DNA from: Ostrea edulis
Taxonomy: Eukaryota
DNA: 64,000 nucleotides
Direction: 5' to 3'
Assembly (NCBI RefSeq): GCF_947568905.1
Contig: NC_079167.1
Coordinates: 80,662,001 to 80,726,000, forward strand
Part shown: positions 1-64,000 of the stretch, piece after piece
Layout of the letters: the number at the start of each line of letters is the position of its first letter
How positions within the stretch are numbered: position 1 is the stretch's first letter
Translations under genes and position numbers: made by a program
The notes under the pieces: model-generated
Database searches by the model: none
Seen by the model: only the letters and a program-made list of their open reading frames with translations
What the model was told of the DNA's origin: nothing

Positions 1-1834
1 ACTTTTAAGGAGAATGGAAATACCAAAATTGGTTATCATATCACTGTATTTCGTTGTCTAATACGTTGACGGCGCTGTGTAACCATTAGAGCGTTAGGGC
101 GATCTCAGCTATATACAATGTATAGATGAGCGGATTTTAATTTCAAATGCATTTCCGTAGTCTTGCTTTGTTTCGGTATAATAAGCAATCCATTGCATGA
201 ATTTTGGGAGATATGAAGATTGCCCTCGGGAAATATGATTTTTCTTGCGTGAATAAATCTTCATATCTCCCTCACTATCATGCAATAAATGTATAATGTC
301 ATATATCTTCTTTGAGTATACTGACATCCCCTCTGCACTGAAGTGGTATCCAAAGAATTCGTCAGAGTTAAACTCACATTTTGACTTGTTCAGAGTAATG
401 TTTGTCACGTAATCTCTGTAGTACTCTCTTTAATCTTTGATCATGCTATCCTTGTGTTTTTGCAAACACAGTTGTTTCGAGTGCCTTCTAGACCTTTCAA
501 ACAGTCTTTGATAATGGTTTGAAATTTTTCTGCAGCAAAGCTGATTCCGAATTTCAAACGTTTGAACCTCCGGAGACCGGCATGCGTTGTAAAGTTTGTA
601 ATGTTTCGTGACTCTGGTGATAGTTCGACTTGATGGTATTCAGAGTTGATATCCAACTTTAAGAATACACGAGATCCATTTAGGTCAAGTATGATACCAC
701 CAATATTGGGAGTGATATGCCGTTCTCTTGATTGCAGTGTTTACCTGCCTCATGTCATTACAGATTCTAATTCCCTCAGGTTTCTTTGGTTTACGAGCTA
801 TGACTATAGGGGAGACTCAGGGAGTCGGTCCATCAATTGTCTCTATAATTTCGAGTTGTTCTAGTCTATCTAACTTGACCTCAACCTTTTCCCTCGTATG
901 GAATGATATCCTTCGGTGTGGCTATGCAACGGGTGCTTTGCTATCATCAATGTGTATCTGTACCTGGAGATCCTTTATTTTCCCAATGCTCTTAAATTTG
1001 TCTGAGAATTCACCAATGATCTGTGCAGTATTTGACGGTGTGACTAAACAAATAACAGGAATGACGTCTAAGATAACTGCTGTCTGGTACAATGTAGTTG
1101 AGAAGTGATCCATAAACTCCCATCTCTATTTATATCTCTGTAGTTGTAGTCGTAGTTGTTGTTTCGTGATTGATAGATGAAATTTCAATTCTTAAACTAC
1201 CGACCAAATGTATTGGCTTTTTGGATCCATATGCATAAACTCTGGTGCCAGTATGATCAATGTTTTGGCATTCCTGAAGTTTGGAGAGACTTGTTTCATC
1301 TATTATGTTTACTGTAGTTCTGGTATCAACTATCATTTCAATGTCTATGCCGAGTATTCTTATTCTGGTTTTTGGTTGATTATTGTTTCCCTTGACTTTG
1401 TCGATACGAAATAAATATTCGACTTCTAAGCTTGACACATCAACTGATATTCTTTGGAGTTGTTTCACTGTCTTCGACTTCCACATGATTAAGTTTACCA
1501 CACAATCTGCATTTTGGCCTCTCGCAGTACACTGTCCAGTATGTGGGTATGGTCCTCCACAATTATGACACGTTTTCTAACGTTTTGTCTCTGATGCCCC
1601 CCCCCCCCCCGCCATTTTAGTCCCTTTGTTGTTTGAACACTGCATTTGCTTTTTAAATGAGATGTGGGCTTTGTCACTCAGTTTACAAGTACTGTTCCTT
1701 CATTTTCCATTCCTGAAGCATGAGCATCACTGCTTTCAAACTATCTTGCAAACAGTTGCAATTGTTTTAGGTCAATTTCACTTTCACGGAGTGCTCTCCT
1801 CCAAAGTCTTGAAGAATTACATCATTGCATGATT

Positions 1835-2350
1835 TGAGAAGGTAAAGATAACGAACAGTGATCAATCTCATAACTCCTATAAGCAATACAAAATAGATAG
1901 TTAGGCAAACACGGACCCCTGGACACACCAGAGGGATCAGGTGTCTAGGAGGAGTAAGCATTCCCTATCGACCGGTCACACCCGCTGTGAGCCCTATATC
2001 TTGATCAGGTAAACGAAGTTATCCGTAGTCAAAATCAGAGTGCCAAGAAAGGTCTAACAATCGGTATGAAACGCGTCAGACAGCATTTGGCCCAATGATA
2101 GGTTGTAATGGCAAACTAGATCGTTATAACAACCATATACTAGTAATTTGCAAAATGCTGGCTTTAAACGAGACTGTTGAAGCCCCTGTACCATCAACTA
2201 GTTGGTCAGTAACTTGCCTCGATTTAAAAACTGACCATACGCAGAACAAGCTCTTGCGTATCGAATCAGTTGAGAGATATAAACACTATATTCAGATGAT
2301 AATGGAGAATTGCTACATAAATATGGAAAGTTGACGATGTAGAAGCTGAA
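1835..2350 (-). mobile_element. 5'-truncated Penelope-like element (Naiad-type RT C-terminus plus 3' region)
   Basis: Minus strand reads FSFYIVNFPYLCSNSPLSSEYSVYISQLIRYARACSAYGQFLNRGKLLTN, a motif I recognise from N-terminal-endonuclease PLE RTs; removing it rejoins the gag frame. Confidence 0.75.
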
Positions 2351-2885
2351 TGGGACTAATTTCATTTTTAATGTTTGCGAATTTACAAGTTTTTTCCAGT
2401 TTTCTAAGGCGAGTGTGAAACGTGTCAATGAACTCACCTGTCTGTTGTTGTGCTTGTCGGAACTTGTAAATGTCATATTTCGTGTTGCTTTAGGGATGAA
2501 ATACGTGTTTAAAGTATCTGCAGCTTGCTTATAAACATTTTCCTTTTATTCTGCAAGGGGCAATGTAGTGAAAACATTGTGCACCTCATCCCCTGCGTAA
2601 TGCAAAAATAAAGTTTTTGCCGCTTTTTATCAGTGACATTCATTGCCACGATTACATTTTCCATTCGTTGTTTCCATTTTCTCCATATTGTTGTCGTACT
2701 TCCTTCAGCGTGAACAACAAACGGGGAAACTGAGAGAGTACCACCATTTTCAATATGTTTCATCTACATATGTACATACGTGGTGAGACATTTTCCAAAC
2801 AAACTGGTTTGTTGTATTGACACTGGCCTTTGTTCAACCGGAATGGCGTTTTAAGCAATCCTCAGGTGCGCCGCTCAAGTCTCCG

Positions 2886-2897
2886 TCCTCGTGGCCA
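2886..2897 (-). promoter_or_regulatory. Primer-binding site of the Gypsy element (tRNA-Ser(GCT)-like)
   Basis: Minus strand TGGCCACGAGGA, 11/12 match to the common TGGCGACGAGGA PBS, directly after ...TTGCA (putative LTR end) and ~120 bp upstream of the gag ATG. Confidence 0.6.
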
Positions 2898-3189
2898 ATG
2901 CAAGATCCTTATGATTGACATAGTAACACACAGCTTATCATAGACAAATTTATCTACTGCAATGCAACGTATAGGAATTGATACATATCTAACTACAAAA
3001 TAGAAAGTTAACACATGATACATTTCCGGATATTACAAGGATGACTTTAGATTACAAAATTAAAATGTCACCAATTTGTTTGTAAACATAAACAATGCTC
3101 GAATCTTGTTTACATAACACAGAGTTAAGACTAAAATATTGTTCTTTTCCTTTCATATTAAGTTTGCATTTGCTTTTTAACGTACATAG

Positions 3190-4001
3190 GTGGTCATTTT
3201 GGATCGGAATTTCTGATATAGCAGAAGAGGACAGGTGGATTTACACCTCTATTCAGCATCCAGTCGTAATCCATGACTTCAGCCCGACTAATCCGAACGG
3301 CCAAAAGAGTTCCAACTGTGTGGCTTTATGGCATGACTATCAAGGGCATTGGTCCGATGAACCCTGTCATGCAACGTTCTATTTCATCTGCGAAAAAGAA
3401 CATGCGTATGTCCTCCTTCTTTAAAAGTTGTAATGAATTAATCAGCGACATATTATTGCCTTCATATCACGTGTCAGGTCACCTTGCCACTATCTGGCCT
3501 CTGAGTATTTGGTGTTACATCTTACTATCTAAGTATTCGTTTCGCAACTGGGAGACATGAGTTCCATTCTTTAAGTTTGACAGAACTTCAAACCGAAGTC
3601 ATTTAACCTAGGTAGTAGCTGTTTCTTTTGTTTCAAAATCCCGGTATTTGAAGGGATGGTCTCGGGTCTTTCGGGTATGACCTTAAAAACGGAAGTCGCG
3701 TGCCAAGGTAGGCGTAGGCACGATAAAGGACCCTCACTACTACGATAAGTGTCATACATATATAGGTATAAGTTTGTGGTACCAAAAGCTGTTACAAACG
3801 TTTCTACATTAGTGCAAGATTCTCCATTGGGAGAGGTAAATGTTGTAGTATCTGTCCAAGAATATAAAAGCAAAGAAAAGCCCTTGTCTATAAGACTGCT
3901 ATTATCCTTTCTCTTTTTGTTGTTTTATAGAACATCTCGTATTGCATTGTGAGTATCTATTATCTTTCTTTTCCAGAGATCATGAACTTGTACTTGGCTG
4001 A
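3190..4001 (+). CDS. Perlucin-like C-type lectin, last two coding exons (3190..3405, 3977..4001); 5' part not found
   Basis: AG acceptor at 3188-3189, then WSFWIGISD..DRWIY..PTNPNG..NCVAL..WSDEPC..FYFICEKE (WIG, NC, W-x-D-x-x-C and FICE motifs); GTATGT donor at 3406; TTTCTTTTCCAG acceptor at 3976 continues in phase with (A)DHELVLG*. Confidence 0.8.
3640..3745 (+). mobile_element. Degenerate V-domain-like (RUDI-like) SINE fragment in the lectin intron
   Basis: GGTATGACCTTAAAAACGGAAGTCGCGTG..GGCACGATAAAGGACCCTCACT, similar to the SINE cores at 48977 and 58139. Confidence 0.55.
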
Positions 4002-4516
4002 GTGTCAACAGGACATAACTATGTTCAATTAATCATTCAAAGTTCCTTGATAAAACTTCGTACATCAATCATGTTTGGAAGCTCAATTCAGGCAAATTTG
4101 AAAATATAGCACAAAAGTTAGATTTCGGAGGAACAATCGGATAAGATACCACAAGATGCTTGCTACAGCATGGTATCAAGAAAGGTGTGTAGGTATTAGC
4201 GAGGACTTCAATAGTAGCCAATAGGGTGAGTCTTCCGTCATTACAATATCTACACAGTAAGGCAATGGCAGATTTCTTCAAAACAGCTGACCAGTCTTCT
4301 TTGAACGGGAAACACATAGCGTCTAATCCTTTAGTTTTCAACCTTATATTCTTTAGAGTGTATAAAGTCAATAGATATCCTTATTACGTGATGTGGTACC
4401 ATATGACTGCAAGTTACACGGCGCATCAATTTGCCACAAACGGTATATCACTAGCGAGTTTAATCTTTGGGTTTCCTCATTAGCTGCAATTCCCATAGCC
4501 TTAGCTGTAGAACTGT

Positions 4517-5502
4517 GGGTACCTGTAAAGTGCGAAACGAAATCGAAACGAAACGAAACGAAATCTACCAAAACGAAACAGATTGTTTAAGTGAACCCTT
4601 CAAATTATAATAATATGATAATCAAAAATGACATACCAGACCCCGGTGAAAGTTACCACACATAAACAAATTCGCCTCCCCTTTGATGTAGGCTTTCGGG
4701 TTGACTGATACAAAGTTTTAAAAGTTGGAAAGGGGGTGGGTAAGCACAAAGTACATATCCGAAGTTGATTAAATTATAAACACCATGTGCAACTAGTTTC
4801 GGATCCAGAAATTCCAGAACGGAGGGTTACAGTCTCACAGGTCGGAGGTCTGGGGAAACACAGTTAAACGCATGCTTCAGTATTTTTTGCTCTAAAGACA
4901 AATCTATGTATACATGTGGATATTATGTATGTCTTTCCGTTCTCTTTATAATCTCTGCTTCTCTTGTTCATAAGCCATTTGATTTTACAAAATGTTGACC
5001 CTCTTCTGATATTATTGCATAAAATATTTCCGTTTTCCGTTCCATCTTCAATTTTCCCGTTTTGGCAACACCCCAGATATATAGAGTTATATTTAGACTT
5101 ACTGCATATCAATAATAATTTTTAATAATAAATGTACATACATCTTACTGAATTGCATTCATATACATGTAATATTGTAGACCATTTCATTTTTTTTTTT
5201 TTTTTCATTATTGAAAGTACTCGCACTTCAGCAGTTAGAGATAAAATAAGAGGTTAAATGTCTTCCTTTCAACTTACTCAGACACCTGCTTCTTCAAACA
5301 ATGTTTGATGCTAACCGATAGATCGCTCGGAAATGTATCAGTCAACCAGAAAGACCACATCAACGGGGGAAGAGAATTTCATTTACATGTGGTAACTTTC
5401 ACAGGGGTCTGAGATACCATTTTTATCATGATTACATATTTCGGTTCTACAATCTCTTTCATTTCGGTAAATTTCGTTTAGTTTCGCATTTTACAGGTAC
5501 CC
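4517..5502. mobile_element. Non-autonomous TIR transposon with 10-bp TSD (Mutator/MULE-like)
   Basis: TIRs GGGTACCTGTAAA(G/A)TGCGAAAC at both ends; identical GTAGAACTGT at 4507-4516 and 5503-5512. Confidence 0.8.
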
Positions 5503-5584
5503 GTAGAACTGTAGCTCTCTGGAAAAAAATATCGGGACAGATCTGTCCCAATATTTTATTCAGAGAACTACAGTTCTGCGGCTA
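5503..5584. repeat. Palindromic (hairpin) MITE-like element, disrupted by the 4517-5502 insertion
   Basis: Centre GGGACAGATCTGTCCC (5534-5549); arms ..AGAACTGTAGCTCTCTG / CAGAGAACTACAGTTCT..; the left tip (TAGCT) lies at ~4502. Confidence 0.65.
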
Positions 5585-6042
5585 GCCGGAGTAGCCGCGC
5601 CCCAACTTTTACAGATCTGTAAACATATGGGCAATAGTAAGTACAGTTAAATCATTTTGGCTAGGTTTGTAAATTATCAACAACTTTTTAATTTTGTATG
5701 GCGGTAATTGTACCCTATATCGATGATACTTTAAGGAAAAGAATAGAAAATATTTTATCAGAGCCTCTCCATTATGGAAACCTATCTACAATAGCTCGCT
5801 CTATACAAAAGACGATATCACGAGATTCAGATGTTTAGGAACATAAATCAACCTGAGTAGATGCCATACGTTTAATTTTTTATTTGAAGTCGCACATCAA
5901 ATGTTTCATTCTCAGTGGATAGTATACGTTCTCATGATTATGACGCATTCCTTAGCTCTTCTATTTCAAAGATATTCTTTTACCCAACAATCAATATTGA
6001 TTGAAACAGAAACACCCAACACACATCACAAATTTGAATAGC

Positions 6043-6048
6043 TTTATT
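6043..6048 (-). terminator. Candidate polyadenylation signal (AATAAA) of GADD45-like gene B
   Basis: TTTATT on +, ~310 nt into the terminal 3'-UTR exon that starts at 6356. Confidence 0.5.
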
Positions 6049-6501
6049 CTAGTACAATTCCGTACAGTTAGATACAGAGCATTTATAAGCAATGTCAGTA
6101 AATACACCTTGTCTTTACACACGACGATTCGTGGCCACAGTCATTAATGATTAATCTGTGAAGTCTTCTCTTCTTTGAATTCACGCGCTGTCCAATGCAG
6201 GCGAATTAACGTCACGACACCTTTGCGCAACTTGCGCACATCTCAACGGGCCCAGTTACCGCCACACATTGGGTCCAGAATTAGTGGGCACAGAAATGGC
6301 CAGCACAATGCACGCACATTACAAGTTCTGTGTATAAATACGATTTGGAAATTAATCTGCAAAGAAAATAGCAAACAATACTTAAAATATAACATTCTAA
6401 ATTTGTTTAGAATATTGGAATCAAAATTAAAGTAAAGGGCCCATATTATGAGAAGCACTGAATCACAAACTTACTTTTCATAACCAAGAAGAGAATTCTT
6501 A

Positions 6502-8591
6502 TCATCCGGGTAACTCGATGACGTGAGAATGTGACACCCCATGCAGGAGCATCTTCTTGAAAAAGTCGTCAATCATCTTCCATTCCTTCTCTGCAGCAAC
6601 TGAATCAGAAGCATCCGACTGTGGAAACTGTGGGAAGAAATACAAAGTTTTGTCTGTTTGTTCCAAGAAATACACTCTACCAACTGCTTTCTTTTTATCG
6701 TTTCTAATTAATCAATTAATTGTGAATTGATGAAGTTTATGGCAGAGTTAAGGCTTCAGTGTTAGACTGGGGGTCCGTTTAAGCGTGTTATTCAATGTCC
6801 CTAAGAGTTTGGTGAGTACTTACAAGAACGAGGACACAGGAGAAGTCCGAATTCAGAGAGTGGTTAGTGGGTTCTGTGTGGTCAAGTACCAACATTTCCA
6901 ACTTCTTGGCGCAGTCCACCTGCAAGTAGTGCATTTGACTTTATTACAATTCCTTTAAAACTTTTTTTTTTCATTCTTTTACGATAATGACAATGTCGGG
7001 AGTATGTCGGAAACGTTTTGTATGACGGTCTCCGTTACCTTCATGACTCTTATTCCATTTTCCCAGCAGTGTGCTTTTATAAGAGTTTGTTCGATGTTGA
7101 TTGTGACATCAGCGCCCTCTGGTGGCTGTGGTAGAATGCACAGCATCACTGCATCTGGATCCCTGTCAATATTACAAATACGTATATATTCTACTATCTA
7201 AAACACAATAAAAAACAAGGTTGTTCAACACTGAATTCCCCCACTTTTATTTCAAAAGTTAAATCTTTACAAAATCCATGTCTTCAGCGGGAGCGCACTT
7301 GATGAAAAAAAACCCACATTACCTTTCCAGAATGGCGGCACACTTATGGACTCCATTAAGAACCCTTTCTTGCTGGGCCGCGTTCCTCAGGATTTTTAGC
7401 ACGCCTGGGCAGGCCTTTACACAGCTTCTACAAAATCAAGACACATTTGTATCAAATCATCTCATCGGTTCATTTTGATTCAAATCATTTACAAATTCCG
7501 TGAAAATATGCATACTGTATGTTTAATAGCATATAATATGTAACACCGTTTTGTCGCTCCGTCACATATTTTACTAATGCAGATTATTCAGTAATCAGTC
7601 AATCTTATTGGAAAATTAGCATGATCTTTGTTTGTTAGCTACCAATCAAAATGAGTTTATTAAAAAGGAAGTTAAATTAATATTTGTAAACACCTCTTAC
7701 ACTGAGTAAAATGGTGTTAAATCAGGTCAAGTTCAGAAACGGATTTTTCTAAACAACTCCATACCATCCTGTTTACAATCGACTTGGTCTCATTGCACGT
7801 ACATGTAATATGTACTTTAATTAAAGAATTTAAGCATTCAAAATGGACCTTTTGCTTGGTGTTTAACCATCTGCTCTATATGTCATTCAGTAACCGTGAT
7901 CTTACAATGTATACATATTAATCAGGGACCTAAATGTTATAGTTTACATTCCAAAGATGTTCAACAACTCGACTCCATAAAAGGAGATATCTACATATGT
8001 ACTGGCAGATCACAAAGTTTGGCTATCATTTCTAAAATTAGTAACGTCATGACAAGATTAGCGATCGTGAACACGCAAATCGATCTCCGTAGGGAAGACT
8101 GGCAGCGGGCCCACGTCATACACACAATGAAATTTCTATTACCATTCAACATAAACACCGTTTAGTTTAGCAACGCTATATTTAGAATACGCATTCCTAG
8201 AAAACAAAAAGCGTAGTTCCGTGTTGTAAAACTCCAGTGCCCTTCGCTGTATAGTATCAAAATATTTCATGTCAAATCATTTTCCTGTATCTATTCGGCA
8301 GCTTATATTAGTTAATAACCCATTGTCATTGATGATGCAACACAAGTTACTGTTGCGATACACAACGGACTGGTCTTCAGAAATGTGGATATTGCAAAAT
8401 TACATCATGCACATAGTTGTCATTACTAAGATCCTTTACAACAGAACAAAAACTTGCATATGCTACTGTGTCTTGATTGCACTGATGTCATTAAAGTAAT
8501 ATCAATTAAACAATTACGCAATTAATTCAATTAGATCTACTTACTCCTCGCTGCATTGCTCTATTAAATCTTTCTGATCTGTTAGTGTCAT
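6502..8591 (-). CDS. GADD45: GADD45-family protein, paralogue B, 165 aa; exons 8545..8591, 7323..7427, 7039..7162, 6824..6919, 6502..6627
   Basis: All introns GT-AG with phases 2,2,0,0; 498 nt in frame: MTLTDQKDLIEQCSEESCVKACPGVLKILRNAAQQERVLNGVHKCAAILERDPDAVMLCILPQPPEGADVTINIEQTLIKAHCWENGIRVMKVDCAKKLEMLVLDHTEPTNHSLNSDFSCVLVLFPQSDASDSVAAEKEWKMIDDFFKKMLLHGVSHSHVIELPG*. MTL start, DPDxVxLC, TLIxAxCxEN and DxxCVLV are GADD45 hallmarks. Confidence 0.92.
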
Positions 8592-10060
8592 ATCGTCTTC
8601 TGTTGCAAATTTCCACTGAATTAAAATTATATTCTCCAAAAGTTAGCTAAAAAATTCACGCCTGTTTTCAAACACGTCTTTGCAATGTGGACTCCTTCTC
8701 AGGTATGTATGGTGTCGTAATCGCAATGAGTCATGTGGTTATCCCCTGACTTGAAAACGAGAGATTTGATTGGTCGAGCCTTTAGAATGTTCCCCAATTC
8801 TGAACTGACGATCCAGATTTTGCCTCCGAGGACGTTTAAAATCAAGAACAGTTACATAAGCAAAAACGAGGCTTTTTTAAAACTCGTTTATAGACTGAAA
8901 TTTTGTTCATAGCTATATTTTTCTCCGGTCGCAGAGCGAGCTAGGTTCTAAAGTTTATGAAGTATTCAGCTAATTTTAGAATATGGACGGAACATTACTA
9001 ACGTTCTATTAATAGATTTCTATAGATATATATACAGGGTGTTTTCCTCTGTCAAAGTCACATGCCTTGGGTTGATTTGTTGGGACGTACGAAATTTTTC
9101 ACTTGTGACCGCATAAGATTGTGTAAAGCACACTACACACAGTGGTAAGACGTAGCCCTAGTCTACTGACCATACACACATATAGATCCTGTTAACAGTC
9201 ACCATTACATTGTAGTATGTCTCCGTTCATTGTAATCTCTAAACCAGCATCATTATACCCTCCTTCCTTTTCATTCTTATCGATGAATTGTATTTCTTCT
9301 GACTTTCAATGTGATCAGATTTGGGGGGGGGGGGGGGGGGGGGGGGGGGTCGCAAAGCAGTTCGGTCATCTCACAAAAGTTCAACATGAAAAATTAAAGG
9401 CATGTCATGGTCAGCAAACATCTGTGATTGTTGATCGATGCAATATAATCGGATTCATAATTAGTGACCCATTCTGATCACTTTGATTTATAATATATCT
9501 CAACCAGGTCTCAAGACCATGAATTGAAAATAGACTTAAGTCAAAATTTTGATGATTAATCTAGCAAATTTTTTTTATTTTAAACTGCTGGTTTATAAAA
9601 TGAATATTAAATTATTGCAAACATATGTTGAAAATTTTATTTGTTTATGAAGACTTTTTCAAAAGTTATTTGGATTCGAAATTAAACTTCGGTCTATTCT
9701 CAGCTTATACTTGGGGCCTGGCTCATATCTTAAGATTTATCCAGCGCAGAGGTTTAAAAAATCTTGTGGTAAAAAAAAAAATCAAATACAAAAATATACT
9801 GAAAATTTTATTTGTTTATGAAAAATATTTCAAAAGTTAGCTGGATTTGAAATTTAGACTTTTAAAAGTCTATTCTCAGTTTATGATCTTGAGGCCTGGT
9901 CTCATTGATTTCAGAGACTTTGTCTGTCTACACCAATTACCGGCAATTGCATCGCTTGGGTTCAAATTTACTAATTCAACCCAAGCGATATATCTTTGCC
10001 TGTGCTACAAATGTGAATTTGAGGATCTCGCATAATATGAACCTAAATGTTGTTTGATTA

Positions 10061-10480
10061 GGGCATGCCATGGGCACGATATTTGACCTGAAATTTTTCA
10101 AACTTTATTATACATTTTTAATGCTTACAATAAATAACTAGATTATTTCCAATGGTCAGCAAAAGAGTGTCAGTTGTGGAGTTACAAAAGGGTTACTTGG
10201 TGTCACAGCAGGTGTGACACGATAAAGATCCTTCCCTGCTCAAGGCCGTAAGCGCCGAGCATAGGTCTAAACTATGCAGACCTTCATAGGCAATGGTAAC
10301 GTCTCCATATGAGCCAAAAAAATCACGATGCATGTGCAATCAATTAACAAGTTAATTCTGAACACATTTAACATTTAAATTTTTGCTGACCATTAGAAAT
10401 ACCTTAGTTAAGCATTGTAAAATATAAAAATTAGTATAAATAAAATTTGAAAATTTTCAATCCAAATCTTGTCCATGCCC
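10061..10480. mobile_element. Degenerate MITE with ~100-bp imperfect TIRs and a nested SINE fragment
   Basis: GGGCATG..AAATTTTTCAAA..AATGGTCAGCAAAA at left, inverted counterpart TTTTGCTGACCATT..CATGCCC at right. Confidence 0.6.
10197..10322 (+). mobile_element. V-domain-like SINE 3' fragment
   Basis: GTGTCACAGCAGGTGTGACACGATAAAGATCCTTCCCTGCTCAAGGCCGTAAGCGCCGAGCATAGG, the core shared with the 28762 and 58139 copies. Confidence 0.75.
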
Positions 10481-11161
10481 CTTATGATATATTTAAGATA
10501 TTATGAGTTCTCGGTATTTTCATGTCCATTAAGCCTTTACATCATTGTTAAAACAAGCAATTTCATCGCTTAAAAAATCCTTGCATGTTGTTATATATAT
10601 ATTTTAAAACGGAAAAACATTTTTCATATTTTCTCCTTGCCAAGTTTTTGTGCTAAATGACCCATCCAGAAGTAATTACGTTCTAGTACCATGAGACATT
10701 GACCTTTGGCTTAAAACGCATCTAATTAAATAGTAATTGAGAGAATAAATAATGTCTTCCTACGTGATCTACATGTAGTGACACTGACCTAAATATCACT
10801 TGGGTTCCTCATCAAGTCATGAAGATTCCTCCCGCAGTTTCACTTCTAAAGATCAAATATTATTCAAATATCAGAAAACCATTTTATTTTTTAACGTTTC
10901 TCAATTACCTTGACCTTTTCACCTGCAAAACAAAAGAAGTCCTCCCTAAATGATGTAGACTACTTTATATCGCATCATGTGACCCACTGACTTTCACTTT
11001 TTGACATATGGTCAATAGGAGTCATCCTTAAGTCATAGTCTTTTAAATGCTTAAACAGCATATGAATTAGTTTGGAAACAATTTTTTTAAAACATGACCT
11101 ACCTGGGATCTTGACCCTTTTCATCCTAAAAAAAAAACAATGAGCAGGAAGTCAGATCCCA

Positions 11162-12199
11162 AAACAAGAGGCCCACGGGTCACATGCTCACCTGAGTCAC
11201 CTTGGCTCATATTCAAAGATTTTTTCTATATATTCGCATGTAAAACTTTGATACCTATTAGGCCCCAACCTAGTCCTGGGGGTTATGATTTTTACAAAAT
11301 TGAATCTGCACTATGTCATGAAGCTTTCATGTAAACTTTTCTGAGAAGATTTTCCCTATATATTTGTATGTAAAAATTTTATCCCCTACTGTGAACCAAT
11401 CTTACACTCAGGGACCATGATTTTTACAATCTTTAATCTGCACTTTATCAGGAAGCTTTTGTACAACTGTAAACGTCTTTAGCACAATGGTTCTTAAGGA
11501 GAAAATTTTTAAAGATTTTTTCTATTTATTAGTTATGTGAAAATTTGACTCCCTATTGCGACACTATCATAACCCCAGGGGTCATGAATTTAACAACCAT
11601 GAATCTGCACCATGTCAGAATCTTTCATGTAAATCTTAGCTTTTCTGGCTGAGTGGTTAAGATTTTTCCTTATATATTTGTATGTAAAACTTCGATACCC
11701 TATCGTCACCTCATCCTACCCCCGGGAGACATGATTTTAACAAACTTGAATCTGCACTATGTCAGAAAGCTTTCATGTAAATTTCCACTTTCCTGGCCCA
11801 GTAGTTTTTAAAAAGATTTTCCCTACATTTGTAATGTATGCAAAACTTTGATCCCCTATTGTGGCCCCATCCTACCCCCGGGGGCCATCATTTTTACAAA
11901 CTTGAATCTGCGCTATGTCAGGAAGCTTTCATGTAAATTTCAGCTCTTCTGGCCCAGTGGTTCTTGAGAAGAGTTTTAAATGACCCCACCCTATTTTTGT
12001 GATTATCTCCCCCTTTGAAGGGGGCATGGCCCTTCATTTGAACAAACTGGAAAGACCTTCCCCCAAGGATGCTTTTGGCCAAGTTTGGTTTAAATTGGCC
12101 CAGTGGTTCTGGAGAATAAGTCGAAAATGTCAAAAGTTTACAGACAGACGGATAGACAACAGGCGATCAGAAAAGCTTTCAGCTCAGGTGAGCTAAAAA
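11162..12199 (+). mobile_element. Non-autonomous Helentron-type element with a central array of ~166-bp HindIII/Cg170-like satellite units
   Basis: 5' AAACAAGAGGCCCA..GCTCACCTGAG; repeated units with AAACTTGAATCTGCACTATGTCAG(G/A)AAGCTTTCATG; CAGA/CGGA microsatellite; 3' TCAGCTCAGGTGAGCTAAAAA. Same ends at 43367-44114 and ~58690. Confidence 0.8.
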
Positions 12200-12231
12200 G
12201 AAACCTCAAAGAAAAAGAACAGTACTGATGA

Positions 12232-12237
12232 TTTATT
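12232..12237 (-). terminator. Candidate polyadenylation signal (AATAAA) of GADD45-like gene A
   Basis: TTTATT on +, ~500 nt into the terminal 3'-UTR exon that starts at 12741. Confidence 0.45.
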
Positions 12238-12860
12238 TAGATCTGAACATCGATGAAAGTGAATCAAATGATGATTTACACTCTATATCACAATACACTC
12301 CATGTCGTGTAATTTTTTTGTAATATTTTCTTCCCTCTACATCATCAACACTTCACAACTTCCGGGTCTTTTCTACACTTTCTCTGTCTCTTCTCACTCC
12401 ATTTTGTCATATTTTTTTTCATGCTTTTTCCAATATGCATTTCATATGAACACATTGAAACAATGTAAAGTTAATATGGGAATGGTTTAAGTCCATTATA
12501 TATGAAGTTCCATCCACAAAGTTGTACTGGGGGTCATATATATTGCAGTAGAAAGCAGCTCAGTCGGAGAGGAACACTAGGCTCTGCTGGGGAATCCCCC
12601 TCCACCATTCCTTCTACTACAAGATTTGGAAGAACAGTCACTTCATGGCAGGAAACACAATGTAAATGGAAAACATAATAATGGAACCATTCCCGGCCAG
12701 CTCTCAGGAACCGATTTCTGTACATACAAGTCTGTAGACTTCTGCAAAGGAAACAAAAGCAAATATTCAATACATGTTGAATACATCAGGAATACCGACA
12801 TAACACCGTCATTTCAAAATTTGTATCCATAGTATAAAACAACTCCAGTCTCATCAAATG

Positions 12861-13253
12861 CCTGTATTCATATGGGTACTTGTTAATTTTGCGTATTCAT
12901 ACGGGTACTCGTTAATTTCCTGTATTCATACGAGTACTCGTTAATTTCACGTATTCATACAGGTACTCGTTAATTTCCTGTATTCATACGAGTACTCATT
13001 AATTTCCTGTATTCATACGAGTACTCGTTAATTTCGCGCATTCATACGAGTACTCGTTAATTTCCATTCACTAAATGCGTGTATTCATACGAGTACTCGT
13101 TAATTTCGCGTATTCATACGAGTACTCGTTAATTTCCTGTATTCATACGAGTACTCGTTTATTTCCTGTATTCATACGAGTACTCGTTAATTTCCTGTAT
13201 TCATATGAGTACTCGTTAATTTCCTGTATTCATACGAGTACTCGTTAATTTCC
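12861..13253. repeat. 29-bp minisatellite (~13 copies) inside the 3'-UTR intron of GADD45-A
   Basis: Unit GTATTCATACGAGTACTCGTTAATTTCCT, containing the 10-bp palindrome CGAGTACTCG. Confidence 0.95.
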
Positions 13254-13304
13254 ATTCACTTACTTTCATGTTGCATGTCCGTTGGGTTGCGGTCATCAGG
13301 GAAA

Positions 13305-14844
13305 TCAGGCCGGAATCTGGATGATCAGATTGTGAGGGTGCTTACGACATCCATTCAAGAACTTCCTCTCCAACTGAGACCTCCCCTCTTTTGCAACCTG
13401 CCAATTATAAATTGTAACCTTATTTTCCATATTTTCTTTCAAAGTCTCACTTTTTATTTTTATCATCATTAGGCCTACAGTCAATGGCTATTAATGAACT
13501 TAAAACCTTGTATTTTGGCATTTGATGTAAAATTCAAACTTCTCTCTATACTTTGTTGCATTGCATCACTCAATCATTGCATCACTTAATCATCACTCAA
13601 TCATTGCATCATGTGTTTGTGACAAGGACATACCTGAACAATCACACAACTAAGATCGCTGTCATCTTTGTGTTTCTTTTGAGAGTTCACCGGGATCAAT
13701 AACAGCTGTTTCAACTTGTTCTCACTATCGACCTACAAAGATTTACATATAAGTACATAAGTATCAAAATATAATATGCTGTCAAAACTCAGATATGATT
13801 CTTACTAATGAAATAATATAACTTGTATTACTTTCTATTTTTAAATAGATGCATTGGCAGCACCCCTGTTTAAGATATATACTCCCCCGCTGTACCTTAA
13901 CAAGTGGAATCCTGTGTTCCCGGCAGTGTGCCTCAATCAACACATGCTTCATGTGAACCAAATCATCAGTCCCATTCTCCACCGGCATAACACACAGCAA
14001 TACCCCCTCTGGTGCCCTGAAAGTAGTCCACAGACAGTCAGTCATTTAGCACACAATACTACATCAAACAAAGCAAAATCCATCATATTCCACAAGTCCT
14101 CTTTAAAACTTTCACACACACACACCTCCTCCCGAACCCAAGGGAAGCAAGCATTCATCACACATATATTATATTGTACAGAGTAGCATACCCTCAATAA
14201 AGTTGAACTTCTCAAACATCAATATCTCGAATACCATGGATATGTCGAGGTCCCAACTACCATTTTCTTTATGTACTTTCACCTCAATATCTCGAACCTT
14301 TGGATATCTTGGCTCCATTGAGTTCGAAATAACGAGGTTGTACTGTATCTTTGCATTCTTATTATGGATTGGTCTGAAAAGTCCTCTCTCCCTCGTCATC
14401 TCAACCCAAAACCATCTACTCTCTTGAGGTTCTCTTCATTCACCATGCACGGTATCTGGCATTCCATTCACACCGTATTGTGGGACACTTAATTCTCTCT
14501 GAAGCCTCACAAACAGATATAGATCTGTCATACTTACATCTGTAGCTCCCTAGCACTCGTTTGCAGCCCTGCTGTCACCCTTCCTTTGTCGGCTGCCTGT
14601 AGCATCATATCTTTAAAAGTCTTGTCCATATCAATACTACAAATAACAAAAGGAAGTCTCTGATTTTGGCTCAAACATCATTAAGCATTTAAGGAATTCC
14701 ATTTTCAATTTCAGTATATGCCTGAAAATTATGTTTTCCTGGTTGGGATTTTTTTTTATTTTTTTTTTTTTTTTATTGCAATTTATTTAAGCTTGTGTAT
14801 TTATAAATAAATTTTCTTGATTCTTCTTGGCCAATGATCCGATT

Positions 14845-14881
<37 letters not shown>

Positions 14882-15157
14882 TTCACTAGCCTCGTGATCT
14901 CAGGCAGACAGTCAGTCTACCCCCACCCCAACATATCCCCCCCTCCCCCAACCACCATTTTTTTAAATCCAAAAATACAGAATTTACTAGATGCGTTCCA
15001 GCCTTCCAATGATTAAGACAATATGCATGACATGCATCCTACCCTCTTCTACAACAGGTAGAAAAATCAAGCCGGTAACTAACTTTGAGTGAGATCGATT
15101 TTCAATATCAAAAGTTTACCTTTTGTCTTCAGTTGTGTGGTTTTCAGCAAGAGTCAT
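13305..15157 (-). CDS. GADD45: GADD45-family protein, paralogue A, 149 aa; exons 15120..15157, 14538..14636, 13896..14016, 13634..13732, 13305..13397
   Basis: GT-AG introns with the same phases as paralogue B; 450 nt in frame: MTLAENHTTEDKSIDMDKTFKDMMLQAADKGRVTAGLQTSARELQMAPEGVLLCVMPVENGTDDLVHMKHVLIEAHCREHRIPLVKVDSENKLKQLLLIPVNSQKKHKDDSDLSCVIVQVAKEGRSQLERKFLNGCRKHPHNLIIQIPA*. Confidence 0.88.
14179..14345. mobile_element. Tc1/mariner-type (Tigger/pogo-like) MITE in intron 2 of GADD45-A
   Basis: TA|CAG...CTG|TA ends; right end TTCGAAATAACGAGGTTGTACTG; internal sequence homologous to 44152-44299. Confidence 0.7.
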
Positions 15158-15397
15158 AATATCCGACGTAATGGCAAACTTTTTGCAGGGATTTTTTGGT
15201 AAATGTCCACAAGACCGGCCGGTAGGCATTAGGCGTATACTTCCTCACAGCAACGTGTGTCTTATGTCAGCAAATTCCTTCTTGGTGCACCTTCGCCTTA
15301 AGGGGGAGGAGTTAACACGTTTCTTTGCTGTTTGATTAGACGATCAGTAAGTTTAAAGGTCAAATGTGTCATGATCCTGACGACCGATGATGTCATG

Positions 15398-15425
15398 GTA
15401 AACACGTGTAAACAAATTACACGTG
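15398..15425 (-). promoter_or_regulatory. Cluster of two Forkhead/FoxO-type sites and two E-boxes upstream of GADD45-A
   Basis: GTAAACA (15398-15404), GTAAACAA (15408-15415), CACGTG (15403-15408, 15420-15425), ~250 bp 5' of the ATG. Motif match only. Confidence 0.4.
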
Positions 15426-15846
15426 TATTCGCTGTTTAATTACACGGATCGGTATCGATTGTCGTTATGCACCCCAAATCATTCATGAAAATCAATCTTA
15501 TTTTACATACCCCGGCTGCAATATTGCACCATCACCGGAAGTTACTTCGATTGGAACCTTCTGGCCTGGGAATTCCCGAAAGGTGTATTTCGTCATGTCC
15601 CACATTCATGAAGTTCACGGGGATTGGCAAAGTACGGGGACACCATGCATAAATTTTTTTTTTAGGCACACTGGATTAATTAAAGTTAATGACAATTATA
15701 TACACTTCGGCAATCACTGAAAACTGAATATTACTGACTGCACACTTGATCAAACGATGAATAAAAAGTAATATAAGCAACTCCAGTGGCGGATCTAGAG
15801 GGGGTACGGGGGTTGCAAACACCCCCCCCCCCCCACTTGGATTCGC

Positions 15847-15848
<2 letters not shown>

Positions 15849-15920
<72 letters not shown>
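15849..15920. repeat. (AG)n microsatellite
   Basis: ~36 perfect AG units. Confidence 0.98.
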
Positions 15921-15925
<5 letters not shown>

Positions 15926-15975
15926 AGAGTTATTAAAATCCTAGGCGATAGAAATTGTTTATACAATTTCCCAAC

Positions 15976-16062
15976 GGCACTTGTTTCTGTAAATGACTTA
16001 TGATCTCTGTATACTAATAATTACTATACAGAGGTCATAAGTCATTTACAGAAACAAGTGCC
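15976..16062. repeat. 87-bp hairpin MITE; partial second copy at ~59100-59163
   Basis: GGCACTTGTTTCTGTAAATGACTTATGA(T)CTCTGTATA / TATACAGAGGTCATAAGTCATTTACAGAAACAAGTGCC, one mismatch. Confidence 0.85.
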
Positions 16063-16149
16063 TGAAAATTGTGCGTCAACATTTCTATCAGGTGATGATA
16101 ATTCAAATTATCTTTTATATAGTTTGTATCTGTAATATTTCATTTTAAG

Positions 16150-17175
16150 AAAAAATGTAAGGAATTGTTCTGCCATCATTATTTGAAAGAATGGGGATAT
16201 GTCAGAAGTTTACAATATGGAAAACTTGAAACTTATGTTAAATCTAAAGCTAATTTTGTTTTTGAAAACTACTTAACACTCTTACCACCTGCACAACGCA
16301 AAGCACTTGCAAGATTACGTACATCAGCGCACAATTTACCAGTAGAACGAGGTCGTTATTCAGGAATCCCTAGACATGTAAGATTTTGTACAAAGTGTTC
16401 TTCTTGTAAAATTGGTGATGAAATTCATCTAATTTTTTAATGTTCAACTTATAACTCACTCAGACAGAACATGTATAAAATTATAAAACAACAATGTGAA
16501 CAGTTTTCCAGTCTTGACAACATGAATAGATTAATATGGTTACTCATTTGTGAAAATACTGATGTACTTGTAGCCCTTTGCGATTTGATTAAAGAAGCAA
16601 TATAAAATGAAGCATGTGAAAGTTCAAACCAATATGTTTATACATAATTATGCACTCCTTGTAAACATGACATGTTGACTTAGTACCAATGCACCGTCCC
16701 GTGGTATTACTAGTATTACTGTATATTATGTGTGAACCATATGAAACCATATTTGCACATATGCACTCATTATAAACATGACATGTTGACCTAGTACCAA
16801 TGCACCGTCCCGTGGTATCTTTTGCATTACAGTGGAGTTAATCATATGTACTTATACTACCTTTACTATTATTACATGTAGAGTTGTTATGTACATGTAT
16901 ATATTTTTCATTTTATTTTTTCTGTGTGTATTTCTGACTGTTTTGCATTAGGATACATGGTGGCACTTACATGTAATACAAATAAGTATTATCATGCTCA
17001 AAATGTCTCATGTATGAACATTGCTTATACTAATTGTGCATATTTTGCTCTTGTTTTGTTCTTTTCTTTTTATCATCATTTTTTAAATAATCATAGCACA
17101 TTGAAATGTTACCAATCATGTACATGCTGTATGCCCGAGAGGGCCCTAATTTGGAAATAAATCATATTCTATTCA
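16150..17175 (+). mobile_element. 3' fragment of a CR1/L2-group non-LTR retrotransposon (pseudogenised ORF2 C-terminus plus 3' UTR)
   Basis: RKALARLRTSAHNLPVERGRYSGIPRHVRFCTKCSSCKIGDEIHLIF*C (CCHC-type C-terminal domain); 3' UTR with an internal ~125-bp duplication and AATAAA near 17156. Confidence 0.78.
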
Positions 17176-17811
17176 TTTTAAAACAGGATTCGTTTTAAAA
17201 TCAAGAGTGCCAGATCTACGTTTGATAATTATACAATAACATTGATCCAAATTTGAATTTAGAAATACAAATAGATAGCATCCCTGGTTGTCGTTTAACT
17301 ACGGTATAACAACTCTCTTTTCAGTGGCGGATTTATAAGGGGGCGCAGCCCCCCCCCCCCCCCCCCCCCTCTAAAATTTTCAAATTTAAGGTAATTCGTG
17401 GTATCTTGTTTAGACAATTGTACTAAACGATAAAAGAAGCAATAATTTCTTCCACTCCCGGAGAAATGAATGACAAAATATTTTTGATTTCTTGAATTAC
17501 TTCATTGAGAGAACTTAAATTTTTCAAAAACCCTTAAAATTTGCGTCATTTTACTAATTTCACTTTATTAAGAATGATAGAAAATAGTAAAAATGACTTA
17601 AATAGGAGACATATTTTAAGCCCTATAAAATCTGTAAAATCCAGGGGCCAGTTTCACAAAACTAACTTACGACTAAGATCTAACTTAAGACATAAATTTT
17701 TCCTAAGTTAATTCCTTATCCGTTTCACAAAAAGTGTCGTATCTTAGGATTTTCATAAGTTCTTTCGTAACTTTACGAAAGGTAAGTAGGTGTCTTAAGT
17801 TCAAACTAAAT

Positions 17812-18180
17812 ATGGCGGCGGCCTTTATTTTGCTGTGTCGTCGTCAACTTAGACGAGAAAGGCAGTTCAGAGATGGAAACAATCCTTTAGATTATATGAA
17901 CGACATGGAGATTGTTTTAAAATTTAAACTACCACTTCATTTGATCATCGACTTATGCCAAATGATGAAAAACGATTTAAAAAAGACCCACTTGTAGGTC
18001 CCAATCATTGGCAACATCGTTACAAGTCATGGCTGCCCTCAGGTTTTATGCCATGGGGAATTTCCATTTGGTGACTGCTGATCTTCACGGCATCAGTAAG
18101 TCCAACGTTTCCAGAATAGTTAGAAACGTTTCTTCTTTACTTTCAAACATGATCCCTAACTGCATCAAGATGCCAGAAGG
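17812..18180 (+). pseudogene. Harbinger (HARBI1-like) transposase N-terminal remnant
   Basis: MAAAFILL..RRERQFRDGNNPLD..(stop) SLQVMAALRFYAMGNFHLVTADLHGISKSNVSRIVRNVS; the DDE core is missing. Confidence 0.8.
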
Positions 18181-18859
18181 AGATGCAGAGGGCTTAGTGG
18201 AACTTGAAGGTTCCTTATCGAGAGTATCAACCCCACCCGAAATCCCAGAAACGCACGTGTTTCCAATTATAGCTTGTCCTCTATTGGAGTGATTTCTACT
18301 TCTCTGGGCAGGGGGTCATCGCCAGTTTTTCGTTGTTCTCGTCTATTCAACGCTATATTCCTTTTCGTATCGCTCGTTAATCAGCTCCATGTATAATATA
18401 CACTTCTGTGAATGCAATCCTTTTGCATACAAGACAACCAAACACAACTTTGGTGTAAGCCAGGCAAGCTTGTCGGGCAGCCGACGTTTAATAACTTTAC
18501 AACAAATTTACTACATACATGTTAACTGACGTGAACAAGTTTTATGCAAGTACTGAATCAAATAACAAAATGTCAAGAAACCCCCATCATTGACGTTAAA
18601 AACCGTCCAGGAAAAACCATAGATAAAATATTTGAAAAAAAAACTATGGAAACCTGTGTCCGAAAGCAAGTGTTAAGTAACGTCGTAAGGGTGAATATCG
18701 GACCTTATCCATAATTAAATATAATAATAAAAAATTGTGCGACGTGCACTTCGTGAGACTGGCTTAGAATGACCTTACTCATGATATCGACACTTTATAT
18801 AGGCCTTCCTATGGCCACGCCTTGAATTACTACGCATAGGCATTCGAACACGTTCCTAT

Positions 18860-19109
18860 CATACAACATTTTCCCGCTATTCTTCGAAACGCGGGAAAAC
18901 TACATTCTTTTTTGTCTCATCAACTGTCTTTTCGTGGGAGGTATTAATTGCGTTTACCTTTGCTGTAATTTCTTCCCATTGTATTTGTTTAGCTGAATTT
19001 GTAACGCTGGAGTTCTGTTTGGAAATAACACTTCTTTTCTTTTTTCTACCTCCTCAGTTAAATCTATTTCTGCCGTTGAGATATTAGGATTTCTTTTTGA
19101 CTGCGTCAT
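18860..19109 (-). pseudogene. Myb/SANT-like DNA-binding protein remnant (Harbinger second gene)
   Basis: MTQSKRNPNISTAEIDL-TEEVEKKK..SVTNSAKQIQWEEITAKVNAINTSHEKTVDETKK; a further piece GNTCVSGISGGVDTLD near 18210-18280. Confidence 0.7.
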
Positions 19110-19796
19110 GTTTACATTTCGAGCACGGCATGGGTTGTGTGGCTCGATTTATTCGTTGAATTGGATAGTGAGTTGAACAATAAAATCATTGAAACATGAG
19201 AGACCGTCAGTTATTGGAAATGTGTTGAATTTCTATTAAGGTTTTCTATCAATTATCTTTTTCAATGATTAATTTACACAAGCCGTTCATTCACTACCGG
19301 TATTTAAACTGTAAATGCAAAATCTGAAAACACTGATTTAAGATATATCTTAGGAAAAGAGATTTCTTATGAACGTTTCGTGAAACAGTTGTGGATATTC
19401 TTAGGAAATTCGTAAGTTAGAACTTAAGAATATCTTACGACATATCTTAAGATATATCTTAGGAAAGTTTTATGAAACTGGGCCCAGGAACTTCCAGGGG
19501 CTTACCCCCCCCCCCCCCCACCACCACCACCACCAGGGCTTCGCCCTAGACCCACTGGGGGCCTCAGGCCGGCCCCAAACCTGCCTCATAAAGTGGTGCC
19601 CCCCGTAACAGCAATTCCTGCATCCGTCCATGCATTTCCTCTTCGACCCCCCCCCCTTTGAAAAATTTCTAGATCCGCCCCTGAACCCTGTCAATGCAGT
19701 CCATGCTACAAGGTTATGTGAATTTTTACTTGAATGTTTTGAATTGCGCAATAAAAATAGAGTGCTATAATTATATTACTAATGCCACATGCAATA

Positions 19797-19894
19797 CATC
19801 ATCAAAAACCCACGGTTGGTTGCGCTTCGTTCTTCTCTCCATTTTGTGATGGAGAGACGAACGAAGCGTAATCAACCGTGGGTTTCTGACGATG
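19797..19894. repeat. ~98-bp imperfect palindrome (hairpin MITE-like)
   Basis: AAACCCACGGTTGGTTGCGCTTCGTTC..CTCTCCAT / ATGGAGAG..GAACGAAGCGTAATCAACCGTGGGTTT. Confidence 0.85.
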
Positions 19895-19989
19895 CATGCT
19901 ATACTAAATTTGCATACATATGTCACATGTTCATTAAAAATATATATACACGTTTATGAATTGTTAGAACTTAGTTTATTATATATTTC

Positions 19990-20809
19990 ACTTTGACAAA
20001 TTAAAAAGTGTGTTAAGTTACTGGTACAGACTTGAAAATCTTGGTCAGTCGTTTCCACTATTGTTTGATGCATATCGAGAATCAAAATTACTTTTTGAAC
20101 AAAACAATTCATCATGGTTTGGTTCTATAAACTGTTTCATAACCAATATTAATGGGGTTAAAGATTTGCCCTTTAAAGGAGCATACCAGTTTTAAAAGGC
20201 TCTTGGCCTTCACACCTTACATTAAATTCAGATTTAAAAAAAAAACGAAGTTGCTTTTCTACTTTTAAACAAAATTTTGGTTTTGAAAATTATTTGAGAT
20301 CAATTAAAAATTTTGAGCAAAGGAGAAGTCTAACACGTTTCCGTATATCAGCTCATAGACTAAACATTGAAAGGGGACGTTACCAGAAAATCCCTCGACA
20401 CGACGAAAAACATTTTTTATTCTCATGTAGTCATTTATCAGAAGAAAGGGTTATTTTATTCCAAATGATAGACAAATCATGTAAGAATTTTGTAAAGATG
20501 GACAGTGATCAAAAGCTTATCTGGCTAATGACCAATGAAGATGAAAATATCCTCATCCAAATTAGTAAGATGATTTTAAACAGTGGGATATAATACTACA
20601 AATGTTACATTTCATTGCATTATGCACATTTTCTTTCTTCATCGTATTTTACACTTGTAGGCTGTCTTGGCTACTGGGAGTCTGGTACAACAATTTATTA
20701 CCAGACTGTTAACAGGCACTGTCCCTTGGTGCTCCCTGTAAACAGGTCAACATATTGTGTTTTGTTTGTGTGTTTGTTTTTTTATTCTCTCATATAACGC
20801 TATTATTCT
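19990..20809 (+). repeat. Left copy of an 820-bp direct repeat (itself an old LINE 3' remnant)
   Basis: Matches 22990-23808 except at three sites; encodes decayed RRSLTRFRISAHRLNIERGRYQKIPRH..EKHFLFSCS. Confidence 0.95.
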
Positions 20810-22989
20810 TAAAACTACGAAAAGCACCTGGAGATGACTTGTTGACAAATGAACACATAATACATGGTGGTAAACTACTTATCTCCTGTCTTCTAAAGTT
20901 ATTTAACGCAATTGTAAATTGTGGTCATGTCTCCGTCTACTGGAAACGCGGTCTGATAGTTCCGTTATATAAGGGTGGCAATAAACCTAAAGATTCCTGT
21001 AACAGTTACAGACCTGTAGCCTTATTGCCTTGCTTTTTTAAGCTTTTTGAAAAAGTTATCTACAATCGTATTACTAAGTATGTTTTACACAAGAAAGATT
21101 TTCCCAACACTCAACAGCAAGGGTTCCAGAAAGAATTAGGTTGTCTGACTGCATCGTTCAATTTACATGAAACAATTTTTCATAATTTGGAACACGGTAG
21201 TAATGTTTACGTGGGGTTTCTTGATATTAGCAAAGCGTTTGACACGGTATGGAGGCCTGGTCTTATGTTTAAAATATACGAACTTGGCATCAGGGGTAAA
21301 TTATGGTCACTTATTAACCAATGTCACCAAAATACAGTGAGTTCAATTATTGTAAACCAAACCCAATCAGATTGGTTTCCTCTTAACCAAGGTGTTAGAC
21401 AGGGCGGTATGCTTTCTACCTTTTTGTACCTTGTTTTTATTAATGATCTTATTCATGAATTACAGTCGGGTAGTCTAAATACTGGCGTACTAGATATCCC
21501 TAGCAGCTGCCCCTCTTTAGCTGACGACTTGTCATTAATTGGCATATCACCACTATCGCTCCAAACAATGTTGGATATCGCTTACAACTACTCCAGTAAA
21601 TGGCGATTTACATTCAATGCGTCCAAATCCTGCGTCTTGCAATTTCGAGCTAAAGGAACAAAGTTAGGCAAATTATCGTGGCACTTAGGTCCTTCCAAAG
21701 TAACATGCGAACAGTCCTATAACCATCTAGGAATTGTTATTAACCACAAAAGCAAACTCTCGGACAGAATACAGGAATCTTGCAACAAAGGGCGTAAATC
21801 TTACTTCGCACTATCCGATCTTGGTACACAGTTTCTTAGCCCAATGACAATGTCTCATTTGTACAAATCGATCGTACTACCATCAGTGCTTTATGGATGT
21901 GAACTCTGGAGCAACATGTCATCTGTTGATAAAGTTCGACTTAACACATTCCAACACTTTATTTGCAAAAACTCCCTTCATTTACCAAAGTTATGCAGGT
22001 CAGATATGTGCGAATCACTTTTCAATGTTGTACCCATATGTGCTGAAATTGACGTGCGGAAACTTTTATTCTTTGGAAGATTATGTCGTCTGAATCCAAA
22101 AACATTAACGAAGTCAATATTTCTCGCAAGACTATTTTCCTATCTGTACAGTCTCTCCGATGTTCATTCTGGTTTTATTCCCGATATTGTGAAGACTCTT
22201 CAATCATATGATCTTGTTTCCCATTTATGGAAATTTCTGGAGGATGGATCCTTCCCTTCGAAGCTGAACTGGAAGAATATGGTACGTGGTAGAGTCATGA
22301 CCTCGCATCTATCTCAGCGTCAAATACGAATGTTGCACGACCGTGAATTTCTTTCCTTTATACAAATTTTCTCGGACTCAAAACCGTCGTCTATCTGGTT
22401 TTTAGCAAAAAACTACAAGGAAATTGAACTCTGCAAATTCATATGCAAACTGTGCACCAATTCGTGCTCAATGGACCAATTCCAAAATTGCTCTCTTTGT
22501 GGAAGGTCTTTCTCTAATGTGTTTCAACATTCCTCTTGCGCATGTCCTGCAACTGCAATTATTAGGAACAATTGGTGGAACATGATCACAAACTTTTTTG
22601 ACATACGCCTATGTGCAGAATTATGCGGATTGACAGAAAATGAAATGTTTCTTGTTCTTCTGGGGCGGTATACAATACACGAAACCAATAATCAAACCTT
22701 CCGCATACTGAACTTCAATTTTGTTCGAAGCGCAGCTGCGCATTACCAGAGAGCTCTGGCTCAGTTACAGGTATCGCCTCCCTAGCTGTCAGACACCATG
22801 CCGTTATCTGCCCCCTATCCATCACATACTTTAAGGGTAGTGTATATATGTTTATTCTTCTATATTCTTTTTGTTTGTATATATATATATATATGTCTGT
22901 TCAAAATGTAATATTCATATATATGTAATTGTATATTAACTTAATATTGCAATATCTCCACATGGAGGAAATAAAGAATGAATGAATGA
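20810..22989 (+). mobile_element. Young 5'-truncated CR1/L2-group LINE with (GAAT)n tail
   Basis: Uninterrupted RT ORF, 3' UTR ending GAGGAAATAAAGAATGAATGAATGA; endonuclease domain absent. Confidence 0.9.
20812..22785 (+). CDS. LINE ORF2 fragment: reverse transcriptase plus C-terminal CCHC domain (no own start codon)
   Basis: KAPGDD, PLYKG..YRPVALL, QQGF, FLDISKAFDTV, GVRQGGMLSTFLY, LADD, CSLC..HSSCAC. The ORF-track start at 20755 lies in the flanking repeat. Confidence 0.9.
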   Translation, partial: KLRKAPGDDLLTNEHIIHGGKLLISCLLKLFNAIVNCGHVSVYWKRGLIVPLYKGGNKPKDSCNSYRPVALLPCFFKLFEKVIYNRITKYVLHKKDFPNTQQQGFQKELGCLTASFNLHETIFHNLEHGSNVYVGFLDISKAFDTVWRPGLMFKIYELGIRGKLWSLINQCHQNTVSSIIVNQTQSDWFPLNQGVRQGGMLSTFLYLVFINDLIHELQSGSLNTGVLDIPSSCPSLADDLSLIGISPLSLQTMLDIAYNYSSKWRFTFNASKSCVLQFRAKGTKLGKLSWHLGPSKVTCEQSYNHLGIVINHKSKLSDRIQESCNKGRKSYFALSDLGTQFLSPMTMSHLYKSIVLPSVLYGCELWSNMSSVDKVRLNTFQHFICKNSLHLPKLCRSDMCESLFNVVPICAEIDVRKLLFFGRLCRLNPKTLTKSIFLARLFSYLYSLSDVHSGFIPDIVKTLQSYDLVSHLWKFLEDGSFPSKLNWKNMVRGRVMTSHLSQRQIRMLHDREFLSFIQIFSDSKPSSIWFLAKNYKEIELCKFICKLCTNSCSMDQFQNCSLCGRSFSNVFQHSSCACPATAIIRNNWWNMITNFFDIRLCAELCGLTENEMFLVLLGRYTIHETNNQTFRILNFNFVRSAAAHYQRALAQLQVSPP

Positions 22990-23808
22990 ACTTTGACAAA
23001 TTAAAAAGTGTGTTAAGTTACTGGTACAGACTTGAAAATCTTGGTCAGTCGTTTCCACTATTGTTTGATGCATATCGAGAATCAAAATTACTTTTTGAAC
23101 AAAACAATTCATCATGGTTTGGTTCTATAAACTGTTTCATAACCAATATTAATGGGGTTAAAGATTTGCCCTTTAAAGGAGCATACCAGTTTTAAAAGGC
23201 TCTTGGCCTTCACACCTTACATTAAATTCAGATAAAAAAAAAAAAACGAAGTTGCTTTTCTACTTTTAAACAAAATTTTGGTTTTGAAAATTATTTGAGA
23301 TCAATTAAAAATTTTGAGCAAAGGAGAAGTCTAACACGTTTCCGTATATCAGCTCATAGACTAAACATTGAAAGGGGACGTTACCAGAAAATCCCTCGAC
23401 ACGACGAAAAACATTTTTTATTCTCATGTAGTCATTTATCAGAAGAAAGGGTTATTTTATTCCAAATGATGGACAAATCATGTAAGAATTTTGTAAAGAT
23501 GGACAGTGATCAAAAGCTTATCTGGCTAATGACCAATGAAGATGAAAATATCCTCATCCAAATTAGTAAGATGATTTTAAACAGTGGGATATAATACTAC
23601 AAATGTTACATTTCATTGCATTATGCACATTTTCTTTCTTCATCGTATTTTACACTTGTAGGCTGTCTTGGCTACTGGGAGTCTGGTACAACAATTTATT
23701 ACCAGACTGTTAACAGGCAGTCCCTTGGTGCTCCCTGTAAACAGGTCAACATATTGTGTTTTGTTTGTGTGTTTGTTTTTTTATTCTCTCATATAACGCT
23801 ATTATTCT
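22990..23808 (+). repeat. Right copy of the ~820-bp direct repeat
   Basis: Starts exactly 3000 bp after the left copy (ACTTTGACAAATTAAAAAGTG..TATAACGCTATTATTCT). Confidence 0.95.
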
Positions 23809-24230
23809 CTTTTATATAAGTATATTCTAACCTTCCTGCTTTAGACATAAAACATTCAGAATAACTGGATCCTGCGTGTACAAATGTAATATACTTGCAT
23901 GCTGTATTCAGTAAGATGATTTTGAACAGTGGAATGTGATACTACAAGTACATGTCTTTGCTTTGTACACATTTCCTTTACTTTACAATAGTAAGCTGTC
24001 TTGGTTACTGGGAGTACAAGACCAACAGTCTGGTACAATAAATTTTAACAGGCACTGTCCCTTGGTGGCCCCTGTAATCAAGTCAATAATTCATACTTTC
24101 TTTAACACTTCGTACAATTGTTTTCATTTATATAATTATTCTATTATCTCCCTGCATTAGCATAAAACATTCAGAACAACTGGATCCTACACGTACATGT
24201 GTTTTATACTTGCATACTCTTCTTACTGAA
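23570..24230 (+). repeat. Older diverged tandem duplication (~320-345-bp unit) of LINE 3'-UTR sequence
   Basis: GATTTT(A/G)AACAGTGG.., GCTGTCTTGG(C/T)TACTGGGAGT.., AACAGGCACTGTCCCTTGGTG and CATAAAACATTCAGAA(T/C)AACTGGATCCT each occur twice. Confidence 0.7.
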
Positions 24231-24254
24231 ATATAATTATACCGATTTGATTAC

Positions 24255-24260
<6 letters not shown>

Positions 24261-24313
<53 letters not shown>

Positions 24314-24320
24314 TATATAT
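24261..24320. repeat. (AT)n microsatellite
   Basis: ~30 AT units with one interruption. Confidence 0.95.
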
Positions 24321-24706
24321 AGTTTATTCACCAATCAAGGGCCCTGGGGGGGGGGGGTGTACATGTTAACAGGCAATTAATCATAACAATGAAAATAAAT
24401 AACAATCATTTAGAAGTATGTATATATATGTATTCACACAACACTATCATTATCTGCTGTCCCACAAACTGATGTGTGAAGCAGTTGGGTTATTTTATTT
24501 ATCATGTTGTTAATTTAAATCTTGTCTGTAATCAGTATTTCATATATAATTATAGATATGTGCAGTGCAGAAGTGTGAACTCTGTCAGTATTACCGGTAG
24601 TACTTCTAAATGATTGTTATTTATTTTCATTGTTATAATTAATTGCCTGTTAACATGTACATGCCCCCCCCCCCCCCGAGGGCCCTTGATTGGTGAATAA
24701 ACTATA
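24318..24706. repeat. ~100-bp inverted repeat (24318-24418 / 24601-24706) around a ~180-bp spacer
   Basis: TATAGTTTATTCACCAATCAAGGGCCC(G)n..TAGAAGTA versus TACTTCTA..(C)nGAGGGCCCTTGATTGGTGAATAAACTATA. Confidence 0.9.
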
Positions 24707-26253
24707 CGTTTAATATATCTCATATCGTTTAACATGACTGTATGCCAACATGTTTGGTAGATCGATATATAGATTTATATTGAATAAAAAGGTCGGAGAG
24801 GGCTACATTATTGCAGCTAGGCCTATATCAAATGAAATCTCACAATGTCTAAAAATAATACTTTTTAAATGGTACAACTAAAGTGTGTGTGAAAGAGAGA
24901 GAGAGATAGAGAGGGGGGGTCAACTCACGTACCCCCCCCCCCCCCCCATATTGACTTCCATGGAACTCTTAGAAATAAAGCAATGTGATTTAGATTTCAT
25001 TGTGATCTCTGGACAATTTTTAAAATTCATATTACTAAATATAAATTAAAGGAGAATGAAGTTGTTGGTGTTTTTTGTTTGTTTGTTTGTGGGTGGGGTT
25101 TTTTTTTTTCGTGGTTTAAATTTTGTTCGTTTGTTTCACTTCATGTTATATTTTATTTAACATCAAATGTGTAAGATAAAAAGCTTACTGTGTTATAAAA
25201 TAAAGTGCTAATAATAAAAAATAATTTTTTAAAAAATCACTCATTCAGCTGAGGCTCGTATGATAGGGGCGTATGACGCATCGGAACGTGAATTCCATCA
25301 AGAACTAGCTAGGCTGTTTGGAGTGAAATTATACAAGACTAACAACAGGCCTACATTATATATGTCTACTTACATATAAGTATGAGTGGGTGTAAGTTTA
25401 TTATATACACTGGCCGATTTAGATATATTGACAGGGGTTGCACCCCCCCCCCCCCAGCCCCCATTCCCTATATCCTTTGTTAGAAAAAAATATTCACGTT
25501 GATGACATGTTTTAAAAGGGAGGGGGGGGGAGCTTAATGCATGAAAGAAATAAAATCTATGTTGTACATGCACTGTATTTCAAACAATACGATGGAAAGG
25601 GACTGCAAATTAACTGATGCGGATAACTGTTAAAAAGAGATATGTTATGATGTTGAGGTATGGTAACAATGTTATAGAAACATATCTTAATTGTGTTACA
25701 GAAATATATGTTAAAGCAATATTAGCCCTAAATCGGAAAAAAAAATATTTTATTTTAAAAATATGCATTCATGATAGTTTTTTTTATGTAATTTTAACCT
25801 TAATCATGAATAAGATTAAAACTAAGTTTAAGATTTTATCAAAATCAACGGTTCTATTGAATAGTATACACTGTACCATTATATAGAGATAAATCTTTGT
25901 ACGGAAAGACAATCATGATGTAATTTTGCTTCATTCAAAGCCTCTTGATAGATTTTTTAACACAAATATCAATAACAAAAGTTTTTAAACTCTTTTTTTT
26001 CCCGGCCATTGAAATATTCAATCACAATTTTACAACAAAAATTGTCAACACCAAAATGACACCTAGTATTGCTTTCACAATGTAAGTTAACAATGTTATA
26101 GAAATGCATGTTAACTGTGTTAGAATTGCTTGATCCCTCTCGTAATCTGATAATCCATTTAGGAGCAGGAGCATTCCTTTTCTAATTTCAATATAGAAAG
26201 GTATGTTCATAAAATATATCATGAAATGGTCTGGAGAGTGTCATCCACACGTA

Positions 26254-28266
26254 TCAAGATATCAAACCAGAATATAACAAGATATCAGACAGAATATAAC
26301 AAGATATCAGACAGAATAAAACGGGATATCAGAGCATACCGAGATATCAGACAATATATCGAGAATTAAACAAAATATGTCAGAATATAACGAGATATCA
26401 AGTCAAAATATAACGAGATATCAAACCAGAATATAACAAGATATCAGACAGAATATAACAAGATATCAGACAATATATCGAGAATTAAACAAAATATGTC
26501 AGAATATAACGAGATATCAAGTCAAAATATAACGAGATATCAAACCAGAATATAACAAGATATCAGACAGAATATAACAAGATATCAGACAATATATCGA
26601 GAATTAAACAAAATATGTCAGAATATAACGAGATATCAAGTCAAAATATAACGAGATATCAAACCAGAATATAACAAGATATCAGACAGAATAAAACGGG
26701 ATATCAGAGCATACCGAGATATCAGACAATATATCGAGAATTAAACAAAATATGTCAGAATATAACGAGATATCAAGTCAAAATATAACGAGATATCAAA
26801 CCAGAATATAACAAAATATCAGACAGAATATAACAAGATATCAGACAATATATCGAGAATTAAACAAAATATGTCAGAATATAACGAGATATCAAGTCAA
26901 AATATAGCGAGATATCAAACCAGAATATAACAGGATATCAGACAGAATATAACGAGATATCAGAATATAATGAGATATCAGACAATATATCGAGAGTTAA
27001 ACAAAACATGCCTGAATATAAAGAGATATGAAGTCAAAATATAACGAGATATCAGACAGAATATAACGAGATATCAGCCTAGAATATAACCAGATATCAG
27101 TCCAGGATATAACAAAATATCGAGTCAGGATATAGTGATATAGCAGGCCAGAATATAACGAGATATCAAATCAGAATATAAGAGATATCAAGTTAGAACG
27201 TAGTGATATAGCAGGCCAGAATGTAACGATATCAAGTCAAAATATAACGAGATATTAGACAATATATCGAGAATTAAACAAAATATGCCAGAATATAACG
27301 AGATATCAAGTCAAAATATAACGAGATATCAGACCAGAATATAACAAGATATCAAGTCAAAATATAACGAGATATCAGACGGAATATAACGAAATATCAG
27401 ACAGAATATAATAAGATATCAGATAGAATATAACGAGATATCAGCCTAGAATATAACGTGATATCAAGTCAAAATATAACGAGATATCCAGGGATCGACA
27501 TTAACGATTGTCCGATTGTCCAAGGCAAGTGAAAACCAAGTTCGGACAAGTGAAACTCAATACACACTTGCCCGGTGGGGCAAGTGATTATTTAAGTAGG
27601 AAATATGATTATTATAATAATTGTGTTAAGCTTGATGAATATCAAATATTAGAACGTAAAGTCCAACTCCATATATTGCTGTTTTCTTTACCAAATCGTC
27701 AGATTAATAGCGAAGGCCAATTCTAGTAGATCACACTGTATCACCGATTGACAAAGAGAGATAATTAGAGTTACTGGTTGACAGGCTTATTAGAGTCTAA
27801 AATATTTCGGAAAACTAAGTTTTTCATTCGGACAAGTAAAACTTCGAGTTTACTTGCCCTTTGGGCAAGTAAGATGAAAAGTTAATGTTTATCCCTGTAA
27901 TATCAAACCAGAATATAACAAAGATATCAGACAGAATACAACGAGATACCAGCCTAGAATATAACCAGATATCAGTCCAGGATATAACAAATTATCGAGT
28001 CAGAATATAGTGATATAACAGGCCAGAATATAACGAGATATCAAATCAGAATATAAGAGATATCAAGTTAGAACGTAGTGATATAGCAGGCCAGAATGTA
28101 ACGAGATATCAAGTCAAAATATAACGAGATATCAGACAGAATATAACGAGATATCAGGCCAGAACATAACGAGATATCAGGTAGAATATAACGAGATATC
28201 AGACAATATAATGAGATAGCAGGCCAGGATTAAACAAAATATACCAGACCATAACGAGATATCAGG
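26254..28266. repeat. ~22-bp minisatellite with 119-bp higher-order repeats
   Basis: Core AGAATATAAC(G/A)AGATATC; the block starting CAAACCAG recurs at 26422, 26541, 26660. Confidence 0.95.
27489..27897. mobile_element. hAT-like MITE inserted into the minisatellite
   Basis: TIRs CAGGGAT(CG/AA)ACATTAAC, subterminal GG(G)ACAAGT/GGGCAAGT motifs; TSD imperfect (GAGATATC vs TAATATC). Confidence 0.7.
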
Positions 28267-28761
28267 TCGTGCCTTGTTTAGAAATGTATTTTATCAATTT
28301 ACAAACATTAATGTATTCATTGACATGACCATGTTGGTATTCAGCCAAGATTGATAAATAAACAGATAGAGAATCAGATTATTAACTGACATAATAGTTA
28401 ATAGTTATTACTAAGTAATTCGATGTGAAATTGATATATAAATTGACGAAGTGATATGAGTGTTGCTCAATTTGACATCTTGCCGGTACAGTCTGCAGTA
28501 GTCATACTGAAATCGATTTCACCACTTTGTCATGACGCGTGATCTCCATTATGGTGTTGGTATTCGGAGTTTCCGTCTGGAATTTTGTTAATTATTTTCC
28601 CTATACCTTCGGTGTTGACAGATATGTTAAAGTGAATCCAACACACCACGCATTTTTTCAATACTCTAGAACACATATTCACCTACAATCTTTCAAATCA
28701 CATCCATTCATTTGCCTTGACTATGGATTACTCAGTTTACCTGATCCAGATATAGGGCTCC

Positions 28762-28893
28762 GGCGGGATTCGGGTTAGAATAGATCCACTTGCTTGTCGT
28801 AAGAGACGACTGATTGGGGTGGTTCTATGGATGAGACTGTAAAAGCCGAAGCCCTGTGTCACAGCAGGTGTGGCACGAAAGAGATCCATCCCT
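28762..28893 (+). mobile_element. SINE 5' fragment with non-tRNA structured head and V-like core
   Basis: GGGATTCGGGTTAGAATAGATCC..TTGCTTGTCGTAAGAGACGAC..GTGTCACAGCAGGTGTGGCACG; homologous to 58139-58387; preceded by ~45 bp matching the PLE 3' region at ~2000. Confidence 0.75.
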
Positions 28894-29276
28894 ATACGGA
28901 TGACCCCGGATTTTACACCGTACTTCGGTGGCTACACGGACTTCTCGATTGGTATATGGACCCCTCGGTTGATACACGGATGTACACGGTACCTAGACGG
29001 ATCAATACGGAGGATTTTCTTTCGGGACGATCCGGGGTAAAAATTAAACATGTTTAATTTTTTTCACGGTTTTTCTTCACTAAGCCGTATGCATAACCGG
29101 TTTGTACACGGAGATGACGGATTGTCACGAAACATCACGGATTGACGATTTGGAGTCATCCGGCGCCTCATCCATGAATGTGTGAAATGGGCTAAGACGC
29201 CGGATCACCGCGGATGAATACAATTTTGCGTCCGGCGTCGACCGGTGTTATATTGTGACACTTCTCCGGGAAGATT

Positions 29277-29460
29277 GGCTTTATAGTGAGTCCCCCTCAG
29301 GGGGAAGTCTGGCTATATAGTGAGTTCCCCTCAGGGGGAAGTCTGGCTATATAGTGAGTCCCCCTCAGGGGGAAGTCTGGCTATATAGTGAGTCCCCCTC
29401 AGGGGGAAGTCTAGATATATAGTGAGTCCCCCTCAGGGGGAAGTCTGGCTATATAGTGAG
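29277..29460. repeat. 34-bp minisatellite (~5.4 copies)
   Basis: Unit GGCTATATAGTGAGTCCCCCTCAGGGGGAAGTCT with a CCCCC-TCA-GGGGG hairpin. Confidence 0.95.
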
Positions 29461-30783
29461 ACTTCTCCCCATACTATCAATAGTGAGGCTTCCCCCCTAC
29501 GTGCTTTGTCTGGATTTTATTTATAACATCAAATGGCATTTAGTGAGTCATCCAACAATCCGATCAATCTCATCATGAAGTAAGTATAGTATCTTTATGA
29601 TTGCATTAATTCGTGTTTTTTTTTTTTTTTTTTTTTTTTTTTTGGTTTTTTTTTTTTTTGTATCATGATCTGTCACTTTTGATATTTCAATCAACTTAAG
29701 ACAGTGTCAATCTTCTACAATTTTATTCAACAACAGCTAGAAGAAAGACCTATTTATGAAAGGCTAAAGAATAAGAACATATAAATTTCTAAAGACATAT
29801 GTTTCAAAAAATAAATTGTTGCTTGCATTAATTCTTGAAATTGAATGAATATTGAAATAAATTTAATGATATCTGTAATTCTGAAGCACGTGCGCACCAT
29901 TGAATACTAATTTGTGGATTCCGTCGCTGATTGTTGAGCGCAATGATTTAATTAATGGGCGAAACGATTCTATCAAAAATAACCATAAATCATTTATCGA
30001 TAACTTCAACTGATGACTTGACGGGATCTTTATTTGAAATACTGATATTATAGCAATTGTTTAATTAATCATTACACACTTTAAAGGAATTAATTATATA
30101 ATTAGTTGTGCATAGTGAAAAGAGTATTAATTTTATAAAGAACCCCCCTCCTCCCACCCCCACCCACCCCCGCAAAAAAAAATAATGATATCCATTCACT
30201 TAATTTATTCTTTAAACCAGCAGATTCATAAGATTGATGGTATGTGTGTACATTTGTAAATATTCAATCAATTCAGTCACCAGCCTACGTGGCTTTAGTG
30301 GAAAATTTCTCTATAGGTTACATAATTCTTTCACACTTTTGTACTGAGTAAATTGACTAATTTAAACATACTTGGTCCATGATGATATTTTTTTTAATGC
30401 ATAAACTTTTCTGATATCTGATTAAAAATGGGCATTTCGGAATAAAATGAAACACATCTATGTCATTGCGAGCACATGGCGTACATGTATATATAGACTG
30501 TCTGGGGCCTCGTGATATTCCTATAATGACCAACTTATGTTTAACCTATGATTAGAAATTCTAAACTTAGTTATTAAGGAAGACCTTCTACTGATTGTGC
30601 TGGTTAAGATTATTCTTATTATTCTTTTTTTCTTTTCTTTTTCCTAGACGCTAACTTTGAAGCTTCATATCTCGCTCATTTCTGCATGAATTTTGCTCAA
30701 ATTTTCAGGGTTTATAAACTTTACCGAACAATTTTAAATTCATGTACTACATTTCAGAAATTTCCTTCTGTTCACGGGTTATT

Positions 30784-30941
30784 TAAGGAATGACTTTAAT
30801 TCTGGGGCAAGTTATACGAGTATAACCTGGTTTGGGTCAGTTTACGCTTTATAATCCGCGAAGCGGATTATAAAAAAGCGTAAACTGACCCAAACCAGGT
30901 TATACTCGTATAACTTGCCGCAGAATTAAAGTCATTCCTTA
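30784..30941. repeat. 158-bp near-perfect palindrome with 3-nt loop (hairpin MITE)
   Basis: ~76-bp arms TAAGGAATGACTTTAATTCT..ATAATCCGC-GAA-GCGGATTAT..AGAATTAAAGTCATTCCTTA; one substitution and an A-run length difference. Confidence 0.95.
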
Positions 30942-31877
30942 TAATTTAATGCAAGAGACAAAGATGCTAACCTTCGTTTATCAAAATGTACATAAACCCG
31001 GAAAAATACAAGTCAACTGAGCCGCGCAATGATTCACTTAGCAACAACGACACGAAACGTCTAGCTGTGAAGATCGCCATCTTTAATCTTAGTTCTACGG
31101 AGTCTAGCCATTTATCAAAATATTGTATCGAAAGTAGAGTTTGTCATGATAGAAAATATGTGTAGACTATCCATGCAATGCGTATTTCGCTGCCCCTTAT
31201 AGATAGAGATCGATCGACTTTGAAGTTGCTCATCTCCGACAGGCTGAGAAAATACGGGAAACTGCATTGTTTAGGCCTACCCAAAATAAATATTCAAATA
31301 TCAGAAAATGCAATAATTTGCGGCTTTCAACTATGTAAAAACTTATACTAGATGAAAACTTACCCATGTATGCAATGTTGTCGCTAATTAGTAAGTCCGA
31401 CACAAGAAAATATGTAAGCAAATGACAAATCACGATCCAGTGTACATGTCAATGTGTCTGACGTCATGTAATAAAATATGACGTATGAATTTCTGTTTGC
31501 TTTGTTGAAAGACGGATCAAGCAATGAAACAACTCATCCCCCCTCCTCCCTTTTTCCCCAGTGAGAAATATATTTCAAAATGAACAGGGTAATGTTTACT
31601 TGGCAAATCATTAATTCGAATATAATATCTTTGTTTTAATCTATTATTCAACCATACATACAGAGAAAGATATTTTACAACAGTGATTTGCGTACAAGTA
31701 GATGCTAAATGACAACAAGAAAACAGTATGTGTATCAAACCTAAGTATCTTATTGTGCACGTTGACTTTCTATTCCATAGAAGGCTGAAAACAGTGCTGC
31801 AATGTAAATTTAGAGAGAGAAAAAAATAGTTCCGCCATCTGGTTGTCAAGGGGGTGTGTCCCCATACCAAAACCAAG

Positions 31878-32017
31878 TTATAGGATTAAACATTCTTTTT
31901 GAAGAATTTATCGATGTGTAAACTCCGGACATTTTACTTCTATGTTAAATTTGTGAGTAAAATGGCCGGAGTTTACACATCGATACATTCTTCAAAAAGA
32001 ATGTTTGATTCTTATAA
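31878..32017. repeat. 140-bp palindrome (hairpin MITE)
   Basis: AAACATTCTTTTTGAAGAAT..ATCGATGTGTAAACTCCGG..CATTTTAC / GTAAAATG..CCGGAGTTTACACATCGAT..ATTCTTCAAAAAGAATGTTT. Confidence 0.9.
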
Positions 32018-35000
32018 TTCCAATTCATTCACTATATCAACCATTGCAAAAATTTAAATAGTTTCCCCGCACTATGTTATTTGTTTTCAGGCGTGTATGA
32101 AAACATCGTGTTTTCGGATTTATTGATGTGTAAACTCTTGTTCAGCTTTATTTTTGTCCAATCAAAACAACTGTAATAAATAACATTGGAATTATTCTCC
32201 TTTGAATGAAATTTTAGGGGCTTCAGTTTCCACACAAAGGCTCCGAGACTATATAAGCTTGAGCAGAAAATGCATTGAAAATGAAAAGTAGGAGCATTGT
32301 AGTTGTGCACATCGTTTTTTGGTTTTTTTTATTACAGCGTTCGAAATGGTGGTTGACAGGGTTCAAAAATTAGGACGCCTAAAGGAGCAAAAAATTACAC
32401 ATACTTTCCTTTGAAATCTTTTAAACTAAAAATATTTTGTTAAGACGTGTAGAACAAAAGTTGTGCAAAATGTTCAGAGCTTTCTTTTGATATCCCTAAA
32501 AAGGGGCTGATCCCTTCAATTAGGGGTCTGGGGATCTTCAAAGTTTTCGCTTTATAATCCAAAAACGGTAAATATTTCGATATGGCTTTCGCTGGAAAAG
32601 TTTTCCTTTAACATGTTATTGATCTCATAAACATAATATTTTGCTCGAGTATTGTGTTATATATGAGTAAAAAGCTTGACCCGCAAACAGGTAATCGTAT
32701 CATTAAGTAGGTGAAGGGGGAAAATATGCGTATAACTTAAATAAACTTGCTTTAATTGATAAATCTGACTTCATGAAATGCTAATATTCTTTTAAAATAA
32801 GGTTTTAACGTGATCTATGGTTCCTTTAAAAATCATCTATCGACAACTTTCTTTTTTATTATTTATTAGCTTTAATATAAACAATAGTTCCAAAGAAAGA
32901 AAAAAAGAGGAAAAGGTTATCTCTTCTACGTTTGTTATTAAAACAACGATATATTTAATTGAAGAAACAAACCTTCAAGCATAGAATAACTCAGTCATTA
33001 ACTACACGCATCTTACATACACCGCGGGGTTTGTTTCTGTTTACAATTACGTAACCGCCTAGAGGAACCATCGCGTGTGAACCAGGGCATGTACACAAAG
33101 TAAAAACATTGTCGTCCTAAATATAACACAGAATGTTATGTTTTTGATAATATTGGATTTTTCGAATAATTCAGTCTTTCCGGGGATGTATATACTTGTT
33201 TATACGTCCCTGGTCTTACGTTTGATTTGTTTTAAATTCAAAACTCTAGAACATTGAGTCAGGCATCAATTTTAAAATCTGCAATTTAATATACAGTTCG
33301 TTTCTCAATCATGTCTAATTGAATGTGTGTTTAATATCGGAGATTCATCGCTGCTGGACTAGCGATCTGTGATTTCACATTACTTTAACTGAACACACAA
33401 GCTTTACTCAAATTCTTCGTTGTGAAAAAGAAAATGGATACATTTTACAAACATTATTTCTGAACATGTTTTGAAATCAATAGTTTATAATCATGATTAA
33501 ACCAAATCTAAACATGCGTATAGAATATTCAGAAACCCATGGCCGACCAGTCTCATTTCAAATGATTTGTTTTATTGTTTAAAAACAATGACTTTGATTA
33601 AACATTGATTCAGAACTCCTGGTCCAAATAATGTAACTTCGGCACGTGCCCCTGGTGTGAAATTCATACGCGACTTCTGTGCGCACTGTGTACATAATAT
33701 ACCTACATGTATTTACGCAGATAGATATTAAAGTTTAATAAAATATTCAAGATTTGAGAGCAATTTATCTGATTTGTATGTATAAATAATTCAAACTCGA
33801 TGAATCATTCTCTTCAGTCTGAATATTATGCTATCATAATTTTGTTGTATGATAGAATATTGGTAACAGCTATAAACCTTTATTGTATGTTCTGAGCCAT
33901 AAATTTCAATAATAATTTTTTCTTCATTATTGGGACTGAAAAGTTAAATGCTGAAAGAATTTAATCCCACATACACGCGCGCCTCCAAAGACTGATTCGT
34001 GAAATGAGATCATACACGCATGTACTTGAGTAATATAAATTTATTAAACATCTAACGATAAAAATTTATAGTACACCTTTATAGCTTCATTTCAATGATA
34101 TATATTAAATTCTCAAACTATTTCATAATTACATACGAGAAGTCAGAATCGCCAGCGTAGCCAAACTACTTATATCGTTACAGTACTTATCTTCCTGTCA
34201 CAGTTGATTATTTTCTTTCTAAAAACTTAACTTGTATTCGTCTTTTGTAAAATCGCTGGATAAGTATTTCAAATAATTTTTTCCGGGGTGATGTTACGTA
34301 TAACATATCAAGAGGGAAAGAAGGCGAAAGTTAGATCCCACACACACATACTCATGTACGGTTCCTGTATCAAATGTCATTTAATTTTCTACGTTTTATT
34401 TACAATATCAATCACAATTTCTCTTGTCTTAATTATCACAAACTATGAAACACGAAATCCATGCATGCACGGTGCTACATGCATATGAGCACCTGTCAAT
34501 CAACACCACTCGATTTTGTGAACTTACCCTTTAAATACGTTTGCTGGAAAATAGCATGTTTGAATTGAGATAGTACCTTAAATTGATGTTAACATTTTAT
34601 TCATTGAACAGTTAATTGAAAAATCAAATTAATCTAGTATATTTTTTTATGAATTCAACACTATAAATTAAATACAGATGCTGAATTACATATATCTTTA
34701 TGGAATTAAAAACAAACTGCTCCGCGGGCTTCGAGATTTAAGCCATCGTCCGACGATGGTATATGGCAATCTACCATTGTATTGAATGTATGGTTCAATA
34801 ATGTGACAAGTCGGTTATCTTCACTCGTGAAAGAAGGCCCATCTATATGATAATGTGAATATTACTCGGGTGCTAGAAGATAACCATTACTTAACTTGCG
34901 TGATCCAGAGAAATCACTAGAAAAGCTATCTCAAGAGCGAGGCAGTTGATTTTCACTATGTACTGCCCGCTATACTATGTATGTCAACAATTTGATATTA

Positions 35001-36907
35001 CATATATTTAATGATATCGTGCTTCCATACCATACGCAAGTTTAAAATGTACAAGTCCTCCTTTGACTATACAATTCAGCACTTCTCGCAAAAGTCCAGT
35101 AGGATAACTATATATGCTACATTAATACGATGCACATGTTTACATAGTTAGAATTAAAGCTTATTGCGAGTAACATTTCTAACAAACGAATTATTTGTCA
35201 TTTGACACTTATAATTTACATGTAACTGCTTTATATTCAGACGAACGCATTGAGATAGAATATCAAGTTCATTCTTGTTCAATTCAACTCTCCGACATCT
35301 CCAGTCAGCCCTATTTGTATATGACGTGCATTGCAATAGTCCTTTTTACACGTGGTCAAAATAAAATAACGGCGTCAACAAGTTTTGAATTTGAGTTTAA
35401 TGGAACAAGCATGTAGCATTGTAATTTCAGAGGATTGGTGGTTTCTCTGATTATATATAAACCTCCATAATACAAATAACACATCACTTTCCTCATTAAA
35501 TGGATTCATTCAAGTTTTTCTTGATTTAACCCAAAATATTCATAAAATAAAACTAGAACACTTGATATAGGATATCTCGCTTGCGCGAGTGCAACAAAAG
35601 TTTAATCATACACGTGTGCATGTACATAGATATCTGGAGGTTCATTATTCCACTCAACCTACAACAGAAAAAAGTGAAGCATTAATAAACCACAAATGTG
35701 TAACGTATTTTATACCATTCTCTCACCAGGGGGCGCGTAACGCAATCAACCCAAGGGCTTAACTCGAGTTACATCTGTAAAAGACACGTCATTCACAAGC
35801 ACAAACAAATACGCAACAAAACGAATTTCTTGTACAAATCACGATTAATCCGAGTTGCATCGCACGTAAACAAAAATGGCGGCACTGAGAACTTATAGGT
35901 ATCACACCGGTAATTATTTTCACTATATATTACTATAGAGGGGAAAAAATCATTAAAAATCAGTTTACAAAATTGATGCCGAATAACGCAGTCAGACACG
36001 TTCTATGTTACCTATCTCGTCTGACGACACCAGAAAAACAACACCCTACGCGGCATTTTCGAAAAAAAAAATTACCCGAAAACAAAACTACCCTCAAATC
36101 CACGTGTTTTTCACATGTGTGTAAACAGCCGGAGTGCACCTCAGGAAGTAGCCTCAGCTACCAACAGCAAATAGTTCCTTTGTATACACTTGATTATTTC
36201 TACAAATTACACAAAATTTCCTAATCAGGGGTACAAAAATTAAGAGAAAAGAAGAAGAGGAAATGAGAAAAATCGCGCAAGGAAAAAAAAAATCTTTAAA
36301 TATATGGAACTACAATTGATTAAGTTCATTTTGATTGGACAATTACCGGTGTGATACCTATAGCGAGTCAGCGCGCTGCGATCACTAAGAGAGGTCTGTG
36401 TGAGTGTGTGTGTGCTTGTGTGTGTGTGGAATTTAATTTTCTTCTATATGAAAGAAAACAAGTATAGACCCTATCATCTGACGTCACCGACATGAACCAG
36501 GTCAAACAAACTTTAAAGCTATTTAAACAAGAGCTATCACGCAGTGTATACAACCCGCACAGGACTAGACTGGAGGTCGAAAGAACGGGGAGGCCATGTT
36601 GGATTTACAGGTGAGACAAAATTTTATATACACCTTCTGGCATTACCGTGTCATTAATATCGATATTCAAGTGATCAATGAGATAGATATCTTCACTAAA
36701 ATTATAATTTCATACTATTCTGAGAAGGGGGATCGAGAGGGGTGTCGTATATCGATGACAAATACATATCAGTCCAATTTAAAGTATTAGAATCAATGTC
36801 CGTAGTTTTTCTATCTAGCTTTTCAACTGTTTTGACCTGACAAAATCTTTAATCAAGATTCATCTCTTTATTGACAGTAAACAGCTTGTGTGATCCCGAC
36901 CTCAGAA

Positions 36908-38590
36908 ATGCATCCCCGGCGCAGTGCCCAGGACGTCCTACTGTGTGACTTCTGTGAAACTGCCCCCCTACAGAGTCACTGTAAACTTTGTCATATAAAT
37001 CTCTGTGTTATCTGTGTCGGTAAACATCTCTCCGATTCCTCTAAAGATCACAATGTCGTGCCCTTTATAAAACACATAAAGTCTACCTCTAACTACCCAA
37101 AATGTCCGAAACACGCCGAAAAACATTGTGAAATGTTCTGTGAGAAATGTGCCATTCCTGTCTGTTCTACCTGCGTCACCTCAGGTGAACATGAAGGTCA
37201 CAAATTTTCAGATGTTCTGAAAAAAATCAGCTCTAAAACAGAAAGTTTACAAAAAGATTTAGAGGAACTCGAGACCAGAATTCATCCCCGATATGAAGAA
37301 ATGGCGTCCGATGTCCAAACTGAGAAAGCCGAGTTAGAAACTAAATACGGGAAACTGACAACAGCCGCCGATCAACAAGGAGAACTCTTACACCGGGAGA
37401 TTACCGCCATTGTCAACAAGCGGAAATCCGACATTGCGGAGATGAAAAACAAACACCTGGCCGCTCTCAATAAAAATACAGATGAAATTACAAACCGAAT
37501 TACAGAACTCAGACAGATCATTCAGGACCTGAAGAAAATACTGGACTCCAATGACGTCTCCTTAACCTCATCTTACAAATCTAGGAATTCCGAATTCAGA
37601 ACATTACCGTCTAAAGTCCGAGTCACATTACCGAGTTTCTCTCCTCAGAAAATAAACAAAGATCAGCTCAATGAAATGTTCGGTTCTCTGCCGCCATTAT
37701 CCATTAACACAGAACATGGCGACACAATGAAGTCAGCAGAAGCTGTATCGTCTCCTCCAGTCAAACCACTGCTTGATGAGCCGCGCATCACCGCCACCAT
37801 AGACACTGGGTATGGTAGATACGAACTACGCAGTGTTAGCTGTCTGAGTGAAGATCAAGTCTGGACACGCGGCGATAACAAAACCATGATGCTGCTCAAC
37901 CTCCAGAGTGAACTACTGACATCAATAAAAACCAAGTCAGGGAACACACCGCGGGACATAGCAGTGACACGGGACGGAGATCTTGTTTATACTGACTATC
38001 ATGATAAAACTGTTAACTTAATTAAGAATAAACAGATACAGACCGTGATCACACTACAGGGGTGGATACCCTTTAGACAGGGGTGGAGACCTCTCAATGT
38101 CTGCTGTACCGCGGCTAACAACCTCCTGGTTACCATGGAGAGTGATGATGAAACACAATCCAAAGTCGTGCGTTACTCCGGCTCCAAAGAGAAACAAAGC
38201 ATTCAGTTTGATGATCAGGGTCGTCCTCTCTATTCATCTGGTTATTATAAATACCTCAGTGAGAACAGGAACCTGGATATCTGTGTGGCTGACTGTGACG
38301 CTAGAGCAGTAGTGGTGGTCAATCAGTCAGGAAAACTCCGATTTAGATACACTGGTCATCCCTCTAATACCAAGCAACCATTTGATCCAGTCGGCATCAC
38401 TACAGACAGCCAGAGTCACATCCTGACAGCAGACAATGACCGTATCCACATCCTAGATCAGGACGGACAGTTCCTCCGTTACATTCTCTGTGGTTTAGAA
38501 GATCCATCAGGTTTATGTGTGGACATCAGAGACAACCTCTTTGTGGCTGAGTATCGCACTGCTAAAGTGAAGAAAATCCAATATCTATAA
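36908..38590 (+). CDS. RING-less TRIM-like protein (two B-boxes, coiled coil, NHL-repeat beta-propeller), 560 aa, single coding exon
   Basis: Acceptor TTGACAG at ~36878 then ATG at 36908 (MHPRRSAQDVLLCDFC..CHINLC..C..H; CPKH..CEMFCEKC..VCSTC..H..H); helical middle; C-terminal P-x-GI-x-x-D and DRIHILDQDG NHL repeats. Confidence 0.93.
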   Translation: MHPRRSAQDVLLCDFCETAPLQSHCKLCHINLCVICVGKHLSDSSKDHNVVPFIKHIKSTSNYPKCPKHAEKHCEMFCEKCAIPVCSTCVTSGEHEGHKFSDVLKKISSKTESLQKDLEELETRIHPRYEEMASDVQTEKAELETKYGKLTTAADQQGELLHREITAIVNKRKSDIAEMKNKHLAALNKNTDEITNRITELRQIIQDLKKILDSNDVSLTSSYKSRNSEFRTLPSKVRVTLPSFSPQKINKDQLNEMFGSLPPLSINTEHGDTMKSAEAVSSPPVKPLLDEPRITATIDTGYGRYELRSVSCLSEDQVWTRGDNKTMMLLNLQSELLTSIKTKSGNTPRDIAVTRDGDLVYTDYHDKTVNLIKNKQIQTVITLQGWIPFRQGWRPLNVCCTAANNLLVTMESDDETQSKVVRYSGSKEKQSIQFDDQGRPLYSSGYYKYLSENRNLDICVADCDARAVVVVNQSGKLRFRYTGHPSNTKQPFDPVGITTDSQSHILTADNDRIHILDQDGQFLRYILCGLEDPSGLCVDIRDNLFVAEYRTAKVKKIQYL

Positions 38591-38703
38591 TCACAGTGTT
38601 AATTACACATCTCAACACGGCGTTAATTACATCTACACAGTGTTAATTACATTTCTAAACACAGTGCAATTTACAGCCTTATGTTAATTACTTACTTACT
38701 TAC

Positions 38704-41701
38704 TTAGTCCTCTTCGTGCTTGTCAGCACATAAGGCCGTCACCAGAGACTTCCATGTTGGTCTGTCAGCACATAAGGCCGTCACCAGAGACTTCCATGTT
38801 GGTCTGTCTTTCGCCCATTTCTGGACCTGTCCCCAACTCCAGTTGTTATCTTTCATTTCTTTCTCCACCGATCTTCTCCAGGTCTCTCTTGGTCTTCCTC
38901 TCTTTCTCTTGTCAGTTGGTGACCATTTCAAAGCAACCCTTGGGATGGAATTTGTGTACATTCTGCATACATGTCCTATCCACAGCCATTTTCTCTTTCT
39001 GATCGTCTGGGATAGAGGAGTGGTGTTTGTCCTTTTGTACAGTTCGTCATTTGAGATGGTGTTAGGCCAGAAGATGCGCAATATTCTGCGGAGACATCGG
39101 GTCTGAAATACATCCAGCTTGTTGGAAATAGACTTGGTTACTTTCCAAGATTCAGCACCATATAGTAGGACCCCAAGCACGTTGCTCTTGAAGATCTTAA
39201 TTTTGGTGTTGGTGCTAAACTTTGTTGACCTCCAGATGTTCCGCAGAGCAGCATACGCTCCTGTGGCTTTAGAAATGCGAGCTTGTACATCTGCCTCTGA
39301 ATCCCCATCAGTGGTGATCTTACTTCCTAGGTATGGGAAGTTGGTGACATCTTCGATGTTTGTGCCATTTAAGGAGATTGGTTCCTCTGATATGGTATTG
39401 ACCTTCATGATCTTAGTTTTGGAGGTGTTTATATGAAGGCCAATTGTTTCAGCTGTTTTTGCGAGCTGGGTGGTTTTTTCTTGCATGTCTCGATGACGGT
39501 GAGATAACAGTGCAATATCGTCCGCAAAATCAAGGTCTTCAAGTACTTCTGTCATACCCCAAGTAATCCCTGTTCGTTTGCTTCTAGTTGTTTTTCGCAT
39601 AATCCAGTCGATGCAGAAGGTAAAGAGAAGAGGAGAGAGCAGACATCCCTGTTTCACTCCTGTCGTCAATTTAAACTCCTCTGATAGGCTTGATCCGCAG
39701 ATAACTCTGGCATTAAGTTCAGTGTATTGCATCTTGATGATGGAGATGATTTTATCTGGGATTCCATAATGATGAAGGATTCTTTCTAGGGCTAGGCGAT
39801 TAACACTATCAAAAGCTTTGGTGAAGTCAATGAAATTGATGTATAATGGGGAGTTCCATTCATTGCTTTGTTCTAGAATTTGTCTGAGAGCGAATATCTG
39901 ATCAGCGCACGACTTCCCTTTCCTAAAGCCTGCTTGTTCTTGACGCAGTAAGGGATTTGTTACTTCTGCAATTCTGTCCAGTATCACTCTGCTTAGAACC
40001 TTCATGGTAATAGAAAGCAACATTATTCCTCTATAGTTGTTACAATTTGAGAGGTCTCCTTTCTTTGGTAATTTAACTATAAGGCCAGTTTTCCAGAAGG
40101 ATGGTGTTTCTTCTGATTCCCAGATCTTCTGTAGGATATTTGTCAAAATTTTAGGTGTCCAGTATTCTTCGGCCTTGAGGAGCTCTGCATGTATCTGATC
40201 AATGCCTGCAGCTTTTCCATTTTTAAGTTTGGTGATTGCCTTTTTTACCTCTTCTATACTTGGTGGATCAGTATCAATATCTAATGTGTCCGTGGCTGGT
40301 AATATTATTGCTTCGTTCTCTGGGTCTTTCATATTAAATACTTCTTCAAAATGTTCCTTCCAGCGTTTCAGTATGTCTTCTTCTTTTGATAGTACATTTC
40401 CCCGTTTGTCTTTAATTGGTAGCTCTGATGACTGAAATTTGCCTGCTAATGTTTTGTAATTCGATAGAGGGTCTGCATGTCTTGTTTAGAAGCTGCTTGT
40501 TCTGCCTCATAAGCTAGCTTTTCAGTGTATGCCTTTCTGTCAGCTCTTACACTCCTCTTTACTTCCCTGTCAATAGCCCGATATTCTGCCTGGAGTTGGT
40601 CCTTTTGCCTCTTAGATTTTGTGGATAAGATTTTACTTTTCTTCTCTTTTCGTTCTTCTACTATTTTCCATGTTTTATCTGAAATCCATTCTTCTTTTTT
40701 CTTTCTCTTTGGGCCAAGTATTTGTTGACTATTTTCTATTAATACCTTGTTAAAAGTTTCCATATCGATTTCATCAGGATGTTCCATGAGTGTTGAAAAC
40801 TTGTTCTGGATTTTTAATTGAAAAGATCTCAGGGTTTTTGTATCTTTGAGTTTTTGGATGTTGATTGGAGGTGGTCTTTGATCTTTTTTCCTTGATTTCC
40901 TCAGTTTTAACTTGATTTTTGCCAGTACTAAAGAGTGGTCACTTCCCATATCAGCCCTTGTTTTGCAACCACATCGAGAAGACTACTTCTCCATCTCTTG
41001 TTGACGATAATATGGTCAATTTGGTTCTTTGTATGACCATCTGGTGAGTTCCATGTCTTATGGATGTCTTTGTGCATGAATATAGTTCCACCAATTACTA
41101 GGTCGTTTTCTTGGCAGAAAGTGCATAGTCTCTCTCCGTTGTTGTTACACTCTCCTATTCCTTGCTGGCCCATGATGGTTTCTTTACCTTGGTTGCATTT
41201 TCCAACTTTAGCATTTAAGTCTCCAAGGATAAGCAGAACATCATGAGATGGTGTGTCGTCTACTACATTTTGTAGGCTGTCATAGAAAGATATTTTCTCT
41301 TCATCTTCTGCATCATCTGTTGGTGCATAGCAAACCACAGCAGTCAATTTGGCGAAGACTGAGTTGTACCTTGCTGTTATTATTCGCTCACTCACAGGTT
41401 TCCATTCTAGAAGACTTCTGTGGACCTCCTTTGTTGTAATAATGGCTACTCCTTTGCTATGATGGTCGTCGGTTCTTCCAGAGTAGAGTATCTGATGTCC
41501 AGATACTAGTTGTTTTCATCCACTACCTGTCCATCTGGCTTCACTAACTCCTAGGAGCTCGATCTTGTAATGCTCCATTTCTCTCACCACTTGTGCTAGT
41601 TTTCCTGTTTGGTAGAGGGTCCGCACGTTCCAGCAGCCCACTCTACGGATTATTTTCGGTCGAAGGACATCTCCTATCGGGATGGATGATTCACCCGTCA
41701 T
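38704..41701 (-). pseudogene. RTE ORF2 (APE endonuclease plus reverse transcriptase)
   Basis: In-frame TGA at 41516-41518, two apparent single-base frameshifts near 40950 and 40460; RT part 38704-40332 is open. Confidence 0.92.
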
Positions 41702-42069
41702 ACTTCCAGTGTCCTGAATGGTGTCAATCCTTCTTCCATCATTTTGTTCTCTGGTTAAGGTTTCAGTAGCGTCTTTTGTTTAACATGTTAGGGTTGCTGG
41801 CCCTAAGCATAACCCCCTGAACTCGGAGGACCAGTGGTTTTCTGTTGGGGTTGTCCTTCCCTTAGATGATTGCTTTCCCTTGCTTTCGTGTTCATCTACA
41901 CAGATTTTCTTTCTGGATTTTCTTCCATAGCCTTTGACTTGCCAAAGCCATCCACAAGGCAGTGGAACTATTTGACCCATAGATGGGGCAAGGTTGGTGA
42001 GAACCAGGGCATGTCCACGCGCAGGTGGGCCTGCACTCTGCACCTCTAGGGTCCTTACTACTCCGAGAT

Positions 42070-42302
42070 CCCCTTCATGTTAGCCTTGAGTGCTAGACCC
42101 AAAATTCCGTGTGTTGCCCCGAGGAGGCGTTTGAAGGAGTCTAAGTAATGTAGAGGCTATGTACTGGCAGGGCGAGATTTCTGCTTTCGCTACTTTCCCT
42201 TTCACCTACAAGTAGGCTAGCCAGCGGCAGTAAGGATCTATAGGCGTTTGATCTTTACCGCACTAGACGCATATCATTACTCTGTGATAAACACCAACAC
42301 AC
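42070..42302 (-). ncRNA. HDV-like self-cleaving ribozyme at the RTE 5' end
   Basis: P1 GUGUGUU (42302-42296)/AACACAC (42115-42109); P2 CUCCUUCA (42139-42132)/UGAAGGGG (42077-42070); P3 GCC/GGC with L3 UCCUCGG; P1.1 CC/GG (42108-42107); P4 UUUGGGU/ACUCAAG; J4/2 GCUAA with candidate catalytic C at 42083; J1/2 156 nt. Confidence 0.8.
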
Positions 42303-42399
42303 TATGTTAATTACAGTGCCATGTTAATTACAGTTCTGTGTTAATTACAGTTCCTTGTTAATTACAGCCCTGGGTTTGTGAGTGTAATTAACGTGTTCT

Positions 42400-42670
42400 T
42401 GTGTTTGTGTGTGTAAGGATAGAACACTAGTCTCTCACTGCTGTTTAGTAATTATACCTTACAATATCTGTATTATAATTAATGAGACACTGTTAATCTT
42501 AGTATACTAATTACATGTACTTATCTATTGACACAGTAGTTGTGTGTTTGTGTGTGTACGGATAGAACATTAGTCTCTCGCTGCTGTTTAGTAATTATAT
42601 CGTACAATATCTGTATCATTATAATTAATGAGACATGATTTATCTTCGTATACTAATTACTTATTTGACT
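42400..42670. repeat. ~135-bp tandem duplication downstream of the TRIM gene
   Basis: GTGTTTGTGTGTGTA(A/C)GGATAGAACA(C/T)TAGTCTCTC..TATACTAATTAC occurs twice. Confidence 0.8.
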
Positions 42671-43366
42671 GTGTTACTGGTTATTTATCTCTATACAATC
42701 TTTTAAACACATGTGAGTCACGGAATACAATTTAATGAATGTATTAAAATTAGTTATTGTGAAGTACTTAGGAATTTCTCTTTGTCAGTAATTATTTTGG
42801 CCCAATTACTAATTTGACTGTGTTAGTATTTATTCATCTATCTATATAAAATCTTTTGAACACATGTTTATATAATCAATTAATTCAACGAAAATCAATT
42901 ATTGTGATGTACTAAGAAATTCTATTTAGTGTGTAGCCTTGAATTATAGTACATCCACTAGTGAGTACTTACAAGTAATTAATTGAATTGAATTCTATAG
43001 CCTTGAATTATAGTACATTTACTACTGAGTACAATGTACTTACATGTAGTATTACTTGTTTTTGTGTGATGAACAGCTAACAGAACAGTATTTTGGAAAT
43101 TATTGTATTTATTACATGTATTATATAACTGTGTATATATAAACACTATTTAGAGTACAATCTTACATTATTACTGAGTACTTACTTAGATTTATAGTAC
43201 TGTAACAGAGAGTGACCCCAAACATCCTTCATCACAGATCTTCAGATTCAAGGTCACAGTCTTCTGTTGACCATCAACAAGGTCACAACAATCCACAGTC
43301 CTACAAAATCAACACAGACAAAGTGTAATCATGTCAAACTGTATCGTCAAGAATTGTCTGTATTTG

Positions 43367-44081
43367 AAAAGGAGGTCCATGGGCTACATTGCTCACCTGA
43401 GTCACCTTGGTCCATATATAAAGATTTTCCCTATATTTTTGCATGTAAAATATTGGTCCCTATTGTTGCCCCAACCTACTCACGGGGTCCATGATTTTTA
43501 CAAACTTGAATCTGCACTATGTCAGGAAGCTTCTGTGTAAATGTAAACTTCTCTGGCCTAATTGTTCCTGAGAAGATTTTCTCGATATATTTGTATGTAT
43601 AACTTTGATCACCTATTGAGGTCCCATCCTTCCCCCAGGGGCATGATTTTAACAAACTTGAATCTTGCTCTATGCCAGGAACCTTTCATGTAAATTTATA
43701 CTATTCTGGCTCAGCAGTTCTTGTTGAGAAGATTTTTCCTAAATATTTGTATGTAAACTTTGATACCCTATTGTGGCCCTATCCTACCCTCGGGGGTCAT
43801 GATTTTTACAAACTTGAATTTCCATAATGTCAGAAAGCTTTCATGTAAATGTCAGCTCTTCTGGCCCAATGGTTCTTGAGAAGATTTTTAAATGACACCT
43901 CCCTATTATTACATTTTTGTGATGATATCCCCTCTGAAAAGGCCCTTCATTTCAATGTACTTGAAACCCAAGGATAGTTTTTGCCAAGTTTGGATGAAAT
44001 TGGCCCAGTGGTTCTACAGAAGAAGTTGAAAATGTAAAAAGTTGAAAGACAGACAGGTGGACAAGAGGTGATCAGAAAAGT

Positions 44082-44114
<33 letters not shown>
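43367..44114 (+). mobile_element. Helentron-type non-autonomous element with Cg170-like units
   Basis: Same 5' box (GAGG(C/T)CCATGGG..GCTCACCTGAG), satellite units and 3' box (TCAGCTCAGGTGAGCTAAAAA) as 11162-12199. Confidence 0.8.
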
Positions 44115-44151
44115 TTCCATTTACAGTGGAGTATATTTACTTGTTCATATA

Positions 44152-44299
44152 CAGTTAAACCTTGGTATCTCAAACATCGATATTTTGAATACCATGGATA
44201 TGTTCAAGTGAGTTAGAAGTCCTAGCTACATTTTCTTTCCGTAGTTTTACCTCAATATCTCAAACCTGATATCGAGTTCCAGATATTGAGATTCAACTG
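44152..44299. mobile_element. Tc1/mariner-type MITE
   Basis: TA|CAGTTAAACCTTGGTATCTC...GATATTGAGATTCAACTG|TA; homologous to 14179-14345. Confidence 0.75.
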
Positions 44300-47137
44300 T
44301 ATAGGTCAATGTAATAGGAAGGAATAAATGAGATTCGATTGTATAGGTAAATGTAATAGGAAGGACAAAATGACATTCGACTCTAAAGGTAAATGTAATA
44401 GGAAGGACAAAATGAGATTCGACTCTATAGGTAAATGTTATAGGAAGGACAAAGTGAGATTTGACTGTATAGGTAAATGTAATAGGAAGGACAAAATGAG
44501 ATTGGATTGTATAGGTAAATGTAATAGGAAGGACAAAATGACATTCGACTGTATAGGTAAATGTTATAGGAAAGACAAAATGATATTGTATAGGTAAATG
44601 TTATAGGAAGGACAAAATGAGATTGGATTATATAGGTAAATGTAAAAGGAAGGACAAAATGACATTCGACTCTATAGGTAAATGTAATAGGAAGGACAAA
44701 ATGAGATTGTATAGGTAAATGTAATAGGAAGGACAAAATTGCATTCGATTGTAGAGGTAAATGTAATAGGAAGGACAAAGTGAGATTTGACTGTATAGGT
44801 AAATGTAATACGAAGGACAAAATGAGATTGGATTGTATAGGTAAATGTAATAGGAAGGACAAAATGACATTCGACTCTATAGGTAAATGTTAAAGGAAGG
44901 ACAAAATGAGATTGACTGTATAGGTAAATGTAATAGGAAGGACAAAGTGAGATTTGGCTGTATAGGTAAATGTAATAGGAAGGACAAAGTGAGATTTGAC
45001 TGTATAGGTAAATGTAATAGGAAGGACAAAATGAGATTGTATAGGTAAATGTTATAGGAAGGACAAAATGAGATTGTATAGGTAAATGTAATGGGAAGGA
45101 CAAAGTGAGATTTGACTGTATAGGTAAATGTAATAGGAAGGACAAAATGAGATTGTATAGGTAAATGTTATAGGAAGGACAAAATGAGATTGTATAGGTA
45201 AATGTAATAGGAAGGACAAAATGAGATTGTATAGGTAAATGTTATAGGAAGGACAAAATGAGATTGTATAGGTAAATGTAATAGGAAGGACAAAATCACA
45301 TTCGATTGTATAGGTAAATGTAATAGGAAAGACAAAATGAGATTGTATAGGTAAATGTAATAGGAAGAACAAAATGAGATTTGACTGTATAGGTAAATGT
45401 AATAGGAAGGCCAAATCAGATTGTATAGGTAAATGTAATAGGAAGGACAAAATGAGATTGTATAGGTAAATGTAATAGGAAGGAATAAATGAGATTGTAT
45501 AGGTAAATGTAATAGGAAGGACAAAATGATATTTGACTGTATAGGTAAATGTAATAGGAAGGACAAAATGACTTTCGACTGTATAGGTAAATGTAATAGG
45601 AAGGACAAAATGACATTCGATTGTATAGGTAAATGTAATAGGAAGGACAAAATGAGATTTGACTGTATAGGTAAATGTAATATGAGGGACAAAATGATAT
45701 TCGACTGTATAGGTAAATCTAAAAGGAAGGACAAAATGAGACTGTATAGGTAAATGTAATAGGAAGGACAAAATGAGATTGTATAGGTAAATGTAATAGG
45801 AAGGACAAAATGAGATTTGACTGTATAGGTAAATGTAATAGGAAGGACAAAATGACATTCGATTGTATAGGTAAATGTAATAGGAAGGACAAAATGAGAT
45901 TTGACTGTATAGGTAAATGTAATATGAGGGACAAAATGATATTCGACTGTATAGGTAAATCTAAAAGGAAGGACAAAATGAGACTGTATAGGTAAATGTA
46001 ATAGGAAGGACAAAATGAGATTGTATAGGTAAATGTAATAGGAAGGACAAAATGAGATTTGACTGTATAGGTAAATGTAATAGGAGGGACAAAATGAGAT
46101 TGTACAGGTAAATATAATAGGAAGGAGAAAATGAGATTTGACTTTATAGGTAAATGTAATAGGAAGGACAAAATGAGATTTGACTGTATAGGTAAATGTA
46201 ATAGGAAGGACAAAATGAGATTGTATAGGTAAATGTAATAAGAAGGACAAAATGAGATTGTATAGGTAAATGTTATAGGAAGGACAAAATGAGATTGCAT
46301 AGGTAAATGTTATAGGAAGGACAAAATGAGATTGTATAGGTAAATGTAATAGGAACAACAAAATGAGATTGGATTGTATAGGTAAATGTAATAGGAAGGA
46401 CAAAATCACATTCGATTGTATAGGTAAATGTAATAGGAAGGACAAAATGAGATTTGACTGTAATAGGAAGGACAAAATGATATTCAAGTGTATAGGTAAA
46501 TGTAATAGGAAGGACAAAATGAGAATTGACTATAGGTAAATGTAATAGGAATGACATAAGAAGAATGGACTGTATAGATAAATGTAATAGGAAGGACAAG
46601 ATGAGATTTGACTGTATAGGTAAATGTAATAGGAGGGACAAAATGAGATTGTATAGGTAAATGTTATAGGAAGGACAAAATGAGATTGGATTGTATTGGT
46701 AAATGTAATAGGAAGGACAAAATGAGATTGTATAGGTAAATGTTATAGGAAGGACAAAATGAGATTGTATAGGTAAATGTTATAGGAAGGACAAAATGAG
46801 ATTGGATTGTATTGGTAAATGTAATAGGAAGGACAAAATGAGATTGTATAGGTAAATGTAATAGGAAGGACAAAATGAATAGGTAAATGTAATAGGAAGG
46901 ACAAAATGAGATTGTATAGGTAAATGTAATAGGAAGGACAAAATGAATAGGTAAATGTAATAGGAAGGACAAAATGAGATTTGACTGTATAGGTAAATGT
47001 AATAGGAAGGACAAAATGAGATTGTATAGGTAAATGTAATAGGAACGACAAAGTGAGATTGGACTGTATAGGTTAATATAATAGGAAGGATAAAATGAGA
47101 TTGTATAGGTAAATGTTATAGGAAGGACAAAATGAGA
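44300..47137. repeat. ~2.8-kb minisatellite of 42-bp and 37-bp monomers (remnants continue to ~47720)
   Basis: Monomer TATAGGTAAATGTAATAGGAAGGACAAAATGAGATT(CGACT)G; ~70 copies by length; explains all repetitive ORFs in this interval. Confidence 0.98.
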
Positions 47138-58690: not shown

Positions 58691-59510
58691 GTACTGGAGA
58701 GAAGTGGAAGAAACAGAGTAAAAACAATATGTTCTTCTATTATGCAAAATCCCTACTGCTCTGTAAACTTACATGCCTTTTCCTTTATTTTAAATTGCAA
58801 ATATTTTATTTTCATTCTGTAATAGTCTGCCTTTGTTAGGTATGCCTCTCTTTCTGTCCGAAGGGTTAAGATCTCTTCATCCTCCATCGTCTTCCGTCTC
58901 TTTGATGTAGATGGTGTTGGCAATGGACCTAAATCAAGTATCTGTGGTATATTAAGACTAATTACTCAGTTAATTTAAAACAAAAACTCCAACTGTTCAA
59001 ATTCGGAACTACTCTGCTGATTGTACCTAGATCTACACTGCACATGAAACTCGGGTAGAGGTAAAGAACCAGAGAATAAATTTCAATAGTATACCCACAG
59101 GCACTTGTTTCTGTAAATAACTTATGACCTCTGACCTCTATATACTAATATACAGAGGTCATATCTCATAAGTTATGTATACATATGTTATAGTACCTAG
59201 TAATTTAAAAAAAATATCATCAAACTGTGAAACTCAACACTGTGTCAATTTCCCCAATGAATAATAGATAGTATTATGTATAAAGGAATATACTTACCTG
59301 ACTGGAGCTTGTAATTGTATTGTACCCGACAGTCACCTTTGCTAAATACCAGCAAAATAGCTTTCTTTCAGACTCGGCATCCATTTTCGTTTTCACAGCA
59401 AGTGTCTTCTGCTTCATCAAGAAAGACAACTCTAGTAGATTTTCCAGTGGTATGAAATGAACAATGGCAGGAGTTGCGTTTCTTGCATTGATAACGTTTC
59501 TAGTCGTTTG

Positions 59511-59947
59511 TAGTGGCGGATTAAGAGGGACTCGGGGACCCTTATAAATTCACATGGCATTAGGGGCGAGACCAAAAGTCCAATGTATGACAAAAAACTA
59601 AATTCACCAAGTTTTTACCAAGACCCTAACCCACCCCTTAAAACCTAAATATGGTGAATGTTGAAACTTATCGATTAACAAGCAAAAACATACGTGAGTA
59701 CAAATAACACTGTATACCCAGTGACGGATTTAGAGGGGGCGCAGCTGGCGCCCCCCCCCCCCCCCCCTTATAAATTCACATGGCATTAGGGGCGAGACCA
59801 AAAGTCCAATGTATGACAAAACACTAAATTCACCAAGTTTTTACCCCTTAAAACCTAAATATGATGAATGTTGAAATTTATCGATCAACAAGCAAAAACA
59901 TACGCGAGTACAAATAACACTATATACCCAGTGGCGGATTTAGAGGG
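59511..59947 (+). repeat. Tandem ~208-210-bp repeats, each starting with a (C/T)AGTG(G/A)CGGATT transposon-like terminus
   Basis: Unit starts at 59511, 59719, 59929; shared body CTTATAAATTCACATGGCATTAGGGGCGAGACC..CAAATAACAC. Confidence 0.85.
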
Positions 59948-62641
59948 TCGAATTTCCTCCATTGTTTACATATAGATTATAGTGCAATATCCTTGACCCA
60001 GACGCCTATGATAAATTCTAATGGAAAAAAAAAATAAATGTGTGTGTGTGTGTGTGTGTGTGTTCGCGCACTATGCCGACACTTACGACACGTATAAGGT
60101 TACACACGAGCAACCTACGACATTTTCAGAACCTACGACACAAAAGTGTGTCGTAGGTTTGGAGACCCCTTGAAATCGGAATTTTTCATCGTGTTTTACC
60201 CAGAAAATACAAAATTTTGTATAGTGTGAGTTTCCGGGTTACACACGACTTTTGTTACACACAACACCGAGCCATAATGGGGTGCTTACACACTTTGCAT
60301 CCTTGCCACATTCTCGCGCATGCGCAATTCAACTTCCTAAGGAAACGAGGTCGAGTGGATGACAATGCAAATGTAAGTGTTTTTGTTTATTTAATTGAAT
60401 ATAAGTAGTCAATTAATGATTTAAAATTGATATTTTTGTTCCCGTCCGTTTAGTTTGAATACATTGGGGTATGTGATGTATCGTTATTCTGCAGTAATGG
60501 TGAGAAAAAGTAAGTTGACCTTTGACACGACTAAGATACAATTAGATGCGTGTAAGCTTAAATAGTTCAATGGTTTTCATTTTCTGTATGTTTTTGTGTT
60601 TGTTTTATATCATCATGATTATCTTCAGTATTTCGGTTTATCATTGATTTGACAAAATGTTTTACAAATACAGAATCAAGGAATAGTTAGAATTTCCTCT
60701 TCAATACAATATCGGTGTACACGTTTTTTTTTAGACATATGAACATCGTTAAAAGCAACAATTCTCTAAATATTAAATGAGAATTGAATTATTATACACA
60801 GTATATTTGTCATTCTTTGATGAATATGCGTATCTTAATGTATAACATTGATATATAACAAACTGACGAACAACTGGAATTTCCTCTTTAGAATATTCTA
60901 TCTTAGCTTGGCAAAATATTTTCAATATTTTCAAAGATATAAACCCCGTTTCAAAGCGACAATATCAAAGAAAATTAAACAAGTACATAGCTCCAAAAAA
61001 TTGGGTCTTTATTACCACTATTTTTGGATATTATTAACTGGTAACCGGTGGATAGCTCCAGCCTCTTTCCCCTTAATAAGGAAGGTGTGGTCAAGCGCGG
61101 TTAAACAAGTTCTTGGGGAAAATATTGTTTACCTTATTTTAAGAAATTGTTTAGATTTCATTTTGTTCCAACATCGACCAGTTGCAAAGATTTTGGGTTA
61201 ATTTATCTGATGGTTGACTTTACGCCATGGCTATAAACAACTTTATATAATATGTTGATTTATAGGCGTTGAAAGAAATTTCCAAATAAAGGGTGTTGAA
61301 ATCAAATGGGACAAGGACATTTAAAGTATGTGCGGTTCAAGTGTCTCTCATCAATATGAATAGAATGAAAAATAAAGTAATTTGTCCCAAAATGAAGTCC
61401 CCCCCCCCCTTTCTTCTCTCCAACCCCATCCCCATTTGTGCATGCAGCTAGATCCAGTGTTTTCATACCAGACCAAATTCATGTTAAATTATCAATGTTT
61501 GTCCTGTTAAGAAGATATACTTTTTAAGTAAATGGAAACTCCAATCTAGTTCACTGAATTTATGAAAAGGCAAGAGCAGATCCGAATTTCTCTCTCTCTC
61601 TCTCTCAGAGTGTTGCCAAATCGGTGTAACTTACATTAAAAAAAATAAAGGGGTTTCGGTCAAGGGCTACCGCTATTTTTAGAGCGACCCTGAACACTAG
61701 CGACAGCGATCACCGCAACACCGGCACCAGAACATGTACAGACTGTTCAATCGAGTGGGGAAGATCCCCAGGGCTTTTTGTAAATTTCATATAAAGTTGC
61801 AGAAATGACATTTTTTATCTTTGTTTATTTTTTTACTTATTCAATTGTAAGAAATCTGATACTATTTATATGTATTTCTAAAAATAAAATTGAAAAAAAA
61901 AATAATAAATCCATTACGAGATTCGAACTGGGTACATGTTATCGTGAGTTTCATAGACATCTCTAACGATTACGTAACAGTGTTTTAATCTTCACACTCT
62001 TGTTATTTCACACTCTCAAATAAATGAAGTTATGTAAATCAATTTTGTGTAGCCTATGTTTCAAAATATTATCTGTATTTTGCACCATTTACAAATGTAA
62101 AATAGTATTGTTAAAAATTCAGAAGTTTTTGAATTTGTCAGCACTTGGAGATTATTTTTCTCGTGCCGTAGACCGACTGAAGAAGAAAAAAAAGGGGTCA
62201 GATTATTTTCTTAGTGCTGTGTTTAAAGTTATGTATTAGTAAGTATAAAATGAGGATATCATTGTTTATAGACATCAGTCAGTGCTGCATATACATGTAT
62301 TACCATTGTCTGTCTGTCTGTTTACCAGTATTTACAGGTATCTGAATTTTTAATCAGCTGTTAATCTGTAAATGGATACAAATAGAAAAATGGGAGGGGG
62401 GATGCATATAGATAGATATATAGTGTATTTATCATCTATTTATAGAGATAGAGTTTTTTCCTTTTATTTATTTATATATATTTATTGATTAAAATACCTG
62501 TGCAGTATAATGAATATTGCCCATGTCTGTTGTAGGGGTAGTGGTAAAATAGTATGATATACATGTATGTATGATATTTTAATAATATTAACAATGAACC
62601 TACATTGTAATATTTTTGCCATAGTGTGTATATGAATTCTA

Positions 62642-62790
62642 GGTATCAGGACAACTCGCCCCCAAGACAACTCGCCCTCAAGACAACTCACCCCCTCATC
62701 GGGACAACTCGCCCCTAAGACAACCCGCCCTCAAGACAACTCGCCCCCTCTTCAGGACAACTCGCCCCCTCTCTTGAGATAATTCGCTCC
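62642..62790 (+). repeat. Cluster of GACAACTCGCCC motifs (probable DNA-transposon subterminal repeats)
   Basis: About seven copies at 14-22-bp spacing; no matching other end in the window. Confidence 0.7.
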
Positions 62791-63579
62791 TACATATCAT
62801 ACATGTTTACAATTATTATTTTTGGTCTAAATCCAAGAGGTGTATTACCAAAAATTAATGAATTTCTTATAGATAGTATATACATCACAGACAATAAGAC
62901 GTGTTCACATTAACACCGAACTTCATGTCTTTTTATGCAAGACGAATGATTTTAGTGGAAATCCAGTGTTTGGGTTCAGTAAATTCATCATCACTTTTAT
63001 GTACATGTAAAATATATAATTTCAGCGGAAACAAGTTAGCGTTTGGTATAGGGAGAGTATTAGCTTGGTCTACAGCTGACGTAGTATAATTATCAATAAT
63101 CTGCGTCTGTTGTTAAATCTAATTGTTTCATTTCCCCCAAGCTGTTATAAATTTACTTCAAACGTTATGAGTTACTCATCATCAGAGTTCTTTACACTTT
63201 GAAATCACCGCGTAAAAAGAATCACACTGCGTAAAAAGAATCAGTAAAGCAAAGCCGTTATAAAATTTCTAAAATGGGAATTTTATTTTTCAACGGGTAT
63301 TAGTTGAGAAATGCATTAAAAGATAATTACATGTGTCAGAATATTCATGCTTCACCTTTACACTTATGTATACTATATCGATAAAAGAAACACCCACACC
63401 CTCAAAATTTTCTCAGTATTAGAGACATTTAATCAATTACCTGAAGATCAGTAAATATAATTTTCCTTGCCAATTGATTTATGAAAAATATAACTTTTTC
63501 TGAAATGCAATAATTAAATATATGTATAATTCTATTAGAATTTACCATTCGTGTTAAAGTATGAAAGAAAAAGACGTAT

Positions 63580-64000
63580 CTTTATAATTGTAATTGTAAT
63601 TAAAAGATTTATATAGCGCCCTATCAACATTAGTTCTCTAAAGCGCTTTACAAATGTGAAAGAAAAGATAATATAAAATCGATGTGCACATACATGTGAA
63701 TAAAATATTCATAGTGTCAGAATTAAAATGCATAAATATTATTAATAATATATAGCGATATGATATGATTACCATAATAACATATGAAACAATTTAAAAC
63801 AACCCTTAGGAATAATTAAATACATAACAAGGACATAGGCATAATAACAAACAGCAGGGGTTTTTTTTTTGGGGGGGGGGGGTGTTTGTTTTTTGTTAAC
63901 AGCACTGTAAGAGCTGTATGTAAGAGCACTAAGTATATAAAAATAATCACAAATTAAAAGCTAATTTAAAGAGATGCATTCTGAGGTCCACTTTAAAATT
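63580..64000 (-). mobile_element. 3' end of an L2/CR1-type LINE running off the window
   Basis: Minus strand TGTAAAGCGCTTTAGAG..GATAGGGCGCTATATAAAATC followed by an (AATTAC)n-like tail, the usual L2-type 3' stem-loop signature. Confidence 0.55.

What the first reader, a model, noticed from the sequence alone, without database searches (positions are those of the whole stretch)
19990..23808. Young LINE flanked by ~820-bp near-identical direct repeats: a giant target-site duplication?
The structure is X-LINE-X. X copies (19990-20809, 22990-23808) differ at only three sites (an A-run edge, one A/G, one 2-bp indel) and abut the 5' truncation point and the (GAAT)n tail exactly, as a TSD would. CR1/L2-group elements normally leave short or no TSDs; very long TSDs are known mainly as rare outcomes in engineered L1 assays. 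It implies second-strand nicking ~820 bp away, duplicates host DNA, and yields an LTR-like composite that could recombine out the LINE. An assembly artefact is a real alternative.
Basis: partly seen in the sequence, partly recalled or inferred. Interest (0 to 1): 0.75.

Follow-up and report, generated by a model that had tools for sequence, protein, structure and literature searches.

The report
Oyster LINE with giant target duplications
A young jumping gene (a LINE) in an oyster genome copied 820 bases of its landing site when it inserted, and about a third of its sister copies did the same on a scale of 85 to over 1,500 bases, so this family looks like a regular natural maker of small segmental duplications.

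Summary
X1 (19990-20809) and X2 (22990-23808) match at 815 of 820 aligned positions. They abut the 5' truncation point and the (GAAT)n tail of a young LINE, called B here (20810-22989).

The giant target-site duplication (TSD) reading is supported:
- Both X|B junctions are unique in the 895-Mb assembly, so this is not a mobile composite.
- The 5' junction has 2-nt microhomology.
- The pattern recurs at unrelated loci with different duplicated DNA. Of 19 B copies I could evaluate, 7 carry flanking duplications of about 85, 172, 176, 525, 820, 1,451 and at least 1,498 bp. The other 12 have 0-10 bp.
- Both B copies whose 5' ends lie beyond the fetched DNA and that I tested have kb-scale duplications.

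It is the first 820 bp of an older, decayed, 5'-truncated LINE (A, 22990-24706). B's first nick fell within 3 bp of A's old 5' junction, which I cannot explain.

B encodes an APE endonuclease and a reverse transcriptase only. Long TSDs are already known for L1 in cultured cells and tumours, once for zebrafish ZfL2-2, and routinely for Chlamydomonas Dualen-4b. This is therefore a new variant of a known kind.

Read data did not settle the assembly question. Two unchecked notes of this scan report similar LINE-flanking repeats elsewhere in this genome.

The parts
19990..20809 (+). X1, the upstream copy of the 820-bp target-site duplication (equals nt 1-820 of the resident old LINE A)
   Evidence: 815 of 820 aligned positions identical to X2. 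It ends exactly at B's first base. A Logan contig covering 19868-20019 is identical in two runs from different studies, which supports the L|X1 junction.
20808..20809 (+). 2-nt microhomology (ct) at the 5' junction between X1 and B
   Evidence: Longer B copies read '...gacacct|TAAAACTACG'. Homology to other B copies starts at 20808.
20810..22989 (+). LINE B, 5'-truncated (2,180 of about 5,612 bp): the RT and C-terminal part of ORF2 (in frame 20812-22785), the 3' UTR and the tail
   Evidence: RVT_1 at E 2.7e-25. It is 96-99% identical to at least 12 other copies and carries 11 private substitutions. The long copy L032 shows APE+RT in a 1,157-aa frame that is open at its 5' end.
22976..22989 (+). 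(GAAT)3GA tail of B, abutting X2
   Evidence: all B copies with a 3' end finish in AAAGAATGAATGAA-type repeats of variable length.
22990..23808 (+). X2, the downstream copy of the duplication, contiguous with the rest of LINE A
   Evidence: It carries two derived changes (G at 23471 and the CT deletion) relative to the A-family consensus.
22990..24706 (+). Resident old LINE A remnant, which was the insertion target. It holds the ORF2 C-terminus, a 3' UTR with units of about 315-345 bp, and a 3' end '...gaataaactata'. It was 5'-truncated at 19987-19990 before the duplication.
   Evidence: It differs from the family consensus by 3.0% substitutions and four large indels, all shared by X1 and X2.
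19987..19989 (+). 'ttc': A-family homology runs 3 nt further left than the duplicated block, so B's first nick lay 3-4 nt inside A's old 5' junction
   Evidence: the consensus is '...cccccttc|ACTTTGAC' and the window has '...atatatttc|ACTTTGAC'; hits begin at query position 288, which is window 19987.
24318..24418 (-). Nested, inverted about 101-nt copy of the A-type 3' end inside an expanded (TA)n run. It is not part of the duplication but interrupts A.
   Evidence: inverted repeats I1 and I5, 96-98% complementary to 24601-24706. Searches show that other A copies are contiguous across this point.

Best explanation
X-B-X is the product of one target-primed reverse transcription event. LINE B's endonuclease nicked the bottom strand at 19989/19990 (plus or minus 1 nt), at the left edge of an old LINE A remnant. 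B RNA was reverse-transcribed from its (GAAT)n tail for 2,180 nt. The top strand was broken, or its free 3' end became available, 820 nt downstream at 20809/20810. That 3' end paired with the cDNA through 2 nt (ct) and primed second-strand synthesis. Fill-in of both single-stranded stretches duplicated the 820 nt. The structure, the junctions and the recurrence in the family are shown. The position of the nicks follows from the TPRT model. How a break 820 nt away arises is inferred: it could be a distant host nick, a replication intermediate or break-induced copying. The event is not a freak. In this family insertions fall into two classes: 0-10 bp (12 copies) and about 85 to at least 1,498 bp (7 copies). 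This suggests a frequent alternative route for second-strand processing.
For: The near-identity and exact edges are. The X|B and B-tail|X junctions are each found only in the window in the 895-Mb assembly. The window's B is truncated relative to longer copies, with 2-nt microhomology (and the loose ends at 20808). X1 and X2 share all 24 substitutions and 4 large indels that set this A copy apart from its family, so the duplication copied resident, already decayed DNA. B is young: 99% identical to 5 copies, with 11 private substitutions in 2,180 nt. Family recurrence, with different duplicated DNA each time: L044 about 172 bp and L057 about 176 bp; L034 about 525 bp; L033 1,451 bp at about 100% identity, starting right at the tail and implying a 5,612-bp B; L035 at least 1,498 bp at about 100% identity, 8,688 bp apart, with a single B between the copies; L052 about 85 bp. 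Three of the four long-TSD 5' junctions that could be read have 2-3 nt of microhomology. In one run an X-specific contig has k-mer depth 171.5 against 98.7 and 102.4 for the unique left flank, about 1.7-fold. Precedents: PMC2666801, PMC9977147, PMC5223499, bioRxiv 10.1101/2024.12.14.628481.
Against: No single read or contig spanning both X copies was obtained. The raw-read runs were sampled at only about 1.5x, and repeats swamped the table. B's first nick falls within 3-4 nt of LINE A's own old 5' junction, which a plain TSD model leaves as coincidence. X1 and X2 differ at only 3 sites, whereas B's 0.5% private divergence would predict about 8 differences (Poisson probability of 4 or fewer is about 0.09). 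This needs part of B's private changes to predate insertion, or gene conversion between the X copies.
Confidence: 0.85

Rival explanations
1. Assembly artefact: a falsely duplicated X, for example from two haplotypes or from gap closing, with B placed between the copies.
For: The three X1/X2 differences (0.4%) are within the range of allelic differences in oysters (general knowledge). No spanning read was seen. At B's private sites nearly all the short-read data examined show other B copies' letters (2 reads at 20932 keep the window's base), so this particular B copy is not independently confirmed.
Against: An artefact would have to invent the X(820)|B junction, which has the 2-nt microhomology typical of real 5'-truncated LINE junctions. 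There are no N gaps. The same architecture appears at six other loci on five chromosomes, each with different duplicated DNA and each duplication starting at or within about 30 nt of B's 3' end. X-specific k-mer depth is about 1.7 times that of the unique flank.
Confidence: 0.05
2. Two separate DNA events: either an 820-bp tandem duplication X-X existed first and B later inserted exactly at its joint, or B inserted next to A and a later rearrangement or gene conversion created X1.
For: Such a history gives the same final sequence. It could account for the low X1/X2 divergence relative to B's private divergence.
Against: It requires B to hit the 1-nt joint of a tandem duplicate. The same coincidence would have to recur at six other B loci. 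No other long two-copy direct repeat is present in the 64-kb window.
Confidence: 0.04
3. RNA-level chimera: the reverse transcriptase switched templates (A RNA, then B RNA, then A RNA), so that both X copies are fresh cDNA copies of an A transcript whose 5' end is at position 1. This would explain why X starts where A starts.
For: It explains the coincidence of X's left edge with A's 5' end. Template jumping by LINE reverse transcriptases is established (general knowledge).
Against: Both X copies carry 24 substitutions and 4 large indels found in no other A copy among the scored hits, the best of which are 84-87% identical including gaps. There is therefore no source gene. Other A copies are truncated at scattered points rather than at position 1. 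The second switch would have to enter A RNA internally at nt 820. In the sister loci the long duplications are non-A DNA, in two cases at least partly non-repetitive (first 86 nt of L035's, first about 640 nt of L033's).
Confidence: 0.03
4. Mobile composite: X-B-X or B-X moves as a unit, like an LTR-like non-LTR element or a 3' transduction.
For: None found.
Against: Both junctions occur only once in the assembly. The repeats flanking B differ at every locus.
Confidence: 0.01

Closest known systems
Long TSDs of the L2-clade LINE ZfL2-2 in chicken DT40 cells (Suzuki et al. 2009, PMC2666801)
   Same: An APE-type LINE with a short-repeat tail. Most insertions have target alterations of 20 bp or less, and one of 25 wild-type insertions had a 1,228-bp TSD. 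[quoted passage not shown]
   Different: That was an engineered assay in a foreign host with a frequency of 4%. Here the insertions are natural germline events and 7 of 19 evaluated copies are long. Whether B belongs to the L2 clade was not tested.
Dualen-4b_cRei in Chlamydomonas mutation-accumulation lines (PMC9977147)
   Same: A LINE family for which long flanking duplications are habitual: more than half of insertions exceed 50 bp, with a median of 900 bp. The size range is the same as here.
   Different: Dualen carries both APE and restriction-like endonucleases, and the authors suggest that this pair causes the long TSDs. B shows only APE and RT in Pfam, so that explanation cannot apply. 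Dualen is from an alga and B from an animal.
Large TSDs of human L1 in cultured cells and tumours (PMC5223499; bioRxiv 10.1101/2024.12.14.628481)
   Same: TSDs over 100 bp occur in fewer than 10% of HeLa events and in the majority of events in NER-deficient cells. In cancers, 1-10-kb tandem duplications with an L1 at the joint are regarded as large TSDs. The proposed causes are a distant second nick, replication or repair ends, or break-induced replication.
   Different: Those events are somatic or engineered, and the element has a poly(A) tail. Here the copies sit in a germline assembly, the tail is a short repeat, and the long class is more frequent.
R9 rDNA-specific LINE of bdelloid rotifers (Gladyshev and Arkhipova 2009, as cited in PMC9977147)
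   Same: A natural LINE with an exceptionally long TSD.
   Different: R9 makes a fixed 126-bp TSD at one specific target. B makes variable TSDs of 85 to over 1,498 bp at many targets, as well as short ones.

Membership tests
Non-LTR retrotransposon (LINE) inserted by target-primed reverse transcription | Encodes a reverse transcriptase, and an APE-type endonuclease in full-length copies | tested here: met
   RVT_1 at E 2.7e-25 in the window copy. Exo_endo_phos at E 4.6e-10 and RVT_1 in the long copy L032.
Non-LTR retrotransposon (LINE) inserted by target-primed reverse transcription | Copies share a common 3' end and tail and have variable 5' truncation points | tested here: met
   the (GAAT)n tail is present in all copies with a 3' end, and 5' ends are scattered from ref 152 to 2783.
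Non-LTR retrotransposon (LINE) inserted by target-primed reverse transcription | Flanking direct repeat is made of target DNA that differs from locus to locus | tested here: met
   the duplicated sequence is different at each of 7 loci.
Long (over 20 bp) target-site duplication | The duplication starts at the element's 3' tail and ends at its 5' end with no extra DNA | tested here: met
   Window: exact to within 1-2 nt. L034 and L057 are exact. L044 has 11 nt of filler after the tail, and in the old copy L052 the downstream repeat starts about 15-30 nt after B's 3' end. For L033 and L035 only the tail-side edge could be read.
Long (over 20 bp) target-site duplication | An empty site with a single copy of the duplicated segment exists in the population or in a relative | not testable with these tools
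   The empty allele L-X-R has no diagnostic junction. The short reads were sampled at about 1.5x. No related genome is in the collection.
Long (over 20 bp) target-site duplication | Both copies and the insert lie on one DNA molecule | tested here: inconclusive
   No spanning record appears. Support is indirect: depth ratio of about 1.7 and recurrence at other loci.
   No reference RT set was available. The protein-atlas neighbours are unnamed mollusc APE+RT clusters. The short-repeat tail is compatible with the group but does not define it.
Dualen clade | Has a restriction-like endonuclease in addition to APE | tested here: not met
   Pfam finds only Exo_endo_phos and RVT_1 in the 1,157-aa ORF2. 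Only about 80 residues follow the Cys/His motif.

The most novel reading that the evidence does not exclude
LINE B represents a class of APE-only animal LINEs in which about one third of germline insertions finish by a second pathway that duplicates 0.1 to more than 1.5 kb of target DNA. Among the long cases the duplication length grows with the length of cDNA made (Spearman rho 0.81, n=7, one value estimated). This would point to a time-dependent process, such as progressive unwinding, replication-fork encounter or break-induced copying, rather than a second endonuclease cut. Such a family would be a steady, sequence-independent source of small segmental duplications in bivalve genomes.
Probability: 0.35. 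Interest if true: 0.7.

Novelty: new variant of a known kind. Interest (0 to 1): 0.5.

Why it matters
Long TSDs have mostly been seen in engineered assays, repair-deficient cells and tumours. The one natural family known to make them habitually (Dualen) was explained by its two endonucleases. A young APE-only LINE family in an animal germline that leaves duplications of 85 to over 1,498 bp at 7 of 19 evaluated copies shows two things. The long-TSD route can be a normal, heritable outcome, and it does not need a second endonuclease.

It also offers a natural data set: young copies whose duplications are still about 100% identical. These can be used to ask what sets the position of the second break. 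The family could duplicate exons or regulatory DNA without any homology requirement. For annotation, such X-LINE-X units mimic LTR-like structures and collapsed or duplicated haplotypes, and they should not be 'corrected' away.

Tried and rejected
- **Read laying.** Only about 6% of each raw run was read, about 1.5x. Cross-mapping from other A and B copies dominated, and no table shows reads across 20809/20810 or 22989/22990. The result is inconclusive, apart from the L|X1 contig and the depth ratio.
- **More genome DNA.** The 5' edges at L033 and L035, and the flanks of L032, L036, L039, L045 and L050, stay unread.
- **Mis-oriented searches.** Three own-genome searches were sent in the stored orientation of minus-strand loci. 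They hit B's own 5' part and give no TSD information.
- **Mobile composite.** Rejected.
- **A transcript starting at position 1.** Rejected: other A copies continue upstream or are truncated elsewhere.
- **A's own TSD.** I looked for it to fix the L|A junction and found none convincing.
- **A-family control for long TSDs.** 0 of 6 evaluable 5'-truncated copies. This is too few to show that the habit is specific to B (my own estimate, 7/19 against 0/6, is about p 0.1).
- **Clade of B.** Pfam and the protein atlas gave no clade. The big protein search was not used.
- **Target motif.** No clear motif appears at the first or second break sites.
- **Other similar units in the window.** None: the repeat finder over the whole window finds no other long two-copy repeat.
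Full report
**Observation**

The window holds two near-identical direct repeats, X1 (19990-20809) and X2 (22990-23808), spaced 3,000 to 3,001 nt apart. A global alignment gives 815 identical positions out of 820 and three sites of difference:
- TT against AAA at 20233-20235, at the edge of an A-run.
- A against G at 20470/23471.
- A CT deletion in X2 opposite 20719-20720.

X1 ends at the first base of the middle element, and X2 begins straight after that element's (GAAT)3GA tail.

**What the pieces are**

The middle element, B (20810-22989), is the 3' 2,180 nt of a LINE.
- Its reading frame (20812-22785) holds a reverse transcriptase (RVT_1, E 2.7e-25).
- At least 12 other copies in the same 895-Mb assembly are 94-99% identical.
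- Longer copies continue upstream with '...gacacct|TAAAACTACG'. The window copy is therefore 5'-truncated, and 2 nt (ct) at the junction are shared with X1. Clipped reads at 20808 show the same upstream B sequence.
- A long copy (L032) carries a 1,157-aa frame, open at its 5' end, with an APE-type endonuclease and the RT and nothing else that Pfam recognises.
- The window's B has 11 private substitutions in 2,180 nt. The five youngest copies have 0-3.

X is not ordinary host DNA. X2 runs on without a break into about 900 further nt of an older LINE, A (22990-24706). The A remnant consists of:
- the C-terminal end of an ORF2;
- a 3' UTR with tandem units of about 315-345 nt;
- a 3' end '...gaataaactata';
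- an interruption at 24275-24418 by an expanded (TA)n run and a short inverted A-type 3' fragment.

Other A copies continue upstream of X's first base ('...gggaagattcccccttc|ACTTTGAC'), so the window's A was 5'-truncated at 19987-19990.

Against the A consensus, X has 24 substitutions in 795 aligned nt (3.0%) and four large indels. X1 and X2 share every one of them. The duplication therefore copied a resident, already decayed A remnant and is much younger than A.

**Tests of the giant-TSD reading**

1. Mobile composite. The X|B junction and the B-tail|X junction each occur once in the assembly, in the window. This reading is rejected.
2. Ordinary TSDs of the family. Twelve B copies with both junctions readable have 0-10 bp, for example 'gaggatg' at L049.
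3. Long TSDs elsewhere in the family. Six other B copies at unrelated loci are flanked by long direct repeats of locus-specific DNA. Four of these repeats begin at the tail; at L044 and L052 11 to about 30 unmatched nt come first.

| Locus | B insert | Flanking repeat | Identity |
|---|---|---|---|
| L044 (C4:5.81 Mb) | 1.55 kb | about 172 bp | 97% |
| L057 (C4:32.5 Mb) | 0.9 kb | about 176 bp | 96.6% |
| L034 (C10:32.5 Mb) | 3.53 kb | about 525 bp; upstream copy ends at B's 5' junction | 97% |
| L033 (C6:29.3 Mb) | 5,612 bp (implied) | 1,451 bp | about 100% |
| L035 (C9:16.5 Mb) | unknown; single B between the copies | at least 1,498 bp, 8,688 bp apart | about 100% |
| L052 (old copy) | 1.85 kb | about 85 bp | diverged |

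Counting the window, 7 of 19 evaluable copies carry duplications of about 85 bp or more. Both tested copies whose 5' ends lie beyond the fetched DNA have kb-scale ones. Three of the four long-TSD 5' junctions that could be read have 2-3 nt of microhomology, as expected for annealing of a target 3' end to the cDNA.

The sizes fall into two classes, 0-10 bp and 85 bp or more. Among the long class, duplication length rises with insert length (Spearman rho 0.81, p 0.03, n=7). That figure uses an estimated 3,076 bp for L035, so it is only suggestive.

**Assembly artefact**

The read data do not settle this. Only about 6% of each raw run was read, and other A and B copies swamp the tables. Two things can be taken from them:
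- A 152-nt contig covering 19868-20019 is identical in two runs from different studies. This supports the L|X1 junction.
- In one run an X-specific contig (20150-20305, spanning this A copy's private deletion) has depth 171.5, against 98.7 and 102.4 for the unique left flank. The ratio of about 1.7 is what two X copies would give.

The stronger argument is structural. An artefact would have to invent a 5' junction with microhomology at a LINE truncation point, and do so at seven loci on five chromosomes. I put the artefact at about 5%.

**Mechanism**

The sequence shows a 5'-truncated B whose tail abuts the left edge of the duplicated segment and whose 5' end abuts the right edge.

From the TPRT model it follows that the first, bottom-strand nick was at 19989/19990 and that the top-strand 3' end used for second-strand synthesis was at 20809.

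How a top-strand end arises 820 nt (or 0.1 to over 1.5 kb) away is inference. The literature offers three routes:
- a distant second nick or a repair or replication end (PMC5223499);
[quoted passage not shown] The two size classes and the possible scaling with insert length fit a separate, time-dependent host route better than a sloppy endonuclease. This is not shown.

**Unexplained**

- B's first nick lies 3-4 nt inside A's old 5' junction. The flank there is TA-rich ('ttattatatatttc'), and A-type elements end in or next to TA-rich runs. Re-use of a favoured nick site is therefore possible, but it may be chance.
- The RNA template-switch alternative would explain this coincidence. It fails because no source A copy with this copy's private mutations was found among the scored hits.
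- X1 and X2 differ less (3 sites) than B's 0.5% private divergence predicts (about 8 sites). Either part of B's private changes came from its source, or the X copies have exchanged sequence.

**Comparison with what is known**

Long TSDs are a known outcome for LINEs:
- Fewer than 10% of L1 events in HeLa cells exceed 100 bp, and most do in NER-deficient cells (PMC5223499).
- In tumours, 1-10-kb tandem duplications with an L1 at the joint are regarded as large TSDs (bioRxiv 10.1101/2024.12.14.628481).
- One of 25 ZfL2-2 insertions in DT40 cells had a 1,228-bp TSD (PMC2666801).
- R9 makes a fixed 126-bp TSD.
- Dualen-4b of Chlamydomonas makes a median of 900 bp, ascribed there to its two endonucleases (PMC9977147).
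- Typical TSD length depends on the element species: 15 bp for L1 and 5 bp for ZfL2-1 (PMC4245944).

The window's case is thus a member of a known kind. What is new is a young animal LINE family with APE only in which the long class makes up about a third of surviving germline copies and exceeds 1.5 kb. B is not a Dualen: no restriction-like endonuclease was found. Its CR1/L2 membership was not tested.

**Other notes of this scan**

Two unchecked first-reader notes on other DNA of the same genome describe similar structures:
- a LINE flanked by direct repeats of about 3.48 kb (s1-306973);
- a LINE fragment with an 82-bp perfect direct repeat (s1-287687).

I could not test whether they belong to family B. 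They are leads, not support.

**Verdict**

Two corrections apply: the duplicated DNA is an old LINE remnant, and the event is one instance of a family habit. Novelty: new variant of a known kind. Interest: 0.5.

Noticed in passing
L033 (G000:C6:29314627-29323140) and L035 (G000:C9:16480060-16490245): Two very young B copies (L033's implied length 5,612 bp; L035's unknown) are flanked by direct repeats that are about 100% identical: 1,451 bp at L033 and at least 1,498 bp at L035. These are larger than the window's 820 bp. At L035 the repeats are 8,688 bp apart, so the duplication would be about 3.1 kb if B is 5.6 kb long.
   Followed up: partly
window 19987-19990: B's insertion point coincides to within 3-4 nt with the 5' truncation junction of the older LINE A. 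This is unexplained. It may reflect re-use of a TA-rich nick site, or it may be chance.
   Followed up: partly
B copies at L057, L044, L052, window, L034, L033, L035: Among the long-TSD copies, duplication length rises with insert length (0.9 kb/176 bp up to 5.6 kb/1,451 bp and more; rho 0.81, n=7). Two duplications (172 and 176 bp) are about the size of a nucleosome or an Okazaki fragment.
   Followed up: partly
window 24275-24418 and 24601-24706: An expanded (TA)n run holds an inverted copy, about 101 nt long, of the A-type 3' end. Together with A's own 3' end it forms a 96-98% complementary inverted repeat around A's last 182 nt. It looks like a MITE but is a nested, extremely 5'-truncated insertion.
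   Followed up: partly
window 19794-19897: A 49-nt-arm hairpin (88% complementary, 6-nt loop) belongs to a very high-copy repeat. Read depth there is 10-100 times that of neighbouring bins, and hundreds of reads are clipped at 19846 and 19894.
   Followed up: no
window 23565-24218, and other A copies: LINE A's 3' UTR is built of 2-3 diverged tandem units of about 315-345 nt. The number of units varies between copies. Reads show a frequent joint from 24040 back to 20692, which reflects extra units in other copies.
   Followed up: no
L053/L058 (G000:C4:13233396-13241192): The flank of one B fragment here is the reverse complement of the flank of the neighbouring fragment. This looks like a 5' inversion of the twin-priming type in this family.
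   Followed up: no
L057 (G000:C4:32.548 Mb), upstream flank: The target site carries 'aatgaatgaag' 4 nt before the first nick, which resembles B's own (GAAT)n tail. This hints that the RNA tail anneals to the target during priming.
   Followed up: no
window 20233-20236: A contig from the best-holding run reads 'agatTA' plus an A-run here. This is intermediate between X1 (TT) and X2 (AA), so this difference between the copies may be a homopolymer-edge polymorphism or an assembly uncertainty.
   Followed up: no

What the first reader, a model, noticed from the sequence alone, without database searches (positions are those of the whole stretch)
42070..42302. HDV-like ribozyme whose predicted cleavage site is exactly the first base of the RTE
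All nested double-pseudoknot elements are readable (7-bp P1, 8-bp P2, P3 with L3 UCCUCGG close to HDV's UCCUCGCU, P1.1, P4, GCUAA J4/2). G1 at 42302 is immediately adjacent to the TSD, which independently marks the 5' boundary. HDV-like ribozymes are established in RTE, R2 and L1Tc 5' UTRs, but this one has a 156-nt J1/2 and a non-canonical 3x2-nt gap at the P2/P3 junction, so it may be an undescribed molluscan variant. If active it would also cut any antisense read-through transcript entering the TRIM locus.
Basis: partly seen in the sequence, partly recalled or inferred. Interest (0 to 1): 0.8.

Follow-up and report, generated by a model that had tools for sequence, protein, structure and literature searches.

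The report
HDV-like ribozyme heading an RTE retrotransposon
The first 233-237 bases of this dead RTE jumping gene fold as a hepatitis-delta-type self-cutting RNA whose cut site is the element's first base; this device is already known for such elements, and here one shared head sits on several distantly related RTE lineages.

Summary
Observation confirmed; main interpretation supported; the novelty claim is not.

- **Element.** Minus strand 42302 to about 38690 is an RTE-type non-LTR retrotransposon. This copy is 98-99% identical to its family but frameshifted.
- **Covariation.** Across 51 distinct copies in five lineages of this genome, P1, P2 and P4 covary. Examples are G1-C / G1.U / A1-U, and a paired 1-nt insertion in P2. 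P3, the L3 motif UCCNCG and the J4/2 cytosine (C42083) are conserved; that C is in 51 of 51 copies.
- **5' boundary.** In 8 of 10 full-length insertions checked, a 7-14 bp target-site duplication (12-14 bp in seven) abuts the first base of P1. One of these is from the lineage that starts with A.
- **J1/2.** The 156-nt J1/2 is not a new variant. It is a closed domain with a covarying closing helix beside an extendable P2. This matches the design described for the mosquito RTE ribozymes drz-Agam-2. R2 elements have J1/2 loops of 216-498 nt.
- **Rfam.** No Rfam model detects it.
- **New here.** Lineages only 44-50% identical in protein share this head at 77-82% nucleotide identity. Their nearest protein relatives elsewhere carry twister heads. 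The ribozyme head therefore behaves as a swappable module.
- **Earlier scan notes.** The scan already noted HDV-like and twister heads on other RTEs of this genome.
- **Missing.** No cleavage assay.

The parts
38688..42302 (-). RTE-type non-LTR retrotransposon, family A, decayed copy. It is 98.2-98.8% identical to other copies. It has 1-nt deletions near 40958 and 40456 and a 42-nt tandem duplication at 38721-38808.
   Evidence: Pfam Exo_endo_phos_2, RVT_1 and DUF6451; copies in the genome; comparison with intact copies
42303..42314 (-). 5' target-site duplication GTAATTAACATA, directly upstream of G1
38680..38691 (-). 3' copy of the target-site duplication. Its first bases overlap the (GTAA)n tail, so the exact 3' end is ambiguous by up to 4 nt.
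42296..42302 (-). P1 5' strand GUGUGUU; the predicted cleavage is 5' of G42302
42140..42295 (-). J1/2 domain, 156 nt. It has a small hairpin (about 42294-42284), then a closing helix 42281-42275 with 42150-42144, then 1 nt, then AGA (42142-40), which can pair with UCU 42068-66 to extend P2.
   Evidence: RNAalifold with two compensatory columns in the closing helix; single-sequence fold; per-lineage check
42132..42139 (-). P2 5' strand CUCCUUCA
42116..42128 (-). P3 (GCC/GGC) enclosing L3 UCCUCGG
42107..42115 (-). P1 3' strand AACACAC, followed by the GG of P1.1
42085..42103 (-). P4 hairpin, 7 bp with loop CUAGC. This copy has U.G instead of C-G at its base.
42078..42084 (-). J4/2 GCUAACA; the candidate catalytic cytosine is C42083
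   Evidence: C present in 51 of 51 copies
42066..42077 (-). P2 3' strand UGAAGGGG (42077-42070), a bulged A, then UCU as the optional P2 extension

Best explanation
The 5' end of this RTE family encodes an HDV-like (nested double-pseudoknot) self-cleaving ribozyme.

When the element is transcribed as part of a longer minus-strand transcript, P1 forms between nt 1-7 and nt 188-194. The L3/P1.1/J4/2 core then places C220 (window 42083) at the scissile phosphate. The RNA cuts itself immediately 5' of nt 1 (G42302). This releases an element RNA whose first base is the first base of P1. That RNA is the template for target-primed reverse transcription, so new copies start exactly there.

The 156-nt J1/2 is a closed structured domain. 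Together with an extendable P2 it holds the outer ends of P1 and P2 together.

Shown here: the fold, its covariation, its conservation, and the coincidence of +1 with insertion boundaries. Inferred: catalysis itself, co-transcription, and the role of J1/2.

The window copy keeps every pair, so it is probably still able to cleave. Its protein frame is broken, so it is not an autonomous element.
For: **5' boundary.**
- At least 40 genomic matches mostly begin at query position 29, which is window 42302, with unrelated flanks.
- A TSD abuts the first P1 base at offset 0 in the window copy, L061, L062, L063, L065, L067, L068 and L070 (7 bp exact in L065, 12-14 bp in the other seven). L067 belongs to the lineage that starts with A1.

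**Pairing.**
- 88% of pair cells are standard pairs, against 27-47% when the partners are slid by 1-3 columns.
- On the model-fitted core alignment, 94% are paired. The covariation score is 0.251, against 0.122 shuffled (0 of 500 shuffles as high) and 0.025-0.075 slid. Seven pairs show double changes.

**Specific compensations.**
- P1 position 1: GC 30, AU 9, GU 4.
- P1 position 4: UA 18, CG 9, UG 21.
- P2: CG 39, AU 9, plus a matched insertion that gives a 10-bp P2 in lineage B3.
- P4: UA 18 / GC 28, and GC 17 / AU 21.

**Conserved core.** C220 is in 51 of 51 copies, L3 U178 in 51 of 51, C180 in 51 of 51, and G183 in 48 of 51.

**J1/2.** The closing helix has two compensatory columns, each in 11 of 30 sequences.

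**Outside this genome.** An external RTE contig (L077) carries a core with the same architecture but entirely different helix sequences (E 0.019).

**Literature.** HDV-like ribozymes at the 5' ends of RTE and other non-LTR elements, cleaving at the element junction, are established (PMC3774820, PMC6765202). Structured J1/2 plus a long P2 activates large members (PMC4908430).
Against: - No biochemical assay and no RNA 5'-end data.
- No Rfam HDV-like model matches, even at E<=10. RF01788 finds nothing in the genome.
- The base pair at the cleavage site is G-C in family A. It is G.U only in some lineages.
- P1.1 is reduced to one G-C pair in lineages B2 and B3.
- The J1/2 fold energy alone is not significant (z = -1.19).
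- The copies are related, so cell counts overstate the number of independent events. There are about five lineages.
- A loose descriptor hits by chance about 0.8 times per window.
Confidence: 0.87

Rival explanations
1. The conserved 5' region is a structured leader, acting as an internal promoter at the DNA level or as an IRES-like or protein-binding RNA. It does not self-cleave. The uniform 5' end would then come from a fixed transcription start at +1.
For: - The J1/2 domain is as conserved as the catalytic core between lineages: 73-82% against 66-83%.
- Long blocks are invariant without any covariation.
- L1Tc combines a promoter and a ribozyme in the same 77 nt (PMC3383444 abstract).
- No Rfam hit.
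Against: - A promoter does not explain compensatory changes in three helices that cross in a pseudoknot.
- It does not explain the invariant J4/2 C and the UCCNCG L3.
- It does not explain why +1 changes from G to A together with its P1 partner changing from C to U, with the TSD still abutting it.
- The two functions are not exclusive.
Confidence: 0.07
2. The ribozyme is real for the family, but this particular copy no longer cleaves.
For: - The copy is decayed, with frameshifts near 40958 and 40456.
- It differs from the six-fold identical family version by two adjacent substitutions at 42105-42103. These change A to U in J1.1/4 and C-G to U.G at the base of P4.
Against:
- The core residues are unchanged.
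- J1.1/4 and P4 vary freely between lineages.
Confidence: 0.2
3. The fold is a chance match in a repeat.
For: A loose descriptor yields 0.77 hits per shuffled window.
Against: - A strict descriptor gives 0 hits in 1000 shuffles.
- Covariation.
- TSD boundaries.
Confidence: 0.02

Closest known systems
drz-Agam-2 family (Anopheles gambiae, RTE-associated large HDV-like ribozymes; Rfam RF01788; PMC4908430)
   Same: - Sits at the head of an RTE-type element.
- HDV-like core.
- Long structured J1/2 (P1.2-type) domain, joined by short linkers.
- P2 longer than the usual 7 bp; here 8-10 bp, plus an optional 3-bp extension.
   Different: - No detectable sequence or model similarity. RF01788, a 191-position model, finds nothing in this genome.
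- J1/2 here is a multi-branch 156-nt domain, not one helix.
- Different phylum.
- Activity is untested.
R2 element HDV-like ribozymes (PMC3774820)
   Same: - Processes the element RNA out of a co-transcript.
- L3/P3/P1.1 are conserved while P1 covaries.
- J1/2 loops are large (216-498 nt in silkmoths).
   Different: - R2 often cuts upstream, in the 28S sequence. Here the cut is at the element's first base.
- R2 J1/2 loops share little sequence between species. Here J1/2 is 73-82% conserved across lineages.
- P4 is present here.
Twister-headed RTEs (Perere-3 of Schistosoma, PMC8501958; the remark on RTEs in PMC7761336)
   Same: - Same position and presumed job: 5' trimming of an RTE RNA.
- Found on the nearest protein relatives of this very family.
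   Different: A different ribozyme class.
L1Tc ribozyme/Pr77 (PMC3185411, PMC3383444)
   Same: An HDV-like ribozyme whose +1 is the element's first base.
   Different: - 77 nt with a short J1/2.
- Doubles as an internal promoter, which is not tested here.

Membership tests
HDV-like self-cleaving ribozymes | Nested double pseudoknot: P1, P2, P3, P4 in HDV order, with P1 and P2 crossing | tested here: met
   - All helices are present.
- P1, P2 and P4 show compensatory changes.
- P3 is nearly invariant, so it says nothing either way.
HDV-like self-cleaving ribozymes | P1.1: two nucleotides after the P1 3' strand pair with CC of L3 | tested here: met
   GG/CC in the window copy and in lineages A, A' and B1. 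Only one G-C pair is possible (GU) in B2 and B3.
HDV-like self-cleaving ribozymes | Catalytic cytosine in J4/2, followed by purine-rich nucleotides before P2 | tested here: met
   C220 (42083) is in 51 of 51 copies. The context is GC-U(G)AA.
HDV-like self-cleaving ribozymes | L3 with the conserved U...G (reverse wobble) and CC | tested here: met
   L3 is UCCNCG(G/U). U178 is in 51 of 51 copies and G183 in 48 of 51. The feature is as described in PMC3774820.
HDV-like self-cleaving ribozymes | Cleavage immediately 5' of the first P1 nucleotide | tested here: inconclusive
   The evidence is indirect only. TSDs abut +1 in 8 of 10 full-length insertions checked, across three lineages. No RNA or biochemical data.
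HDV-like self-cleaving ribozymes | G.U wobble at the cleavage-site base pair, as in HDV itself | tested here: not met
   G-C in family A, including this copy. G.U in A', L012, L023 and L060. A-U in the B1' lineage. This is a feature of HDV proper and not a requirement of the wider family (my own knowledge, not checked in a paper here).
HDV-like self-cleaving ribozymes | Match to a curated Rfam HDV-like covariance model | tested here: not met
   No hit at gathering score or at E<=10. RF01788 finds nothing genome-wide. This is expected with a 156-nt insertion. It is a detection criterion and not a defining one.
HDV-like self-cleaving ribozymes | Divalent-ion-dependent self-scission giving 2',3'-cyclic phosphate and 5'-OH | not testable with these tools
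   Needs a bench assay.
RTE-type non-LTR retrotransposon | A single long ORF with an AP-type endonuclease and reverse transcriptase, a short microsatellite-like 3' tail, and TSDs | tested here: met
   - Pfam PF14529/PF03372, PF00078 and PF20049.
- (GTAA)n tail.
- TSDs of 12-14 bp in seven of the ten checked insertions.
- An intact 1108-codon frame in L061.
- Clade placement against named RTE references was not done.

The most novel reading that the evidence does not exclude
The 5' ribozyme head is an exchangeable cassette.

One head of about 330-530 nt comprises the HDV-like ribozyme, its structured J1/2 and the leader. It sits on at least four RTE lineages of one genome whose proteins are only 44-50% identical. 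Their nearest protein relatives elsewhere carry twister heads.

So RTEs repeatedly capture or swap ribozyme heads, probably by template switching or recombination between co-expressed element RNAs. The high conservation of J1/2 may in addition mark a second function, such as translation start or protein binding.
Probability: 0.6. Interest if true: 0.55.

Novelty: new member of a known kind. Interest (0 to 1): 0.42.

Why it matters
This is a well-documented mollusc example of ribozyme-defined 5' ends in RTE elements. The evidence is natural covariation plus insertion boundaries at single-base resolution, including a G1-to-A1 switch with its compensating partner.

The more useful point is evolutionary. 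Ribozyme class (HDV-like against twister) does not follow the protein tree. The same HDV-like head is shared by deeply diverged lineages. That makes 5'-head exchange between LINE lineages directly testable.

It also offers a natural series of J1/2 and P2 variants for the 'pinch' model of large HDV-like ribozymes.

For genome annotation, Rfam models miss this whole class, which has at least 120 cores in this genome.

Tried and rejected
- **Rfam.** Gathering score and E<=10 gave no HDV-like hit. RF01788 against the whole genome gave none.
- **Papers.** Ruminski 2011, Webb 2009 and Cerrone-Szakal 2008 are not held. Statements about them rest on papers that cite them.
- **Further genome cores.** Model R2 found at least 120 cores, including groups at 75, 68-73, 53 and 45-50 bits that look like further lineages. 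I did not try another route.
- **External contigs.** Those of the relatives of B1 and B2 (L080-L082), plus L074 and L079, gave neither an HDV-like core, nor a twister, nor a descriptor hit. Their heads are undetermined and possibly truncated.
- **J1/2 fold energy.** Not significant on its own.
- **Other descriptor hits.** The hits at 22243(+) and 34684/34592(-) have A/U-rich P1.1 and no HDV-like L3. I take them as chance.
- **Nearby ORFs.** ORFs at 44.6-46.5 kb and at 54.4 kb have no Pfam match. The upstream transcription context of this copy stays unknown.

Full report
**What is there**

On the minus strand, window 42302 down to about 38690 is a non-LTR retrotransposon.
- Its ORF pieces hit Exo_endo_phos_2, RVT_1 and DUF6451.
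- The element ends in a (GTAA)n tail.
- It is flanked by the 12-bp duplication GTAATTAACATA, at 42314-42303 and at about 38691-38680.
- It inserted into a 17-22-nt minisatellite just past the stop codon of a plus-strand B-box/NHL (TRIM-like) ORF at 36890-38590.
- It is a young but dead copy. It is 98.2-98.8% identical over 3.5 kb to other copies. It has 1-nt deletions near 40958 and 40456 and a 42-nt tandem duplication at 38721-38808.
- A sister copy, L061, has an uninterrupted 1108-codon frame.

**The fold**

- P1: 1-7 with 188-194
- J1/2: 156 nt
- P2: 164-171 with 226-233
- P3: GCC/GGC
- L3: UCCUCGG
- P1.1: CC/GG
- P4: 7 bp
- J4/2: GCUAACA, with C220 = window 42083

Being able to read the fold is weak evidence on its own.
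- A loose descriptor allowing J1/2 up to 200 nt hits 0.77 times per shuffled window. It also gives two junk hits in the real one.
- A descriptor at the observed stringency finds only this site, and none in 1000 shuffles. Its thresholds were set post hoc.

**Evidence from copies**

The genome holds at least 40 matches to the 5' region. Most start at the base equivalent to 42302, with unrelated flanks. The 51 distinct 5' ends fall into five lineages: A (this copy), A', B1 (with a B1' branch), B2 and B3. They are 77-99% identical to each other.

| Measure | Observed | Control |
|---|---|---|
| Pair cells that are standard pairs | 88% | 27-47% with partners slid 1-3 columns |
| Pair cells paired, model-fitted core alignment | 94% | 27.6-53.0% slid |
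| Covariation score | 0.251 | 0.122 shuffled (0 of 500 as high); 0.025-0.075 slid |

Compensatory changes are explicit:
- P1 position 1 is G-C (30 copies), A-U (9) or G.U (4).
- P1 position 4 is U-A, C-G or U.G.
- P2 has C-G to A-U and U-A to A-U changes.
- B3 has a matched one-base insertion on both strands, giving a 10-bp P2.
- P4 has U-A to G-C and G-C to A-U changes.

The J4/2 cytosine is present in 51 of 51 copies, L3 U178 and C180 in 51 of 51, and G183 in 48 of 51.

The copies are related. The independent events number about five lineages, not 51 sequences.

**The 5' boundary**

Ten full-length insertions were checked. In eight of them a target-site duplication touches the first P1 base with no extra bases: 7 bp exact in L065 and 12-14 bp in the other seven. 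These are the window copy, L061, L062, L063, L065, L067, L068 and L070.

L067 belongs to the B1' branch. There the element starts with A, and the P1 partner is U rather than C. So the boundary moved with the helix.

This is what processing at the predicted site would produce. It is still indirect evidence. A fixed transcription start at +1 cannot be excluded without RNA data, and the two are not exclusive.

**J1/2**

The 156-nt J1/2 is not an odd spacer.
- It folds as a closed domain: a small hairpin directly after P1, then a 7-bp closing helix. That helix is AGUAAUG/CAUUACU in A and GGUAGUG/CACUACC in B, with two compensatory columns.
- One nucleotide later comes AGA, which can pair with UCU beyond P2.
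- R2 ribozymes have J1/2 loops of 216-498 nt, and P1 and P1' can be more than 700 nt apart (PMC3774820).
- The '3x2 gap' at P2/P3 exists only in lineage A. B lineages have 1x0.

So neither feature defines a new variant. Rfam models do not see this RNA, which is a detection gap.

**Beyond the finding: heads do not follow the protein tree**

- Lineages A, A', B1, B2 and B3 share the first 330-530 nt at 77-82% nucleotide identity. Their ORFs are only 44-50% identical in protein.
- J1/2 is as conserved as the core: 73-82% against 66-83%.
- The nearest proteins of lineage A in public assemblies are P0001, P0002, P0004 and P0005, at 59-71% identity. The nearest of A' is P0114. Another relative is P0007. 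All of these lie on contigs whose 5' leaders match the twister-P1 model at 36-55 bits (E from 7e-10 to 2e-4). That is below the 67.2-bit gathering score, as expected for truncated RTE variants.
- The contig of P0006 starts with an HDV-like core of the same architecture but different helices (E 0.019).
- On a protein tree, A sits inside a fully supported twister-headed clade, A' pairs with a twister-headed element, and P0006 pairs with P0007. Head type needs 5 changes for 6 HDV rows.
- Forcing the five HDV-headed rows of this genome into one clade costs 451 log-likelihood units (p-AU 1e-105). The group was defined by head type, but I tested it after seeing the tree.

Whichever direction the replacements went, ribozyme heads have been swapped between RTE lineages several times. 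The external contigs come from unidentified organisms in metagenome assemblies, and five of twelve have undetermined heads.

**Relation to earlier notes of this scan**

Notes on other windows of this genome already report the following:
- HDV-like heads on other RTEs (s1-292107, s1-281890)
- a twister head on an RTE (s1-271454)
- an HDV-like core in another LINE (s1-301833)

So the scan has found this kind of thing before, on other DNA. Those notes call the genome an oyster. I did not verify the species.

**Verdict**

This is a genuine, well-supported HDV-like ribozyme head of an RTE family, and a new member of a known kind. Catalysis is untested. The window copy probably still folds. It differs from the family version by two adjacent substitutions at 42105-42103 (an A-to-U change in J1.1/4 and a C-G to U.G change at the base of P4), and every pair is kept. 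It belongs to a dead element.

Cleavage at 42302 would not end transcription.

Noticed in passing
window 41980-41780 (minus); element nt 323-523 in WIN, L062-L064: A 66-codon leader ORF (ATG at nt 323) ends in a TAA at nt 521-523. That stop lies in the same frame as the downstream endonuclease-RT ORF. In L061 the stop reads TAC, which gives one 1108-codon frame. This suggests read-through or re-initiation between a mini-ORF1 and ORF2. The frame is already open from nt 224, right after the UAA of J4/2.
   Followed up: partly
window 42304-42367 and 38588-38675: The element inserted into a minisatellite with 17-24-nt units containing TGTAATTAACA. The array now lies on both sides of the element, directly after the stop codon of the TRIM-like ORF. 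This makes the TSD of this copy partly ambiguous.
   Followed up: partly
window 42400-42660: A 143-nt tandem repeat, 1.8 copies at 89% identity, just upstream of the element on the minus strand.
   Followed up: no
window 38721-38808: A perfect 42-nt tandem duplication inside the 3' end of the RT ORF. It is absent from L063.
   Followed up: yes
window 48979-49051 (+): A tRNA-like match just above the Rfam threshold (31 bits against 29), with several non-standard pairs. It could be a SINE head or a tRNA pseudogene.
   Followed up: no
L072 1125-1179, L073 307-361, L075 275-329, L076 134-190, L078 1311-1389, L083 391-445: RTE elements in public metagenome assemblies carry nearly identical twister-P1-like heads (36-55 bits, below the Rfam gathering score of 67.2) upstream of their ORFs. 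These are the closest protein relatives of the HDV-headed family studied here.
   Followed up: partly
G000, 120 places listed: The core model finds at least 120 HDV-like cores of this type in the genome. Among them is a group of more than 12 hits with the same 53.0-bit score, probably another lineage. They could not be fetched.
   Followed up: no
3' ends of L061-L070: Tail repeats differ by lineage: (GTAA)n in A and B1, (GGTA)n in B2. L061 has an irregular A-rich tail.
   Followed up: no

What the first reader, a model, noticed from the sequence alone, without database searches (positions are those of the whole stretch)
44152..47137. A 2.8-kb minisatellite apparently born from a MITE terminus plus its flank
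The array starts at the base after the MITE's right end. Its 42-bp monomer equals the TA target site plus 28 bp of flank plus GAGATTCGACTG, which matches the MITE's own last 12 bases (GAGATTCAACTG). Every full monomer therefore recreates a TIR-end/TA junction, and 37-bp monomers delete part of it. This looks like a snapshot of satellite genesis at a transposon end, possibly via abortive transposase cleavage and repair, and creates dozens of potential transposase-end sites.
Basis: partly seen in the sequence, partly recalled or inferred. Interest (0 to 1): 0.7.

Follow-up and report, generated by a model that had tools for sequence, protein, structure and literature searches.

The report
Minisatellite born across a MITE end
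A 2.8-kb tandem repeat in an oyster genome grew from a 42-base piece spanning the last 13 bases of a small transposon and the 29 bases beside it; an older duplicate locus keeps the unrepeated state, and nothing shows that the transposon's enzyme was involved.

Summary
A 147-bp TA-flanked MITE (44152-44298) is followed from 44299 to 47137 by 72 monomers. Most are 42 bp (38 spacings) or 37 bp (27 spacings).

- The 42-bp consensus is the MITE's last 13 bases, plus TA and a 5-bp spacer, plus 22 bp from the end of a SINE-like repeat.
- An older paralogue on contig C1 has the same flanks and the same MITE, but the 29-bp flank only once and running straight on. That is the unexpanded state.
- The MITE family's 3' consensus matches the monomer's 12-mer.

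Three points need correcting.
- The array is not a fresh snapshot and not unique. It predates several segmental duplications: three paralogues on C3 carry 40, 18 and 19 monomers.
- It also predates two insertions of an abundant 257-bp repeat.
- Nothing points to transposase. The founding breakpoints lie 13 bp inside and 29 bp outside the cleavage site, at a 3-bp AAT microhomology. Genome-wide, internal pieces of this MITE family sit in arrays about as often (5 loci) as terminal pieces (7 loci).

Monomers carry only half of the 24-bp TIR. The most likely mechanism is ordinary slippage followed by unequal exchange. It is a neat but modest example of a transposon-derived minisatellite.

The parts
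43941..44119 (+). End of an abundant dispersed repeat to the left of the site. It is not part of the array.
   Evidence: 3131 candidate copies genome-wide cover query positions 10-183/188 of window 43932-44151. Only the paralogues A-D extend beyond that.
44120..44149 (+). Low-copy spacer to the left of the MITE, shared only by the five paralogous loci.
   Evidence: the same left flank (..catttacagtggagtatatttacatgttcata) occurs at C4, at three places on C3, and on C1.
44150..44151 (.). Left TA target-site duplication.
   Evidence: The family shows TA/TA in 7 of 13 complete copies.
44152..44298 (+). Tc1/mariner-type MITE, 147 bp. It is a shortened copy of a family of about 175 bp.
   Evidence: 1028 candidate copies, most aligning over positions 1-115; about 175 bp, 24-bp imperfect TIR CAGTYRAACYTC..TATCTCAAAC, TA duplication.
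44286..44298 (+). The last 13 bases of the MITE (TGAGATTCAACTG), which are the source of the MITE-derived part of every 42-bp monomer.
44299..47137 (+). Minisatellite array of 72 units, 42 bp and 37 bp intermixed. It includes a local 242-bp higher-order duplication: 45624-45865 against 45866-46107, 97.5% identical.
47138..47394 (+). Insertion of an abundant 257-bp repeat ('R257'). It sits in a 37-type monomer junction and ends the array.
   Evidence: 5320 candidates, typically 93% identical over query positions 1-257, which begin exactly at 47138. Paralogue A has the same insertion.
47395..47444 (+). About 1.3 monomers, with a 37-type junction, trapped between the two R257 copies.
   Evidence: It shows that the array and its 37-bp variant existed before the insertions.
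47445..47697 (-). Second R257 copy, inverted and more diverged (about 80% identity to the family). It is inserted at TATAGGTAAA^AATGTAATAGG.
   Evidence: It sits at the same position within a monomer in paralogues A, B and C.
47698..47719 (+). Last, ancestral copy of the flank part (AAATGTAATAGGAAGGACTAAA). It runs straight on into TTTATGGCT.. and so marks the original right boundary.
   Evidence: It is colinear with locus D (47697-48348 against D, 79%).
47698..47820 (-). SINE-like repeat, tRNA-like by eye. Its terminal 22 bp supply most of the 'flank' part of the monomer.
   Evidence: 409 candidates cover positions 8/9-116/133 of the flank, contiguous across the monomer's right breakpoint. 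ARAGORN and Rfam do not call it.

Best explanation
A Tc1/mariner-type MITE had inserted at a TA, 7 bp from the end of a SINE-like repeat. Later, in one lineage of this duplicated segment, a 42-bp stretch was duplicated in tandem. It runs from 13 bp inside the MITE's 3' end to 29 bp into the flank and is bounded on both sides by the trinucleotide AAT. The likely cause is replication slippage or template switching at that microhomology (inferred). Unequal exchange and further slippage then expanded the pair into an array. A 5-bp deletion produced the 37-bp variant, which spread. Two copies of a 257-bp repeat inserted into monomers. The whole segment was copied by segmental duplication to give four array-bearing loci, whose copy numbers have since drifted to 72, 40, 18 and 19. 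The array is a neutral, locus-specific VNTR. It needs no transposase and is not mobile. Shown: the composition of the monomer, the unexpanded paralogue, the paralogy, and the order of events. Inferred: the slippage mechanism and neutrality.
For: The MITE family consensus end matches the monomer 12-mer. Locus D (C1) has the same left flank (78%), the same shortened MITE (83%) and the same right flank (79%), but a single flank copy and no R257. Hundreds of SINE-like copies read straight through ..GGACAAAA(A)TTATGGC.., so the GGACAAAA|TGAGATT junction in the monomers is derived. Locus A is colinear with window 42648-48729 at 93-94% and has a 40-unit array with the same R257 / trapped monomer / inverted R257 architecture. 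Loci B and C have 18-19 units and both the 42-bp and 37-bp types. The monomer occurs nowhere else in the genome (10 first-look candidates, all at these loci). AAT lies at both breakpoints: MITE ..GATAAT|GAG in D and in the family consensus, flank ..CTAAAT|TT in the window and A. Terminal and internal pieces of the family sit in arrays at similar numbers of loci, 7 against 5, as expected if tandem duplication is independent of position. A second minisatellite, with a 39-bp unit, arose in the same flank in paralogue A, so the region slips without any MITE end. Haber and Louis's model of minisatellite origin, as summarised in PMC6947457, describes exactly this route.
Against: The microhomology is only 3 bp, whereas the classical model invokes 5-10 bp. 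No MITE-free empty site was found, so the MITE insertion itself is inferred from family structure and the TA duplication. The window and A arrays show no register-specific alignment (87-88% at every offset), so expansion before or after duplication cannot be apportioned. In B and C the array lies on the other side of the inverted R257 insertion, which requires extra unequal-exchange steps. The comparison of 7 terminal with 5 internal array loci rests on exact-match patterns, and those loci could not be fetched.
Confidence: 0.7

Rival explanations
1. The founding duplication was seeded by transposase. A nick or one-ended cut at the MITE's 3' end (abortive excision) was repaired by synthesis-dependent or polymerase-theta-type end joining, which copied the sequence across the break twice. 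The array then expanded as in the main explanation.
For: The founding unit spans the TIR tip/TA cleavage site. At least 7 other loci carry short-period arrays that contain this family's terminal 12-mer plus TA. From general knowledge, repair of nicks and staggered breaks can produce tandem duplications that span the lesion.
Against: The breakpoints are 13 bp inside and 29 bp outside the cleavage site, at a microhomology. Internal MITE segments, which are not transposase cleavage sites, form arrays at 5 loci, about as often as terminal ones. A non-MITE 39-bp unit expanded in the same paralogue family. The MITE is still in place in all five paralogues. No cognate transposase was examined.
Confidence: 0.12
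2. Structure-driven slippage: the MITE's inverted repeats and internal palindromes stall replication forks, which makes the whole element and its immediate flank prone to template switching. No transposase is involved.
For: Both terminal and internal pieces of this one family sit in arrays at a dozen loci, while the reversed control patterns give 4 and 0 hits. The internal 32-bp array unit contains the palindromes CCATGG and GATATC.
Against: The reversed-pattern control does not correct for the family's high copy number, so enrichment over other abundant repeats is unproven. No folding or fork-stalling evidence was gathered here.
Confidence: 0.12
3. The array is ancestral, and locus D is a collapsed array reduced to one unit by unequal exchange between the MITE end and the last monomer.
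For: Such exchange is possible because every 42-mer repeats the MITE end. B and C seem to have lost the units between the MITE and the inverted R257 in this way.
Against: D is the most diverged paralogue (78-83%) and also lacks both R257 insertions. Its flank reads exactly like the many SINE-like copies elsewhere. A collapse would have to be precise and to predate the insertions. Even if true, it does not change where the monomer came from.
Confidence: 0.04
4. The MITE plus array is a composite mobile element, a tandem-repeat-containing MITE, which spread by transposition.
For: Such elements are known in bivalves and frogs (PMC3879986; PMC12628747). MITE plus array occurs at four loci on two chromosomes.
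Against: All array loci share at least 1.4 kb of left flank and the right flank, so they are paralogous segments and not new insertions. The array lies outside the right TIR, and no terminal TIR follows it.
Confidence: 0.02

Closest known systems
Minisatellites born inside or beside transposable elements by slippage between short direct repeats (Haber and Louis 1998 model; Alu-, B1- and LTR-derived minisatellites, reviewed in PMC6947457)
   Same: A short unit bounded by a direct repeat is duplicated once and then expands by slippage and unequal exchange. The unit is TE sequence. The result is a locus-specific VNTR.
   Different: Here the unit is a chimera that spans a TE boundary: 13 bp of MITE end, TA, a 5-bp spacer and 22 bp of a second, SINE-like repeat. 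The direct repeat is only 3 bp. An unexpanded paralogue and three expanded ones survive in the same genome.
Tandem-repeat-containing MITEs (DTC84 of Donax trunculus, PMC3879986; pearl/CvA of oysters; miDNA4 and Xstir of Xenopus, summarised in PMC12628747)
   Same: There is a physical association of a MITE with a short tandem array. The host is a bivalve. Microhomology is proposed to drive changes in copy number.
   Different: In those elements the repeats lie between the TIRs and travel with the element to many loci. Here the array is outside the TIR, includes flank DNA, and has spread only by segmental duplication.
Helentron- and Helitron-carried satDNA-like arrays of oysters (PMC7492417, PMC11136912)
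   Same: These are short arrays scattered in oyster euchromatin and derived from transposons.
   Different: Those are central repeats of rolling-circle elements, present at hundreds to thousands of loci. This monomer has about 150 copies at four paralogous loci, which would be too few for the read-clustering surveys those papers used.

Membership tests
Tc1/mariner-type (Stowaway-like) MITE | TA target-site duplication | tested here: met
   TA lies on both sides at 44150-51 and 44299-300. 7 of 13 complete family copies have TA/TA, and most others keep one TA.
Tc1/mariner-type (Stowaway-like) MITE | Terminal inverted repeats starting CAGT | tested here: met
   The family consensus left end CAGTTGAACTTCGGTATCTCAAAC against the reverse complement of the right end CAGTCAAACCTCATTATCTCAAAC gives 24 bp, imperfect.
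Tc1/mariner-type (Stowaway-like) MITE | Short, non-coding, many dispersed copies | tested here: met
   About 175 bp, with 1028 first-look candidates on all large contigs.
Tc1/mariner-type (Stowaway-like) MITE | Termini shared with an autonomous transposase-encoding element | not tested
   No autonomous partner was sought.
Minisatellite / VNTR | Head-to-tail units of 10-100 bp in an array of 0.5-30 kb | tested here: met
   72 units of 42 or 37 bp over 2839 bp.
Minisatellite / VNTR | Variable copy number | tested here: inconclusive
   The paralogues carry 72, 40, 18, 19 and 1 units. Allelic variation could not be read from short unitigs.
Tandem-repeat-containing MITE (DTC84 / pearl / miDNA4 type) | Repeats lie between the element's two TIRs | tested here: not met
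   The array begins after the right TIR tip and ends in flank DNA with no closing TIR.
Tandem-repeat-containing MITE (DTC84 / pearl / miDNA4 type) | The composite is dispersed to loci with unrelated flanks | tested here: not met
   All four array loci share both flanks. The monomer is absent elsewhere.
Satellite DNA (abundant or widely dispersed) | High copy number and many arrays | tested here: not met
   About 150 monomers in total at four paralogous loci.
Haber-Louis type origin (slippage between short flanking direct repeats) | A direct repeat bounds the founding unit in the unexpanded sequence | tested here: inconclusive
   AAT lies at both boundaries, 42 bp apart in the window/A version of the flank and 43 bp apart in D. 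This is shorter than the 5-10 bp of the model.
Haber-Louis type origin (slippage between short flanking direct repeats) | A single-copy progenitor state exists | tested here: met
   Locus D on C1 and the read-through SINE-like copies.

The most novel reading that the evidence does not exclude
Ends of this MITE family are recurrent birthplaces of junction-spanning minisatellites, because transposase nicking or TIR hairpins provoke templated repair across the TIR/TA boundary. The seven other terminal arrays found genome-wide would then be independent instances of one transposon-end-specific process that seeds satellites.
Probability: 0.1. Interest if true: 0.65.

Novelty: new member of a known kind. 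Interest (0 to 1): 0.33.

Why it matters
How tandem repeats start is rarely observable, because the single-copy progenitor is usually gone. This genome keeps the unexpanded state (C1) alongside four expanded paralogues with 18 to 72 units. It also holds internal time markers: two dated repeat insertions, a derived 37-bp variant, and CpG decay of TCGAC to TTGAC or TCAAC. The birth and early life of one minisatellite can therefore be reconstructed step by step. The case also shows that a monomer can be a chimera of two different transposons plus their spacer. Repeat annotation pipelines would misread such a unit as 'MITE-derived' or as unknown. It does not reveal a new mechanism.

Tried and rejected
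- I tried to fetch larger stretches of the paralogous loci. All paralogue work therefore rests on stitching the overlapping loci L002-L005, L034-L062 and others. The other array loci could not be read.
- A specific test for a MITE body upstream of the C2:106.2 Mb array found nothing. This is inconclusive, because it needed exact matches.
- An Rfam scan of 43800-48400 at E<=0.1 found nothing, and ARAGORN found nothing on the flank. The tRNA-like look of the flank and the hammerhead reading of R257 therefore remain by-eye only.
- Register-specific alignment of the window and A arrays gave no preferred offset.
- The extent of paralogy to the right of 48729 could not be read, because the search was swamped by other transposons.
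- Coding potential was rejected. Minus-strand ORFs of up to 449 aa arise only because the reverse-complement monomer has no stop codon in any frame, and the 37-bp units break the frame.
- Assembly artefact was rejected. The junctions recur in unitigs from independent studies, and paralogue A has the same architecture.

Full report
**What is there.** The window is G000:C4:80662001-80726000 of an 895-Mb genome. Public runs labelled as an oyster metagenome hold the stretch, so the host is an oyster.

At 44152-44298 lies a 147-bp element that starts CAGTTAAACC and ends GAGATTCAACTG, with TA on both sides. It belongs to an abundant family with 1028 first-look candidates. Complete family copies are about 175 bp. 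They are flanked by TA, have a 24-bp imperfect terminal inverted repeat, and end ..AAGATAATGAG(G/A)TTTGACTG. This is a Tc1/mariner-type MITE. The copy here is a shortened one.

A tandem array starts at the next base, 44299, and runs to 47137. A 32-base core matches 70 times in the window against none in shuffles. Anchoring on a 21-base core gives 72 units. Their spacings are 42 bp (38 times), 37 bp (27 times), 31 bp (twice), and 30, 36, 40 and 41 bp once each.

The 42-mer consensus is AAATGTAATAGGAAGGACAAAATGAGATTCGACTGTATAGGT. The 37-mers lack five bases of the MITE-like part. They are also more uniform than the 42-mers (95% against 90% pairwise identity), so they are the younger type.

**Where the monomer came from.** The MITE probe found four other full-length, closely related copies. 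Three are on C3 (95%, 92% and 92% identity) and one is on C1 (83%). All four share the left flank of the window copy. I stitched the overlapping loci already fetched into four paralogous stretches, A to D, and compared them with the window.

| Locus | Position | Left flank identity | MITE identity | Array | Other features |
|---|---|---|---|---|---|
| A | C3:88.56 Mb | 94.3% (colinear with 42648-48729; 87-93% to the right of the array) | 94.6% | 40 units | same right-hand structure as the window |
| B and C | C3:88.93 and 88.80 Mb | 89.5% | 91.5% | 18 and 19 units | inserted repeat between the MITE and the array |
| D | C1:9.708 Mb | 78% | 83% | none | right flank 79%, no inserted repeats |

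D reads ..GAGATTCAACTG|TATAGGTAAATGTAATAGGAAGGACAAAA|ATTATGGCT... So the flank occurs once and runs straight on.

The window has the same continuation at 47698-47726, after the inserted repeats: AAATGTAATAGGAAGGACTAAATTTATGGCT. From flank position 8 onward, the sequence is the end of a SINE-like repeat with 409 candidate copies. Those copies read straight through the point where the monomers switch to TGAGATT.

The monomer is therefore a chimera with three parts:
- the last 13 bases of the MITE;
- TA plus a 5-bp low-copy spacer;
- 22 bases of the SINE-like end.

The GGACAAAA|TGAGATT joint in the monomers is the derived state. The family consensus matches the 12-mer, and no array lacks the MITE.

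**How it probably started.** The founding 42-bp segment begins 13 bp inside the MITE and ends 29 bp outside it. Both boundaries carry AAT: MITE ..GATAAT|GAG, flank ..CTAAAT|TT. This fits a single slipped or template-switched duplication at a microhomology, followed by expansion through unequal exchange. That is the classical route to a minisatellite as summarised in PMC6947457, although the direct repeat here is shorter than the 5-10 bp usually quoted.

The MITE-derived part carries a CpG (TCGAC) that has decayed to TTGAC or TCAAC. This is seen in many units and in the paralogous MITE ends themselves.

**Order of events.** The array ends at 47137 because an abundant 257-bp repeat is inserted there. 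That repeat has 5320 candidates at 93% identity, and the matches begin exactly at 47138. About 1.3 monomers with a 37-type joint follow at 47395-47444. Next comes an older inverted copy of the same repeat (47445-47697), and then the ancestral flank.

Paralogue A has the identical arrangement. B and C have the inverted copy at the same position within a monomer, but there it is three tandem 351-bp units and sits in the first unit after the MITE.

The likely sequence is therefore:
1. MITE insertion.
2. The split that gave D.
3. The founding 42-bp duplication and the 37-bp variant.
4. The repeat insertions.
5. The segmental duplications that gave B/C, and then A and the window.
6. Independent gain and loss of units.

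Two results support the last step. The window and A arrays align equally well at every offset (87-88%). A 242-bp block in the window is duplicated at 97.5% identity.

The monomer occurs nowhere else in the genome. So this is an old, paralogue-restricted VNTR. It is neither a fresh event nor a dispersed satellite.

**Was transposase involved?** I could not test this directly, but two controls argue against needing it.
- An exact-match search for two copies of the family's terminal 12-mer plus TA, 34-64 bp apart, found arrays at seven other loci. Their periods include 23, 26, 39 and 58 bp. The same search with an internal 15-mer of the family found arrays at five loci, with periods of 32, 45 and 63 bp. 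Terminal pieces are thus not clearly favoured over internal ones.
- A 39-bp unit from the SINE-like flank (window 47788-47827), which has no MITE end, has expanded to 6-7 copies in paralogue A.

The founding breakpoints are also not at the cleavage site. Each unit holds only the outer 13 of the 24 TIR bases, and only 21-23 units keep (G)ACTG|TA. The idea of dozens of functional transposase ends is therefore doubtful. That last point is an inference; binding was not tested.

A role for break repair at the MITE end, or for fork stalling at the MITE's palindromes, remains possible. I give each about one chance in eight.

**Comparison with known systems.** Transposon-derived tandem repeats are well known, also in bivalves. 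Examples are tandem-repeat-containing MITEs such as DTC84 (PMC3879986), the Xenopus MITE models summarised in PMC12628747, and Helentron-borne arrays in oysters (PMC7492417, PMC11136912).

This case works like a TE-seeded minisatellite but is not a member of the tandem-repeat-containing MITE class. The array lies outside the TIR, includes flank DNA, and has never moved except by segmental duplication. I found no description of a junction-spanning chimeric monomer in the reviews I read. That was a limited search.

**Checks on reality.** Unitigs from four independent studies bridge the flank/MITE junction. Exact or near-exact unitigs from two of them (X1, X4) bridge the MITE/array junction, and a third (X11) does so with 4 differences and may come from paralogue A. 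Unitigs from three bridge the repeat/flank junction. None spans the array, so the count of 72 units rests on the assembly. The long minus-strand ORFs inside the array are artefacts of a stop-free monomer.

**Limits.**
The other array loci and the wider paralogous regions could not be read.
- Related species were not available.
A CUGAAGA...GAAA core is visible by eye, but Rfam gave no match.

**Verdict.** The timing, the uniqueness and the transposase mechanism are not supported. This is a clean, teachable example of minisatellite birth across a transposon boundary, of modest novelty.

Noticed in passing
window 47138-47394 (+) and 47445-47697 (-); loci B and C (C3:88.93 and 88.80 Mb): An abundant 257-bp repeat (5320 candidates) sits as a tail-to-tail pair around a trapped monomer. 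Elsewhere, and in B and C, it occurs as tandem 351-bp units (257 bp plus a 94-bp spacer), for example at C7:24.855 Mb. A CUGAAGA..GACA-loop-UGUC..GAAA hammerhead-like core is visible by eye, but Rfam finds nothing at E<=0.1.
   Followed up: partly
window 47788-47827; locus A (C3:88560329-88560524); C3:90178941-90178980: A 39-bp piece of the SINE-like flank is single-copy in the window and in D, but tandemly repeated 6-7 times in paralogue A. It is also repeated in a further paralogue at C3:90.18 Mb. This is a second, independent minisatellite birth in the same duplicated segment.
   Followed up: partly
G000 C2:93706881; C2:106197521-106198055; C3:96367349-96367702; C4:43901637; C5:58043821; C5:79591528; C7:76759087-76759438: Other short-period arrays (23, 26, 34, 39, 48 and 58 bp) have units that contain this MITE family's terminal 12-mer plus TA. 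The 58-bp unit carries about 37 bp of the MITE 3' end. Whether each abuts a full MITE could not be checked.
   Followed up: partly
G000 C3:37130351-37131165; C3:58610824-58611158; C4:58206150-58206420; C1:10142105-10142497; C7:28341669-28342155: Arrays with periods of 32, 45 and 63 bp are built from an internal, palindrome-rich segment of the same MITE family (AATACCATGGATATG..GATATCTC). The family as a whole seems prone to forming arrays.
   Followed up: no
window 43421-43888: A 155-bp tandem repeat (3.1 copies, 76% matches) lies inside the retrotransposon-like sequence to the left of the MITE. It is present in all paralogues and again downstream of the array in B and C.
   Followed up: no
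window 44425-47014, minus strand: ORFs of up to 449 aa run through the array. The reverse-complement monomer has no stop codon in any frame, so these are artefacts and not genes.
   Followed up: yes
G000 C3:88.31-90.18 Mb: Further partial paralogues of the right flank cluster on C3 (88315708, 88659093, 88684575 and 90178395; 81-92% identity). None shows a detected MITE or array. The segment belongs to a locally amplified duplication family.
   Followed up: no
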